A stretch of 61,882 nucleotides of DNA, the filler included, from Globobulimina sp. (taxonomy: Eukaryota), in assembly GCA_003354225.1 (NCBI GenBank). It is 11 parts of 11 records of this genome, joined end to end, with 100 filler letters (N's around TTAATTAATTAA, not from the genome) between each part and the next. Parts side by side here need not be neighbours in the genome. Positions count along the whole stretch, not along the records: positions 56,361 to 61,882 come from PIVH01000528.1; 10 more parts are not named here. One strand, given 5' to 3'. Below, one piece after another: positions 1 through 61,882 of this stretch; positions within the stretch are counted from its first letter, which is position 1; every line of letters starts with the position of its first letter. Position numbers and translations under genes: made by a program. Under the pieces are notes generated by a model. It was not told the origin of the DNA. It made no database searches and was given only the letters and a program-made list of their open reading frames with translations.

Positions 1-546
1 TAGCTAGAGTGGTTTTGAACCTAGCATTCGAACTGAAGTTGACCTAGACCAGAATAAATCGTTTCAAAATTGGATGCGAATGATTTCTGTACAGTTTGGC
101 ATCGATTGTGGGTGTTTTGCTTCAGATCTTGTGTCATTGTTAGTTGATTCTTCAGGTTTTGAGGTTTTCAGCTTGAATTTGTACGTTCATCAGGATTTGG
201 CAGCAAATAATGGACACAAACGTGCGCGTGCTTGTAACAGAGATAAATTGTGACATCTGTCATTTCAACATCAATTGGACATTGTTAAGAAATATACATC
301 GTTAGTTCACATCAATAAACACATGCGATTTTGCGAATATACACAGTTGGCAGAGAGTATCATTGATTGGACTTGGAGGAAGTGATACATAATAAGCTAG
401 GTCTAAATAAGGAAAAGAGCAAATGGAAATCGTGATACAAAGACTGTGAAAAGGTTTTGTTTATAATTTACACTTTAATACAGCTGCTACATTCATAATC
501 ATAATTCCGGCCTATTTTTGAACTAAATTTAGTATCCGAACCCAAA

Positions 547-2237
547 ATGTTAACTCAGTTGCTGTCTATGTCAATGATGTTAAAAAACTTTCTCACTCCA
601 GTTTTGAATGTCTTTCTCACTGTGGTCGGCTCATTCATCGGCACATTCCTGGTTTCTCACATCATATCAAATGAAAACTATTCATTACATAAAGCACTCA
701 ATTTGTATCCATGGTACGAAGCAATGTGCGTATTTGCAGTGACAACAACGTTGCACACATATTTAATGGACATTTCGTATGGTGGATATTCATATGATCT
801 GTCAGATTATTCCGCGATGTACAAAATATTATTCCATAGCAAATCAGTTTTGTTTTGCTTACTCATCACTGACACAATTCTGTATTGGGGTCATTGGCTT
901 CAGCATCACTCATTCTTAATGTATTTCCATCAGGTTCACCACACATTGATCGCCGATAAAAATATGAATAGCATAGTTGGCGGATTAACTGCAGCCATCA
1001 TTGACACTCTGTTCATTCAAACCATGACAATATGCATTCCACCATCAATGATCAATATTGATAAAAATATTCATTACCTTTTGAATGTAATGATAGGCTC
1101 CATCGCAGTTAGTCTGCATAGACAGAATCCAAATGGTTATACCGACCCAATATTCATTACTCCTGACGAACATCGATTGCATCACATTCACAAAGGCTCA
1201 AAAAAAAACTTTTCGATGTTTTTGAAAGTATGGGATTTTATCATGGCTTCATACGTTAATCCTCATCCATTTGTTGTGAATCGATTTCAGAGGAAACAAT
1301 TGAAAAATAATAAATTTGATTGGAATTTTTTCGAGAATATAGCATGTATTAATTTAATCGAAAAATCTGATCGATTCGAACGAGTAAAGCAAAGATTCTC
1401 TAAAATTGGTTTAAATCCAAATAATGTACAATTTCATCGGCCAAAGCGGTCGCCATTTGGAGGGAGATATGGTTGTTGGGAGTCACACCGTCATATTATT
1501 TCCGGTTGGTATGAACAGAAAATAGAATTTGGTTTAATATTCGAAGATGATACCATATTTAAGGACGGATGGCAAACCATCATGACAGAGAGCAAACAAT
1601 TCATTCAAGATAAGTTGGTTAATAAGCAAGCCTGGGATTGTTTGTATTTGGGTGGCTTTATGTTATTTCCATTAGAAAAATCTGATCTCAAACATGCCAA
1701 TATTTGGAATGCAAAAACAAGCGCCACTCATGCTTATATCATATCGAGAGCAGGAATGAAAAAAATGTTAAGCATTCCTTTAGCACAGACTCAAGTTTCG
1801 CATGATATATTATTATGGAAGGTTTTTGATAAATCATTTGCTCACATCGATAACAAAGTCATTGACCAAGAGTGGTTTGATTCTGATAATATCTGGGATG
1901 CTCGTTTGAGTGTATTGAATCAAAAGTCATTGACCAAGAGTGGTTTGATTCTGATAATATCTGGGATGCTCGTTTGAGTGTATTGAATCAAAAGCAATTG
2001 ACGTTGTTTCAATGTAAAGTGATACCAGGGGTAATGAAATATTGGGAGGAGATTATAAAATTATCCATATTTATTCCTTATCAGTGGAGACCACTCATTT
2101 GGCTTAGTGCGAGACATTTGCATAAAATAAAAAATCATTTTAACGAAGAAGATGTCTTATGCCTTTCTTGGACGTGGAAAACGATCACATTCGTAGCATA
2201 TGTCGTAATTGGACTGTGTATATTTCCAAGTGAATGA
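547..2237 (+). CDS. Fatty acid hydroxylase/sterol desaturase domain fused to a glycosyltransferase family 25-like domain; frameshifted near the 3' end by a 68-bp duplication
   Basis: His boxes HWLQH, HQVHH, HRLHH and NFSMFLKVWD; then CINL..DRF, GCWESH, IFEDD, LYLG, THAYIIS. ORF 1974-2237 joins in frame if one repeat copy is removed. Confidence 0.8.
1859..1994 (+). repeat. Perfect 68-bp tandem duplication inside CDS
   Basis: tcattgaccaagagtgg...gtattgaatcaaaag at 1859-1926 and 1927-1994. Confidence 0.95.
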
Positions 2238-2519
2238 ATTAGGATCATCCATATATTATGGATACTAAGAAAATCTTTTTTCTTACGAGATTAAAATGGC
2301 TATATTAAATACTATCCCATCCAGTGTTCTCAGAGAATCATTCTTTTTGATTGTTTGCCATTTATTTATTCATTTTTTTTTTTGTTGATTGCATATGTGT
2401 TCAGATGCATATCCTGTATGTTTTTATTCTTTTCACAAGGGAATCAACTCGTTCTTTTGACACTTTGGAATTTGGAATTTAGTACAGACATTCCAAAAAG
2501 TTTGTACTCAACTAGCAAC

Positions 2520-2579
2520 AGTTTTCTAGTGATTGAATGATCAGAGCTAACGCTAGCATCATTCAATCACTAGAAAACT
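2520..2579. repeat. Perfect 22-bp inverted repeat with 16-nt loop
   Basis: agttttctagtgattgaatgat (2520-2541) / atcattcaatcactagaaaact (2558-2579). Confidence 0.93.
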
Positions 2580-2751
2580 TGAGTAGAGTATAAAGTTTTG
2601 TCCGCTTTAGAATCATAAATTTAGTGCAAGTAGAACCCTTGTTCTCCTTAATCTTTTTCATTCTTTTTTGGGTTGGCTCACTTTCAATATTCATACGTTG
2701 GTAATATTTCTCTACGTTTTCCATATATGCATTTATGTTAATGTCATGTTA

Positions 2752-3405
2752 TCAACAATGCTTTGTTTGATTTATGGCGTAAAAACTGAAAAACATAATA
2801 ATTATAAAATATGTAACTCCGACAAGAAACGCTATCATACATAAAATTGTTATAATAAAATGAATGTTTAAAAAAATAATAATAATTTGCATAATTGTAT
2901 TTGGTATAATTAATGATAATTGATAATAAATCCAAAATCCAAATGCATTTTGATGTTTTGTGAGGATAAACATGACTGAATATAATGGAGAGAGACCCAC
3001 AAATATGGGCATTAATAATATAACAATAATACAGTTAATAATTTTACAACAGCGATTAGCCTGATTGCAAGTATGAAAACTGTCAGATATCAGATTTGCA
3101 GGTAGTTGATAATTATGCGCAGATATAAAGTACACAGTATATGAAAATAGTGCTATTGGATGTGCTATATCGCCATTATCATCATCATCGATAAACAAAT
3201 ATGATGTAAGACACCAGCCACTAAAAAATAAAAGCAATATCAGTGATATATTAATTCCAAATAAAATAATAAATCCGTGCATGTATAATGTATCAATGAT
3301 TACTATCGATAATGATAAATGCGATATAAATAACACACATAATAATATGCTAAAGAAAGATGAAAAAGTATCGTTGCTTGCGTTAGTATGGTATAGTGCC
3401 CACAT
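2752..3405 (-). CDS. Multi-pass membrane protein, short paralogue of 30606-32126 (possibly truncated)
   Basis: Shares GFIxLFGINIS, RCxxIN, PLYS, YYQLSxIIPxTIMQIII and ITILCMIA motifs with the 506-aa ORF. Confidence 0.65.
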   Translation of the reverse strand: MWALYHTNASNDTFSSFFSILLCVLFISHLSLSIVIIDTLYMHGFIILFGINISLILLLFFSGWCLTSYLFIDDDDNGDIAHPIALFSYTVYFISAHNYQLPANLISDSFHTCNQANRCCKIINCIIVILLMPIFVGLSPLYSVMFILTKHQNAFGFWIYYQLSLIIPNTIMQIIIIFLNIHFIITILCMIAFLVGVTYFIIIMFFSFYAINQTKHC

Positions 3406-4574
3406 TGTTTTTCGAGTATTTAATAATTTGCGTTTTTTAAAAGTTTTCCAAAGACTTTCTTTTCAGCTCAACATATCAATGGATGTAATTATATAATTTG
3501 GGACATGCGAAAATCAAAGGAAAACATGCAAATTTTGATCAGTTAATTTAAACATTTTAAAAAACAATTTAATTATTGATAATCACTAATTGGTTTATCA
3601 TCGGTGCCATCAATTCTGATCAACGTTTTATTATTTTTGTCATAATTTATGATCAACGTTTTATTATACGCACTCCGATATATAATTTATGATCTGCCTT
3701 CTCATCTGGCGCAGAAATCGGTTTATTGAGTTCTTCTGTCATTGAACAACAGGAATCCATCGTTGTTTGAGATTCATCGTCTAAAAGGAGCCATTGAAAA
3801 AAAAAGTTGAAGTACGATACATTTTACCAAAATCGTAACTGTATACCACTCAACAAGTACACTAAAATAACAAGAACATGTAACGGACCGCAATTCATGG
3901 TTTCGTTTGACTATAGTAAGGAATTTCGATCTATGCTCTTGGGATCTTGTTCGTCATTCATCAAACGTGCTAAATCAAGTCATTCAGCGTTATTTAGAAA
4001 ATAATTAATCCAAAAAGCAGAATTTTCAAGAAATATAATAACTCAACGGTATTAAAGACAAAGGGAATGAAAATCACAGAAATTAAATCTTATTTAAATC
4101 ATATTATAGCTCATCACAGTCAATTATACCCATCATTGACAAATTTATCCCATTATATGTCGGTATGGCTCTGTCTTATGCACAAATCACAAATCTATGC
4201 AATCAGAAATGATCAAAGATTGGGTCTGCTGTTGGGGAAAAGGGTGACAATAAACTGAATTAATGTCATGAATTAATGTGATGAATTATGTAAGATTAGA
4301 ATGTAAACTAATTAATTCACCTTTATTTAACTTGTTTTAAGTTGTGGTTTCAGACAATCAGTAATCCATGAGTAATTAATCCATCGCACGCAAATTGTTT
4401 CCAAGGTCATTATCTCTAATTAGCTGTCATGCAAGGTCAAAGAAAACCCAGGAAAAATTCCGTCACGAATCCGAGTCATGGCAACGGATTAATTGATTAA
4501 CGGTTTATTCTGTTTGATTGGAATTTATTTCCAATATAAATATGGTGAGTTAATTAGCTATAAATTTATCATGT

Positions 4575-5393
4575 TTGGTCGTCGGTGTATCGATCTGCAT
4601 GATTTTTCTGCTATTTTTAGCGAATTATCTCATCACAATCATGGAAAACAAAATGAAGTTGAGCATCACCATCGTGATGTTAATTGGGTGCCCTTCCCTC
4701 ATTCATTATTCACTGTTGAATGGCTATAATGTGTACCAATGCATATCCTTGATTGTTGCATTATTTAATGGCTTATTTTGGTCTCTGTGGATCTATGTTG
4801 GCTGTACCACCAATATTTTAGGGAGAATCAGAGTGCAACGCACAAGATCTGAATGGATTACATCTCTAGTTGTGATACATAAAAATCTGTGCATTCCGAA
4901 ACCAATTGGTTCTATTTCAGGCTTGATCGGTATTCGTGGCTCCAATATTGAAAAATCAGCAAACTGCATTCTTTATCCCATTTGTGGCATTATCGCCTGT
5001 TGCTGTCTCACAAAATTATTTGAAGATAATTATAGTTTCTCTGAGGGCGCAGATGTACTATGTTTAATGATGTCCGGTTTTGGTGTTTGGACAGTGGCCA
5101 CGTGGCAATTAGAGTACGATCAAAGTATGGTAATGCATTGGATTGGGTCTGTCACGTATGTCGTGGGATCATTGTCAGCCTACTGCATTCAACAGAAATG
5201 GAATAAATTCTCGCTTTCGTTAGTGATATTATCTGTGTTTGCGGCTTGTTTGTGGGGTATTTGCATTACATTTCAGCATATTCTCATGAAATGGACCAGT
5301 TTACATTGGGTGAGTGCCATATGCATTGCATTTGAATCACACATTTTGTTCAATTGTTCGGTTGCAAATTGCCTATTCATTTATAATATGTGA
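4575..5393 (+). CDS. Multi-pass membrane protein, possibly Frag1/DRAM/Sfk1-like; start uncertain
   Basis: About 7-8 hydrophobic segments; QLEYDQSMVMHWIGS resembles the DRAM-family Q...H.xG motif. Confidence 0.5.
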   Translation: MVVGVSICMIFLLFLANYLITIMENKMKLSITIVMLIGCPSLIHYSLLNGYNVYQCISLIVALFNGLFWSLWIYVGCTTNILGRIRVQRTRSEWITSLVVIHKNLCIPKPIGSISGLIGIRGSNIEKSANCILYPICGIIACCCLTKLFEDNYSFSEGADVLCLMMSGFGVWTVATWQLEYDQSMVMHWIGSVTYVVGSLSAYCIQQKWNKFSLSLVILSVFAACLWGICITFQHILMKWTSLHWVSAICIAFESHILFNCSVANCLFIYNM

Positions 5394-5549
5394 AACAAAT
5401 ATTTTTGTTTAAATTTTGTTTATAATTTACACTTTAAGGATATTGATACGCCGAAAATTTCGTTTCTTTCCATAATTGTGTCCATAATATTTAATGTTTT
5501 TGATTCGAAATCTTGTCCTAATTTATTGCTAATGCTTAAAATATTGAAC

Positions 5550-5649
5550 NNNNNNNNNNNNNNNNNNNNNNNNNNNNNNNNNNNNNNNNNNNNTTAATTA
5601 ATTAANNNNNNNNNNNNNNNNNNNNNNNNNNNNNNNNNNNNNNNNNNNN
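5550..5649. other. Artificial contig linker (N44-TTAATTAATTAA-N44); identical linkers at 11195-11294, 16836-16935, 22477-22576, 28117-28216, 33751-33850, 39382-39481, 45011-45110, 50637-50736, 56261-56360
   Basis: Identical 100-nt spacer with stops in all six frames; segment lengths fall from 5549 to 5522 without ever increasing. Confidence 0.98.
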
Positions 5650-8161
5650 CAACTCACGTTTACTGGTAAATATCTCAAATAATTGCATTATCTCCGATTT
5701 TAAGGTGCTCATTAATTTAATAATAGAGGGGGCGGCCGATCGGCTGATCATCTTATTATTCTCCGTAGAATACCATTGATTCATTAACTGTGCATAGCCG
5801 GTATACAATGTAATCAATGTCTTATACAAATTGCTGAATTGGATTAAAAAGGAGCCATTGGTATGGCCGCCACACGAAAAGCATACCCCTTTATAAATGC
5901 GTATTAAATGTATGAATTTATTGATATTTTCTTCATTATTAAAGTTATCGATGCTCAATAACTGTTGATAGCGGATGTTGGGAGTGGTCAATAGCTGTTC
6001 CACCAAACGCGAAGCTTTGCTAAAATCTCTCTTTTCGTGGGCAATCACGCAACTCCACGTTTTGTATAAATTTTCAATCTGCTCCGTGCTCAATTTCTTG
6101 CACTGTTGGCCATTATTGATGCCACAAATCAACTCATTGAGGAAGATCTCCTTATCGTTTTCTTGGACTTTGAGGAATTTGTGCCCGCATTTGTGGCAGA
6201 TCTCGGATAAGGTCTCGATAGACATGTCCTGGACACCCGGATGTTTCTCGGCTAAAAATTCAATCAATTTACGAACCACTGTTTGTAAAAATTTCCAATG
6301 TTTTTTTAAAAAGCGAGGGTATTTCCGGACGACGTACATAATGCACGAAGCAATGATGGCTTTGGCATTTTTCGATTGCTGTACTTCGCATAAACTCAAT
6401 AATATTTTTATCACAACCACCAAAAAAGACTTCTCCACATCGGCGGGCATGCTGCCCGCCACTGCGCCGATACTCCAACACAAACTATTTAATTCAGCAA
6501 AGAATTCCTGCTCATTTTGATAGACGTGGTTATTTTTCTGATTGTTACTAAATTGCGTCAATTTGTCACCAATTACACTGCGAGTATCGGCCGGGTCGAT
6601 ACTGGATAAGATGTACAATATTTTGCTCATTTGTTTGTGTAAAGTTAGCATTAACGTGTCTTTCATCTCTTGTTTAACCACATTGTTGTTATCGTCGCGG
6701 ACCACCAACACTTCCTTGGGTCGCGGCAATTTCTTCATTAATATGATGCGTAGCTCGTGCAAGCCCTGTTTGTACAATTCATAGCGTGGACTGTTATTGA
6801 TATCATACGCCTGCGCACTATTACTATGATAATTGACTAATACATTCTTTTTGGGTAAGGATTTTTGCAGATCGCGCACTAAATACTCCCACAAATCACA
6901 ACATATTTGTAATAACGTCTCATTTTCTGCGGCGGTCACATTTAATAATAATTTCAACGCCGCTTTAAGTCCTTCACGGGAGCCATTGTTATGTTGTTCT
7001 AATATTTTATGGTGATATCGCAGGAAATTATACAAAAAATTGGTTAAAGTCTGAATGAATTGGAAATTATAGTCATTGTTACAAATATAAGCATCAATAT
7101 TGGTGTTCATGGCAATATTGCAATCACTGAATGTTTTGCGTAAAACGGTTAAAAACATATTGACTAATTTCTCATTACATTTGTCGGTGTGTTGATTGTC
7201 AAATTCTGCCTTTTTGATGCCACCGATTTCCACCAAACACTTTAATGTGGACACTCGATAAGATTGAATACTGAAATATTTTAAGGTTAACGCCTCGATT
7301 AATTGCGACGCGAATATGATTGGAATTGGTATCCAATGAATGGCTAAAAATTTGCCTAAAGTATGCAATGTGCATTCTATCAATCGTCGATCGGAGGAAT
7401 TTTTAAGTACAAACATGCATAGTTCAAATACTTTGGACAATTCCCTGAAATATTACGTATTTATATTTATATATTGGTGCAAGGATATTAATCCGAGTGC
7501 AAATTAAAATGGCTAAAATAACTAAACTTTGTTAGATTGTCCTTGAAATTGTCGACTTGCTGATGAGATAAATGAAGGGATTGGTTTTCAAAGGCTTCTT
7601 CGGATAACAATCGTAATAAATTCATGTTATTTGCACATACAATTTCAGAGCGCTTAGAGACTTCAACCACTTGCGTTATAAAACCAGGCCAATTATGCGG
7701 CCATTCTCGTTTTATTATTTCAATTAAAACTGTATTTAATTTAGTTAAAAATGGCGCAATCTCTTTTAAATTGCTATCTTGCGATAGCTTTACGACTAAG
7801 GATTCTATGAAGCCTTTGATTCCCTTTTTGCTTTGTGGTGGCAATATTTTCCATCGAGTTTTGATACAATTTTCTAATATGGATAAAGCTATCATTTTAG
7901 ATTCAATTTTCGAGGATTTCTGGATTATATCAGGGGCTTTGATCCATGCATTTGGTGATTGTTCAAATTGTGCCAAAATATCGTGAATCTATAGATATAT
8001 TTTACATTTTATAAAGTATTTTATTTTTTTTTATTTTTTTTTTGCTTTACCTGACGATTAGAGCTTCCACTATAAAATGAGGTTACAATTTGGTCAAATA
8101 ATTCTACATTGAAAGGAACAGTCGAGTCCAGAATGGATTGGGGATTCATATTGGAATTCAT
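5650..8161 (-). CDS. XPO1: Exportin-1/CRM1, 3' truncated; exons 8161-8051, 7988-7528, 7444-contig end
   Basis: IKTRWKILP, IIKREWPHNWP, NNMNLLRLLSEE, PKEVLVV, LNSLCWSIGAVAGSM, YPRFLKKHWKFLQTVVRKL, HPGVQDM; GT-AG introns 8050-7989 and 7527-7445 keep the frame. Confidence 0.95.
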
Positions 8162-8440
8162 CCCTCGCGTTGTTTTATTGTATTGACGTACTTCGAACTG
8201 ATATCGAAAGGATGGTATTTAAATTAAAGAAGAAAAGTTTGTTTTGAGGAGAATTATTAAAAAACAGTTTTACTGAAAAGATTATGATTATTAATTTTCA
8301 ACTTAATTCTATGGATGGATTTTCACTCATTAGTATGCTATCAAATTCGTAATTGTGTGAATTGTAAAATTTTAACGCAAATAAATAAATAAATAACTAA
8401 TTTAAAGGGTGTAAGAAAAATAGAATTTACAAATTAACCT

Positions 8441-10163
8441 TCAATCCTCATCATGTTGTATAGTATGTTGACTATGTTCAGTTAATTGGTTACAATCCCA
8501 CAATTTAACAGTACCATCCTTGCCGGAAGACAATAAATACTGCGGTACATGTTTACAAAATTCAATATTTGTTATAAAATCACTATAATCATTATCAAAT
8601 TCATCATCTTGATCTTGATGATCCTCCTCATCCCCATCCCCATCCCCATTCTCTTCCTCTTCCTCATATATTTGTGGCTGATTTGAATTTGATTTCTGTT
8701 CATTGTCACTTTGCTGTTCATCATCAAATGCGGTCGGAATGGGCAAATTACTCTTCTCCTGCATTTCCGATGTATCCTGCATTGGAATCTGAGGTGGTTT
8801 TTGTTGCGGAACTCCCTGTTCTTTAATCTTTAATGAATATATTTTCCGATCATGTCTATTATGCGAGTTTATAATTTTGCCAATACATTTCGCATTGGTA
8901 CAATCATCGTTAAATTGCCATATACATAATACATTATCTTTGGATTGATCCGTTGTGGCAAATAAACCTTTACTATAACTCATATAAACATCATTTTGCG
9001 ACGCATTCATATTCACATTGCCAGAATACGAGATATGTTGCAACGACACATTATTAATCAAATCATGATGGTATTTATTGGTCTTAATACAATTTAGTCG
9101 ATTCAAGTTTTGACAGTCAAATAGGTTTAAATTATAGCCATTGACTGCAATCAATGATTGTGTGCCGAATGCTAATTTATCGCCCATGGACCGCCCAACA
9201 TATATTTGTTTATAATCCTCCGTCGATTGGTACAATCGCAACGTATTCTTGTTATCGACACTCGATAATAAGGTATTGCGAGAGCTGGTTTTCTGCCATT
9301 CGATATCCAATGTGTTGGCTTGTAACTGTATAATATTTGCACTGCGCGTCGAGGGCATGCTGTGTGGATGCCAGATTCGAATGGTTTTGTCATTGGAAAA
9401 GGAGGCTAAGGTGTTGCGGTGGGAGGGGCTCCAAATCGATTTTATCACACTGCCGGTATGGCCTTTTAAGGTATAAATTGGTTTCATTGTGGAAACATCC
9501 CATATCTCAATCACACCATCAATCATTGAAATGGCCAAACAATCCCCGGTATTATCAAAGGAGATGGAGACGGGTAAATATTTCTTTTTTATTCTTCGGA
9601 TGCATTGTAATCTATGTTGGCCGTTGATTTTGTATAATACCAATCTGTAATCATCGCCAACTGAGGCGATTAAGGCTTGATGCGGTGAGGTGGATATTCC
9701 ACAGATGGCATCTTCGTGAATGCGTAAACCGGAGATGGGTATTAAATTTTTGTCTTCTTCTTCTTCTTCTACGTCTGCTTCGGGAGTCGGTGTGTTATCA
9801 ATATTATCATTGTTTGCTTCATCATTTTCATAGAGTTCCTCGTAATTCATTGTATCCACATCGTTGCTTTGAAACATAACCGCTGCCTCCTCGTCTTCTT
9901 CTTTTTTTTGTGTCTGCTTTTTTCTCCATCCTTGCACTTATATTATATAACATAATATACCTTCGTTGTTGATCAAGATGTTATCATTGTCATTGAATGA
10001 TGGATCGTTGGAAGCCAATACGTGCTTTTCTTCATCTGTTTGTTATGCAATGCAATGCAACCAGTAGAGAATAAAATGTGTGTACATTTATGTAAAACTA
10101 ACCATCATACTCAACAGGATCTGTTTGGTTTGTTATCATGAGTTCGTTGCTCAGAGACGCCAT
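8441..10163 (-). CDS. WD40-repeat protein with acidic N-terminus; 5' exon structure tentative
   Basis: IEIWD, LKGHTGSV, DKTIRIW, SSGKDGTVKLWD; probable ATG at 10163 with an intron at 10102-10036 and a very short one starting at 9960. Confidence 0.85.
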
Positions 10164-10289
10164 GTTCACAGAAGGAAAAAAAAAACGTCAAGTCGTCAGC
10201 AAACAAACGTCATCATCAGCAGTCATACTCGACAGTAGCAGTCCGTACACGTACTACCTAACCAACAGCTGTTCGCATCAGATTCGATC

Positions 10290-11194
10290 ATGAACGCATT
10301 TGAATACATCCAACATCGAGGATCATTCGAAGAATTTTGCAATGGTTCATATAACGGATCAATCGTGGCACAACTGACAAATATTAATATCCAGTCCAAT
10401 GACTTACAATTAGCGGATAATGCGAGTGTTGTTAATGCAAAATTCGCTGAACCAGAAAGCGTAGATATGGGAGCATTTAACCAGAATTGTGTGCTGCTTA
10501 TTAGCCAGTATGCATTGTATACAAGAGAGACGACATTAACATTTGTAATAAACGACTTTGTGAATTTATTAAATGAAAAAAACCAAAAAACTATATTTGG
10601 AATAACACCAAAAACACTACTCACTGCCCAACATTTACCAAACCAAAGCCCAACAATTTATAATTATAATATTACACCAACGCCACAAATCCAATTACAT
10701 TCAGTATACACACAAGACATATTTAAGTATTATTTTCAAATCGTGGCATCTTCGCAATTACAATATACCGACCCCGACCCCGACCGTATCAATAAAATCA
10801 ACCGCGCATTATTACGGTTGGTCGAACTTGCCACTAAAAAGGAAAAATTGCAGTGTTTATTATTTGACATTACCCGCTTAGCACCACAAGCTTTGGGTAT
10901 ATTATCCCTTGTTTTATATAAAATGTTAGAATCACCGAGAAACTCCACCGCCAGAAAAAATGCGCATTCATATTTAATTAAAAGAAACAATGCATGGCTC
11001 ATTGAAAAAACAGTTTTTGCGTTTGTGCAATCGGATTTTGGTGCTATGGACAGTGCGGAAATATGCCAGACATTACTCTCAGACACGCTGTCTGTAAATA
11101 ATAAAGTATTGTGGTTTGCAACCATGGCCGACAAAGCAGCACATCAAATGCAAGGACGTCGTGAAAAAAAAGAAAATGAAGAAACAGAATACAA
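10290..11194 (+). CDS. Hypothetical, probably helical protein, 3' truncated
   Basis: Open frame of ~300 codons running into the contig end; no motif recognised. Confidence 0.6.
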
Positions 11195-11294
11195 NNNNNN
11201 NNNNNNNNNNNNNNNNNNNNNNNNNNNNNNNNNNNNNNTTAATTAATTAANNNNNNNNNNNNNNNNNNNNNNNNNNNNNNNNNNNNNNNNNNNN

Positions 11295-14200
11295 ATATCA
11301 TATGACTGGAAATTGACAAAATCATCTCTTGATTCATAGAAACAATGAGATTTATATTTGGTTACAACATCGTCAGCAGCCACAATATGCATCATAGTGT
11401 AGGATGAGTCAATATGTTTACTCTCAATATAAACCAACCCATTTTTGTCAGGCACTAAATTCAATAATAATTTAGAAGTTGTTTTTAAAAAATCGAAATT
11501 TACAAAATCATAATCTTTCCATTCCAATCCACTGTCACCGTTTTCATATTTTTGCCGCTCCGCTACAGCACGTCTAAAAGGTTTAGGTTTAGGTTTTTGA
11601 GAAACATTCTTCCATTTACTGCCTGGTTTAGGTTTTGGAGCTGCTATAAATATATTACTTCTTTCTAATGGTTTGACCAAAAACGATGGTTTTGAGATGA
11701 AATTACTATGATATCTTTTTCCTTTTTTTCTGTCCAAACAATATCTATATTCTTCACTTATTTTACGTTTATCTGTATATTGACATTTCATTATTGCTTC
11801 AAATTGACCATTGATCAATGAGTTTGAAAATGTTTTTAAATATTTTAATACAGGAAATCGTGGGTAAAAATGTGTGAATATCACATGAACTCTGGTTAAA
11901 TCCGTAAATCCTCTCAATTTTACTTCAAATCCTTGCTTTGTCGATCCGTTAATTTGTGAAATTTGCAAAGGTGTGAACGGCGATAATTGCATGTAATATT
12001 TATCAAATAAAGATAAGTTTAACGCTTTTGAATCTGTTGGTTGCTCGACATTTTGTTCCAATTTTGTATCTTCGCCATCGTCAATTTTGTTATTGGTTGC
12101 TGGTAAAACAACGATGCGACAATTTGAAATATTTGGATTTAATGAGGAAAGGATATATTCTCCGTGTTTAAGATTAAATATTTTCAAATATCCGTCTTTT
12201 GTGATCGCAGTGGATTCTTTTTCATATTTTGCAGAATAAAATGAATCAAACAAACAATAATTTGTGTCTTTAATGTGGCCATTATTATAACCATGATTTA
12301 ACGCAATATATATCGGATTATCTTCATCCATATAATGCGTACTCAATTCGTTGTATTCATCATTATTAACGATTTCCCATTGATTTTTGGCAGCAATTTG
12401 TTGTCCGCGTTTTGTTTTTGGCGCAATTATAATATGTGTTACTCCGTAATAATACGGAATATATATTTGACCATTTTCAGCTGTTTGGAGTGTGAAATTG
12501 AATCCATTTTTAAAATAAAAATGTGACAATGTAACGACACATAATACATTAGATATTGCTTCACCGTTTTTGCCTAATAATGAAATAATACAATCGCCAT
12601 TTTTGCATTTATTTAAATGGAATGAAGCGAATTTAAGTGTTTCTTCAATTTGCTTAATCAAAAATGTTTTGTTGAATGAAACAAAGTTTTCTTTTCGTTT
12701 GACAAACCCTGATAATTTTACATTTATTTGCCTCGCGTTGTTTGGTACAATAAATTCAACAAAACTATCTTTGCTATCTTTTAATTTCAACGCATTGAAT
12801 GTTTTATTAACCTCAACATCATCGGTGCATTTTATATTAATTTGTACTGTCACATTTTGCAATAATTTAATATCAATTTTTTTGATTTTATTGCGATTGA
12901 ATGATGATTGAATAAATAAGCAACATCTCATCAATAATTTAGCCTTTTGTTTGGTTATTAATTGTTCCCTGTTCATATAAATGGAGCCTTTAAATAAATA
13001 CATTTCTTTTGAATGGTTAAAACATGCTAAAACATTAAAGTTTGGATCATCGGCTCTTTGTATAATTATTTCTTGTTTGCTGTCTTTTGTTGTAAATGGA
13101 ACGTAAACAGTATTTGTATTATCATTTGACGACGTGAATGAATGTCCATTCATCCAAACTGACATTGAATTGGTTTCGTTTTTTGTGATCATTTTGTTGT
13201 TTTCATCAAAAAATATAAATGAATGTCCAGAATAACATATGTTTTCGATGTATTTTATTGATCCGATCTTTATTAATGATCGAGTTTGATATCCATTAAA
13301 TATACAATCTACAATATACACACCTCTTTTATGCAATAATTCAGATGGAAATGATACAACATATTCTTTAATTTCATATTTATTTATAACTTGATTTATA
13401 TTAATTGAATATGAATATTTTGCATTTAATCCATTTAAATTCATTCCAATATCAAATTCTTTCAATTGATCCCTATAAAATGACAACGTATTCATTTCAA
13501 AGATTGATACCAATATTTCTTTGCAATGTGGATCATTAAATAAATTCTTTACTGTCAAATGTAAACTTATTTCTTCATCGTTTATACCATAAATCTGTTT
13601 GTTTTTAATTGGACAAAATTTAAATATTGTCTCGTTCTCCAATTTATTAATAATATCCATTGAACAATACTTGCTTTTGCTCTCCAATCCATTTATTAAT
13701 AAAACTGGTGCGTTTTCAATTAATGTTCTTAATGTTTTTATATTCTGATTTGTGTTGCAATCACCAGATAATAATAATTGTTTTAATTGCATTATTTTTA
13801 TATATCTTTCATCAATGAATTCACTTAAACTCGCTTGCAATGCTTCATTTTTACGATTACCAATCCATTGTTGCAGCCATTCGGAATTTAATCGCATTTT
13901 TGTTTTTTGCAGAGCTTGAATCCAATTATTCTCTCGCACAAAATATGACAAATATAACTGAACCACATCATAGTCATTGTCCGCCAAATATGTCATTTGC
14001 CATTTATTGGCAACAATGGTGATGCTATCAATATGGCCACATGTTTCAAATGCATTTTTGTATATGTTGTTAATGAAATTATTCCACATTTCAGCATTAT
14101 AATGGGATTTCTTTGGTATTTTAATATATTCCATAAATAATTCCAAGTCATATTCTAAATGATGTGCTTGTTTGAATAAAAGATAATTACAACATATATT

Positions 14201-15287
14201 TGCTATTGTTTTGTGTGAAAATAGAGCGTGTTTATCCGTCATAACAAACGTTATTAGAATTTCATAGCATTGTAATGCTAATTCCAAGGGTAAGAAATTA
14301 ATAAAATCATCTTTCACATCACATCGATTTAAATAAAATGACACATGGATTGGGAGCAGTTTTTGCTGTACAAACACACGTCATTGTTGTCATACAATTA
14401 CACAAATTAAAACATACCATATACAAAGTTAAAAATGCTTGGTTGGACCATAAGTTTGGTAATGTAGCACTTAACGCATTTAATTGAAGCAATGTAAAGT
14501 TGCAATATTGACAAATATTATTAAATGTCAATGATGAATGTTTCATTAATAATGCACATAAATCCATTCTATTTGACATTGAGATCGCATTGCTGTCTTT
14601 TGATAATATAAATAAATCCAATAAAACATTTGCATTCTTTTCATAATCTTTTTCGAGTAATAATGGTAAACCTAGTTCGCTGAAATACCTTTTTATATCT
14701 CCTTTTGTTTCACATTTAATAAATATTTGATTCAGTTCATTTTCAAAATTAAAATCATTCAAAGCATTGGATATTTGTTGAGTATCATCATATACATTAT
14801 CAGGAATACCATACGCTGCATCCCTTGCTTTTGAATGGTTGAATTTTACACCAATTTTATTTATCAATATGTCATATATATCTTCGTTATTTTTTTCATC
14901 ATCGATACCAATTTGAATATATTGTGAAAGAAATAATTTTCTTAATTTATGTCGAAATGCTAACACCGAAAGAGCGTTGCTCGGATTTTCGGATTTATAG
15001 ATGATTGAATTGGCCTCGTTTAACAATGACATAATTACAACTTTATCATTTTCACCGATCTCATTCAATCCATTTTTATTTTTATCATATTTCATTAAAA
15101 TGGATGTTATTTCGTGTTCAATTTGCACTAAATAATATTTGCTGTGTTCATCTGAACCAAATATTAACGATGAATTAATTACTTGATCATCTTGTTTTGT
15201 TTCATCGTTTTGAGCAATCTGTAACAATTTTCTTCTGTTTGAGGCTAAAACAAATTGTTCCAGATTATTGAAGGCTATGTCTGCCAT
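11295..15287 (-). CDS. Very large uncharacterised protein, 3' truncated; exons 15287-14418 and 14365-contig end; resembles a large conserved family recalled from Planctomycetes and some protists
   Basis: Two ORFs joined in frame by a GT-AG intron 14417-14366; motifs EQFVLASNR, FEMNTLSFYR..MNLNGL, RGVYIVD..NG...RSLIKIG, ISLLGKNGE, SEEYRYCLDR. Confidence 0.75.
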
Positions 15288-15316
15288 TGCTAGCCAAGTT
15301 TTGATGAGTTAATTTG

Positions 15317-16435
15317 ATGGGGTGTTATCTATTAAAACTCATCAGTCGTTTAGTGATCATGTGCGCTTGGACAACATCTTCAGAGAGCTCGAGTTTAATA
15401 AAGATTCTATCGCTTCCAAAAGTGTTGGCATTATTTATAGTATTATCATTGTTATATGTGTTGGCATTATCTAATATTTTTAAGTTTAATTTGATTGCAT
15501 CAGAAACAGAAATTGTTAACAGCGCAAACTTAAGAAATACAACAGGAATTACGGATAATTATAATTTGGAGCATGAATCTTACAGAAAAATATTACATAT
15601 TGCAAGTTCAGGATGTGTAGGATCATCATACACTGCCTTTGAATTGGATAAACATCCAAAGGTTAAGATATTTCATGAACCATTCAATCCATATTTTACA
15701 GGACATCATAGGAAGCCTATGCATTATGGGCTGATTAATTGTTTTTTCTTGAATCAATGCAATGAATCTGAACATTTTCATGTTTATAGATTAGTAAAAG
15801 CTGCATTGATGGCCAGATCTAAAAAACCAATGTCTGTGATATCCAAATATTTGAATGATTTCAACCTTTCTGTTGGATTCAAAACCGTTCAATTTACGAG
15901 ATTTGATTTGATTGAGGAATACGTGCTAAGTCATGATGAATATGAATACATTGCCAATCATTATTATATTTTGTTGCTAGTGCGGGATCCGAGGGGGACA
16001 TGGAATTCATGCCAAAAGTTTGCGAATTGGCAAGAGAGCAATCCACGCAAACTATGCTCAAAATATATGGAAATGTTTTATGAAATGAAGGATTTGGTCA
16101 AGAAACATTCAAACATTCATGTTATTGCAATTTATTATGAATATATGGCTTCTTTATATCCAAACGAATATAGGCATTTAATGTACACATTCTTTGATTT
16201 GCCAACAAATATTTCAATCCAAACGGATTTAGCTGGCATTAATAAAGAAAAGGAAGAATATGGAAATAAATCAGTTAAGTTTGAATACGCAAAAAGATGG
16301 TTTCAAGAATTGAATTTCTCTCAAATTGAAATGATACAAAATATTGAAAATTGTTCGCAATGGATTGAAACATTTGGATATAAAATGGTTGATCGCAAAG
16401 CTTATGAGACAAAGACTTTTAAATTTTTCCCATAA
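15317..16435 (+). CDS. Golgi-type (type II membrane) carbohydrate sulfotransferase
   Basis: N-terminal TM; degenerate 5'-PSB loop ASSGCVGSS, FHEP, 3'-PB motif LLVRDPRG..NS, YE..A..P, FGY. Confidence 0.85.
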   Translation: MGCYLLKLISRLVIMCAWTTSSESSSLIKILSLPKVLALFIVLSLLYVLALSNIFKFNLIASETEIVNSANLRNTTGITDNYNLEHESYRKILHIASSGCVGSSYTAFELDKHPKVKIFHEPFNPYFTGHHRKPMHYGLINCFFLNQCNESEHFHVYRLVKAALMARSKKPMSVISKYLNDFNLSVGFKTVQFTRFDLIEEYVLSHDEYEYIANHYYILLLVRDPRGTWNSCQKFANWQESNPRKLCSKYMEMFYEMKDLVKKHSNIHVIAIYYEYMASLYPNEYRHLMYTFFDLPTNISIQTDLAGINKEKEEYGNKSVKFEYAKRWFQELNFSQIEMIQNIENCSQWIETFGYKMVDRKAYETKTFKFFP

Positions 16436-16935
16436 TCAGTGGCTACATAGAGACCATCAGTGGCTCTTTCATACCCAAAATGCCACCATACCCAAAATAG
16501 ATGAAATTGTCAACCTAACAAGTGCAATATCCAACGACACGCCAGCAATTTTCGGATTTACTGACCGGGATTTGATGCTTGTGATGACATCCTGTAAATA
16601 TTGATATTTCAGCAAATTCATCTCGCGGAAATTGTGTCCATATCTTGATCGCCTCGATTTGTTTGTAAGGAACTGACCTTTTATCCTAAATCCTCTTGAT
16701 TTATTGTATCTAACTTATTAGGTACTCCTTACTTTAAAACTTTACTTAAAAAACCCTTAGTTCAACCCTAGAACCAGGCTCGACCTACTACATTTGGTGC
16801 TCATTCCATTCTTAACTGTAACCGTACAGTCCAACNNNNNNNNNNNNNNNNNNNNNNNNNNNNNNNNNNNNNNNNNNNNTTAATTAATTAANNNNNNNNN
16901 NNNNNNNNNNNNNNNNNNNNNNNNNNNNNNNNNNN

Positions 16936-17244
16936 GACTCTTTTGTATTTATTGATGTCTTTTCTGATTAAAAATAAGAAATCCTCCACACGAACAGTAC
17001 GCTCATTTGTATCAGCCAGATTTTGCGCTTCTATACAAAATGATTGAATAAAATCAGTTATTATGTATTCCATTAATTGAACAGATTCTGGCAGCGGATT
17101 CTCATCATCACCACCACCATACATCATTTTTGCTAAGCTTGTGTGAAATGCTTTTGCTTTTCTCAATTGTTTTTGTGCTTCTTTATCATCATCCAATGTT
17201 GATGGCATTAATGCAGCCAAATCATCATCAATATCCATGCTCAT
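16936..17244 (-). CDS. TAF13: TFIID subunit TAF13, 3' truncated
   Basis: MMYGGGDDENPLPESVQLME and VEDFLFLIRKD..KY.RV histone-fold signature. Confidence 0.92.
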
Positions 17245-17286
17245 TATTTAATGTAAGATTTTTAAGTATTATCAAAATACAACATC

Positions 17287-17988
17287 ATGGCACAACAAAC
17301 CAAAAAGGAATTCATTGTTGAAACACCATCCTGGAATTTTGCAGTGGTTATATGTCGTAATAAAGACGGCAAGTATTTGGCTGTCAATGAGACAAGAAAT
17401 CGAGGATGGTTTGTTTGTTTGTTTTAAATGCCAGATACATTTCATTGATTTGATATTCATATCAGGTGGGTACCAGCAGGGGTTTGTTAAATAAATTAAT
17501 AGTCAGAAATATGTACATAAGATAATAACAATTACAAACAGTTTGTTGATCCATGTGAATCTTTTTATGAAGGAGGTGTGCGGGAAACACAAGAAGAGGC
17601 CGGCATTGGTGTTGAGATAAAAGGGATATTGAGAGTTGAATATAGCAGAGACAATTATGGATCGCAAAGTAGTGCAAGAATGAGAGTAATATTTTATGCT
17701 GAACCTAAAGATGAAAATCAAAAACCAAAAAGTGTACCAGACAAGGAATCATTAGAAGGAAGATACGTTACAGTTAAAGAATTTCAACAATTGGGCAATA
17801 TACGTGGACCGGAGTTGATTGAATGGGGTCTATACATTGATAATGGAGGTTTGATATATCCATTGGAATTCTTTACAGAGTGTTTCATGCGACCAGCTGT
17901 TCCCGATTATGCCATGGAGCATATTAAAAATTGTGATAATCACATAAATCTGGTTGGTAACAAGAACAAGGACTGCAATTTATTGTGA
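17287..17988 (+). CDS. NUDIX hydrolase (NUDT18-like), two introns near 17410-17465 and 17482-17540
   Basis: Spliced frame gives WWVPAG-FVDPCESFYEGGVRETQEEAG, a complete Nudix box. Confidence 0.88.
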
Positions 17989-18044
17989 TTGAGGGAAAAA
18001 CGATCGAAGCACTAGCTACAACTATCACTATTAAATTAAAGTCA

Positions 18045-21032
18045 CTATTTCTCGTCTTTTTTATCATCCATCATATTCATAGGTTCCTTATGTTTCGCCC
18101 ATTGTTTTAAATTGTCGTTTAAATTATGAATTAATAATTTAATATCGTTGTTTAATAATTTATTTAATGGTTGGAAATATGGCAACATAACATATGTAAT
18201 CCAGCCACACTGTGATTTTTCCAATGGATGTTGCCTACTCAACAATAATTGCGATGGTTGGCCAAATAATTTGGTTTCATCATCGCCTTGAATTCTAAAC
18301 TCATTTACACATCTTTTTGCCCATTCTACACATAACAATCTTGCTTTTGCTGCATTACTAATATCACACGCATGAAAAATGCAGCATAATAACTTAATTT
18401 TATCCTCTTCACTCAATTCCATATTATTTGATATTTTCTCGTGTAATCCAGATTCCTTCATTTCATGTAAATGTTTCTTATGTAATGACATATCTGTCGA
18501 CAAAATTAATCCAATTAAATATTTCCTTGCGGTTTCAATTAATTTATCATCTCTTAAATCCGCAATCCAATTATAATCATTTGAGAATGCTATTAATTTG
18601 AATGAATATGAAATGTGGTGGTTTTCTAATATAGATTGGTCGTTGTATCGCATCGCCAAATATGATTTTGTCCGAGCATGATATGAATTATTTTTGCCAT
18701 CATGGTCAACATCGTGAACAGCGGCGGCCATTAACATAATAAATCTATCAAATGAATTCAAATATTTTGCGGAACTTAAACAGCTGCAATTAGTGAGAAA
18801 CCAATACGTATTATTCACCACATCGCAAGCATGGTATTTATTGTGATACGAATTGTTTCCATCATATGATTCTTGGATTTCATATAAAAAATTAATTAAT
18901 TTATTTGCAGATATTCCAAATTCATTATGATAATTATTTATTTTTATTAAATGCCATACTAACAATACAAGACAATTTCCTTCGATTTTACTATCTTTTC
19001 CAAATGAAATTGCATCAAAATCCCATGATAATGCACTCCAATATTTTGCCTCAATCTCTTCGTCACATTCAAGCGCCACAATCTTTTCTACAAAACCTAT
19101 TTTTATTTCTCGCGCTCGGATTCTTAACGATTCTCGTTTCTTATTTCTGAGTCCGACCTCCATAATATTTGCAATTGGCTTATTATTATCATCATCCTCT
19201 TCATCATCCTCCTCATCACTTACATAGTTATTAGCAACTTCAATTAGTAAATGCGTTAATTGTTGTTTAAATTGGGTGTCATCGCCAATTGTTCCCATCA
19301 TATTATTAAACTGTTGTTGTAACTCATTATTGCAATCATCCAAAACCTCCTTAATACAGCTCTTGTTTCTATTATGTCCTCTGCTTCGAGTATCTGCTAA
19401 ACATTTAATTATTTTATCATACATTTCATTGTATAATACAACATGTTTACCATTTAATTTATTGTCAAATAACTGTTTCATTAAACTTATCCCATCACAA
19501 ATATCATTTGCATCAATTCTTTTTGATGCTAATTTTAACCAATTTGCTGCTGATAATCGTAATCTATCATTTTCTTCATTTTCTTGATTCGAATTCGAAT
19601 TCGAATTCGTTTCACTTTCTGTATCTTTATCAGTGTCATCCTCATCGTCAAACGAAGGCAAGACGTTATTTTCGATTTCATTTAATAACGATTTTAAATT
19701 ATTGATTAATGTTTTTTTAATCAGGTCCGCTTTTTTATATTTTAACTGAAACTCAATTAATGCATCACTCATATTTTGAAGATGAGAAATATTATGATTT
19801 GATGGTTTCGATGGTTTTGATCTTCGATGATGTGCTCTACTTTTTAATTCTTTATCTGTTAAATGCAAATATTTCCTATCTTCATCTCTCTCTTTTAAAT
19901 CATCACTGTGTATTATTAGTGTTGCATTGGAAGCAAAATCAATCTCATTCTCATTATCATTCTCCATTATTCTGTCTGTTACTGATTGGCATATTAAATA
20001 TTCACCATCCTCCTCCTCCTCCTCCTCGTTTTCACCATCATTTGTATTTAATCGCAATTCATGCATTAATTCAAATAAGTTGGTTAATCCTGCTTTGATT
20101 TCAATAATTTTATTTTCATATTTTGGTTGTAATATTTTTGTTTCATTTTCTTTCTTTTTTTCTTCTTGTTTTTGTTGAATTTGTGCAATTTGCGGAATGG
20201 AAGTGGTTGATTTTCTGCTCCATTTATATTTATATTCAGGGCGATTTAATAAACGTTTTTGTGAATTACTTGATGCATAAAAACTTTTCGATCGGTCATA
20301 CTGTTTATTATATCTTTGACCTTTTCTATATTTTGAATGCGTAAAATAATCACCATGTCTTTTATTATTATGACTATAATTATTATCCTTACTGCTATGA
20401 CTATGACTGATCTCCTCCTGAAAATTAAAATAATTTGCATTTTGCTGTTGAAATATATTTGTATTTATCGCTTTTTTATTTGGTGTATTATTAATAATTG
20501 TTTGTGTGTAATTTTTACATCGATTATCCCAATAAACTAATTCTTTCGATTCATGTGAATTTTGTGCATTGACAATGCATAAAAAATCAATAGTATTTTG
20601 AATATTTTTTAAAACATTGATTGAGACATTATTATTATTATTATTCTCAATCAAGATACGAATAAAAGACGATATGGCTTCATCTAATAATTGTAAATTG
20701 GTGGATGATTTGTTTAATATGGTATTGGTAATAAACTTTGAATCCTTATAATAAATTAAACACAAATAAACATTTCCAGACTCCATTATTATTTTGCCAT
20801 AAACATTGATGTTCCCATTTAACATAATTGAACATTGTAATTCATTTATTGAATATTTATTTGAAATAAGTTGAGAATATGAACCAATTGAGGAATAATT
20901 TGTGTTTTCAAACAGGGCTGATATCTCTTGATATGATGAATATAATTCAATTATCACTTTTTTTGGTTGTAATTGTGATGAACGACGATTGTAATTGTTT
21001 GGTGGTACGCGTAAAACACAAAAGCTAATCAT
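18045..21032 (-). CDS. Class I 3',5'-cyclic nucleotide phosphodiesterase with long low-complexity N-terminus
   Basis: YHNKYHACDV, AAAVHDVDHDG.NN, SILENHH, LILSTDM, HACDISN, EF..QGD.E. Confidence 0.95.
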   Translation of the reverse strand: MISFCVLRVPPNNYNRRSSQLQPKKVIIELYSSYQEISALFENTNYSSIGSYSQLISNKYSINELQCSIMLNGNINVYGKIIMESGNVYLCLIYYKDSKFITNTILNKSSTNLQLLDEAISSFIRILIENNNNNNVSINVLKNIQNTIDFLCIVNAQNSHESKELVYWDNRCKNYTQTIINNTPNKKAINTNIFQQQNANYFNFQEEISHSHSSKDNNYSHNNKRHGDYFTHSKYRKGQRYNKQYDRSKSFYASSNSQKRLLNRPEYKYKWSRKSTTSIPQIAQIQQKQEEKKKENETKILQPKYENKIIEIKAGLTNLFELMHELRLNTNDGENEEEEEEDGEYLICQSVTDRIMENDNENEIDFASNATLIIHSDDLKERDEDRKYLHLTDKELKSRAHHRRSKPSKPSNHNISHLQNMSDALIEFQLKYKKADLIKKTLINNLKSLLNEIENNVLPSFDDEDDTDKDTESETNSNSNSNQENEENDRLRLSAANWLKLASKRIDANDICDGISLMKQLFDNKLNGKHVVLYNEMYDKIIKCLADTRSRGHNRNKSCIKEVLDDCNNELQQQFNNMMGTIGDDTQFKQQLTHLLIEVANNYVSDEEDDEEDDDNNKPIANIMEVGLRNKKRESLRIRAREIKIGFVEKIVALECDEEIEAKYWSALSWDFDAISFGKDSKIEGNCLVLLVWHLIKINNYHNEFGISANKLINFLYEIQESYDGNNSYHNKYHACDVVNNTYWFLTNCSCLSSAKYLNSFDRFIMLMAAAVHDVDHDGKNNSYHARTKSYLAMRYNDQSILENHHISYSFKLIAFSNDYNWIADLRDDKLIETARKYLIGLILSTDMSLHKKHLHEMKESGLHEKISNNMELSEEDKIKLLCCIFHACDISNAAKARLLCVEWAKRCVNEFRIQGDDETKLFGQPSQLLLSRQHPLEKSQCGWITYVMLPYFQPLNKLLNNDIKLLIHNLNDNLKQWAKHKEPMNMMDDKKDEK

Positions 21033-21078
21033 TGCGTTTACAGTTTTAGGCTAATAGGATTTTTTGTTTTGAAATTAA

Positions 21079-21536
21079 TGAAAATGGCAACGAATGATGC
21101 GGTCAGTCCAACACTACGAGATCCAGAGAGCAAACGACAAGAATTTGCTAAAGCTTTATTTGATACTTTAGCTCCAGCAGTAAGACAATGCGACGAAGTC
21201 GTAAGGGGTGTATTTCAAAGTCAAAATAAAGTATTGACAGAATTATCAAATCTAGAACAAAGTCTGTCAATTTTATAAGTTGAAACATTATTCATTTATA
21301 TAGATTAATATTTATTTTTAATAGTATTGAATCAATGGAAACAACAGGATCAGAAAAAAAAATCAGAGAAAACTGAAAAGCAACAAAAATTTGAACAATA
21401 CGTTAAAAAGTTGGAATATGTGCGTGGTAAAGTTGATAATACATCGGAGCAAATAAATGTGATTCATAAACGATTGAACGATATGCGGGAATTGATCAAG
21501 AAAAAAAGTGGCAATAAAAACCTTGATTTGTGGTAA
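21079..21536 (+). CDS. SNAPIN: Snapin (BLOC-1/BORC subunit); intron 21262-21324
   Basis: FAKALFDTLAPAVRQCDE.V..VFQSQ..., YVKKL..VR.KV......I..RL; the two ORFs join in frame across a GT-AG intron. Confidence 0.8.
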
Positions 21537-21704
21537 CTTGTAACATACTAAAATGTCAATTTCATTATCTGGCACTTTACCACTTCAGTTTGTTGGAGTA
21601 AATAATATGAACATACAGCCTTTGGCATTGATTTCTTAGTGTTTTGAAGAAGAAGAAGAACAGAAAGTTTTTTAATTCACTGCACTGAAAATGTATTATA
21701 CGAC

Positions 21705-22476
21705 ATGAAGAATCAGTTGGCCTGGCCACATACACCGAGGGATTACGAATGGAGAGGAACCATCAGAGAGACTAAATTAACAACGAAATTTCTGGCTTAT
21801 TGCGTTCCGCGTGCCGAAAAAGTCATTGTTGAAAGTGTGCATCCGTTATATTTTTGTTTCTTGTTTTTGTAAACAACCACTATACAATTAACACAGTCAA
21901 AAATATCGAAATGATGTGGGATATGAATGAAATTGATAAATATTTTGGAAAAATCCACGAAATTATGAGTATACGGCATGATAATGTTTTATCGCCATGT
22001 CATACATTTGAGCATAAATCAGAAATATGGATAATATATCCTTTATTATCAGGCGGTTCATTATCCGAATTATTTAAAAATGATTATCTTAAAGGATTTC
22101 CAGATGAAGACGTTGTAGGTACAATATTGTATGATGTGGCCTGCGGTTTGAATGCCATACAGAATTCATCACAATTACTCCATAAAAATATACGTTCCTC
22201 TTCGATACATATGTGCAAACTCACTGGCAAAGCGTTGTTAAAAAACTTTAATTCCATTATTTCCATCAATAAACAATATGAAAAGAATGCAAATATTAAT
22301 GTTGCAAATCAATTCGAAAATGATATATATAGCTTTGGTATGTTAGCAATGGAATTATGTTGCGCATATTTACCAATTGCAAATAAACAGATTTTAGATA
22401 CTCATAATAATAATGATAACAACACCAATATTTCTTTTGACGATTACGAAACAAAATGCACGTTTGATGATTATCA
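21705..22476 (+). CDS. STE20-family (OSR1/SPAK-like) pseudokinase, 3' truncated; intron near 21835-21896
   Basis: WPHTPRDYE, AYCVPRAEKV, RHDNVL, EIWIIYPLLSGGSL, DIYSFGMLAMEL; HRD is HKN and DFG is NFN. Confidence 0.8.
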
Positions 22477-24785
22477 NNNNNNNNNNNNNNNNNNNNNNNN
22501 NNNNNNNNNNNNNNNNNNNNTTAATTAATTAANNNNNNNNNNNNNNNNNNNNNNNNNNNNNNNNNNNNNNNNNNNNTTTCCGCACTTGTAAAAACTGTTC
22601 CGCAAAATCACCACTTTGCACTTTGACTTTTCCGCAAAGATTGTTCCATAAAACATAGCAAAAACTCCGCAACTATGTTCCGCAAAAATAGTGCCATTTT
22701 TTTCTTTCAATATCAATATCCTCAATATCGATATCGTTGCAATTGTTGGAAGCTTCTAATTTCATAAATAATGTTGAGCTAATTGCAACTTTTTCATTTC
22801 GGTTCTTTAAAAAGTGTTGACGTTTTACAATGTTGTGCCACAAAGTAAAATAAGGAATCCTATTGAGACAACTTGTGATTTGCGATGACCGTTGATTATG
22901 AATTGCAGCTACAATAATTAAAGCGAAGCGAGTCAATTCTATCACACCCAAAGCCAAATAATGATTTCCAGGGGTTTCTGAGCGTTACCGCTCCCATAGG
23001 TTGGCATTTATTCTTGAATTTGGCTCAATGTTTGCGCCTTGGAGATGCAGTTCCGCCCAAGCAGCATTTTATTTTGAATTTGGTGGTTTGCTGCATCACA
23101 TTTCATCCAGTGATGTTCTCAAAAATAACATTGTATGGAGAACTATAGTCATCGCAATCGATGGATGTGTGTCGACAAATCTTAAGAAACAAACAAACAT
23201 AGAATCATTAGTTCAATATTGTATTAAAGCATAATATTACAGCAAATCTTACAGCAAATCTTACATACAAAGACGCCATAAGTTGTGTTTTATTCACAGT
23301 CACACGTACAGCCAGGTCAAAGACACCAGTCCGTTTCGCATAATTTATTGATTGAATGCCACAACGAGCAATTATATAGGCTGTTGTTGATGTTTGTGGT
23401 TCGATTATTTTGCGAGTGTGCGATGTGATGATTGGAATCTTGTGTGTGTTTGTGGATCGCAGGAATCTGCGTGTACGTATTGTTGTCCGGTTGATACACA
23501 TGATTGATTGCTGGTATTAATTGTGCAATACGAAGACTGGGCTGATTATGGCATGGGAAAGTTAGTTTAATTTTCGATCAAAAATTAATAATTTAAAATT
23601 AAATAATATACAGTTACCCTCCCGCAACCTCACCAATGATGGTTTTTTGAACCTGAGATGAGAAATGGTTGTTTGAACATAGCAATGATTGCACTGTTGA
23701 TTCAATGTATAGCTGTTACCTCTGTTCGTATTGAAATCTATCCACCTTATTTATGCTCGTATCCAGCAAGAATATCCACTGCACTTTATCATATTTGTAG
23801 ATGTGCACTGTATGCAATTTTCATCCTGCGCATACAAGCGATGCAAATTTGAGATTTATAAATGGTAGAAAAGAGGGGGAATCTATACGCGGTCACCCTC
23901 GCCGCACTGAACCGATGCAAATTTGAGATTTATCCGTCACAGCCTCTGAGTTGGCCATATGCACACCTGCAATATACTCAGTCCTTCCATTCTTGTCTAA
24001 ACGGGAAAATGCGGTGTAGAGCACTACATCTACGAAATCGTCATCTTCGACACTGTAAACCATCATAGGATGCCCACGAATCAATGTTGAAACTGCAGCC
24101 AGTGCAAATATTATCATGAAAACTGTAATAACACAGTGTATAGGAATCTAAAACTGCTGACTCGACAGATTTGGAGCATTTTTTCTTTGAAATTGCACAT
24201 CTTTGAGGAATCACAAAGTTCGATACATCACATCTTTGAGGAATCACCATACAATGCCATACACTGGCCATATGGCATAAAAGGGGAGGGACCAACGATG
24301 ACTGACACTCCCAACAGTCCTATTCATTGCTGCTATGCCTTTGTTGCACTCTTACAAACTGTCACAACAGTTTATACCTTTATTTTATGCTCAAAGTTTT
24401 ACTTTTTTTTGTATATGATTTTTTGTTTTTTTTTTGTGTTTCTGACTTCGCAGTTTAATATCTTTTTCTATATGTCTAGCTTAAATTAATCCAATCTTGA
24501 AACTATCGTGCCTTTGTGAGAATCAATTTTTGTGAGATAATCCCCGGGAGAATCGTGCTCGCAAGCTGCGCCGATTATGTGTAAAAATTTCTGTATACCA
24601 AATATCCCATGCACCATTCAAAAGGTATGATCAAATGGCAGGATATTCTGGAAACAAATGATCAGATTTTTTGCGTCAATATAGGCAGTGTATCAAATAT
24701 TGAGCATAATAAACACAGCCATATCAAACGCAACAGAGAATCACTTTTCGAGATTTCGATCGATATCAATTCGATGAGTGCTGGC

Positions 24786-24902
24786 TGACTCTATTAGCAG
24801 CAAAAAAATAGACCAAACTCATTTTGGTCACGGATATTGTCGGAGTTGGTGCTGATCTTTGACAAAATGAGTTTGGTCTATTTTTTGCTGCTAATAGGGT
24901 CA
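24786..24902. repeat. ~45-bp near-perfect inverted repeat with ~29-nt spacer
   Basis: tgactctattagcagcaaaaaaatagaccaaactcattttggtca / tgacaaaatgagtttggtctattttttgctgctaatagggtca. Confidence 0.92.
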
Positions 24903-25497
24903 ACACTCACTGAAATGTGTAATAGACCCCTGGAACCCATCGATATTTTGATCCACAGCATAGTTCTTCTATAAAAAGTGTTGCGTTCGATGTGATTCCG
25001 ATGCCGTTTTCAATCTCACATGAGCTTGTCTGAAGGGATTCATGTTTAGTTATTTTAACAGTCGTCCTCTTTTACCAACTGATGATAAATACCATTCCAA
25101 ACTATCTATTATAGAATCTCCTTGGTCGTATAAGTGTTGTAAAAAAAAAGTGCTAATTTATTCAGTTGTTGACTTCAGATAATATGAGTGGTACCATTCG
25201 ATATAACTCGATGAGTTGTGTGTTTTGAGCTGGTTTGCTGCCAAAATAAATTTTCATTTTCATCGATTTTCAGTTAGAAAACTTTCGATCTTTTTGTGAT
25301 CACTCAGAATTTCACCGTTGTCATTTTCATTCCCTATCAACAACAAATATGTACTTTCCTCAATATTCAATCATTGCATTTGCTTTTCACATTGCTAAAT
25401 TATCCACAAACAGCGTTGTGCATTTTTCAAATGACGTATTTTGTATTGAATTTAACAATACAAGTAAAGTTTTTTTGAAGTCTGAAAACCTTAAATT

Positions 25498-25772
25498 GAA
25501 AAATCATCTCAAAATCCTAAAATCTTAAAATCAGAGATCCTAAAGGAATTTACTAAGGATTTGTATAGGAGTTATGGGTTTCCATGATTTTCCTGAACTT
25601 TCCGGTCAAAACATGTACAAAGTCCAAAATTTCGAAAATCATCTCAAAATCCGAAAATCTCAAAATCAGAGATCCTAAAGGAATTTACTTAAGGATTTGT
25701 ATAGAAGTTATGGGTTTTCCATGATTTTCCTGAACTTTCTGGTCAAAACATGTACAAACTCTTAAAATTGAA
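25498..25772 (+). repeat. Two-copy tandem repeat of ~136 bp
   Basis: aaaatcatctcaaaatcc...cagagatcctaaaggaatttact...ggtcaaaacatgtacaaa occurs twice with a few substitutions and indels. Confidence 0.92.
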
Positions 25773-27465
25773 AAAAAAACAATTTTTCCCTTGAGTTCAG
25801 GTCGCTCGTCGACATATTCATTCCTCAGTAATAACCTGATCTTATTCGATTGATATTTCATCATCGGCCAACTGTACTGCTCAGCAAATCCACTCCATCA
25901 AATACAAAAATACGTTTGTCGCAATCTAATCATGAAAAACATGAATTTCTTTTACTATTTAAAAATCAAATTCCTTTTACTCTGAACTGAAACAGAAACA
26001 TCCTTTCATACTAACACTTTCCTTCACTCTTTCCTTCACTTTTTTTATTCTTTGTTCTCCGAAATGGCTGATACTACAGCAGATAACTTTTTATGCTTAT
26101 CCAGAATGTAAACTTGAAATTGTCCTAATTGCCATTAACTTTTAAATCATGCAACACTAGATGGCTGAGGATCGATTGATCCAAAACAATGTGAAATGAT
26201 GACAATGGACATTTTTCTCTACCTGAGTGCAATGATCGGAATCTGGAATGCAATCTTCATATTACAAACAATCAATATTCTATGCATGCGCAATATTTAT
26301 CCTTGCAGCGGGTGAGTTTTACAGCTCAAGGATTGACTTTTTGAAGCGAATAAATTACATTCTCGCAAAGATACCAATCAGGACCGCAATTCTGTAAGAG
26401 GAATTTTTTCAAAAAATCGATTATCGCATACAACGGGAGTCATTTAGTTGGGGTCATTATGGGCTTTTTCATCGGAAAAAATGAATTTTTACCAGATATG
26501 GCAACAGAATGGCAATGCACACCAAATATAAAATCTAAAATATTGAAAAGAGTGTTTGAGGACATCAGTGATGCGATAAGAGTCGATTTTATGAGGAAAA
26601 TATGATACGTATTTGTAAATAGGATGGAAAATCAATGTTTTTGTATAGATTTGATTGTGAATGATATCTGAGGCATGTGTCAGGAATGAAAAAATGAATG
26701 AATCTTTCCCAAATGATCTCTAAACGTATTTCATGGGATATTTTGGGAAATTCGAGATTGAAAAGTGATCAATGATAATGTATATTTGTTGCATCTGTTG
26801 TAATTAATTTAATAATTTTATGTGTTCTTTCGTGCCTTTTGATTGCACATATTTTGTGTTCTTTCGTGCCTTTTGTTTTTAGTACATATTTTGAATTTTT
26901 ATATTAATACATATTTTCACTTTCGAATGGATTCTTCACTTTTAAACTTGCCAATAACTTGGCCATTGCCTCACAATTTTGCATGCACAGTGAGCATTCC
27001 AGTGTATTATTCACTGCGCTGTCTCGACTTGATTGGTTTGAATAATGGCTAGGGTTGGCATAGGATGCGCAATACTCATTGCTGTCATACTCAACATCAG
27101 AAGGGACCATCTGTGGCGAGGATGTTTTAGGCAATGAAGGGAGACTGTTGCTGTATATATTCCATGTTTGGTCGGAAATTTGAAATGGATGATTTTGTCT
27201 CTGTGACAGTATTCTGTGTGGTTTTATTATGTAAAATATATGTGTACAAATGATGTAAGGAATATGAGTGTATACCAAAGTTGGGAACAGTATTTTTAGT
27301 GAATTTACATTTTCTTTATTTGAAATTGAATTACCAATCATTTTACAGATCTAATCGATGCAGTTCAATTGATGGAATGGTTTGTATAAACGGTGCCTAA
27401 AGAAGAATGATTGGATGAGGTAAAGTGATGTTTTTAATTGAAAACTTTGATTTACTTTAATTATC

Positions 27466-28116
27466 ATGTCTGAGACATACTTATCATTGCTAATATTGGG
27501 CTTTGCCCGACGGGGAAGCATATGCTGTCCAGATATTTCCTCAGAAATAATTGATTTAATACTCATTTGTTACTGCGGCGATGAGATCAATCACAACCCA
27601 TCAATGATCGAAACAACACAGATGAAAGCGAACCGATTGAATGAATATGTCTTTGCTATTGTGCACACCGTCAATTGGAGCAAAGTATTGCATTCCAATT
27701 ATACAATCAACATTGCATCGAAGAGATCAATCGAGAAAATAAACAGTGCATTTACAGTCCCAATATTGTCTCACAAAGAATGTGCAAAACTGATTGAATT
27801 ATCGGAATTGTATGGCTATGTCCACTGTGGCAATTTGAAAATACGAAGAAACAATACTCGAATGGTCACAAATGATATTATGTTTGGAGCAAAATTATAT
27901 GAACGAATCAAATCAGTGTTGCCATCACAGTTCGAATATGACTGTAAAGTATGGCAATTGTGTGGTTTGAATGAGCGGTTCAGATTCTGTAAATATATCA
28001 AAGGACAAAAGTTCGGAATCCATTTTGACGAACAAATGATTGCATCGAAAAGAGAGCAGTCATTTTATACAGTAGTGTTCCGGATAAGAGGTACGCATAT
28101 TAGTACTAAAATATAT
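27466..28116 (+). CDS. 2OG-Fe(II) oxygenase (prolyl 4-hydroxylase-like), 3' truncated
   Basis: ILSHKEC..LI..SE..GY, R.N.R, GLNERFRFCKY..GQKF..HFD, SFYTV. Confidence 0.88.
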
Positions 28117-28217
28117 NNNNNNNNNNNNNNNNNNNNNNNNNNNNNNNNNNNNNNNNNNNNTTAATTAATTAANNNNNNNNNNNNNNNNNNNNNNNNNNNN
28201 NNNNNNNNNNNNNNNNC

Positions 28218-30455
28218 TATTGTCATTATTGTTCGATCGCTGATTTTAGTGCGCGAGGTTATACGCGGGCATTATGCCTAACATATATTACGCCGACACC
28301 TAAGAAAATACAACGAATATTCTCTTGGTTAAAACGTGTGTTCACGCAAACGGCCATGATATTAAAAAAGGCCGCACAGAAAACATTCTTAAGAGAAATG
28401 GATGAAATCATCAATATCATCAACCACAAACACATCAGTCACACCTACGAATATAACGATTTATTCCAATGTCATTTAAATGCAGAAAACCGCAAAAATA
28501 TATTGATTGATATGAATGAAACCAGACATTCATTTGGCAACAAATTATTGGACAAACCTGCCATAAACACCACAGATATCGATAAACAAATTGTTGTCTT
28601 AAATAGAATGAGACACAGACCGCATAGAGTTGGCAAGGAAGGCTATAAACCGTTGAAGCAAATTGTGGGCAAAGAAGATTATAATAAATTCCGCGACTCT
28701 TTGCGTAATATTCACAGCCAATTTCATAAGAATTGTCTAGATATTTATGTAGATATTAAAAATAAGGAGTTATCCCATTTGAATCCAAATCGATTATTTG
28801 CCATTGGTTCCTTATCCTGTTTAGACATTGAACCGTGTCATTATTTATCACCGTCATGGAATAATGACAACGATGACTCGATGAAATATTTACAAAATAT
28901 TCTCAACAATAATAATGTGAACAAACCTAGCAATTTAACTGCTCATTTATCGCCGGCGTTTGGTCCCATCAATAGTACGCATACTAATATGCATAATAAA
29001 GCGCATAAATCGCATGTGGCCATACATCCGAATCTATTTCTACACCAAAATGAGGATGAAAAGCAGAATCAAAACCAAATTAACACCGACAAACCGATTG
29101 AAAAAAGCAACAAAAGCACTAAGAAACGTTCACCCAAAATATTGAAAATAACACCCTCGCAACATTTATGCGGCAGGAATTATAAAAAGAAAAAGTTTTT
29201 AAAATTATATGATCGTAAAATGCAACGAATCGAGAGGAAGAACTGCAAAATTATGAGCATTCAGGGACAGATGTCGCCGCAGAATATAAATGTAATAGAA
29301 CATGAGCCCAAATCTGATAATAATAATAATAATAATGTTAAAGACGCAGAAGGAGTGGTAACTACCAACGCAAAATCTACAGTTAATTGCGACGAACAAC
29401 AAGCATTAATGAATAATATTTGGGAGAATTTTATAATGACTCGCAATAAATGCGACTTAGAAGTACATAAAGAACGAAAAACAAAACGTAAATCAGAGGA
29501 TAAGAGCGAGAAAGTAAGCAATACCGAAAGAGAGAAGGAAAGTGGACTGGCCATGGAAGGTTTGAGTACACCAAAAATCAAACGAAGACGCAGTGGCAGT
29601 TCCGGTGGAATCTGCAACGGAGCGCATGCGGAAGAGAGCCGTGGCCGAACTATAAAAGCGCGCTTTCGTGAATGTAGTGACCGAGCGAGAGAGAAGAATT
29701 TATCACGGTGTTTATTAGGGAGATTCCGAGGGTTTGCTGAAAGTATTTTGTTTACGATATTAACGAATCGAACGTTAGTGATATTAGCAAATGATGTGCA
29801 GAAAAATAAAGAAAAAGTAGAGAAAACAGTGCGTGCGTTGTCGTTGTTAATCCCTGGCGTAGAAAATACACATTCTACTCAAGAATGGCGGGATGAGATT
29901 TTATATTGTCATCAATTACCAAAGTTGAAGATAGTTGGAATGTCGTCGGAATTATGCAATAAATCACCGGATAATATATGGGATTTGATAACCATCATTC
30001 AATTCGATGACAGTATTTTGTATGGACCGCCGTATAAATCTAGTGATGAGAATAAGTCATTTATTTATAAAATGTTGCATCCACGGAAGAGATTTAAAAC
30101 ACCCAACTTGTTTTATAGGTATTTATCGCGTATTATGCTGGAGATGTCATTGCATGTGTTTTTATTTTATTATATTTCACAGAAAACTGTTATTAATTTA
30201 GCACAAAATGATGTTGAACCAAATGCGTATTATAAAGCGTTGTTAGAAACGTTACAATTTACGCAATCCTCTGATATTGATATTGCCAAACATTGGTGTC
30301 ATATTATGCAGAATCAGTTGTATTCGTTGTGTAAACCAATTACCATTCTAAAAATCGATAAAAATCAGAATCAGAATCAGCATAAAAAAGATATTCGGAA
30401 AGAGTTGTTAGCGAAATATGGCAGGAGACCACCGCCAATTGTTAGAATTACATAA
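28218..30455 (+). CDS. SMCR8: SMCR8/folliculin-family DENN protein, 5' truncated
   Basis: Frame is open from the contig start: D.SARGYTRALCLTYIT...KI...F..L...F......LK (longin region); C-terminal FAESILFTILTNRTLVIL...V.ALSLLIP. Confidence 0.8.
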   Translation, partial: YCHYCSIADFSARGYTRALCLTYITPTPKKIQRIFSWLKRVFTQTAMILKKAAQKTFLREMDEIINIINHKHISHTYEYNDLFQCHLNAENRKNILIDMNETRHSFGNKLLDKPAINTTDIDKQIVVLNRMRHRPHRVGKEGYKPLKQIVGKEDYNKFRDSLRNIHSQFHKNCLDIYVDIKNKELSHLNPNRLFAIGSLSCLDIEPCHYLSPSWNNDNDDSMKYLQNILNNNNVNKPSNLTAHLSPAFGPINSTHTNMHNKAHKSHVAIHPNLFLHQNEDEKQNQNQINTDKPIEKSNKSTKKRSPKILKITPSQHLCGRNYKKKKFLKLYDRKMQRIERKNCKIMSIQGQMSPQNINVIEHEPKSDNNNNNNVKDAEGVVTTNAKSTVNCDEQQALMNNIWENFIMTRNKCDLEVHKERKTKRKSEDKSEKVSNTEREKESGLAMEGLSTPKIKRRRSGSSGGICNGAHAEESRGRTIKARFRECSDRAREKNLSRCLLGRFRGFAESILFTILTNRTLVILANDVQKNKEKVEKTVRALSLLIPGVENTHSTQEWRDEILYCHQLPKLKIVGMSSELCNKSPDNIWDLITIIQFDDSILYGPPYKSSDENKSFIYKMLHPRKRFKTPNLFYRYLSRIMLEMSLHVFLFYYISQKTVINLAQNDVEPNAYYKALLETLQFTQSSDIDIAKHWCHIMQNQLYSLCKPITILKIDKNQNQNQHKKDIRKELLAKYGRRPPPIVRIT

Positions 30456-30605
30456 TTCATCACTTATATATGTACACTTTTTTGTAAGCACGTATTTTTA
30501 AAATGTTTTTTTGTGTTGAGTTTAGATGTTTGGGTCATGACTTTCGATCATTATTCTAAAAATTTGTTGAGAAATCAAACAAGATCTTGAACCAAATGAA
30601 AAAAC

Positions 30606-32126
30606 TTAAAAATCCATAAAGAGATACAAAATAATGATGAAGCCTATGTCATATTGAAAGAGATCAAATACGACTTTGATGGTGGGATAGCGCACATAGC
30701 GTGTTTTAACATGATGTACTCCAACAATGTTGGATGTTTGCGCCTTTTTAATTTTCTTGTACATAAATGCATATGTTATGCCATCATACGATAACTTTAT
30801 ATTATGTACTATCATATAAAAAATCAACCCAATTATCGTGAGCACGTAACAGCTTGTTAGGCACCATGCAAATACAAATCTTCCAAAATTAGGTAATCTT
30901 TGGTGCACAGTTATCCATATCATCCACCCAATTGGTGATAGGAAAGCAACCAATGACAATAATGCATATATTAACCACATGACTGTTTGCCATATGCTAC
31001 TTGTGATATTTTGGTTAATTAATTGGATTTTTTCTTTTTTTGTCATCAATGAAAATTTATATTGTTGAATAACAGATTGTTGCATGCTCATCGCCTTTGG
31101 TTTGGTCACTAATATCTCCCCTTCACATTGTTTGATAACTGGAGAAATTGTCTGAACACATAATAAATAACAAAACATTTTATCTGTTCTAGTTTCTGAA
31201 TTACTATCCTCAGTCACATATTGCAAAGCTTTCTCGCGCAAAATCTCACAAAAATACTCCATTAAATATGATTTAAGAAATGGTAAGTTTGCAGTAAATA
31301 TATTAATAAAACATAATAACAATACAATATATTCCAGTTCTTCAAAGTCAGCATCCCATAAATTCATGAATGAAACAATGATTATCATACTTAAAATTAA
31401 TAATAATTCAATGTTAATCATAAAAGGCAGCGTATACAAATATTGTGCATTATTTTGATCCAATAAATCAAAGCCCAAAAATATGATAAGTATTAAATAT
31501 GTAATTCCAACACCAACCGCTATCATACATAATATGGTTGTTATCATTTGCAATGCTTTTACAGTTAAACACAAAATGATAATTTGCATGATTGTACTTG
31601 GAATAATGAATGATAACTGATAATAAATGGCGACAGTAAATCCTTCATCCCAATCTCTCTCATTTACGATAAGAAATGAAATGGAATATAATGGTGCAAA
31701 AACTATAAAAATGGGTAGTAATAATACCACAATGAAATAATTAATAAATTTACAACGAGATGATGTGTTGAGTGGAAGGCAGTATTCAGAGACAGGATTG
31801 CTAATAATATCATATTTCCCAGCAGTTATAAAAAATACAATGAGTGCAAATGGTGCGGTCGGATTTGGCATATCCTCATCGCCGCTTGAAAGGAAAAACA
31901 CAGAGGCAAAGCACCACGATGCTGCAAATACTAAAATAAAGAATGAAATGTTGATTCCAAATAATAAGATAAATCCGTTCACCAATAATTGATATATGAT
32001 AACTGTAGTTAAGGTAAAATGTGCAGCAAACAAAGCAGATAAAATTACCGCGATAAACTTTGAATAACAACCAGTAGTGGCTCTCCCGATGGTAAGATTG
32101 AATATCATATGTAACACGTGCCTCAC
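30606..32126 (-). CDS. Multi-pass membrane protein of unknown function (paralogue of 2752-3405)
   Basis: About 10 hydrophobic segments; shared motifs with the contig-1 ORF. Confidence 0.75.
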   Translation of the reverse strand: MRHVLHMIFNLTIGRATTGCYSKFIAVILSALFAAHFTLTTVIIYQLLVNGFILLFGINISFFILVFAASWCFASVFFLSSGDEDMPNPTAPFALIVFFITAGKYDIISNPVSEYCLPLNTSSRCKFINYFIVVLLLPIFIVFAPLYSISFLIVNERDWDEGFTVAIYYQLSFIIPSTIMQIIILCLTVKALQMITTILCMIAVGVGITYLILIIFLGFDLLDQNNAQYLYTLPFMINIELLLILSMIIIVSFMNLWDADFEELEYIVLLLCFINIFTANLPFLKSYLMEYFCEILREKALQYVTEDSNSETRTDKMFCYLLCVQTISPVIKQCEGEILVTKPKAMSMQQSVIQQYKFSLMTKKEKIQLINQNITSSIWQTVMWLIYALLSLVAFLSPIGWMIWITVHQRLPNFGRFVFAWCLTSCYVLTIIGLIFYMIVHNIKLSYDGITYAFMYKKIKKAQTSNIVGVHHVKTRYVRYPTIKVVFDLFQYDIGFIIILYLFMDF

Positions 32127-32392
32127 GCTATATTCAAATTGTGTTAAATTGTGTGTTCTGGGTCTAGTGACTTTTAAAAAACTGTTTTTTAATTTAATTT
32201 TAATAAACTTCTTTGAACATTTTTCACAGCGTCCGGGAGTTTTGGCTACGGAGGATTTCTGAGTCTAGCTGGCCAGACTGCACTCCGGATTCAAATTAAT
32301 AATTAACATATTTACGTATACTGTATACAATTAGCAATAGTTAGATATATATTTATATACAGTATTTTTCGTCTATATCGTCTAGCACTGCC

Positions 32393-33619
32393 ATGACTTA
32401 TTATTATACTATTTATATCGTGGTTTTATCAATGTTATCGGTTGAATTGATATATTTGTTATGTTGTAGTGTATGTTATATTTATTACAATCCTCAATAT
32501 AGAGTATTTTGGGCAGCATTTTATGTCAAACAACCATCAATTCTCAAAGTTATTATTAAAAACAAAATAAAAAGATCTACAGATACCAGTCATCATACCA
32601 CTAAACAAAAAATTGAATCAAAATCATCCAATAATTCTACAATTGGTACATCATCAAATAATATTAATGCAAAAAGTACTTTATTTGTATTTGATTATCA
32701 ACATATTTCAAGCAAAAAAAAATCATTTATTTATTATGGAATTGAAACAATATCACATTGTTTTTTATCATTAACGTATTTAATTTTTATATTTTTGTTT
32801 ATTTTCATTAAAATGGTAACCGAGACTATTAAAAATAATAATAAATGGTCCGAATATCCAGTATTCTGTTCATATGTTTTCAAATCTTATGTATTAGTAA
32901 TTGTATCACATTATTTATTATTAATAATTTTATGTATTCCAGCATTAAAAGTTGAATTAATGGACACAATTTTAGCTAAATATAAATATCAAAGAATGCT
33001 ACCAATAATTTCAATAATTTGCATGATGATTGCTGCGACTTTGTGGGTTATACAACAGTCGACAGTCAAATTTGGCATTAGAGATTTTGAAGGTACATCA
33101 AATTGTGTTTCTGTCGGAGGAATGGGATCAAGTCAAGAGTTTATATATTTTAATATATCGTGTTATTGGGTTTGTATCAGTTTATGTTTTTTAACAGTTA
33201 TTGTACCATTATTTGTTCCAAAACAAATGTTAAAAAATTTACCAAATCAAAAAAATAATAATAATGAAGAAGTATTATCATTAATTATAACAATTAATAA
33301 TATTTCAAGAAGAATATGTGTTTCTGCATTGGTCGTAATTATATCATTAATAATAAATAATGCATTATTCTGGGCATTTGGCACTGATCCGGTCATTCAA
33401 TCATTTGTGTCTATGTTAAATTTTATTCTTTATGTTAATTTTTATTTTCTGACAATATTTATTTATCCTGATTGGAGAAGAAGAATTAGATTAAAATCAA
33501 GAACAAATAATACAAATTATAATAATATAGATAATGAATTAGCATTGGCTCCTTCTTTAGGTGTTCCTAAATTAAATAAAGATGTTTCCAAATTATACGA
33601 TGGTGATGTTGTAGCATGA
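32393..33619 (+). CDS. Seven-transmembrane, GPCR-like membrane protein
   Basis: About 7 hydrophobic helices; Cys before TM3 (PVFC) and in the loop (SNCVS); basic motif DWRRRI after the last TM. Confidence 0.6.
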   Translation: MTYYYTIYIVVLSMLSVELIYLLCCSVCYIYYNPQYRVFWAAFYVKQPSILKVIIKNKIKRSTDTSHHTTKQKIESKSSNNSTIGTSSNNINAKSTLFVFDYQHISSKKKSFIYYGIETISHCFLSLTYLIFIFLFIFIKMVTETIKNNNKWSEYPVFCSYVFKSYVLVIVSHYLLLIILCIPALKVELMDTILAKYKYQRMLPIISIICMMIAATLWVIQQSTVKFGIRDFEGTSNCVSVGGMGSSQEFIYFNISCYWVCISLCFLTVIVPLFVPKQMLKNLPNQKNNNNEEVLSLIITINNISRRICVSALVVIISLIINNALFWAFGTDPVIQSFVSMLNFILYVNFYFLTIFIYPDWRRRIRLKSRTNNTNYNNIDNELALAPSLGVPKLNKDVSKLYDGDVVA

Positions 33620-34557
33620 CAGTCCATTTCGATCTGATTATTGTTGTTTTGTAGCTAGTGATCGATTTCAAAAGACAGTATATATTTTTGTATATAAGTC
33701 GGAGTTAACACAGACATAGCATATCAAAATGTTTTTGGGTACCCCATGTTNNNNNNNNNNNNNNNNNNNNNNNNNNNNNNNNNNNNNNNNNNNNTTAATT
33801 AATTAANNNNNNNNNNNNNNNNNNNNNNNNNNNNNNNNNNNNNNNNNNNNTATTCAGAAACACGCAAAAGCACATAATATACATGCAAATAATACTCTGG
33901 AAGATCAAATCGCACACAAAACCAATGCAACAAACCTATAATCTAATTGCGGACAGATTGGCGTTTGTAGGCAGAAATCATCCACGGACTCGTTACAAGG
34001 CACAGACGAGTATGACACCTATGACAACGACCCTCAGTCATTCCAGAGTTGGTCCATCCAATTCGACGACCAATTGGCCAATGATAGCAGTACAATGATT
34101 TTAATGATGCGACCGTGGATAGTTTGAGTGCATTGACGACTGTCACGGGAGACAACAGCGCCAATATTACAGCGTTGCAGACTCGAGTCGCCAAGACCGA
34201 GGGTGATTTGTCTGATGCATCAGTCAGTTTGAAAGTGATATTAATCATTTGAGAGATTCGATTGATGGAATCTGTATATTTGGTGCTCCACAATTTAGTA
34301 GTCACACAAATCAATATATGTTGTAGTCACATATATTGATGCTCCACAATTTGTATATTCGATTGATGGAATTAGTAGTCACACAAATTGAAACAAAAAT
34401 ATAAGCCCCACAATGACAATATGTTAAATGAATACAGACAACAACAACACTACTTCTTGGGAACAAACGAATATCTCTGTTGAGAATATAATTCTGTTCA
34501 ACACACGCATGCATATAAAATGAAAAATAAATTAACAAACTGTACAAGATTTATATA

Positions 34558-35840
34558 TTACAGTACAGTTTGATTTACTGCATTTACAATCTCGTTGTCT
34601 TTATGTGTTTCATTCACTGATTGCAGAATGTCATCATCGTCATCGACACCTTCTACACCTTCTAAATCATTTTCTTTTTCAACCATCACAATTTCATTAC
34701 TATGCATTCCTTCTCCAGCTCTCTTTTTATTAATATTTCCCTTCTTTGAATAAAAGTAAAATATCACAGCCAATATTACAATAAATATGAATAAAAAGCC
34801 AAGAATTACAACACTGAGACTTATTGTTGGTTCAAGCGTTGGTGCATCTGTTTCGATTTTACAACTGTTGTATATGAGTGTGTTTGGTCAATACTATGGC
34901 ATCTGTGTGTGATAGAGGTGCATACCAGATGGCAATCGCATGGACAGTGTCACTATTATGAGACCTAGCTTTACATTGGAGACCGTTGCTGGTGATGTAC
35001 CATTGACTGTGTAAACATGGACATAAGTTGACATGATCGGAAACACTTAACTTTACTGCACTTAACTTTACTGATGTCCAGGGGCCATATCCAGAACAAC
35101 CAGTCATTGTATAGCCGGAGCCACAAACTGCAGTCGATAGCGTACTTTCTGCACCATAACGTAGAACACAAGTTAAATTTAATGCATATGTTGACGAGTC
35201 ACAACATGTTAAATATCCTCTGGTCCAATCCCTACTGCCACCATGAACAGCTGTACAATAATTGATGGTCGCTGGCGTATAATCCATTGTGGGGGAAATT
35301 GATATAGAAAATGGATTATCTGTGCCTGGATAGCAACCATCGAAGCCAGTCCACGAACTTTTCACTGTGCAGCCAAGCAGATATTGATGTTGATATTGTT
35401 CGCATGAATAAGCTTTGGGAGCACCTGCAAATTAATTTGTATTCAGTAACATATACAGACTCGCATTTTTCATCTATATACCAAATATATGGAAAGATTG
35501 TAGCAGATATACCTGTGGAAGGCTCGTCCATTGCAATAGAAGTGCATTGGACATCAGTTTCTGGGAATTTACAACAACGCGCATGTGCATAGACCCCATT
35601 TCCATCGTTGCCATTTTGAGCGTAACATTTATCGTTAACTATAAAACAACCATCAGAATTAGATTCGTCTGAATAATAAGTACTGCATCCACATGAAACT
35701 AGTGTTGGATATGATATTGTACAGCCAATAGATATTGTGTCATCGTCACCATCTCCTGAAAGGACTGATTTACGTGTCTCACAGGGGAAATTAGCTAATG
35801 ATGGTTGCAGTGTGGACGAAATAATTAATAAAGACAGCAT
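34558..35840 (-). CDS. Type I membrane protein with three Cys-rich PCSK9-C-terminal/resistin-like modules; multi-exon (first intron 35512-35425)
   Basis: Signal peptide; repeats of C...(L/M)x(S/G)C...C.A......YAHARCC / GYLTCC / HAIAI; then a PT linker, TM (VILGFLFIFIVILAVIFYF) and acidic tail. Confidence 0.7.
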
Positions 35841-36037
35841 GCTCTCCTTGAGTTAGACTTAAGTTTTTCGAAATTGTATACTAACGCGGTCAAATTATGG
35901 AACCTTTGATATTTTAATTTTTTTTTTTGATTGGTGAGAGATTTTTTTATTAAAAAAAATGATGGTTTTATAAATAACTTTTATTGACAACACTAGAAAA
36001 AAACATACGAATCACACAATATTATTAATGCATAAAA

Positions 36038-37568
36038 CTATGATAAATTGCAATGATACTTATGAATATTATTCCAATGTATTTTTTGATGTGATTTAGT
36101 GCAATACCTTTTTACATTTGCCACAATATTTCAAAACATTTGTATCATGACACCATGCACACCGTTTCTGATCGAAATTATCATATTCCCGCCTAACCAC
36201 ACGAGCCTTTATAATTGATTTAATTTCTGTTCTTTTGATTTTTAACTGAAAACTGACTGATTTCAAATATAACGCAATCTTATTATCTCCATAAATTCTG
36301 TGTATTGCTCCAAATTTCAATATTTTAGCAACCAAACTGATAATTGTATTATGCCATTTTGATTTGTTTTGATTGTCTAAAACTGTACATAATGCATGGA
36401 TAAATCCACGATGTACTATATGTTTTATTACAATATCACTATTACAAAATTGTTCCAAGCAATCCATGGTTTGCGTCATTAAAACGTTATCATCACTCAA
36501 TAAATGCTGGATTATTATATGATAAAATTCAGATGCGATATATAGGTTTGTCTCAGGTATACAACGAGATAAAATTCCAGAGATACCACAATATGCAATT
36601 TGTTTTGTTGTTACATTATGTGACAGCAAACAATCAGTAAATAATGCTGATATGACAGGATTAGATAATACGTTTTTAATATGATTACTTTGTGATAAGT
36701 ACAGTGGTACTTTAACGGATGTAAACATTAAACAAGAAACAGCGCGCAATACAGCATCAATTACAGGTTGATGAGTAGCGTATGATTTTAATAATTTATA
36801 AAATAGAGCCATATCTGTGCCCATTAAGTATTTATCACATAAATCAAAAATGAAAGAATAATTATCAAATTGCAATTGCATCGAAGGATTGCTATCAACA
36901 TCTCGAAAAAATCCGATGTATAAAATGTTTTGGTGGATAGTTGAATCGATAACAATTTGATAGAGATGATTGTTAGAATACAAATTACAATATGTGTTAG
37001 CAATATATTCAGCAATTCGAGAATCATCAATTTCAATTAAAATATATAATAATCGCGTTATATGAAAGACATATTCTAACTCAAGCTTTGGATTTTTGCC
37101 TGAAATTGTTTGCAAAGTACATGCAATGAAGCCAATCAAAAAAATGTCATTTTTATGAAAACGCAACAAATATTCCAAACTGCTGAGAATATGGTAATGA
37201 TCCAATAATATATCTCTCATAATTACGGATTCCATCGCTATATTGTTTATTAACTGCAGTGCATAGTGTACAATTTGATTGGATGGTGATGATAATTTTA
37301 GAATTGCTAACGGGATTATATCATATTCAACTATTGCTTCTATATGTTTTTGTTTCTGCGATTTGGACAATTTAATTAATACATCCATGCATAGAAGTTG
37401 TAATTCTTCATTTTCTGATGCTTCTGATTGCAGTGTTTGTAACGTGTCAAGAAAGGCTGATGAATCCAAGAGGATATCAATTGATTCACACGGCGTTTGA
37501 GAATAAGATTTTTTAAAATGCTGCAATGCAGATTTTATTTTAAATGCAAAACAAGACATGACATGCAA
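36038..37568 (-). CDS. ARM-repeat (importin-alpha-like) protein with C-terminal MYND finger split by a frameshift
   Basis: IEAIVEYDIIPLAI.KLSS, INNIA.ES..MRD.LL; CAWC...CGKCKK then in a shifted frame YCTKSHQKIHWNNIHKYHC (36106-36038). Confidence 0.75.
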
Positions 37569-37642
37569 GCAACCAGCATGCGGATTGCGGAATAACTTTG
37601 AGTGAAAACTTCATTTTGAGCCATTATATATATAATCATACC

Positions 37643-39085
37643 ATGCCAAACTCATGGGACCATCATCAACTAGAACCGGATGCAACCTGTATTGCCCCAC
37701 CACACTTACCATACGGTCGTTGGAACACGGAAGAAATTATCTGGGCCGCCGTCCCCGCCATCATTGTAATCACTCTCTGGCGTGCATTCTTTTGCCACAT
37801 ATTAGGTCCATACATCGGAGGCTATGTCGCACGGCGTGATTACCCCACTCCTCATCCAAAACCCTCCTATCTCAGCACAGAAACACTCGCAAAACTTAAA
37901 ATATTGCAACAGTTTTACAATGAAATCGAAGGTAAAAAATCCAAAGTCCCTAAAAAAAAAAAGAAACCAGAATCGGCCCAACAAAAATGTGATTTGCAGC
38001 TCACCACAAACATAAAGCGACGCAATGAAACACGTCACCGCAAACACAAACGGAAAGCCTTAATTTTGCCAAAAGGCTTAAATGCAAAACAATCGCCTGA
38101 CAATCTAGCGTTTTTAGCAAGTTTGGACTCAGATTCCACGCGGCAACGTATACCACAAATGATGCAAGAATTAGGTTACAAATTGTGTGATATTCGCGCC
38201 TATTGTCATTATAAAAAAGACTCAGATGCAATGCGTGAATTAACGCTTAAATTCAACGAGGAGGCATGGAAGGGATTGACTATGTTTTTTATCGCTGTGT
38301 ATGGCTTATGGGTCATGTCAAGGGAGCCCTTTTTCGCCGAACCAGCTCTTCTATTTAAGGAATGGCCGCAAGTGGAGTCGTGGAGAGTGTTTTTGTATTA
38401 TCAGATCGCCACTGGATACCATGCCCATAGAGCTGTGTGGCAGTTTTGGGAAAGAAAGCGATCGGATCTTGTTGTTAAGTTTGAAAATGCCTATCCTTGC
38501 ACTACAATGCATATTTTATATACACCATTCCCTGTATACACTGTGCAGGCGATGTTTATCCATCATTGGGTGACTGTTGTGTTGATCGCAAGTTCGTGGT
38601 ATTGGGGCATAATGAACATCGGTGCGGTGGTGATGGTAGTTCATGACAATGCGGATGTTTTTCTGCCGTTGGCGAAGTTGGGCCGCTGGCTGCGATGCAA
38701 TGCGATGAAAAATGTCTCCTTTATCATGTTTACTCTGTGCTGGATATGTTCGCGCGTCATTTTATTTTCGTGGAAGGTGATAATTCCGGTCTTTATGTAT
38801 GCGCCCAGCGCATATTCCTGTCATTACGGGAAATTTGTGTTTTTTGCATTTTTATTGATTGTGCTGTTATGTTTGCATTTGTATTGGCTCTCTATCTTAT
38901 TTCGCGTGGCCGGAGCGTGGATTTTCTGTAATAAGGTGGTGGAAGATACGCGCAGTGACAATGAAGAGAATCAGGAAGAAATTATCATTCAACCGGAGGA
39001 ATTTTCATCGTCGGATGATGAGAATAATAGCATTGATATGGACAGCACTGCCACTGTGAATAATGCCGCATATAAAGTGGAATAA
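37643..39085 (+). CDS. TLC-domain ceramide synthase (LAG1/CerS family); in-frame intron 38474-38548
   Basis: KFNEEAWK, RKRSD..AMFIHHWVT, G..VM.VHD.ADVFLPLAK, LH.YW, D.RSD.E. Confidence 0.93.
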   Translation: MPNSWDHHQLEPDATCIAPPHLPYGRWNTEEIIWAAVPAIIVITLWRAFFCHILGPYIGGYVARRDYPTPHPKPSYLSTETLAKLKILQQFYNEIEGKKSKVPKKKKKPESAQQKCDLQLTTNIKRRNETRHRKHKRKALILPKGLNAKQSPDNLAFLASLDSDSTRQRIPQMMQELGYKLCDIRAYCHYKKDSDAMRELTLKFNEEAWKGLTMFFIAVYGLWVMSREPFFAEPALLFKEWPQVESWRVFLYYQIATGYHAHRAVWQFWERKRSDLVVKFENAYPCTTMHILYTPFPVYTVQAMFIHHWVTVVLIASSWYWGIMNIGAVVMVVHDNADVFLPLAKLGRWLRCNAMKNVSFIMFTLCWICSRVILFSWKVIIPVFMYAPSAYSCHYGKFVFFAFLLIVLLCLHLYWLSILFRVAGAWIFCNKVVEDTRSDNEENQEEIIIQPEEFSSSDDENNSIDMDSTATVNNAAYKVE

Positions 39086-39481
39086 TTAATATTTATGATT
39101 GTTAGAAATTATTTGTACTTCTGTGGGTTTTAAATTTAATACATTCATTTTTCTTTTTTCTGGTTTTTGTTGTTCTGTTTATAAGTTTCAAGCTCTTACA
39201 TTTGTTTTTTGTGTTTGGTAATTAATTATTATTTGAAATTGAGATTTTTGTTTCAGCAAATTTTTCTCAACTTATTTACTTAAATAGCTGTTGTTCACGG
39301 TTTTTTTCAACTGAAAAAGTCAGTCTGATGTTTTTTTGCAGACCAAGTAAATGGGAATTTATTTTATTAACAAAGAAAAGGNNNNNNNNNNNNNNNNNNN
39401 NNNNNNNNNNNNNNNNNNNNNNNNNTTAATTAATTAANNNNNNNNNNNNNNNNNNNNNNNNNNNNNNNNNNNNNNNNNNNN

Positions 39482-42400
39482 CCAGAAGATTCAGGTTCAA
39501 AGCCTGAGGCAGCCCCAACAAATTATTTGGTATTTATTATGGTATTTATTGGGTTATTTATTATGGTATTATTATATGTATATTATGGTATTTATTATGG
39601 TATAAATGCATCTAAACAATGCCGTATTTGGCAAGAAATTGTTTAAAGGTTGGTTTGTTAAACAAGGCGCAAAGGCAAAATCATGGAGGAAGCGCTGGTT
39701 CGTTGTTTTTGACACTTTGGAAATGCGCTATTATGAAAATCAAAAAGGCAACAAACCAAAAGGCGCTATAATGTTAACTGAATTGACTGAAATAAATATG
39801 GTGCTCGACACTGATAAATATCCAAAGTATGTTTTTATATTCGGTTTGAAAGTGGAAATGTATGCAAAGTGCGAGGATAATGTATGAAATGTATGAAATA
39901 CGCAGACATGAACAGGTAATGGAGCTAATAACACCGGAAAGAATATGGGTGCTATCTGCGCCGAGCAAGGACGATCGCAGCATTTGGTATTCTCGTTTAT
40001 GTGATTTGATCGGTAAGAATGCCAAGAAAAAGTGTTTTCGGCTGAACCCGATTTATAATAATTACTTATTTCAATATGACGAAGCCACAAAGGTTTGGAC
40101 GCAACGGTATTATGCGTTGACCCCCAAACATTTGTATTATTTTGATAACGCAGAACAGTGTGACAATGCGCAGAGCATTGCTTATTTTGACAAAGCCAGA
40201 TTCCATATTGGTGTAAGTCGCTATGTATCGGGCTTCATACCACTGAACAACCCAACTTTTGCTATCTGCGACAATGCGCAGTGCAAACTACATAACAAAC
40301 AGCATTTATTTGAGATTGATACCTCTTTCCAATGCAAAATATTGATGACCGCTGCACATAAATCTGAGATTGACGAATGGCAGCACGCATTTATTAAAAT
40401 GGAGTTATTAGACATCCACAACAGCGATGAGGAGGAGGAGGAAAAAAAACGCAGTACACTGGGTATCAATGATGCTTTCAGTCAAGAAATATTATCAAAT
40501 TTAAAACAGAGTACATCTCAAAGGAGGAAAAAGCATAAAAAGTTGTCCAGCAATTCATTGAATTATCTCTCAATGAAAACGCACTTTCCTGGCTTTACAA
40601 AAAAAGGCAAAAAAAGCAACATCTCAGAGCTGAAAGATGGCGACGAAAAAAAAACAGAGCAGGATGTGGTACGTAGTAATATTTTATGTCAATATCACAA
40701 AAAAAAAACATTTTTATGCTATTTTTTTGTTGTGAACAGGTGAAAGATGGTTACAATGATCTGGGCTCACCTGTGGATGAGACAAAATTGCCCAAACCCA
40801 AACCGAGGAAGTCCACCAATCCGAGCATTGTGAGGCCACCAAAAAAGAGGGTGCGTAGCTATAAGAACGGCGGGAAAAGCTTCACCATCAAAAGGATCGG
40901 TGTTGGCGGCGCCGGCAATGTTGGCAAAGTGGACCCGTTTAAACGCTCTAAAACTGATAGGAATGAGCGGTATGTCCGAGATCGCACCAAATCGCGCAGT
41001 TTGAATGAAGTGATGTTCAAAGAGTTGGGGCTTGGCCTTGGCACTGGGAGCTATGGCAGCAAATCCTCGCATATTGCAACTAGTTATAATCCAAACCGCA
41101 CTGTGCATTATTTGCCCAAAGCGGGGCCCAATGCGGCGGATTTCAAATTTGATTCGAATGTTTCGGTCCGTTCATCTGCTATGAACTTGAAAGGCGGCGC
41201 GTATACACCACAAGTAATGAGTGAGTGCGGCAGTAGTTTGCTGTTACAAAATAATGACAGCTATTATACCTCGCATCGAGTCTCAATACCTATGATATCA
41301 CCTACACCTTCGCGGCATGCCTCGCTTGACATGGACTCTATGGCCAACAATGTGGCATCGACCCGACATTTGAGCGTAACTTACAACGCATCGACGAGGA
41401 TATCAGTGAGTAAATCCTATGTGGCCGAGGACGAATTATTTCTATCCCCAAACAGGAAAAGTATGCTCGCCAAGCAGGCGGACAATAAAATTGTGAAACA
41501 ACTGATGGAGTTGGGATTTGTTGATGAGACACACTGTGAAAAAGCTGCCATCGCCACCAATAATCGCGGGGTCGAAGAGGCGCAGCAATGGCTATTTAAC
41601 AATTTGCAGCAAAATGAATTGAACAATGAGTCGGCGCGCTCGTTGCCGGTGTCTGTGGTCAGTGATATGTATGAAAATGGCAACGAATCGGAGTCGGACA
41701 GCGATGTAAGCAGTATAGCAAAGGGCTTATTTGCATTTCAGATCAACGACGTCAAGCAAAATGGCTCCAAAAGTAGGATTTTTCTGAACGACGAGGAGAG
41801 GAATACAATCATGGAATTGTCCAATGTCGCAGAAAGAGCGCAGGCATACTTTGAGAAGAATCAATGGAATGAAGCGATTAAGGAATATACGATCGCGTTG
41901 AATGAGATTGATACGGACATGGAAGCGGAGCATCAGTTTGCTTTTAGATATTATTGTTTGCGCAGTGAATGTTTTCGAAGATTGAAAATATTTTCCAAAG
42001 CTGAAAATGACACGGAATCCTGGATGGAATTGCGATTTAATCGCGGCGATTTTGAGTATATTGAAGGGTGTGAGGTTGGGTCGGCGATCTATATTGATAT
42101 GAAACAGTATGCGTTGGCAAAGGATTTGGTGGTAAGAGGCTTGGAAATTGATGCGGAAAATGAAAAATTACAGCAGCGGTTGAAGAAATTGGAGGCTTTG
42201 TTAAGTTTGGAATTGGCTGAAATTGCACGAGAGATTGACCGGAAATATTTGGAATACGATATTGATGAAATTATTGATAACGAATTGTCGGAGAGGGAAG
42301 AAAAGGAAAATGATTTATTAACAAAATCGAAAGAACAGAGAGCGATGACAGTTATATCGGAGTGGGAGTCATTGGTTAAAAATAAAAGTCAGAAAAAGCT

Positions 42401-44576
42401 AGAAAAGGAAGCCAAGCAAATCGTAAATTGTTGCACAAATTACCTGCAATGTCCGTGCATTGCGCGGGTTACTGTGATATTGCGGTTTTATGATAAATGG
42501 TGTTCTACGCAAGAGACTGCGACCATATTAGACAGAATATCGATATATAATATTATTATATATTTGCGATCGTATTCGGTGCATCAATTAATAAATGATT
42601 TTGTACACATAAAGGAGGCGCATATTGATAATGTACGACAGCAAAGATGCGAAATATTTGAATATTTTGTGAATATGTTACCGGAGTGCATTGGCAGTCA
42701 AATTGACAATTTAAATGACTGTAAATGTTTTAGACGAAATAACAGAGATAAATTGTTATGCGATCAAAACGAAAATGAGTTTAAAAAAATGTATTTTAAT
42801 TTTTCACGCAGCGGCGAAGTGCGTGATATTATTACCATGCAAATATTGGACTCACTGCATTCGTTTTGTATCCATTCCACGCAATGTATTATGATGAAAG
42901 TACCTGAAAATAATTCGTTTACAATGTCTTCCTTTCTAAAGCAGCCACAAACGGTTATGAATAATATCAATAATGAATGGGATGAAATATATAAATTTAA
43001 AACCAATATAAAAGCGGAGGAGAAGGAGGAAGATGATATGATAGAAATGGACGACGGCATTGTTATCGGTCAACAAGTATTTAAATATTGTGTATCATAC
43101 AAGAAAGACACTGATTTTATAAAAGCAAAATATAAGACTTTAAAACGTAAATTGATGAAAAATAAAATATTTTGTATCACTGAGCCGGAATGGTTTACAT
43201 ATTTATTGAGAGCGAGCATTTTGAAGCAGACTTACAAAGGAAAAATGACCGTAGCTAACAATATAAACAATGGAGCTTTAAATGAGAAATATCACATCGC
43301 CACAGATTTGCCCATCCCAATTACGCATATTCTGGTTTTATTATTATATACAAATAATATTAATTTACAATTTCAATTCCGACAATGTTTATTATCCAAT
43401 AAAAGGAAGAAAATCCGCGAAATCGGAAATTTTATGGCGATTTTATCCGAATGCATTTTGTTTTATGGACATTCAAATTATTTGTTTATGAGTTCAGCGA
43501 TATTTTATCACGGCTTATCGCAGAAAATATTGATTGATAATTTTGAGTTTGTCTGCAACATTCCGACATTAATAAGTTTAGAACCGTCCTCTGCGATGAT
43601 GGTATGTGAGAAAAATAGGAATTGCATCTTGCAATTTCGCAGCGAGAGCAATGAGTGCAAATTATTTGATATTTCATGGCTGAGCGACAATCCATTCAAC
43701 AACACATTTTTAACGGGCTGTGCCTCCTCGTTCAATATCTTGGACATTATAAACGAGTATGAGTCCAATGAGATATTTATCAGCGCGCTATTATTTTTTA
43801 AGAAGGTAGTAAATGGATATTATATCCAAGACATTATACATCCAAAGCAAGTGTACCAATATATCATATTGGGGCTAATGAGTAATATGAGCGAAGGATA
43901 TGCGGAGCATAGCAACATCCCAAAGTTTATGCAGTCGCTCTTTGAGTATATTGTGAATAAAATTGACTCGATTTGGATCATAAAAAGTCAGTTTGAAAAG
44001 TTGGGCAATGATTTGCGAACTTGTTTTTTTAACATCAATGAAGAAGAATCGATTACAACCGGACCATTTTATGATTATTGGATGAATAAATTGTGTTTGC
44101 CGGAGCATGAACTCTCTGTTAATTTGACGCAAGAGTTTGAATGGAATTTAGTTAAACAAGATGATCTATTGCGGTTTTGGGGGTTGGCTCAGAATCAATG
44201 TTTTTGTGGACCAGAATGTGATTATATTATCTACACAGAAGATGAGGAGGAGGACAGTATGAGTCACAGCGAAGAGGACGACGGCGAAGATATTATATGT
44301 TTCATTCCGATTATATTCAGATCACATTCTGAATCGAAGGATAATGTGTCAATTGGTATAAAATTAAAAGATCCCACTGTCTTTGAAAAATATGCAACCA
44401 TCAAAATCCAATATAATTTATTATGTCCACAATTAAGATATACATTGTCAAATATCGCTGTTTTAGATGAAGAGAATCAAACCAATCAATGCATTGCATT
44501 TAATATAAATCAAATCAAAACGTTAAACGCATTTCATTTTCAAATATCATTACGGGTTTTAACCATTGAATATTAA
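39482..44576 (+). CDS. PH-PH-UBA-TPR multidomain protein with uncharacterised C-terminus, 5' truncated; introns 39530-39635, 39827-39905, 40669-40739
   Basis: GWFVKQG...SWRKRWFV; WTQRYYAL...EIDEW; VKQLMELGF...AAIATNNRGVEEAQQWL; YF....NEAIKEYT.AL; GT-AG introns join the ORFs in frame. Confidence 0.85.
39524..39603 (+). repeat. Degenerate ATTTATTATGGT minisatellite in an intron
   Basis: About 5 imperfect copies. Confidence 0.7.
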
Positions 44577-45110
44577 CTTGTACATTATGTTTTTTTTTAG
44601 TTTTGTGTTTATTTCTTTTTTAATTTCTCAGATAGGTTTCTTGATTAATTTGGGCATCCACTTCTATTTTTTCTGAAATTTGTAAATTTAATTAAAACCA
44701 CCACAAAGTCAGAACAAAGTCAGAACAAATTTATAATTGAATTTTCGGTATACAAAGGGGGGTGGTTATCTTTTGGAATATATTACAACATTATTTTTTA
44801 CAACATTATTTTTTCCGTCACGCTTAATTCCTGCTGAACGATGGCTAATTGTTTAACGTACCAATCACATAAATTATGATCAATATACATCCAGCGCAGT
44901 ACAATAATTTTAGAAAACGCAAGGAATTAAATCCAATTCTTCCAAACCAAACAGTTCAACAAATCGGAAACAATAAACATTACAAACAAATCTCATATTC
45001 GTTGACAGAGNNNNNNNNNNNNNNNNNNNNNNNNNNNNNNNNNNNNNNNNNNNNTTAATTAATTAANNNNNNNNNNNNNNNNNNNNNNNNNNNNNNNNNN
45101 NNNNNNNNNN

Positions 45111-47894
45111 ACGCGACATGGACAACAACATCCAACGTCGCCTCGATGTGTACCATGCACAGCATCGTCGGTTCAAACTCGATCGCTGTCTCAAAGTGAA
45201 TGGCAACAAGCCAATAAGCGAGGTGTTCGCCGATGTATTACGTATTTTAAAACAAGATTTTGTGAGCGATGCGAACGATGCGAATGATTCAACCGCGGCA
45301 ACGGCGGAGGTGAAACTTGGTGAATGTACCATTTGTTTGGATAAACCGGCTGATTTTATTATTATTCCATGCGGCCATCAATGTGGTTGCGAGTCGTGTT
45401 TGAAGAAAATGAAACAGTCTGGCTCGAAATGTCCGATCTGTAGAGGTCACATCACTCTCATTCAGAAAGTATATGCGACGCATACTGTGACTGTCAAGAA
45501 TGCGCCAAAGAAAGCTGCCAGAGGAGCACCGGAGATGCAGCAAATTGTGAATACGGAGGAAAAGATATTTGAAGCGAAGAACGATGACGAAGCATGGCCG
45601 GAAGATGCAGCAGACGATGATGAGAAATATGAAGCGAAAAATGAGGATAATGCGTGTGGAGTATCTGTACGCATTGCACCTGCTACGCCTGCAAATAATA
45701 ATAATGTGCAGGTATGTACACGTAGAAAATACCAACTTTTAGGTGAAAACGTTTGAGTGTGGCTTTACTTGAACATGAACAAAAAACTTCCTAAAATAAT
45801 ACAATGCACAGAATATCGTGTTGGAACTCTATGGCTCTGCGAAAGGACGCTGTCCGGTGGATATTTGCGCCGTGTTGGATGTGAGTGGTTCCATGTGTTC
45901 ATCCGCCGCAGTACAAGAAGATGATGGCAGTGTTAAGAAAGATGATGGTTTATCTGTGCTCGATTTAGTCAAACATTCGGTGAAGACCGTGATCCATTGT
46001 CTGGAGAAGAATGACCGTCTTTCCATTGTGCCGTTTAGCTCCAATGCGAGTATAAAATATCCATTGACGTATATGACACCGCGAGGTATTAAAAATGCGG
46101 TGACCGCATTGGAACAATTAAAACCGAGCGGCACTACTAACTTATGGGAGGGCCTTCGTGTCGGAATGGAGAGTTTGCGCACAAAACAAGTGCAAGACAG
46201 TGCTCGCTTATCTGTGGTGATGTTGTTAACCGATGGACGACCGACTATTATTCCGCCCAAAGGGCATGTTCATGAGTTGCAGAATTATGCGGATATGCAC
46301 AACTTTGCTGTACAGGTCAACACATTTGGATTTGGCTATGATTTGGACAGTGACTTATTACATTCGCTTGCTGTACAAGGTGGTGGTACGTTTGCCTTCA
46401 TTCCAGACGCAAATATTGTGGGCACTACGTTTGTGAACTCCATCTCCAATGTACTCACTACGATATCTGCAGAGAACAAAGTATCTTTGACTGCTATGAA
46501 TGGAGCCAAGTTTGTGGGGAAAAGTTGGGGCGCTCATACCGAACAAGACGAGTCATGGGGCCGTCTCATTCAAGTGGGACCTATTATGAGTGACGCAAAG
46601 CGTTATATTTCTGTACCAATGTCAATTCCTCCGCAGGTACTGTAAGGCGACATGCTGAAAATGTTTTTTTTTGAGTGTGGCTTTACTTTACTGATTTCGT
46701 ACATTTCCCCATGACAAACTTACACAGTTAAATGCCAATGTGCCGTATGTGGAATGTCTGCTCACCACTGGCGTATTGGGAGCGAGAGGCAAATCCAACA
46801 AAATGAGCGTGTTTGGCGTGGACAAGAAAGTCGCGCATGACTTATTAGCAGGACATCTCACCTCCAAAACTGTCTCAATCGGGTTAGAAGCCACGCAACT
46901 CGCTGTGGACCGAAAAGGAAACGCCGCCTTAAAATTATTAACAACCTCAAAAGAAGAAGTTAAAGCCGCCGCAGTGTTAGCTAGCAAATCCGAAACAGAC
47001 GATTTCGACCAAATGAGTGCCAATTCGCGGCTCGATGCACTTGCCGCGGATGTGACGGGCCGTCTTAACAAAGCATTTCAGGGCGAAACCCGCTTCAATC
47101 GATGGGGCAAACATTATTTGCGAGCGTTGTTACGCGCGCATCAGCTCAATATGTGCACCAATTTCATGGATCCAGGATTGCAGGTAAATGGTGGTACGTT
47201 GTTCAGGGAGTTACGCGCCAAAGGCGATGAGGTGTTTATTAATCTGCCGGCTCCGAAACCGAGCCGCCGTACAGGCCGCACACCTCCGCCACCACAACAA
47301 AACAATAACAATGCACAGCGGTATCGACCGGCGCCTGCGGCTCCAGCGCCAGCCGTGAATATGGCCACTTATTATGGTGGATGTGGTGGTGGCTGCTTTG
47401 CGCCGTTTTGTATGGTGAATGTGCAGAAAACGCAGCAACAGCAGCCATGTACAAAACGAGTATGTGAGGTGCGGCCGGGAGATATGGTGCAAGTGTTGGG
47501 TGGGTTTGCGAGGGTTATATTTGTGGTGGAGTTGGGCAGAGATGCTGGACGAAGGATGATATGGTTGCCCGGTGGTGTTGTGCTTACCGGCGGGCATCCT
47601 GTGAGACGTAATGGAGTGTGGGGGTTGCCGAGAGAGCAAAGCGATGCGCAGTGTGTGGCGGGCTGTAAGAGTGTGTTTACCTTTGTGTTGGAGGAGAATC
47701 ATGTTATGATTGTGAATGGAATGGAGTGTGTGAGCTGGGCGCATGGTATCGGTGCTGTGAGTCATCCGTTTTTTGGAACGGAGAAAGTGGTTCAAGCGTT
47801 ACAGCAGAAAGCAGTGGGTTTGGGTGTGGGGAGTAAGGGATATGTGCAAAGAGAGGGAGACCCGCTTCGTAATGTAATTGCTATCTATCAATAA
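45111..47894 (+). CDS. Adenylate-kinase-like C-terminal segment + RING + vWA + Vwaint + Hint (Vint-type protein), 5' truncated; introns 45712-45811 and 46637-46727
   Basis: IQRRLDVYH...VNGNKPISEVF; CTIC..PCGH.C.C..C...CPICR; MIDAS DVSGS, LLTDG, TFGFG; RWGKHYL...HQL..CTNF.DPG.Q; GGG|CF, LTGGHPVR, IVNG.EC.SWAHG. Confidence 0.92.
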
Positions 47895-48393
47895 ATAATA
47901 AGAAACACGTACTGTATGCGTCAGAAATTTTTATTTATTGTGTTAAGATATATAGAATGGATGCATACAGAATGAATACTATTTTCTTTTTTTTTTGTGT
48001 ATTATTGCGTGATAAGTCGTTAAATGAACCATTGCATTGTTAAAACAAGCTATGATAACAATTAGTTTGATTATTTAGCAATAAAATAATACAATGGATG
48101 TTATTACGCAATAAAATAAAATTAAACGTATATCTCATGTTAATAAAATTAGTTTTTGTTTGTTTGTCATTTTTGTTTTTTTGTTTGTCATTTTTGTGTG
48201 ATTTGATCGTGATTTTATTCTTTATTCAGTCAATATCTGAAAACAGTGATAACCACCGCCCCCTACGAGTACACCTGTACATTAATGATTATTAATCAAC
48301 GACTAGCTAATTTTTACTAACGCAGTATTTCCTGTGATCATCACAACGTTTCAAATTTTAAAATATTTAATACAGTCAACGTCGCAGATTCAA

Positions 48394-50601
48394 ATGTTTC
48401 TGTATAGCAATTCAGAGGATTCTGATCTCGATGTAATTTTACAACAACCTCAGAAAGAGTGCCAACAAACAAAAGATACCTCTTTGAAATACAAAGAAGA
48501 AGTGGCAACAAAAGGATTATTGGATCAAAAAAATGCAATTATCCAACAACTGACCAAGCAAATTGCTGATGAAAGAGCAGAATATATATTAGAAAAAAGT
48601 ATATTGACCAAACAGATTATTATTAATGTATCAAACGTCGCAACATTCAATTATAAAATGGAAAAATTAACAAAAGAAAAACAAGAATTAGAAGATCTGA
48701 GACAGTACGAAACAAAGACACTACAACGAAAAAATGAGCTATTGACCAAAGAGAATGTATCAAACATCGCAACATACAAAGAATGCATCAAACGTCAAAC
48801 TGAGACATTTATGACATTATCAAATAAATATAATGAGATCAATAAAGAGAAAAATAAATTAATTAATACTGTAAAGCTATATAAATTAACAGAATCTGAC
48901 CATGATATTAAAATTAATATATTAAAACAGCAAATTGCACAAAGTAAGAAACAACATCAGCGAGAAATTAATGTGTTAACATGGCAAAACTCAGAATATT
49001 TGCAAATTATATCTACACACAAAAAATCGGTGAAGTTGGAAAAATGTATAAACAAAAAGTTGCACCAAGAAAAAGTTGAGCTGATCAAAACAGTGAATAC
49101 TACACAATTTGAAAGAGATGAAATGGAAAAGAAAGCCTTAATTTTAAGAGAAAGTTCAGAATTTATATTTTTGTGGAAATGGAAGGATAATAAAAATCAA
49201 TGGACTGCATACGATCATAAAATCAATAAAAAGATAAATAAGTTATCATTGAAGGCATCGTTAATATATAAATCAGAGAAGAATGATTATAATTATTCGA
49301 TTACGAAAACCAGCAAAAAATGTGGATTTCAGTTGAATTTAAAAACGAAAAAAAAGAGAGAAATTAAACGAGATAAACAAGCCATTGATGCTTTGATTGA
49401 AGAAAAAGAACATTTACTTGAAAAAACAGAAGATATCGGTTTTATTGTTCAATGGCAATGGAATGATGGCACAACAAAAGCGAAATGGATATCATATCCG
49501 AAGGAAATACATACAAAGTTGGAGGAATTAGCGATTGATACATCTTTTAACTACAACAAATATAAAATATACAAAGTTACAAAAGATACAGCACTTCAAA
49601 TCAATGTACAAACTAAAATGCAAAGAGCATGTCGGAGATATAGAAAAAAGATAGAAACATTATTGAAAGAAGCAGAACAAAAAGATAATGAATATGGAGA
49701 TTTACAGCAAAAAATTGCCTATAAAGTGGTGTGGGAATGGTACTATGCTTTAACTCAAATGTGGATACAATGCAAAAAGAATGAAAATGATCAGTTAGAA
49801 CAATTATCAGTGAATGAAGAAGTGGATTTTCGTGGTAATGACAGTTATTTGTATAAACTTAAACGTTTAACAAAAGATACAGCCAAACAGTGGATTGTTT
49901 ATGATAATAATAAGAGGCATTCGATAGAATGGAGTTTCCGACGAATTGAAAAAGCCTCTGGTTTCAACCAAATTGAATATCCGGAATGGTGGCATTATGT
50001 TCATGCTCGAGCATTGAAAACAACATTTATTGGATACACTGCGCCGAATTTACTCTCTTTAGGTTCTTATATGGGTTTAGAAGGGCTTCCGATTCGAAAT
50101 CTATTCAATAAAACAGCTGGATCAGACTTTGAAATATTGGATATTGATGGTGTTAAAAATGAAATGTTATGGGATAAATATCAAAATGAAAAGAAATCGT
50201 TAATCAAAGCAATTGGTGTTGAACATATTAATGAGCGGTATTTATTTCATGGATCGCAAACATTATCAACGTTGGACAACATTTTAACGCAAGGATTTCG
50301 CCCAGAATTTAATAAAAGGGGAGCATATGGAAAAGGTGTATATTTTGCAAAAAATGCAATTTATAGCACTAAATATGCTGCCAAATATTTCAATTCATAC
50401 GAGATGTTATGTTGTAAGGTAATGACTGGAGAATCTACAACGGGACAAAAGAAATATGATTTGACAAATTGGCCAAAGAAAAGTAATGGACAGATTTTTG
50501 ATTCGTTGGTTGATTCGTTGTTGGACCCATCGATTTTTGCTATTCATGAAAGTTGTCGAGCCTATCCACTATATGTCATTCGTTATAAAAATTCAATCTA
50601 A
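48394..50601 (+). CDS. Coiled-coil + three WWE domains + PARP catalytic domain (PARP11/12/14-like mono-ADP-ribosyltransferase)
   Basis: WKWKD...W..Y, WQWND...W.SY, WEWY...W...; NERYLFHGS, YGKGVYFA..A.YS, DSLVD....PSIF, AYP.Y.I.Y. Confidence 0.93.
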   Translation: MFLYSNSEDSDLDVILQQPQKECQQTKDTSLKYKEEVATKGLLDQKNAIIQQLTKQIADERAEYILEKSILTKQIIINVSNVATFNYKMEKLTKEKQELEDLRQYETKTLQRKNELLTKENVSNIATYKECIKRQTETFMTLSNKYNEINKEKNKLINTVKLYKLTESDHDIKINILKQQIAQSKKQHQREINVLTWQNSEYLQIISTHKKSVKLEKCINKKLHQEKVELIKTVNTTQFERDEMEKKALILRESSEFIFLWKWKDNKNQWTAYDHKINKKINKLSLKASLIYKSEKNDYNYSITKTSKKCGFQLNLKTKKKREIKRDKQAIDALIEEKEHLLEKTEDIGFIVQWQWNDGTTKAKWISYPKEIHTKLEELAIDTSFNYNKYKIYKVTKDTALQINVQTKMQRACRRYRKKIETLLKEAEQKDNEYGDLQQKIAYKVVWEWYYALTQMWIQCKKNENDQLEQLSVNEEVDFRGNDSYLYKLKRLTKDTAKQWIVYDNNKRHSIEWSFRRIEKASGFNQIEYPEWWHYVHARALKTTFIGYTAPNLLSLGSYMGLEGLPIRNLFNKTAGSDFEILDIDGVKNEMLWDKYQNEKKSLIKAIGVEHINERYLFHGSQTLSTLDNILTQGFRPEFNKRGAYGKGVYFAKNAIYSTKYAAKYFNSYEMLCCKVMTGESTTGQKKYDLTNWPKKSNGQIFDSLVDSLLDPSIFAIHESCRAYPLYVIRYKNSI

Positions 50602-50736
50602 TATAGCAGTGCTAAAACACTTTTGTTAAATTTAAANNNNNNNNNNNNNNNNNNNNNNNNNNNNNNNNNNNNNNNNNNNNTTAATTAATTAANNNNNNNN
50701 NNNNNNNNNNNNNNNNNNNNNNNNNNNNNNNNNNNN

Positions 50737-50842
50737 CATTACCTCTGACGTTTCCCAATTTTGTGGATATTTCTACGTAAGTACTTGAAATGATACGTAT
50801 GGACGGCAACAATATAAAAATTAAATAATGGAAATGTGCCAT
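50737..50842 (-). CDS. N-terminus of a secreted type-B carboxylesterase-like protein (fragment)
   Basis: Signal-like peptide then VEISTKLGNVRG, typical of the carboxylesterase N-terminal V.T..G.V.G motif. Confidence 0.5.
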
Positions 50843-50969
50843 TATTACTTTGAATTTCATGAAGGAGTTTTTGAACTCATGTCGGAGTGCAAAATACAAA
50901 ACAAATTAATTCAGGACACCAACAGAAAACATCACCCACACAAAGCACTACTGATTGCATCTAAAATCT

Positions 50970-52130
50970 TTAATTAGTAATTCCCTTTTTTGCTCTCTTT
51001 GCAATTGCTTTTTTTGCTAATCTCCTCTTTTCTTTTTTTGCTAACCTCTTTCGTGCATTGTTGGATAATTCTTTATTATTTTCTTCTTCTTCTTTCGTAT
51101 CCGATGCTTTATTAATACTCACAATATCCATACAACTTACTTTCTCCTTACATTCCCATCTAGCATTTTTGTTATCTCTCATCCTTCTAAATTGATTGAT
51201 AAATTCCTTTCTCGCCAACAACTTGCCGCCTAAATTGCATTTATACTCAATAAACATTCCTAAATCCCATAACAAAAAGTTTGATTTCTGCAACAAATGA
51301 GCTAATACGAATAACTGTATACTTCCTGTTCCAGATTGAATGTAAAATCCTGTCAATGAAGTATAGATTGCTCCAACTGATGTCCCTAACTCCCCTGCCA
51401 CCAACTCCCCAGTGTCCATATTCCAAATCTCTATGGAATGAGCGGTCACTCCTTTCAATTGTGGATCATTTCTGTTATGAAATATTTTATACAAAACAGC
51501 CTGCATTGGTGGATATAGCCAATTTAATCCATGCTGATTTATACAATGTTGAAATACTTCTTCAAAACATTGATCAACAGAAACGCTGTAATGTTTTGAT
51601 TTCTTTCTGCTTGATTTTGAGACTGTTAATGGCAGATTTAAATCAATTATACATCGCTGTTCATGTAACTTTGGAAGCATAACGTAGAGATTTTGTTGAA
51701 TCTCCGATGCAATGGTTAGAAAACCATTATATATTAATTGACTAAAAAATACCGGATCCCAATCCAATGACCAACAAAAGTCTGTTTTTCTTTTCTGTAA
51801 AGCTGCAATTATTTTGTTAACCAATGACTCAAAATCATCACATGGATAAACATGCGGACGTTTCCTAAAATATTCATATTTTTGTAATTGTTGTTCTAAG
51901 TGTTGTTTGACGTTAATAGGCCAAGTTGGTAAAGCTGGTGAAAATAGATGCTTTGTTTCGAATTCTTGTTCATTTTGTTTTTTGTTCTTCGTTTTGTTTT
52001 TGTTGTGGTGCTGCTTAGTCTCGGAAGCCATTTGTTTATGTTTTATTTTTCTTGCAGCTCGTTTTCGTTGTTGTGATTTGCCAGAGATTGAGTGATTTTT
52101 TTTCTGTTTAGAGGCAGCAAAGAAAGCCAT
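50970..52130 (-). CDS. Leucyl/phenylalanyl-tRNA-protein transferase homologue (eukaryotic ATEL1-like); start at 52130 or 52031
   Basis: FCWS.DWDP.F...L.Y.GF, LPKLH..RC, H..NWL, HSIEIW...LVAGELG..VG.IYTSLTGF, WDLGM..YK..LG. Confidence 0.9.
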   Translation of the reverse strand: MAFFAASKQKKNHSISGKSQQRKRAARKIKHKQMASETKQHHNKNKTKNKKQNEQEFETKHLFSPALPTWPINVKQHLEQQLQKYEYFRKRPHVYPCDDFESLVNKIIAALQKRKTDFCWSLDWDPVFFSQLIYNGFLTIASEIQQNLYVMLPKLHEQRCIIDLNLPLTVSKSSRKKSKHYSVSVDQCFEEVFQHCINQHGLNWLYPPMQAVLYKIFHNRNDPQLKGVTAHSIEIWNMDTGELVAGELGTSVGAIYTSLTGFYIQSGTGSIQLFVLAHLLQKSNFLLWDLGMFIEYKCNLGGKLLARKEFINQFRRMRDNKNARWECKEKVSCMDIVSINKASDTKEEEENNKELSNNARKRLAKKEKRRLAKKAIAKRAKKGITN

Positions 52131-52273
52131 ATACGGTATTGTGGTATTGGATAAAGCTGTGTTTTTCACTTTCATTTTCAAACTTTTATCACAGTCGTCT
52201 CTTACCATCCTTTCTTACAAACAATTCTTTGCATCTGCATTGATAATAATCCTCATTGCATACCATATTAATC

Positions 52274-55200
52274 ATGCAATTGTTAAATCTAATTTTTATA
52301 CCATTCGCAGTGCTGATACGCACACATGCGATGTCAAATGAATGTCTCCATCCTAAAGGTATATAACCCACAAACTGTGTCCAAACCCTACAAACACCAT
52401 CATTTGCCAACATTACATAGGATCGCAATGTAATTATGCCGAACGATTCGTATTAGTGACACAAGATTCTCCCATTAATTGGCACGATGCAGAATTAATT
52501 TGCCAAACAACATTTGGTACAAATTTAGCATCGATTCATTCAAAAAGTGATCATTCTGAATCGGAGAAAATTTGTCAATCGAAACATTCCCGAGAGACAT
52601 GTTGGATTGGTTTACATGACAATAAAAATGAAGCTACTTTTATATGGTCCGACGACACCACGCATGATATTAATTTCTGGGGCGATTGGGAGCCAACATC
52701 TAATTTTGACGGCGATTTAGGCGAAAAGGAAGATTGTGTACATTTAGCACCGTTTAAAAATAACAGATGGAATGATTTAGATTGTTCCGGTGATTCTAAT
52801 AATATACAAATAAAATCGTTTTTATGTAGAAATCCATCATATGATAATAGTAAAGGCTGTGCGTGCAATTGTGATATTTGTCAAATTTATGGAGATCCAC
52901 ATTTTGATACATTTGATGGATTAAAGCATCATTATCAAGGAAAATGTGCGTATTCATATGTTAAGTATTATGTTTTTTATATTTATTCATGTTTTTTTGC
53001 ATATCAATCATATCACAAATGGAATATTTTTATAGGTAACTCCGTGTGATGGCGATCGATCGAAAATACCATTTGAAATTGTCGGAATACACAAACCATG
53101 CTTGAATGGACAATCGTGTATCACTGATATTAATGTGAAGTTATTTGATAAGAATGCGAATGTATTGGAAGACATCATATTATCTCAAGATAAAATAGGT
53201 ACGTATGACTGGTTTTGTTTGTACTTGAGATTAGTTTGCAAAGTATACGTACACATTATGTTTCATATAGCAATATATAACGACGATAAACAAACTGTTG
53301 TAATGGACAAAGCCGTAAAATATATAAATGGTAACGACGATGCATTTTTTTATATTGAAGTGATTGATGAATATCTTCAAATGAGTATATATACCGGAAA
53401 GACAATGATTAATGAGGCATTGGCTGACGTTATCATTCGTGTTACGGATGGACATGGCGCGTTTGGTTCGGCAACAATTCATATCACCGAATGTTGGTTA
53501 GGTAAAGTGTGTGGTCTTTGTGGCAAATATGATCATAATCCATCCAATGATTTGCAGTTACCATTAAATATAAGTGCGGGGGAAGAATATTTATCCATTG
53601 ATAAGATACAACGAGCAGTTGATATGGATTACGAGTCCTGGGAAAGAACAAATAAATTTGGCGATTCCTGGTTGGATGACAGTGCACCATCTATATCCGA
53701 TGAAGTTTAGTTTGTTTAGTTTGCCATAGATTTGTACGTAAAGTAAACTAAAATTGATATGTAGTGTTCACCGGAGATCGTTGTTAAAGCAGATTGTATA
53801 TCTTCAGAAACCACCAAGACATTATGTACCACTGCATATGAACAAGACTGTGATGCACTTTGTAATGGTGATCCTGACGTATTTACGGAAGTGTGGGATT
53901 CCTGTTTATTTGATGCATGTGCTGCGTGTAACATTGATTCGATGACCAAAGAATGTATTATGCCGCTTATAATTGTTTAGTACATGTTTTTTTATGCTTT
54001 GATTGATTCACAAATATATCTTTTTTGTTTTGGTTGCCTTTTTTTTATAAATAGTATTGCGATGCAAAATGTAATGAACCAATATTGCCAACGTATCAAC
54101 CTACCGTGGAACCAACGACAAGCGCACCAACCATGGAAACGCCAAATCCAACCACCTTCAGACCAACGCTAGAACCAACTTAAAAACCCTCCAGATGGCC
54201 GACACTAAAACCAACACCAACACCCACAAAAAAACCTACTTCAGCTCCAACATTTGCTCCCACTGATTTTCCAACATGGAGTCCAACACGAAAACCAACC
54301 AAACGTCCTACACCAAAACCAAGTTTTGTGTTTTTACACACAATTTGTAATCCAAATTAAAATTATTTTTCTCTTATTTAGGCACAGCACCGACTACAAA
54401 ACCAACTGATTCTCCAACATATGGATCATGTACCTGGGACTTTGAAGTTGATATAATATTTATAGTAGATACAGGCTGTGGTAGTGATGACAAACAACAA
54501 GAATATCAACAAGAATTTCTAACACATTTAATCCAATCCATTAAACGAACGCCAAATCCAAAAATTAGTGTGGTTGAATGTAATTCATTTGAAATATTAA
54601 CCCCGTTATTATTATCTGATGACCACTATAACAATATGCATTCACCACTGTCAAATACGGAATTATCAGATTTATTTGACAAATTTTACAATCGTCGAGA
54701 ATATGTTCCTGGCGATAAAACACCGAAAAAACAATGTTTCCAAAAAGCAATACAAGCGTTTGACGACAATAATTTTGGACATATTCGAGAGAAGAAAATC
54801 GTATTAATATCAAGTTGTGTGGAAGATGATAGCGATGGAAGTGTTTGCGAATTAGAGGCTGATAACAGTATGGATGATATTGATGTAATTATTGTTAATA
54901 TCAATTCCGCACAAGATGTAAGTATGGACGATCCCGCACAAAATGCATTTGAATGTTTAATCAGCACAGATTTGTCTCGGATATATACATTTGATACATT
55001 TGCACAATTAGAAGGCAGAGAGGATGAATTATTTGCAATCAGAGCAGAGATTTGTGAGCAACCAACTGATGGTCCTACACCATCACCAACACCGGAACCA
55101 ACTAATGAGCCATCAACAAAACCAACACGATCGCCATTACATAGACCCTGTGCATGGTCATTTGCATCGGACATTGTAATTATTGTGGACGCGTCCTGCG

Positions 55201-56260
55201 GTATTACTGACGACGAAGAAGAGTTACAACAAGAATATGTATCAAATATAGTGCAATTAATTAAGAAAAATGCAAATCCGCGAGTTGCTATTATCGAATG
55301 TGGCAATCAATATGTCCATAACCAAGATATGGTGGTGTTACCATTAGATGACGAGTTGTTGAATAATTTAACAGAGGACCCATTTTATAGTGAAATGAAA
55401 GATGTATATGTTTCCATAGCAAATAGACATGAATATAGTAAGGATTTTGCCACCACGCCAAAGGTACGGTGCTTAAATCAAGCAATTGATGAGTTTGGAG
55501 ATAGCCAACGGCATAAAAAAATTGTATTATTATCAAATTGCATTCATCATAGTGATAGCAACGACGATATAGATGATGAAGTGTGTGCATTTAAAGATGA
55601 ATTATCAGGAAAAGATAATATTGAAGTTATTATTATTAATATTGGTACACAGTTACAATATGGAATCAAATCAGATACATATCAGTGTTTAAATGACGAT
55701 TTTAATAAATTATTTGTTTATGAAGATTTTGATTTGTTGAATAAAAATGAAAATGCATTATTTTCAGTCCGTGATGAAATTTGCCAGTTACCGACGCCAG
55801 CGCCCACTCAAAAACCTACCATTAAACCAACACGGGCACCAACAGAAGGTCCAACATCATCGCCAACACAACCTCCGACAGATAAACCAAGTTTGGATCC
55901 TATATATTTTCTGATTGATTGAAATAAAATAAAATCAATATAAATATATATAGCTCGATTACCAACAAACGAACCAACAAGAAAACCAACCAGCAAACCA
56001 AGTAAATGGCCAACAGCACGACCAACAAATAAACCAAGTGAGCAACCAACGGATTCTCCAACTGAATCACCCACAGATTCGCCAATATTGTCACCAACCG
56101 GCAGTCCAACAAAACAACCAACCAAGAGACCGACGGGAAAGCCAACTGAAGCGCCCACAGAAGCGCCCACCGCCGCACCCAATCAAAGACCAACGCATTC
56201 ACCAACCAATAGACCCACAAAAATACCAACCTCTAAACCAACCCATGGCCCAAGTGAATT
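52274..56260 (+). CDS. Secreted adhesin/mucin-like protein: signal peptide, C-type lectin, VWD, two vWA-like domains and Pro/Thr-rich repeats; multi-exon, 3' truncated
   Basis: MQLLNLIFIPFAVLIRTHA; W..A...C....LASIHS, CWIGL, EP, WND..C; CQIYGDPHFDTFDG, CGLCG.YD....ND; DIIFIVDTGCG and DIVIIVDASCG; PT.(K/E/R)PT repeats. Confidence 0.88.
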
Positions 56261-56360
56261 NNNNNNNNNNNNNNNNNNNNNNNNNNNNNNNNNNNNNNNN
56301 NNNNTTAATTAATTAANNNNNNNNNNNNNNNNNNNNNNNNNNNNNNNNNNNNNNNNNNNN

Positions 56361-56856
56361 AAAAACATCGATAATTGTTGATATTCAAGATACTCATTTG
56401 AGACAACAATTAAATATTGAAAAGATGGATGGTTTTAAAAGTGATGAATTATGGATGCAACGCGTTTTTAGTGATTATGACCATTTACGATTCATAAAAA
56501 CACAAAAACGGATTGACGAAAATACAAACAGTAATCGAGCAAATTCAAAAAATGGGAGAAATGATGATAAAATACCGAATTATCGTCAACCTTTAAAACG
56601 ATCTGGTTTAGGCCCACAAGAAAGGATGCAACGATCCAAAAGATTACATAATTGGATGAATAGCACACGGCCAAGAATTAAAGATCAATACAAATCGGAT
56701 TTTAATGGAGTCTGTGCGGCCCACCATATGAATGATGAACAATGTTCAGTTAAAAATGGCGTGAAATGCAAAGCTGGAAATAAATTAAGAAGTCATCTTT
56801 GTCTTTGCGGTGAATCATCGCATACTATTCCACAATGTAACAAAATATTTAAATAA
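56361..56856 (+). CDS. Gag-like ORF, C-terminal part with Cys/His zinc-binding motifs (5' truncated)
   Basis: VCAAHH....C......C.......HLCLCGESSHTIPQC directly upstream of RT. Confidence 0.7.
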
Positions 56857-56900
56857 TATTTATACAGTGATATATATGAAGACTTAAATTTGTAATTTAT

Positions 56901-58712
56901 TTGTCATTGAATTATTGTTTCCCTTCAACGGAATCTAACGTCCCTTCTTTGTTCTGTTTATACACTCTTTATTCAGAGAATATATTACCAACTTTGAGGG
57001 TAATCGATACAGAATGTGCTAACTTACTCCAAAAGTTAGTAAATTTGTGGAAAAGTCCGCCAGAAATTAATCATCATTTCAATATAAATTTATTCCGTGA
57101 CTACCTAAGTAACCATCCAAATGGTGAAATAGAGATTGAATTCATTGAGAATGGATATCCATTATATTTAAAAAATAGAGATCCAACAAAATTATGTAAA
57201 GTAATCTCCAATATAGTCAGAGACAAACGTGATTTGAAAGCGATATTGACAAGAATTGTAAAAGAGGCACGAAAAGCATATATAACACAAACAAAGAGTC
57301 AGTTACATTATAACTTGAACCTTTTATGTGTTCCTAAGAAGAATAATGATACGAATTTAATGACTGAGATTCGTGTAGCAAGACATGGTTCTTTTGCTAC
57401 ACAGAGATCTGTTTCCATAAATAAGTTAATTTCGAAGGAGAAATGCAAGATGCCCACACTTCCAAATATCCATAAATATGTAAAATTACTTTTAGAATAT
57501 AACTATGTGTCTCTACGTGATTTAAAAGATGCTTTCAGACAATTAAATTTAGCATCAATTGATGCTCAATATGTACAATATTGTATTTTTGGTTTGGCTT
57601 TCAGAGATTTGAGACAATCGTATGGCATCGCCTCAGCAGCAGCAAATTGTCAGCAATTTGGTCAAATACTAATATGGATCCTTAAAAATAAATATTTACA
57701 CAATATACAAAGGGACAGAATCCTTGTCCACATTGACGATTTTATTTTAGCTGCACAGTCTGAAGAGGAAGCCATTTTTCTCGCCAATAGATTTGATAAA
57801 ATGTGTAGTGACTTAAATGTTGCTGTTTCACATGCAAAGGATGAGAATGCGGTCTATAAAGGTGTTGTACATGGCATTGGTTTTAATTTAAAAACAAAAC
57901 ATGTACATATACCTAGTCATAAATATAATGAATTGATCAAAGGAATAAGTTTAATGATTAAGTATCGATATGCAACAGGAAGAGCGCTCGAATCTGTTTG
58001 TGGGAAAATAATGCATTGGTCCCAATTACGGAAACCTGCCAAAATTCTTTGCTATCGATTACTACGCTTAATACATGAAAAAATCAGAGCAAATTCGAGG
58101 TTAAAAAATAAAATATTTTGGATACCTGACCCGATTGTTCGTGATTTGAAATTCTGGCTACAATATGCCACATTTATGCGTAGAGTAACCATGAAATCCG
58201 TCATTCAACAGCCCTCAATAACAATTACTGGAGCTACAGATGCGAGCAATATCGGTGGTGGCTTCATAGTGGGTTCGTTTTATGGTGCATACGAATTTTG
58301 TGATGAATCAAATATAAATGGCATAAATCATAGGAGAATGCATATAAATTATCAAGAAGCACATGCAGTAATTATGCTACTTCACAATTATCGTCATATG
58401 CTTTCTGGCCGTCAATTATTACTATATATTGATAATACGTCGGTAATGTATAGTATTTATAAACATTGGGCTGGAAGTGAAATATTAATGGAATACATTC
58501 AGGAAATTGTGCTTTTAATGTGTATATATTCAATTGGTTTGAGAGTTGAATTTATACCTTCAACTTTTAATGGTTTGGCAGATTCTTTATCTAGATTTGA
58601 TTGGAAACGATTTTATAATGAGATTGATTGTTATAATCTTCCTATAAATGATAAAGAGACATTGCTTGAATACTACCCAACTTTGCGACTTTTGCACAAA
58701 TATGATCTTTAA
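56901..58712 (+). CDS. Reverse transcriptase + DIRS-type RNase H
   Basis: VPKK, SIN, DLKDAFRQL, YG..SA, HIDDF, HGI, L..VCGK; RNase H TDAS..G.G, HINYQEA, IDN, N..AD.LSR. Confidence 0.95.
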   Translation: MSLNYCFPSTESNVPSLFCLYTLYSENILPTLRVIDTECANLLQKLVNLWKSPPEINHHFNINLFRDYLSNHPNGEIEIEFIENGYPLYLKNRDPTKLCKVISNIVRDKRDLKAILTRIVKEARKAYITQTKSQLHYNLNLLCVPKKNNDTNLMTEIRVARHGSFATQRSVSINKLISKEKCKMPTLPNIHKYVKLLLEYNYVSLRDLKDAFRQLNLASIDAQYVQYCIFGLAFRDLRQSYGIASAAANCQQFGQILIWILKNKYLHNIQRDRILVHIDDFILAAQSEEEAIFLANRFDKMCSDLNVAVSHAKDENAVYKGVVHGIGFNLKTKHVHIPSHKYNELIKGISLMIKYRYATGRALESVCGKIMHWSQLRKPAKILCYRLLRLIHEKIRANSRLKNKIFWIPDPIVRDLKFWLQYATFMRRVTMKSVIQQPSITITGATDASNIGGGFIVGSFYGAYEFCDESNINGINHRRMHINYQEAHAVIMLLHNYRHMLSGRQLLLYIDNTSVMYSIYKHWAGSEILMEYIQEIVLLMCIYSIGLRVEFIPSTFNGLADSLSRFDWKRFYNEIDCYNLPINDKETLLEYYPTLRLLHKYDL

Positions 58713-58827
58713 TGAGATTATAGCCACAAACTTGATCAGTTTTATTGTACTATTAATATTTAATGATGAGCATTAAAAATGTGATTGATTTGATATTTGT
58801 AACTTCTATGAGCTATATATACAAAAT

Positions 58828-60253
58828 ATGACCTTGTATATACACACAGCTCAGTTGCCCATCCAACACAGTAACAGTTTGTGTGTAGCTCGCTATAAAA
58901 ACCTTAGACAAATATCAAAAAACCTCTCTTTTTTTGTCCTGGTCTCAGAAACAAAGTGTTTCTTTTATAAAATGTTTGTATCTATAATTAGATTTGCAAA
59001 GAATTTCTGTATGGAATCGTCCTTTTGCAAAACGTGATATTCAAACAACCAAAAGAATATTAAGTGATATTTTTAGATCAAGAAGAATATCTACCAAATG
59101 TAACTATATATCAGTTTTAAAAGATTGGTGGGGATATTGTATTGAAAATGGAGCAGATCCATTTACCCCACAGATTAATCCAACAATTGCAATTTATTGG
59201 CAATACGATAGAACCCTACGTTTAGGTTCATGCAATTCTCACTCAACATGGTCATCTGCACTATCATGGTGGGTTAAAGCACATGGACGTACACCAATTT
59301 ATTTTAGGGATGATTTCTATAGTAATATTCATGGAAATATGGTTGGATTATATTCAAAACAAAGAAAAGAGAGAAAACCGATTAAAATTCAATGGTTGGT
59401 AAATTACCTCAAATTGAAAAATATTGTACCACTTACATGGGAATTTTGTACATTGGATGAGTTAACTTCAACTTATCTATTAATTATGGCATTTTTCACA
59501 ATAAGTCGACCGGCCGAGATTTTATACACAGATAGTACAGAAAATCCGGCCTGGGAGATAATTACAACTGGTTTAAGATGGGGTGATATTACCATACATA
59601 ATGTGAATAAACCATATAATCGGAGATATAAAAAAATATTAATTCATTGGTATAAAAACCAGGAATTTCGTGATCAGCCAAAGGAAATTTATATGGCACC
59701 ACCTATTTGCGATAACGTTATGTGTCATTGCCGGATTTTGGATTACTTTCAATTGTATTTGATTATATTACAAAAACGAAAATTATTAATCCAACAATTA
59801 CGAGCTAAATCCTCACAATCTAAGAAATTCAAGAAACGTTTATTGAATTTAGATATCAATTCGACAAATTATATATTTGTAGGATCAAATGGAGTGATTT
59901 GGAAACCATCAAAGCTTTCGGAATTAGTAAAGGATTTGATTTTAAAATTGAAAATTCCGAATCCTAAATTTTATCCATCATATAGTTTCCGTATTGGTGC
60001 AACATCTTTATGTCATTTACAAGAAATTGATTTATTAAAATTGATTCGATTCGTAGTTTGGTCAATTAAGAATTTACCCCATGTGTCAAATAGATACATA
60101 AATTTCACGATACAACAATTAAGAATCCTACCATTTGAAATGATACATGGTCGAAATCGACCTGGTGGGAGAAATATTGATAAAAGTAAAGGAAATTTAA
60201 AGACTTATAATTTATGGGAAGGTAATTTATGTGAAGATTTATTTCACAGCTAA
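58828..60253 (+). CDS. Tyrosine recombinase; main ORF 58994-60253, tentative first exon 58828-58870
   Basis: T..NY N-terminal helix, AFF..SRPAE, KNQ, YSFRIGATS, W, RYI. Confidence 0.9.
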
Positions 60254-60829
60254 TTAATTGATCCATTGAGGGAGATAAATGATAGTGATGCAAATTCATG
60301 AAATGATATTTTTTTAAACAAGACTTACAAACTTAATATTTCGACAAACTTGTTTGTTGAAATAATCTTGTCTGGATAACAGAAGTGCGATATCAAAATA
60401 TGGCACTCTTTTCACAACACTCAGGGGCACACAGGGAGGAGATCTGTTATAGAAACGATTTGTTTATATACAAAAACACAGAGTTTCTATATTGATCAAC
60501 CGGAGAATAAAGAACCGACAACTTCGTTCTTCGGATATTTACCCGTATGAGTCAGATCATTGAGTTTGTGAAATGAGTGGCCTTTTAGAGTAAAGTTCAA
60601 TCCTTTACCATTTCTAAAATATATATTTTTATGTTATTACAATTTTAATATGTTTGATATTGCGCTCTGTAATCATCATTGGTATTGAATATTTAATGTA
60701 TCATAATTTAAATATTATTATTGTTTCTTGTGTTTTTTATTTAGAATTCGTTTTTAAAAAACTCCAAGTACCAATCAATAACCACTCAGTCAAGAACACG
60801 GTCAACAAAGTCAGAAACACTTAGTCGCA

Positions 60830-61570
60830 ATGAGTGATATTGCTAATCTTGTTTATGTGGAAGGAACACATGTTCCGCCAAATAAATTTCAATATCCCAA
60901 CGATCACGAATTTGCAGATTATTACGTAAAGATAAAAGCTGTGAAATCAGCAACAAATCGTGGTGATTTAGCAAGCGAAACCATTGCTGCTATAGCAGCG
61001 TTGGTGAAATCGAAGGTGATTTTCCCGTATGGGAACAGAAAAGGTTGGGATGAGGATTTGCAAGGTTTGAATGATGCATATTTTAAAGCATCGGCATACG
61101 AAGCAAATCACCAAGACAATCCTCCTCCGACTCATTATGACATTGTCACGCTATTAGCCGACAACAGATTGTTCGACGAGGACTTACCAACGCGCAGACA
61201 AGCAAACTTTGATAGACGCAGAGAACATTTTGATTTAGATCTTGCTTTGGATGCGTGGAAATTCCCAAATCCACCAGAAGTTGCATGCGTTGTTGGCAGA
61301 GCGGAAGATTCGTCGTCAGATCCTGAGGCTGTAACACATGATGATGAAATTGAGCATGATAAGGATGACAAGGAAGAGGAGAAAGTGTCGAATGATGCGG
61401 ATCAGTCATTCTTTGAATCCAAGGATGAAACGATTGAGATTATATCGGATGAGGAGGATATTGAAAATAAACAAGACATCCCAATCCGTGATATGTTCAA
61501 GGATTCAAAATTTGTAAAGAAGGATAATTTTTTTTTTTCAAAGAAAGAACCAATTAAATATGGCATCTAA
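60830..61570 (+). CDS. Hypothetical protein with acidic C-terminal half; possibly ORF1/gag N-terminus of the retroelement
   Basis: 246-codon ATG-initiated ORF co-oriented with the element; no motif recognised. Confidence 0.55.
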   Translation: MSDIANLVYVEGTHVPPNKFQYPNDHEFADYYVKIKAVKSATNRGDLASETIAAIAALVKSKVIFPYGNRKGWDEDLQGLNDAYFKASAYEANHQDNPPPTHYDIVTLLADNRLFDEDLPTRRQANFDRRREHFDLDLALDAWKFPNPPEVACVVGRAEDSSSDPEAVTHDDEIEHDKDDKEEEKVSNDADQSFFESKDETIEIISDEEDIENKQDIPIRDMFKDSKFVKKDNFFFSKKEPIKYGI

Positions 61571-61882
61571 ATGTAATTAAATATATTCCACATCGAATCA
61601 ACACTAAAAAGGAAACGATTGGAGCAAAAACATAATAAAGAAAACAAAAATGAGGTTTTAACACACTTTTACACAACACAATAACGGCACAAATAGATAT
61701 GAAGCAATTAGAACAATTTTCTCATATCCAATACATTGTCGATTCTTCACTAATTAAATTAATTAATTGTTTATGGTTTTATTGAGCGATTAAAGAAAGT
61801 AATTAATTATCGATCAGATTTGATCAGAAATATTGCGAAAGCGAGGAAATTAAAACAATTAAATTATAATCAAGTCCGTGGA

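Follow-up and report, generated by a model that had tools for sequence, protein, structure and literature searches.

The contig PIVH01000528.1 of Globobulimina sp. (Eukaryota; assembly GCA_003354225.1) occupies positions 56361–61882 of the window, by which we mean the whole stretch of 61,882 nucleotides that was analysed. It is one entire contig of 5522 bases and the last of 11 in an artificial chain, whose members are separated by N/TTAATTAATTAA/N linkers and fall steadily in length. A search of the whole stretch found no further copies of the element described here, and no Rfam families were found on the contig. On the plus strand, with the standard code, three uninterrupted and non-overlapping frames are present, namely a gag-like frame, a reverse transcriptase (RT)/RNase H frame, and a tyrosine recombinase (YR) frame. 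They are followed by a non-coding region, referred to as the joint hereafter, and by a fourth gene, ORF-A (60830–61882), which was overlooked in the original prediction (Table 1). That prediction had described an apparently intact tyrosine-recombinase retroelement with odd catalytic motifs. The frames, the motifs, and the kind of element were borne out, but "intact" was not: gag is cut at the contig start, terminal repeats are absent, the RT and YR frames have no ATG, and ORF-A is interrupted.

Table 1. Positions of the genes and other features on the contig, counted along the whole window
Feature	Positions	Strand	Remarks
Contig	56361–61882	+	Cut copy of the element plus head-to-tail joint; bounded by linkers
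gag-like frame, 3′ part	56362–56856	+	Cut by contig start; Cys/His module 56713–56838
RT/RNase H	56880–58712	+	610 codons; motif A Asp 57519; HIDD 57729–57740; RNase H D/E/D/D 58239, 58356, 58431, 58581
Candidate 3′ splice site before RT	56975–56976	+	AG, phase 1, after a pyrimidine-rich tract
YR	58988–60253	+	421 codons; SRPAE 59504–59518; K223 59654–59656; YSFR 59981–59992; W358 60059–60061; Y370 60095–60097
Candidate 3′ splice site before YR	58990–58991	+	AG, phase 1
Joint	60254–60829	+	Non-coding, 576 bases, from YR to ORF-A; conserved blocks 60501–60623 and 60643–60692
ORF-A, first part	60830–61513	+	ATG start; 48% identity to the frame of 494 codons that precedes gag in L001
Insert in ORF-A	61514–61786	+	273 bases, AT-rich, with stops; candidate GT..AG intron; absent from L001
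ORF-A, continuation	61787–61882	+	Runs off the contig; matches L001 1243–1333

The gag-like frame is 56% identical to residues 178–342 of the 343-codon gag frame of the related locus L001; about the first 180 codons are missing by comparison because the contig is cut there, inside gag. Its Cys/His columns are common to five sequences. Pfam gave no match to it and the PDB nothing credible, and its AlphaFold model (mean pLDDT 56) is confident only at the Cys/His end. Across an alignment of 55 sequences, the RT/RNase H frame shows no variation at the motif A Asp, at the DD of motif C, or at D454, E493, D518, and D568 of RNase H. The Pfam scores of this copy fell short of the cut-offs (RVT_1, 26.1 bits against 29.6; RT_RNaseH, 19.5 against 24.8), and the precomputed Pfam domains of its relatives include RVT_1 (PF00078) and RT_RNaseH (PF17917). 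The frame ends about 40 residues past the last RNase H Asp, and Pfam detected neither a methyltransferase, an integrase, nor a protease in any frame; the predicted lack of a methyltransferase thus stands. The identity of the YR frame is based on fold and profile, since Pfam finds nothing for it and Phage_integrase is matched by only 2 of 21 YR relatives. The AlphaFold model (pLDDT 82.4) predicts a Cre/Xer-like fold: the top Foldseek matches were Cre, XerH, Tn1549 Int, and Flp, with Cre and XerH at a probability of 1.00. The profile matches an integrase (PDB 3nkh), with YSxR aligned on HxLR. Relative to L001, the dN/dS values of RT and YR are both 0.11, and these genes are under purifying selection.

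Two catalytic motifs deviate from the canonical forms. One is motif C of RT, (Y/F)xDD, where the aromatic residue is replaced by H. An H occupies the Y position in 44 of the 55 aligned RT relatives; in a wider RT set of 217 rows, 82 have it. Other members of the wider group have Y, F, I, V, L, or M at this position, and because I, V, L, and M also occur there, H is less exceptional than was assumed at first. The sequences with H make up a supported clade of the RT tree, within which the residue has changed to Y or F several times. Nothing relevant on a HIDD reverse transcriptase was found in the available portions of the literature. The other is the HxxR box of the canonical R-K-H-R-H/W-Y active site of YR. 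The His is replaced by Y in 20 of 21 recombinases, being kept only in the most distant member (P0115), and the second Arg is replaced by K in 7 of the 21. The catalytic R, K, R/K, W, and Y are retained. The VVW that stands for the usual GRW, also pointed out originally, is present but trivial, as the Trp of the catalytic site is kept. The odd motifs are lineage-wide, and the possibility raised beforehand that HIDD is a private mutation of this copy therefore does not apply. As far as the aligned sequences indicate, H(I/V)DD for YxDD in RT and YxxR or YxxK for HxxR in the recombinase are traits of the clade.

ORF-A appears to be a fast-evolving fourth gene in front of gag and a feature of the clade; its dN/dS relative to L001 is 0.41. 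The contig is about 225 bases longer than L001 at the insert, and deletion of 61514–61786 leaves one open frame to the end of the window. No Pfam match, no usable Atlas match, and nothing credible in the PDB were found for ORF-A, and a homologue search gave back only the L001 protein. The frame upstream of gag in another relative, L006, did not match ORF-A of L001 significantly (E 2.2). Because of this, the position of ORF-A before gag at deep divergence is based on L001 as the one matching locus, together with the tight spacing between the upstream frame and the leader (see below) in L006.

The element belongs to a large family. Among the contigs of the run X1, 171 match the present contig at an identity of at least 80%; 34 of them are at least 99% identical, and 101 are under 90%. 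A total of 95 RT relatives were obtained, of which 88 matched at E ≤ 1e-56. The trees, whose rooting is our choice and in which a single outgroup sequence carries a name, show the family as a clade of 101 tips (support 100), inside which 94 tips form a further clade (SH-aLRT 99). Of 12 related loci in which the sequence continues for over 200 bases past the RT match, 11 have YR after RT; the exception, L016, is a match of 23% identity. The YR part was not detected in P0156, a long RT relative. The only named relative is an RT/RNase H-YR protein of the basidiomycete Panaeolus (P0265), which is about 24% identical and lies outside the family clade, and one YR relative comes from the transcriptome of the foraminiferan Nonionella stella. 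No relatives were found in collections of viral contigs and of contigs from prokaryote genomes, and the available portions of the literature yielded no YR element of Foraminifera or Reticulomyxa.

The contig and L001 are collinear after circular permutation, with ORF-A lying upstream of gag in L001. The unit would thus most likely have the order ORF-A, a short ATG leader exon, gag, RT/RNase H, YR, and terminal repeats, with a length of about 7.1 kb, and the contig would run from the middle of gag through YR and a head-to-tail joint into ORF-A. The joint is likely the place of the terminal or joint sequences of the element. Its first conserved block matches L002 3269–3388, the point at which the L002 contig ends, and the second matches L001 319–370. 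The depth of the X1 contigs, a sum over contigs that does not measure copy number, is highest in the bin 60431–60615. The joint does not fold better than shuffled sequences (z −0.71). Loose contig ends at 60425 and 60516, considered as alternative junctions, were rejected, as they proved on reading to be diverged copies.

Terminal repeats, direct or inverted, were absent from the contig and from L001, L002, L004, and L006, all of which are shorter than the unit; the inverted pairs found in these five were only short, imperfect (76–79% complementary), and at chance level. Split repeats are therefore unproven for the lineage. One relative, L010, has a perfect 103-base direct repeat (2955–3057 and 3387–3489), which begins about 220 bases past YR and reaches the contig end. 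Its position after YR is compatible with a B1-A2-B2 arrangement, although it could be an assembly loop; the joint had no significant similarity to it. These observations bear on whether the head-to-tail joint is real DNA, i.e., a tandem array or an extrachromosomal circle, or an assembler path through split direct repeats. The circular permutation between the contig and L001 and the absence of internal repeats from the joint would suit real DNA, and a circular form is thought to be part of the YR-element cycle according to the available part of PMC6681497. However, short-read assemblers yield just such permuted contigs from an A1...B1A2B2 structure, a repeat resembling B1-A2-B2 follows YR in L010, and the contigs L002, L011, and L014 stop at or near the joint region. 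The mapped X1 contigs fit either reading equally. We therefore regard a joint of real DNA as rather doubtful, and favour an assembler path, under which the copy in the window would carry terminal repeats.

The RT and YR frames have no in-frame ATG near the conserved N-terminus, and for RT such an ATG is absent in 7 of 10 loci. In 8 loci (7 of them distinct), the candidate acceptor AG of RT lies exactly 11 bases ahead of the Pro codon of the first conserved motif, whereas the residues encoded there differ. For YR, an AG in the codon pattern xxA-Gxx occurs just upstream of the conserved N-terminus in all 12 loci: it is exactly 11 codons from the anchor in 7 loci and 12 codons in one, and in the 4 loci of the L010 group it stands ahead of a common AYRDN start. 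An in-frame ATG is wholly absent from the YR frame in 6 of these 12. A phase-1 AG acceptor also precedes gag in the three loci L001, L006, and L008. Upstream of gag, ATG leader exons are present in L001 (2042–2090) and L006 (1176–1260). Both end in phase 1 at CAAG↓GTA(A/C)GT, and the next 30 or so intron bases are conserved as well, despite RTs that are only 55% identical. The donor motif was found only in these two loci, the ones that cover that region in the subfamily, and was not detected in L008, L013, and L015, which are more distant; the contig has no leader region because it starts inside gag. Since an ATG leader exon ending in a phase-1 GT donor stands ahead of gag in two relatives, alternative splicing is suggested: gag, RT/RNase H, and YR lack start codons of their own, and their translation probably depends on alternatively spliced messages, to which a common leader exon would contribute the ATG through phase-1 joining to any of three acceptors. 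The available portions of the literature held nothing relevant on leader-exon splicing in YR elements or on Ngaro elements with introns.

Instead of relying on a shared distant leader, RT and YR could be produced as fusions to the gene that precedes each, through frameshifting, readthrough, or short local introns. The RT frame, which is shifted by −1 from that of gag, opens just 24 bases past the gag stop, and short introns nearby could use the phase-1 acceptors just as well. There is no overlap between the frames, however, and stops lie between them; the spacing between gag and RT varies from 24 to about 400 bases; and splicing from the sole phase-1 GT close to the end of gag to the RT acceptor would introduce a stop. 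Furthermore, no conserved phase-1 GT exists in the last 25 RT codons of 12 loci, the present contig having none there at all. Fusion products are thus improbable.

The same features might also be ascribed to decay, the missing starts, the cut gag, and the interrupted ORF-A being those of an old, inactive copy that needs no special expression mechanism. Such a dead relic would account for RT and YR frames devoid of ATG, for the stops in the ORF-A insert, for the unseen terminal repeats, and for the fact that most related X1 contigs are less than 90% identical. Yet the frames of 610 and 421 codons are uninterrupted and retain every catalytic residue, their dN/dS is as low as 0.11, and the cut in gag is an assembly boundary. 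Lack of the ATG together with an AG at a fixed position recurs in relatives down to about 41–55% RT identity, which decay would not yield. We consider a relic quite improbable.

As in the DIRS order, an RT/RNase H with its catalytic residues is combined with a tyrosine recombinase instead of a DDE integrase, and no protease is present. The gene order gag, RT/RNase H, YR is that of Ngaro-like elements, known from fungal groups (PMC3783388) and Cafeteria burkhardae (PMC8547959), which likewise have no methyltransferase, protease, or DDE integrase and a unit of about 6–7 kb. The present element differs from them in the H of motif C, in the Y of the HxxR box, whose second Arg is K in 7 of 21 family members, in the extra 494-codon gene before gag, and in its start-less genes behind conserved candidate splice acceptors; moreover, split repeats are not shown for its lineage, and its RT is distant from that of the one named basidiomycete relative. 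With DIRS1-like and PAT-like elements it shares RT/RNase H, the tyrosine recombinase, and a presumed circular DNA intermediate. The available parts of PMC3783388 and PMC6681497 give these two groups an adenine-methyltransferase domain after RNase H and often overlapping ORFs, and DIRS1 inverted terminal repeats and an internal complementary region. None of these features was seen in the present element, whose ends lie off the contig. It is very improbable that the element is DIRS1-like or PAT-like and has lost its methyltransferase. Relations between the groups are poorly resolved in RT trees of YR elements (PMC6681497), and our trees contained no named DIRS1 or PAT sequences; nevertheless, besides the absent methyltransferase and the separate ORFs, the repeat of L010 is direct and not inverted, and the only named relative comes from Agaricomycotina, where the described YR elements are Ngaro (PMC3783388). 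VIPER/TATE elements of kinetoplastids are also protist YR retroelements without a methyltransferase and have split direct repeats and a gag with a Cys/His box, according to the available part of PMC6681497; the likeness of the Ngaro-like element here to them is by description only. Separately, an Atlas feature match to a cluster with Euglenozoa members was noted, which is only a lead.

The reading that we prefer, with a probability of about 0.75, is that the contig represents a single copy, truncated at either end of the contig, of a Ngaro-like YR retrotransposon present in many copies, with gag, RT/RNase H without a methyltransferase, and YR, which belongs to a large, deep clade and for which we infer leader splicing. 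If the element is active, its full-length RNA would be reverse-transcribed by RT/RNase H, and the DNA copy would be closed into a circle and inserted by the recombinase, by analogy with what is proposed for Ngaro and PAT elements. Retroviruses and the LTR retrotransposon Ogre use splicing to express part of their genes. The analogy to them is that one primary transcript would be both the genome and the precursor of the spliced messages; the difference is that here three genes would share one ATG leader exon, in an element that inserts by a tyrosine recombinase. Only tentatively, at somewhat less than even odds, do we go further and see in the family a deep, species-rich protist (probably rhizarian) YR clade with retrovirus-like expression, in which alternative splicing in phase 1 would provide each of three start-less genes with the same ATG leader, and RNA left unspliced would serve as the copying template. 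With its fourth gene and the swapped catalytic-site residues of both enzymes, it would then represent a new expression strategy and a new superfamily-level lineage in the DIRS order.

To our knowledge, no order of retroelements is less well understood than the YR retrotransposons, whose gene expression and end formation are described largely by models. If the above is true, the three start-less genes, the conserved acceptors, and the common in-phase leader would offer a case in which subgenomic splicing of the retroviral kind could be tested outside LTR elements, and splicing would explain why gene callers fragment the YR elements of this clade. The switching between His and Tyr in motif C and the Tyr-for-His and Lys-for-Arg replacements in the recombinase are natural experiments on dispensable active-site residues. 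The family is common but unnamed in environmental assemblies, and is therefore probably missed by the repeat annotation of rhizarian genomes.

The window was found to consist of 11 contigs in falling length order, from 5549 to 5522 bases (about 5.5 kb each), joined by ten linkers, each made up of TTAATTAATTAA between two runs of 44 N (5550–5649, 11195–11294 and so on to 56261–56360). It is an artificial chain and not a single DNA piece, and genes on the two sides of a linker are not genomic neighbours. The element (56361–61882) coincides exactly with the last contig, and no second copy was found within the window. The preceding contig carries a 523-codon open frame (54351–55922, + strand) that encodes two VWA-like domains and, after each of them, a PT-rich repeat (Pfam matches: PT, E 3e-10; VWA, E 7e-6). 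This protein is unrelated to the element and, because it lies on another contig, is uninformative on the element's surroundings.

The three frames of the original prediction, namely the gag-like, the RT/RNase H and the tyrosine recombinase (YR) frames, are open throughout on the + strand under the standard code and do not overlap, and the motifs named in it (HIDD, YSFR and VVW) were located at the expected places. The Cys/His module at the end of the gag-like frame (56713–56838) has Cys and His columns common to five related sequences, and differs from the canonical CX2CX4HX4C knuckle. The Pfam matches of the RT frame are weak, both falling below the curated cut-offs (RVT_1, E 8e-6; RT_RNaseH, E 1e-3). 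Across 55 aligned sequences there is no variation at the motif A Asp, at either Asp of motif C or at the RNase H positions D454, E493, D518 and D568. This RT has no SAM domain inserted between motifs B and C. The YR frame gave no Pfam match. The YR profile (the window and 20 relatives) matches an integrase of solved structure, 3nkh (E 1e-3), whose HxLR is paired with YSxR, and the AlphaFold model of YR (mean pLDDT 82.4) matches Cre, XerH, the Tn1549 integrase and Flp in Foldseek (E 1e-5, probability 1.00). A methyltransferase is absent as predicted: the RT frame ends about 40 residues past the last RNase H Asp, and Pfam detected no such domain in any frame. The copy had also been described as apparently intact, but the contig begins inside gag. 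The part retained matches residues 178–342 of the 343-codon gag frame of L001, the closest relative with DNA (RT 76% identical). The window copy is incomplete on its own contig and cannot be called intact.

Features of the window copy, with positions counted along the window
Feature	Position	Strand	Size	Basis or remark
gag-like frame	open from contig start to 56856	+		ORF reading
RT/RNase H frame	56880–58712	+	610 codons	ORF reading, weak Pfam, alignment
RT-side AG, candidate acceptor	56975–56976	+		after pyrimidine-rich tract
HIDD (RT motif C)	57729–57740	+		translation
YR frame	58988–60253	+	421 codons	ORF reading, profile match, predicted fold
YR-side AG, candidate acceptor	58990–58991	+		conserved position pattern
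AT-rich GT..AG interval in ORF-A	61514–61786		273 bases	absent from L001

Neither of the two main motif changes is private to this copy. A set of 5.8 billion proteins contained 95 RT relatives, 88 of them with E ≤ 1e-56, and 54 of the 95 were aligned with the window. The Tyr position of motif C is occupied by His in 44 of these 55 rows, by Tyr in 10 and by Ile in one. When 1.84 billion representatives were searched with the RT profile, 56,180 matches had E ≤ 1e-3, and 3,058 reached E ≤ 1e-30; starting at 830 bits, the scores drop to about 350 before they level off at 340–267. Among the window and 216 proteins with 430 or more residues (shorter rows were left out), motif C reads HIDD in 72, YLDD in 50, YIDD in 24, ILDD in 17, VLDD in 11, YVDD in 10, HVDD in 9 and HVDG in one, with rarer forms besides. 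Non-aromatic residues at this position are therefore common in the wider RT group. In the FastTree tree of these 217 rows, the family forms a 101-tip clade (support 100) with six changes of the H state. A quick IQ-TREE run (LG+G4, 125 rows), rooted by our choice on the proteins P0089–P0092, gave a 94-tip clade (SH-aLRT 99) that is mainly H and contains several sub-branches with Y or F. The window falls there within a clade of 30 tips (29 HIDD and one HVDD; support 94). As for the 21 recombinases, Tyr replaces the box-II His in 20, His being found only in the most distant member. (S/T)RPxE is kept in 20 and (Y/F)KN(Q/K) in all 21, and all 20 that extend over the catalytic Trp and the nucleophile Tyr have both. 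The second catalytic Arg (residue 335 of the window YR) is kept in 14 and replaced by Lys in 7; these seven Lys recombinases (YSLKNG-type) group together in one subgroup.

A further gene, ORF-A, which had been overlooked, begins with an ATG at 60830, 3′ of the recombinase. No recognisable family was found for it in Pfam, PDB, Atlas and homologue searches. It is 48% identical to a 494-codon frame that stands upstream of gag in L001, and its dN/dS of 0.41 against L001 points to some constraint. As ORF-A lies 3′ of YR in the window and 5′ of gag in L001, the two contigs are circular permutations of one unit of about 7.1 kb. Compared with L001, ORF-A of the window is longer by about 225 bases that include stops, and a single open frame is recovered by cutting out the AT-rich interval (GTAAAG...AG), which is either an intron of only some family members or a lesion or disrupting insertion.

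The starts of the genes suggest how they may be expressed. The window is among the 7 loci, out of 10, that lack an in-frame ATG before or just inside the conserved N-terminus of RT, and many database 'M' starts of the relatives are prokaryote-style start calls on non-ATG codons. In eight loci (seven distinct, L011 and L012 being 99.6% identical), an AG precedes the Pro codon of the first conserved RT motif by exactly 11 bases. This AG always constitutes the third base of one codon and the first base of the next, and the encoded residues vary among loci. For YR, an in-frame ATG is missing altogether from 6 of 12 loci, and in four others it occurs only within the conserved part. An AG of the same codon pattern occurs just upstream of the conserved YR N-terminus in all 12 loci: exactly 11 codons before the anchor in seven, 12 codons in one, and before a shared start in the L010 group. 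The gag frames of L001, L006 and L008 likewise open at such an AG. The region from ORF-A to gag is covered by two loci, L001 and L006, and in both a short ATG-initiated exon (L001 2042–2090; L006 1176–1260) ends after the first codon base at a donor, CAAG/GTAAGT and CAAG/GTACGT, respectively. About 30 intron bases behind the donor are conserved (L001 2091–2126; L006 1261–1299), with RTs only 55% identical; this stretch, which reads GGTCTG..CCCTTT and then ATCATGTGAGTC, may be a cis-acting signal in the intron. Because the leader donor and all three acceptors (gag, RT/RH and YR) are in phase 1 throughout, one leader exon could serve any of the three genes by in-phase splicing. Local fusion introns or frameshifting are disfavoured, because the RT frame shows no conserved phase-1 donor towards its end and there is no overlap between the frames. 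On the conserved positions and phases, leader-exon splicing is probable in the clade.

Terminal repeats were found in none of the window contig, L001, L002, L004 and L006, all of which are shorter than the unit. The ends can hardly lie between the leader and the frame upstream of it, because that frame stops only about 60 (L001) or about 40 (L006) bases short of the leader ATG. The most likely place for the ends is the 576-base joint that separates YR from ORF-A (60254–60829). This joint has two conserved blocks, 60501–60623 matching the end of contig L002 and 60643–60692 matching L001 319–370, and the bin of highest summed depth (a sum over contigs of sequencing run X1, not a copy number) falls in it. 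The permuted joint might reflect a true tandem array or circle; ends of the B1-A2-B2 form, the split direct repeats of Ngaro-like elements, also give permuted contigs in short-read assembly. A perfect 103-base direct repeat was observed in L010 (RT 56% identical; 2955–3057 and 3387–3489), beginning about 220 bases past YR, with the second copy running to the contig end; contigs L011 and L014 end at the first copy. The L010 repeat looks as a B1-A2-B2 end would after short-read assembly; it represents either such a split-direct-repeat end or a loop in the assembly.

The dN/dS values between the window and L001 are 0.11 for both RT and YR; for gag, pN is 0.29 and pS is 0.77, which is saturated. 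The stretch occurs in one public sample, and 171 contigs of its run X1 map to it at identities of at least 80%: 34 at ≥ 99%, 18 at 95–99%, 18 at 90–95% and 101 below 90%. These identities are compatible with many diverged copies. P0102, a protein in which gag residues 27–202 are fused in frame to the C-terminal recombinase half, with 19 residues missing from the recombinase part, is an internally deleted family copy without RT/RH.

In its gene content and gene order, and in having no methyltransferase, the element agrees with the Ngaro-like group as described in PMC3783388 and PMC8547959 and is set apart from the DIRS1-like and PAT-like groups. The sole named sequence among the relatives is a Panaeolus cyanescens protein of 1222 residues, with RT/RH followed by a collinear recombinase part (a weak hhalign match, E 0.034, spanning 298 columns) that keeps the canonical HSFRRG and GRWSS. 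It groups with P0089–P0091 outside the family clade, with about 24% identity to the window RT; the YR elements described in Agaricomycotina are Ngaro (PMC3783388). A recombinase relative (43% identity) occurs in the transcriptome of the foraminiferan Nonionella stella, and no relatives were found in viral and prokaryote collections. Atlas feature matches, which are leads only, gave clusters with mollusc, basidiomycete, cnidarian and euglenozoan members. The element is a genuine tyrosine-recombinase retrotransposon of Ngaro-like architecture, present in multiple copies and under selection. Among the protein relatives compared here, it belongs to a large unnamed clade, which is characterized by clade-wide active-site substitutions, probable splicing of a leader exon and an extra gene.

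Follow-up and report, generated by a model that had tools for sequence, protein, structure and literature searches.

How are the reverse transcriptase (RT) and the tyrosine recombinase (YR) of a retroelement expressed when neither ORF has an AUG ahead of its conserved region? The question is raised by a locus at the end of the window, the whole stretch of 61,882 nucleotides of Globobulimina sp. DNA (assembly GCA_003354225.1) that was analysed, which consists of contigs of ~5.6 kb strung together with N spacers between them. The contig studied, PIVH01000528.1 (C528; window 56361-61882), has its first base inside gag, so the 5' part of the element (about half to one-third) is absent from it; no upstream continuation was found among the genome's contigs.

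Results

Layout of the element

Taken jointly with the splicing scheme described below, the region very probably covers some two-thirds, at the 3' side, of a tyrosine-recombinase retrotransposon of the DIRS order ~7 kb long. Its four ORFs, namely ORF0, a gag-knuckle ORF, RT/RNase H and YR, are separate and do not overlap, with a start codon in ORF0 alone. The features of C528 are:

56361..56856, + strand: gag-like ORF, 3' half, with a C-terminal Cys/His zinc-knuckle cluster at ~56716-56838
56857..56976, + strand: gag-RT spacer, ending in the RT acceptor CAG (56974-56976), phase 1
56977..58712, + strand: RT/RNase H exon, 579 codons (VHIDD at 57726, DASN at 58239; Pfam RVT_1 and RT_RNaseH)
58713..58991, + strand: RT-YR spacer, ending in the YR acceptor TAG (58989-58991), phase 1
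58992..60253, + strand: tyrosine-recombinase exon, 421 codons (ISRP at 59501, YSFRIG at 59981, NRYI at 60089)
60254..60651, + strand: 3' untranslated end, with conserved motif blocks (e.g., 60417-60444), ending in TTTTAATAT
60647..60651, + strand: AATAT core common to both element ends, at the head-to-tail junction with the next copy
60652..61882, + strand: 5' part of a second, tandem element, with a 5'UTR intron candidate and then ORF0

The gag ORF (~340 codons, with a conserved Cys/His cluster, upstream of RT) is so called by position and motif only; its portion in C528 is 72% identical to the matching part of the full ORF in contig C79, and it had no match in a Pfam search of the window fragment and none in the Atlas. 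RVT_1 and RT_RNaseH were detected (E<=0.1) in 27 and 28, respectively, of 28 aligned relatives, and in the window RT with E values of 7e-6 and 1e-3, both under the gathering scores; Pfam found no methyltransferase family in the 28 proteins, and the RT/RNase H ORF stops 44 codons past the start of ADSLSR; a methyltransferase domain is absent. The YR matched neither Phage_integrase nor any other recombinase family in Pfam; its AlphaFold model matched Cre (Foldseek E 7.3e-6) and other YRs, and R172 and Y368 were invariant in 14 relatives (3 intended rows were left out of this alignment because of a frame error).

Element ends and the tandem copy

The head-to-tail junction in C528 lies at AATAT without a target-site duplication, as it does in C479, C4893, C2521, C2829 and C191. 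Twelve 3' ends stop at TTTAATAT, followed by unrelated flanks or by the next copy, and 5' ends begin at the same core. Six near-complete copies showed no terminal inverted pair; two of them, C79 and C84, include both ends plus flanks. Split direct repeats were likewise absent from C79 and C84, with a residual chance of collapse in short-read assembly. The 119-nt repeat in C191 is a contig overlap. Within the 3' end a ~24-nt tract (60380-60403) is possibly complementary to the element's 5' terminus; in 4 of 7 tests a tract 272-283 nt ahead of the 3' end ranked in the top 3 sites for pairing to the 5' end, and no consistent pairing partner for the 3' end emerged from 8 tests. The tandem element has a 63-nt 5'UTR intron candidate (60682-60744) and an ORF0 starting from ATG 60830, which is broken near 61530 by unrelated sequence and resumes near 61810 (judged by eye against C3505); C528 ends short of its ORF0 donor.

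Conserved splice acceptors open the RT and YR frames

An earlier note on this DNA had reported that neither enzyme ORF has an AUG before its conserved region, and the sequence bears this out: counting from the acceptor, RT has no in-frame ATG until codon 129 (57360; VPKK is at 57330), and YR none until codon 117 (59339). The same note had placed acceptor-like sites, each in phase 1, ending at 56976 (CAG) and 58991 (TAG); both were confirmed, and in an alignment with other copies this phase-1 position carried a YAG in 19/19 YR and 17/17 RT copies (in 2 of the latter the YAG sits one codon downstream). This recurrence exceeds chance: the background frequency of YAG is 1.0-1.6% per base, and identity over the 60 nt upstream is only 33-34%. 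The gag acceptor, at hand-placed sites, is YAG in 18 copies and AAG in 1 (n=19). The residue encoded at the acceptor differs among copies (D, E, A or G), and the constraint thus acts on DNA. For at least 16 nt upstream of the invariant AG there is no other AG, and pyrimidines are in excess there; the YTRAY branch motif was found in just 6/19, 8/17 and 6/19 acceptors, which counts against splicing.

Purifying selection begins at the acceptors. RT codons 2-76 past the acceptor, upstream of the first Met, gave pN 0.20 and pS 0.65 (n=10), and the equivalent YR codons gave pN 0.25 and pS 0.58 (n=17); in the 25 codons ahead of the RT and YR acceptors pN was about equal to pS. Six RT copies and 1 YR copy had been removed by hand from these comparisons (indels, frameshifts, short contigs), and 1 more YR copy was too short.

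The earlier note proposed splicing in place of the overlapping-ORF strategy, and in this it was probably right. Gag-RT spacers measured 91-451 nt (n=15) and RT-YR spacers 109-279 nt (n=14; 5 of the 19 YR copies, in which the RT stop was undetectable, were left out), in both cases with all three frame offsets; in-frame stops lie within the spacers at most 20 codons away in 13/17 RT and 15/19 YR copies, and no copy examined has an ORF overlap. That RT and YR depend on spliceosomal splicing, the principal claim of that note, is very probably right too.

One conserved donor at the end of ORF0

ORF0 is an upstream ORF of ~520-740 codons whose donor, CAAG/GT (the slash marks the cut), falls outside the window; the window element has no donor on C528. 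This phase-1 donor was present in 17/17 ORF0 ends, with G at +5 in 16/17 and T at +6 in 17/17; its GT is invariant, yet GGT makes up only 37% of Gly codons. The donor lies exactly where ORF0 conservation stops, is the sole phase-1 column with an invariant donor-like context across ORF0, gag and RT, and matches in phase all three acceptors (gag, RT/RNase H and recombinase). Just 3' of it, in the intron, is a hairpin in which 94% of cells were paired, with 25 double-sided changes, compared with 33-44% for slid controls. Long-range pairing of the post-donor motif with the 3' end was dropped as a candidate, as it ranked among the top sites in only 2 of 6 copies.

In distant subfamilies (30-40% identity) a phase-1 GT at the ORF0 end was read from the alignment in 13/15, and acceptors were present for RT in 19/20, for YR in 12 of 12 (11 YAG, 1 AAG) and for gag in 18 of 18 (14 YAG, 4 AAG); no donor could be called in C114 and C491, nor an RT acceptor in C4308. 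The acceptors were unchanged in loci of other samples, GC-rich ones included. In locus L190 the donor is unchanged, and there are four GT-AG introns of 52-64 nt besides; taking these out opens ORF0 and gag. As to donor strength, GTTTGT (GTCTAT or GTTTAT in distant subfamilies) is weak compared with the usual consensus; the host comparison consists of 4 putative introns, all GTT...

A junction of ORF0 to gag, at exactly the predicted site, is present in one foraminiferan database protein, P0109 (1175 aa, listed in EukProt under Nonionella stella; its source is either a transcript or a gene prediction). Its ORF0 part runs up to Q795 and is followed by D and the gag part; of 31 matches, 18 further ORF0 relatives continue through Q/H-G into the donor sequence. 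Searches for fused RT (1011-2885 aa) and fused YR (761-2170 aa), both of them weak, returned no ORF0-RT or ORF0-YR protein, and 0/96 RT relatives carried the ORF0 tail. When sequencing run X1 was mapped to C84 (L038:400-7600), depth stayed flat across the spacers and 8 joints appeared, 0 at predicted sites; this run behaves as DNA and is hence uninformative on splicing. No intron-less genomic copy was seen at 17 ORF0 ends, and one degenerate pattern for an intron-less ORF0-gag junction gave 0 matches. ORF0 itself had no metagenome locus, no convincing Pfam family and no Atlas match; a fold search yielded no fold (best Z 5.5, pTM 0.34). PDB sequence searches were empty.

Discussion

Proposed mode of expression

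With high confidence we favour a scheme where one shared ORF0 exon is spliced to three alternative downstream exons. The host spliceosome would join the single phase-1 5' splice site at the ORF0 end to one of three phase-1 acceptors, yielding predicted fusions of ~860 aa (ORF0-gag), ~1100 aa (ORF0-RT/RH) and ~950 aa (ORF0-YR); the RT and YR junctions are ones that we infer from sites and phase. Unspliced RNA would give ORF0 alone and would also provide the reverse transcriptase's template, and on the need for such a template we judge the earlier note to be right. Competition among acceptors may set amounts in the order gag > RT > YR, ORF0 may be a tag for assembly through which the enzymes are packaged together, and the hairpin could be a packaging or export signal found in unspliced RNA only. 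Integration would proceed via the AATAT core, often head-to-tail.

Alternative explanations

The acceptors might be used but joined to another partner, i.e., a 5' leader donor, a trans-spliced leader, or part of the gag or RT exon. A conserved donor-like G/GTATTG does occur ~35 nt inside the 5' end (9 ends matched), and the gag junction is the only one seen in a protein. However, the leader has no conserved ATG (it is absent from C191, C84, C4893 and C2829), and mRNAs made in this way would thus be deprived of 116-128 codons under constraint; there is no invariant donor within gag or RT; and all three acceptors share the phase of the ORF0 donor. We regard this possibility as improbable. Less probable again is that RT and YR are translated from unspliced or subgenomic RNA by non-AUG initiation (internal entry or reinitiation), the AGs being otherwise employed. 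Near-cognate codons do lie in the open frame at 12/17 RT and 8/19 YR starts, and RNA junctions for RT and YR were none seen; but ATG, CTG, GTG, ACG and TTG are all absent from the upstream stop to 8 codons past the acceptor in 5/17 RT and 11/19 YR copies, and the invariant AG, its AG-free zone and the upstream pyrimidine excess also speak against this explanation.

The earlier note had chosen other donors: one at 56810 in gag, giving a gag-RT fusion, and a private ATG mini-exon (58828-58870) for YR. In the window copy both joins are indeed in frame: G/GTGAAT at 56810 leads into RT, and the mini-exon, followed by GTAACAG, joins YR over 121 nt to give 435 codons with a terminal stop only; some ATG with a phase-1 GT also exists in 6 of 14 spacers. 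Neither donor, however, is conserved. The GT at 56810 is the wobble of a gag zinc-knuckle Gly codon, kept in just 11/18 copies in a variable context and replaced by GGA or GGC in 7/18, and splicing there would sever the knuckle, which is conserved beyond 56810. An ATG exon with a phase-1 GT is impossible in 8/14 RT-YR spacers, and the candidates in the others are not mutually homologous. Since both donors fail, the products are not gag-RT and a short-leader YR, and this arrangement is very improbable; the most likely products are ORF0-gag, ORF0-RT/RH and ORF0-YR off the one donor at the ORF0 end. Frameshifting or readthrough joining gag, RT and YR, or decay of former overlaps, would suit DIRS-order elements, which commonly overlap their ORFs (according to parts of PMC3266345 and PMC9210276), but is refuted by the variable, stop-containing spacers with all offsets and by the lack of overlap, and has next to no likelihood.

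Relation to known elements

The element has the features of Order DIRS: an RT with RNase H, a YR and not a DDE integrase, a gag upstream, and no target-site duplication. By gene order and domain content it resembles Ngaro-like elements, with gag, RT/RH and YR in that order and no methyltransferase. The Ngaro-like gag has a Cys/His finger. Unlike them, copies with both ends lack split direct repeats (A1-B1A2B2), and there is an extra ORF0 of ~520-740 codons followed by AUG-less ORFs opened by conserved acceptors. Protist examples of Ngaro-like elements exist (PMC8547959, in part). With DIRS1-like elements it shares YR integration without target-site duplication, a short A/T core at both ends and perhaps a short tract inside the element with complementarity to the 5' end; in contrast to them, as defined in the pertinent part of PMC3266345, it lacks inverted terminal repeats, a methyltransferase and ORF overlap. 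It also seems to lack a tract complementary to the 3' end, and it does not have the methyltransferase that follows RNase H in DIRS1-like and PAT-like elements. VIPER/TATE elements have the order gag, YR, RT/RH (tables of PMC6681497), whereas YR is last here. Term searches of PMC3783388, PMC9210276 and PMC6681497 found no mention of introns or splicing in YR retrotransposons.

One-donor/many-acceptor splicing is a plan shared with foamy viruses and retroviruses. In these, typically, an AUG belongs to each ORF separately and the first exon does not code, whereas the present element would fuse a large coding exon to each product, and it has no LTR, integrase or env. Foamy viruses express pol from a spliced mRNA, with splicing and unspliced RNA in competition (PMC6669543). 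Alternative splicing of Ty1/copia (EVD) gag and of Cer1 CERV sets protein ratios or makes an export factor (PMC5580714, PMC10309623); enzymes there come from unspliced RNA, while the two enzymes here seem splicing-dependent. Penelope-like elements keep spliceosomal introns after retrotransposition, a 5'UTR intron included (from a section of PMC8557442), but have a different RT clade and endonuclease and no alternative acceptors for separate enzymes. The one-donor/three-acceptor ORF0 fusion plan was not found for this class of element in the literature searched.

We lean, by somewhat more than even chance, to the broader reading that this is an undescribed superfamily of YR retrotransposons, probably distributed among foraminifera, without terminal repeats (inverted or split), in which the spliceosome adds ORF0, a large and novel domain, to a nucleic-acid-binding protein, an RT and a recombinase in place of frameshifting and a protease, and only hairpin-marked unspliced RNA is copied. 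Strict copying of fully unspliced RNA would let ordinary introns arise and persist within the element's coding exons. With this family a second group of retroelements, besides the Penelope-like ones, would retain spliceosomal introns; the family's ends lack the repeats required by current models of DIRS replication. Expression of AUG-poor or overlapping RT and recombinase ORFs in the DIRS order is little studied, and this family gives exact, testable junctions. If true, this would be a retrotransposon whose two enzymes both depend on alternative 3' splice-site choice and have an N-terminal domain in common with the structural protein.

The element and its copies

Within the window's eleven contigs of about 5.6 kb (N spacers between), the element under study lies on contig C528 (window 56361-61882), where the following features were recognized.

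up to 56856: gag-like ORF, end portion only
up to 58712: RT/RNase H ORF, with weak Pfam matches for RT and RNase H
up to 60253: third ORF (YR), 421 codons, from the structure model and the invariant Arg/Tyr
from 60830: start of ORF0 of the next head-to-tail copy, from comparison with other copies

The third ORF had no match among Pfam recombinase families; its structure model resembles Cre (E 7.3e-6), and its recombinase Arg and Tyr are invariant across 14 relatives. The recombinase motif, H-x-x-R in its standard form, reads Y-S-x-R at window 59981-59998, and in other samples four relatives carry Lys or Gly in place of its Arg. C528 begins within gag, so that the ORF0 of the window's own element is absent from the contig, and no contig continuing it upstream was found in the genome. 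The downstream tandem ORF0, compared by eye with close sister contig C3505, is broken by ~280 nt of unrelated sequence at about 61530-61810. Elsewhere in the window, a Pro/Thr-repeat gene probably contains a host intron of 63 nt at 55891-55953, in phase 1 and with GTTTGG as its donor; three further candidate host introns likewise start GTT.

Diverged relatives within the genome gave 65 matches (DNA identity 65-84%). The near-complete copies, on contigs C79, C191, C231, C233, C170 and C84, each have four separate ORFs: gag, RT/RH, YR and, ahead of these, ORF0, which spans about 520-540 codons and has a start ATG of its own. Family and structure searches matched ORF0 to no known family or fold. 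Contig C191 (locus L032) is a single 7027-nt unit whose positions 1-119 are identical to 7028-7146; a collapsed tandem array and a circular DNA form are candidate readings of these ends.

Acceptors of RT, YR and gag

The first ATGs of the window's RT and YR lie at 57360 and 59339, and acceptor-like phase-1 sites are present at 56976 and 58991, as the earlier note had reported. The conservation check that it called for was made with positions anchored on protein alignment: YAG occurs at one shared phase-1 position in 19/19 YR starts and at a phase-1 site in 17/17 RT starts, of which 15 are in register and 2 lie one codon further on, against a background of 1.0-1.6% per base. The gag starts, positioned by hand in a low-complexity region, gave 18 YAG and 1 AAG (n = 19). 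For RT and YR, the 60 nt ahead of the acceptor are 33-34% identical and the sequence after it 52-59%; upstream, no AG occurs closer than 16 nt, and pyrimidines are in excess. Since the residue at the acceptor differs between copies (D, E, A, G), the constraint acts on DNA.

An in-frame ATG upstream was present in none of 17 RT copies and 2 of 19 YR copies. Codons 2-76 past the acceptor, all of which precede the first Met of the window's RT and YR, gave pN 0.20 vs pS 0.65 for RT (10 copies) and pN 0.25 vs pS 0.58 for YR (17 copies), and in the 25 codons upstream of the acceptors pN was about equal to pS; the stretches right after the acceptors must therefore be translated despite having no AUG before them. 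From this sequence evidence, we conclude that the RT and YR acceptors are real.

Near-cognate (non-AUG) starts, as another route to translation, are unavailable in 5/17 RT copies and 11/19 YR copies. The earlier note had proposed a donor at 56810 in gag and an ATG mini-exon before YR, and the joins from 56809 and from exon 58828-58870 are indeed in frame in the window copy. The 56810 donor did not hold up among copies, being a zinc-knuckle Gly codon that has GT in 11/18 and reads GGA or GGC in the other seven, nor did the mini-exon, since ATG plus a phase-1 GT is impossible in 8 of the 14 measurable RT-YR spacers. The gag-RT and RT-YR spacers, at 91-451 and 109-279 nt and with all three frames represented, rule out both frameshifting and readthrough.

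An AGT..CCATG-like motif (window 58854-58864) recurs in otherwise unalignable RT-YR spacers, in contigs C191, C479, C2639, C6351, C6435 and C10565.

A single donor at the end of ORF0

Conservation of ORF0 ends at I-Q, where CAAG/GT is found in 17/17 copies, with +5 G in 16/17 and +6 T in 17/17; the GGT share of Gly codons is only 37%. A column scan of ORF0, gag, RT and YR detected no second invariant donor-like context, the remaining GT-rich columns being Val, Cys, Trp or Gly codons with variable flanks. Phase 1 is common to this donor and all three acceptors. The joined frames are open in four copies (gag 333-352, RT 578-579 and YR 421-435 codons) and are interrupted by stops or frameshifts in three more; the predicted introns from the donor would measure 330-518 nt to gag, about 1.5-2.0 kb to RT and about 3.5-3.9 kb to YR.

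A splicing plan with one ORF0 donor and three alternative acceptors is very probable. The three acceptors of a single pre-mRNA would compete for the one donor, yielding ORF0-gag, ORF0-RT/RH and ORF0-YR; the unspliced RNA would serve as template, and the recombinase would integrate the element at AATAT.

Depth of conservation and a junction in a database protein

Subfamilies just 30-40% identical keep the plan, by site counts taken from alignment: the end of ORF0 has a phase-1 GT in 13/15, and acceptors are present for RT in 19/20, YR in 12/12 (one AAG) and gag in 18/18 (four AAG). Fifteen loci from other samples, GC-rich ones (54-62% GC) included, have the same acceptors wherever the ORF start is present. 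The distant locus L190 has the donor and post-donor motif as in C528's family, and also bears four GT-AG introns of 52-64 nt within ORF0 and gag, absent from C528's family.

L190 354-409, 653-704, 1098-1161, 2020-2080: introns in ORF0 and gag
first ~90 nt after the donor, e.g. 2589-2680 of locus L031: post-donor motif, retained even in L190

Removal of the L190 introns gives stop-free frames and higher profile scores (gag 92 bits vs pieces of 59 and 29). They are of the ordinary short spliceosomal type and represent intron gain or loss within a retrotransposon. An element retaining introns of this kind has to be copied from unspliced RNA.

Among 31 ORF0 relatives, 18 continue Q/H-G into donor-type sequence and then stop. 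A database protein, P0109 (1175 aa; EukProt, labelled Nonionella stella), follows ORF0 to Q795, then D, then directly gag and knuckle (profile E 1e-26), and this junction matches the pattern predicted for the Globobulimina copies. The EukProt Nonionella stella set is presumably transcriptome-derived, and P0109 may be transcript-derived or a gene model. Protein searches found no ORF0-RT or ORF0-YR fusion.

Ends and cis elements

The 3' ends of the element are TTTAATAT, and the AATAT core found there is also where the 5' ends start; the element ends lack a target-site duplication, and head-to-tail junctions occur in six contigs. The copies examined showed neither inverted nor split terminal repeats. 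In 4/7 tests the 5' end can base-pair with a tract of ~24 nt situated 272-283 nt ahead of the 3' end. In the window, 60380-60403 is the best site complementary to the element 5' terminus (z -6.0); might this tract be half of an internal complementary region?

A motif of ~80 nt directly behind the ORF0 donor is conserved and contains a covarying hairpin, for which 94% of cells are paired with 25 double-sided changes (slid controls 33-44%), a result biased in its favour by the structure having been drawn from the same sequences. Retroviral packaging signals sit behind the major donor, and by analogy the hairpin could mark unspliced RNA.

A conserved G/GTATTG lies ~35 nt inside the 5' end with a YAG 55-70 nt further on (window 60682-60744; 5' ends of contigs C79, C191, C84, C1229, C231 and C170 and of locus L188); this is a candidate 5'UTR intron, which may be likened to that of Penelope.

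Relation to known elements

The element is a member of the order DIRS, by the superfamily definitions in the available portions of PMC4157794, PMC8547959 and PMC3266345. Ngaro is the nearest superfamily by layout, a comparison based on layout rather than RT phylogeny, and C528's family fits the terminal-repeat definition of no DIRS superfamily in those portions. Splicing is known for copia and Cer1 (PMC5580714, PMC10309623) and intron retention for Penelope-like elements (PMC8557442), as far as the accessible text of each goes; in that of PMC7192593 splicing refers only to a reporter intron. With intron and splicing terms, no passage on spliced YR retrotransposons was found in the available parts of PMC3783388, PMC3266345, PMC6681497, PMC9210276, PMC4157794, PMC8547959 and 10.64898/2026.05.21.726589. 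No description of the one-donor/three-acceptor plan was found in the literature searched at the level of listings and abstract openings; the subscription reviews by Poulter and colleagues and the notes of Repbase lie beyond that range. Foamy-virus and retroviral splicing, as described in the accessible portion of PMC6669543, works alike, the difference here being that a large coding exon is fused onto every product. The sequence pattern behind it is real and conserved, and the very probable plan of one donor and three acceptors is apparently unreported.
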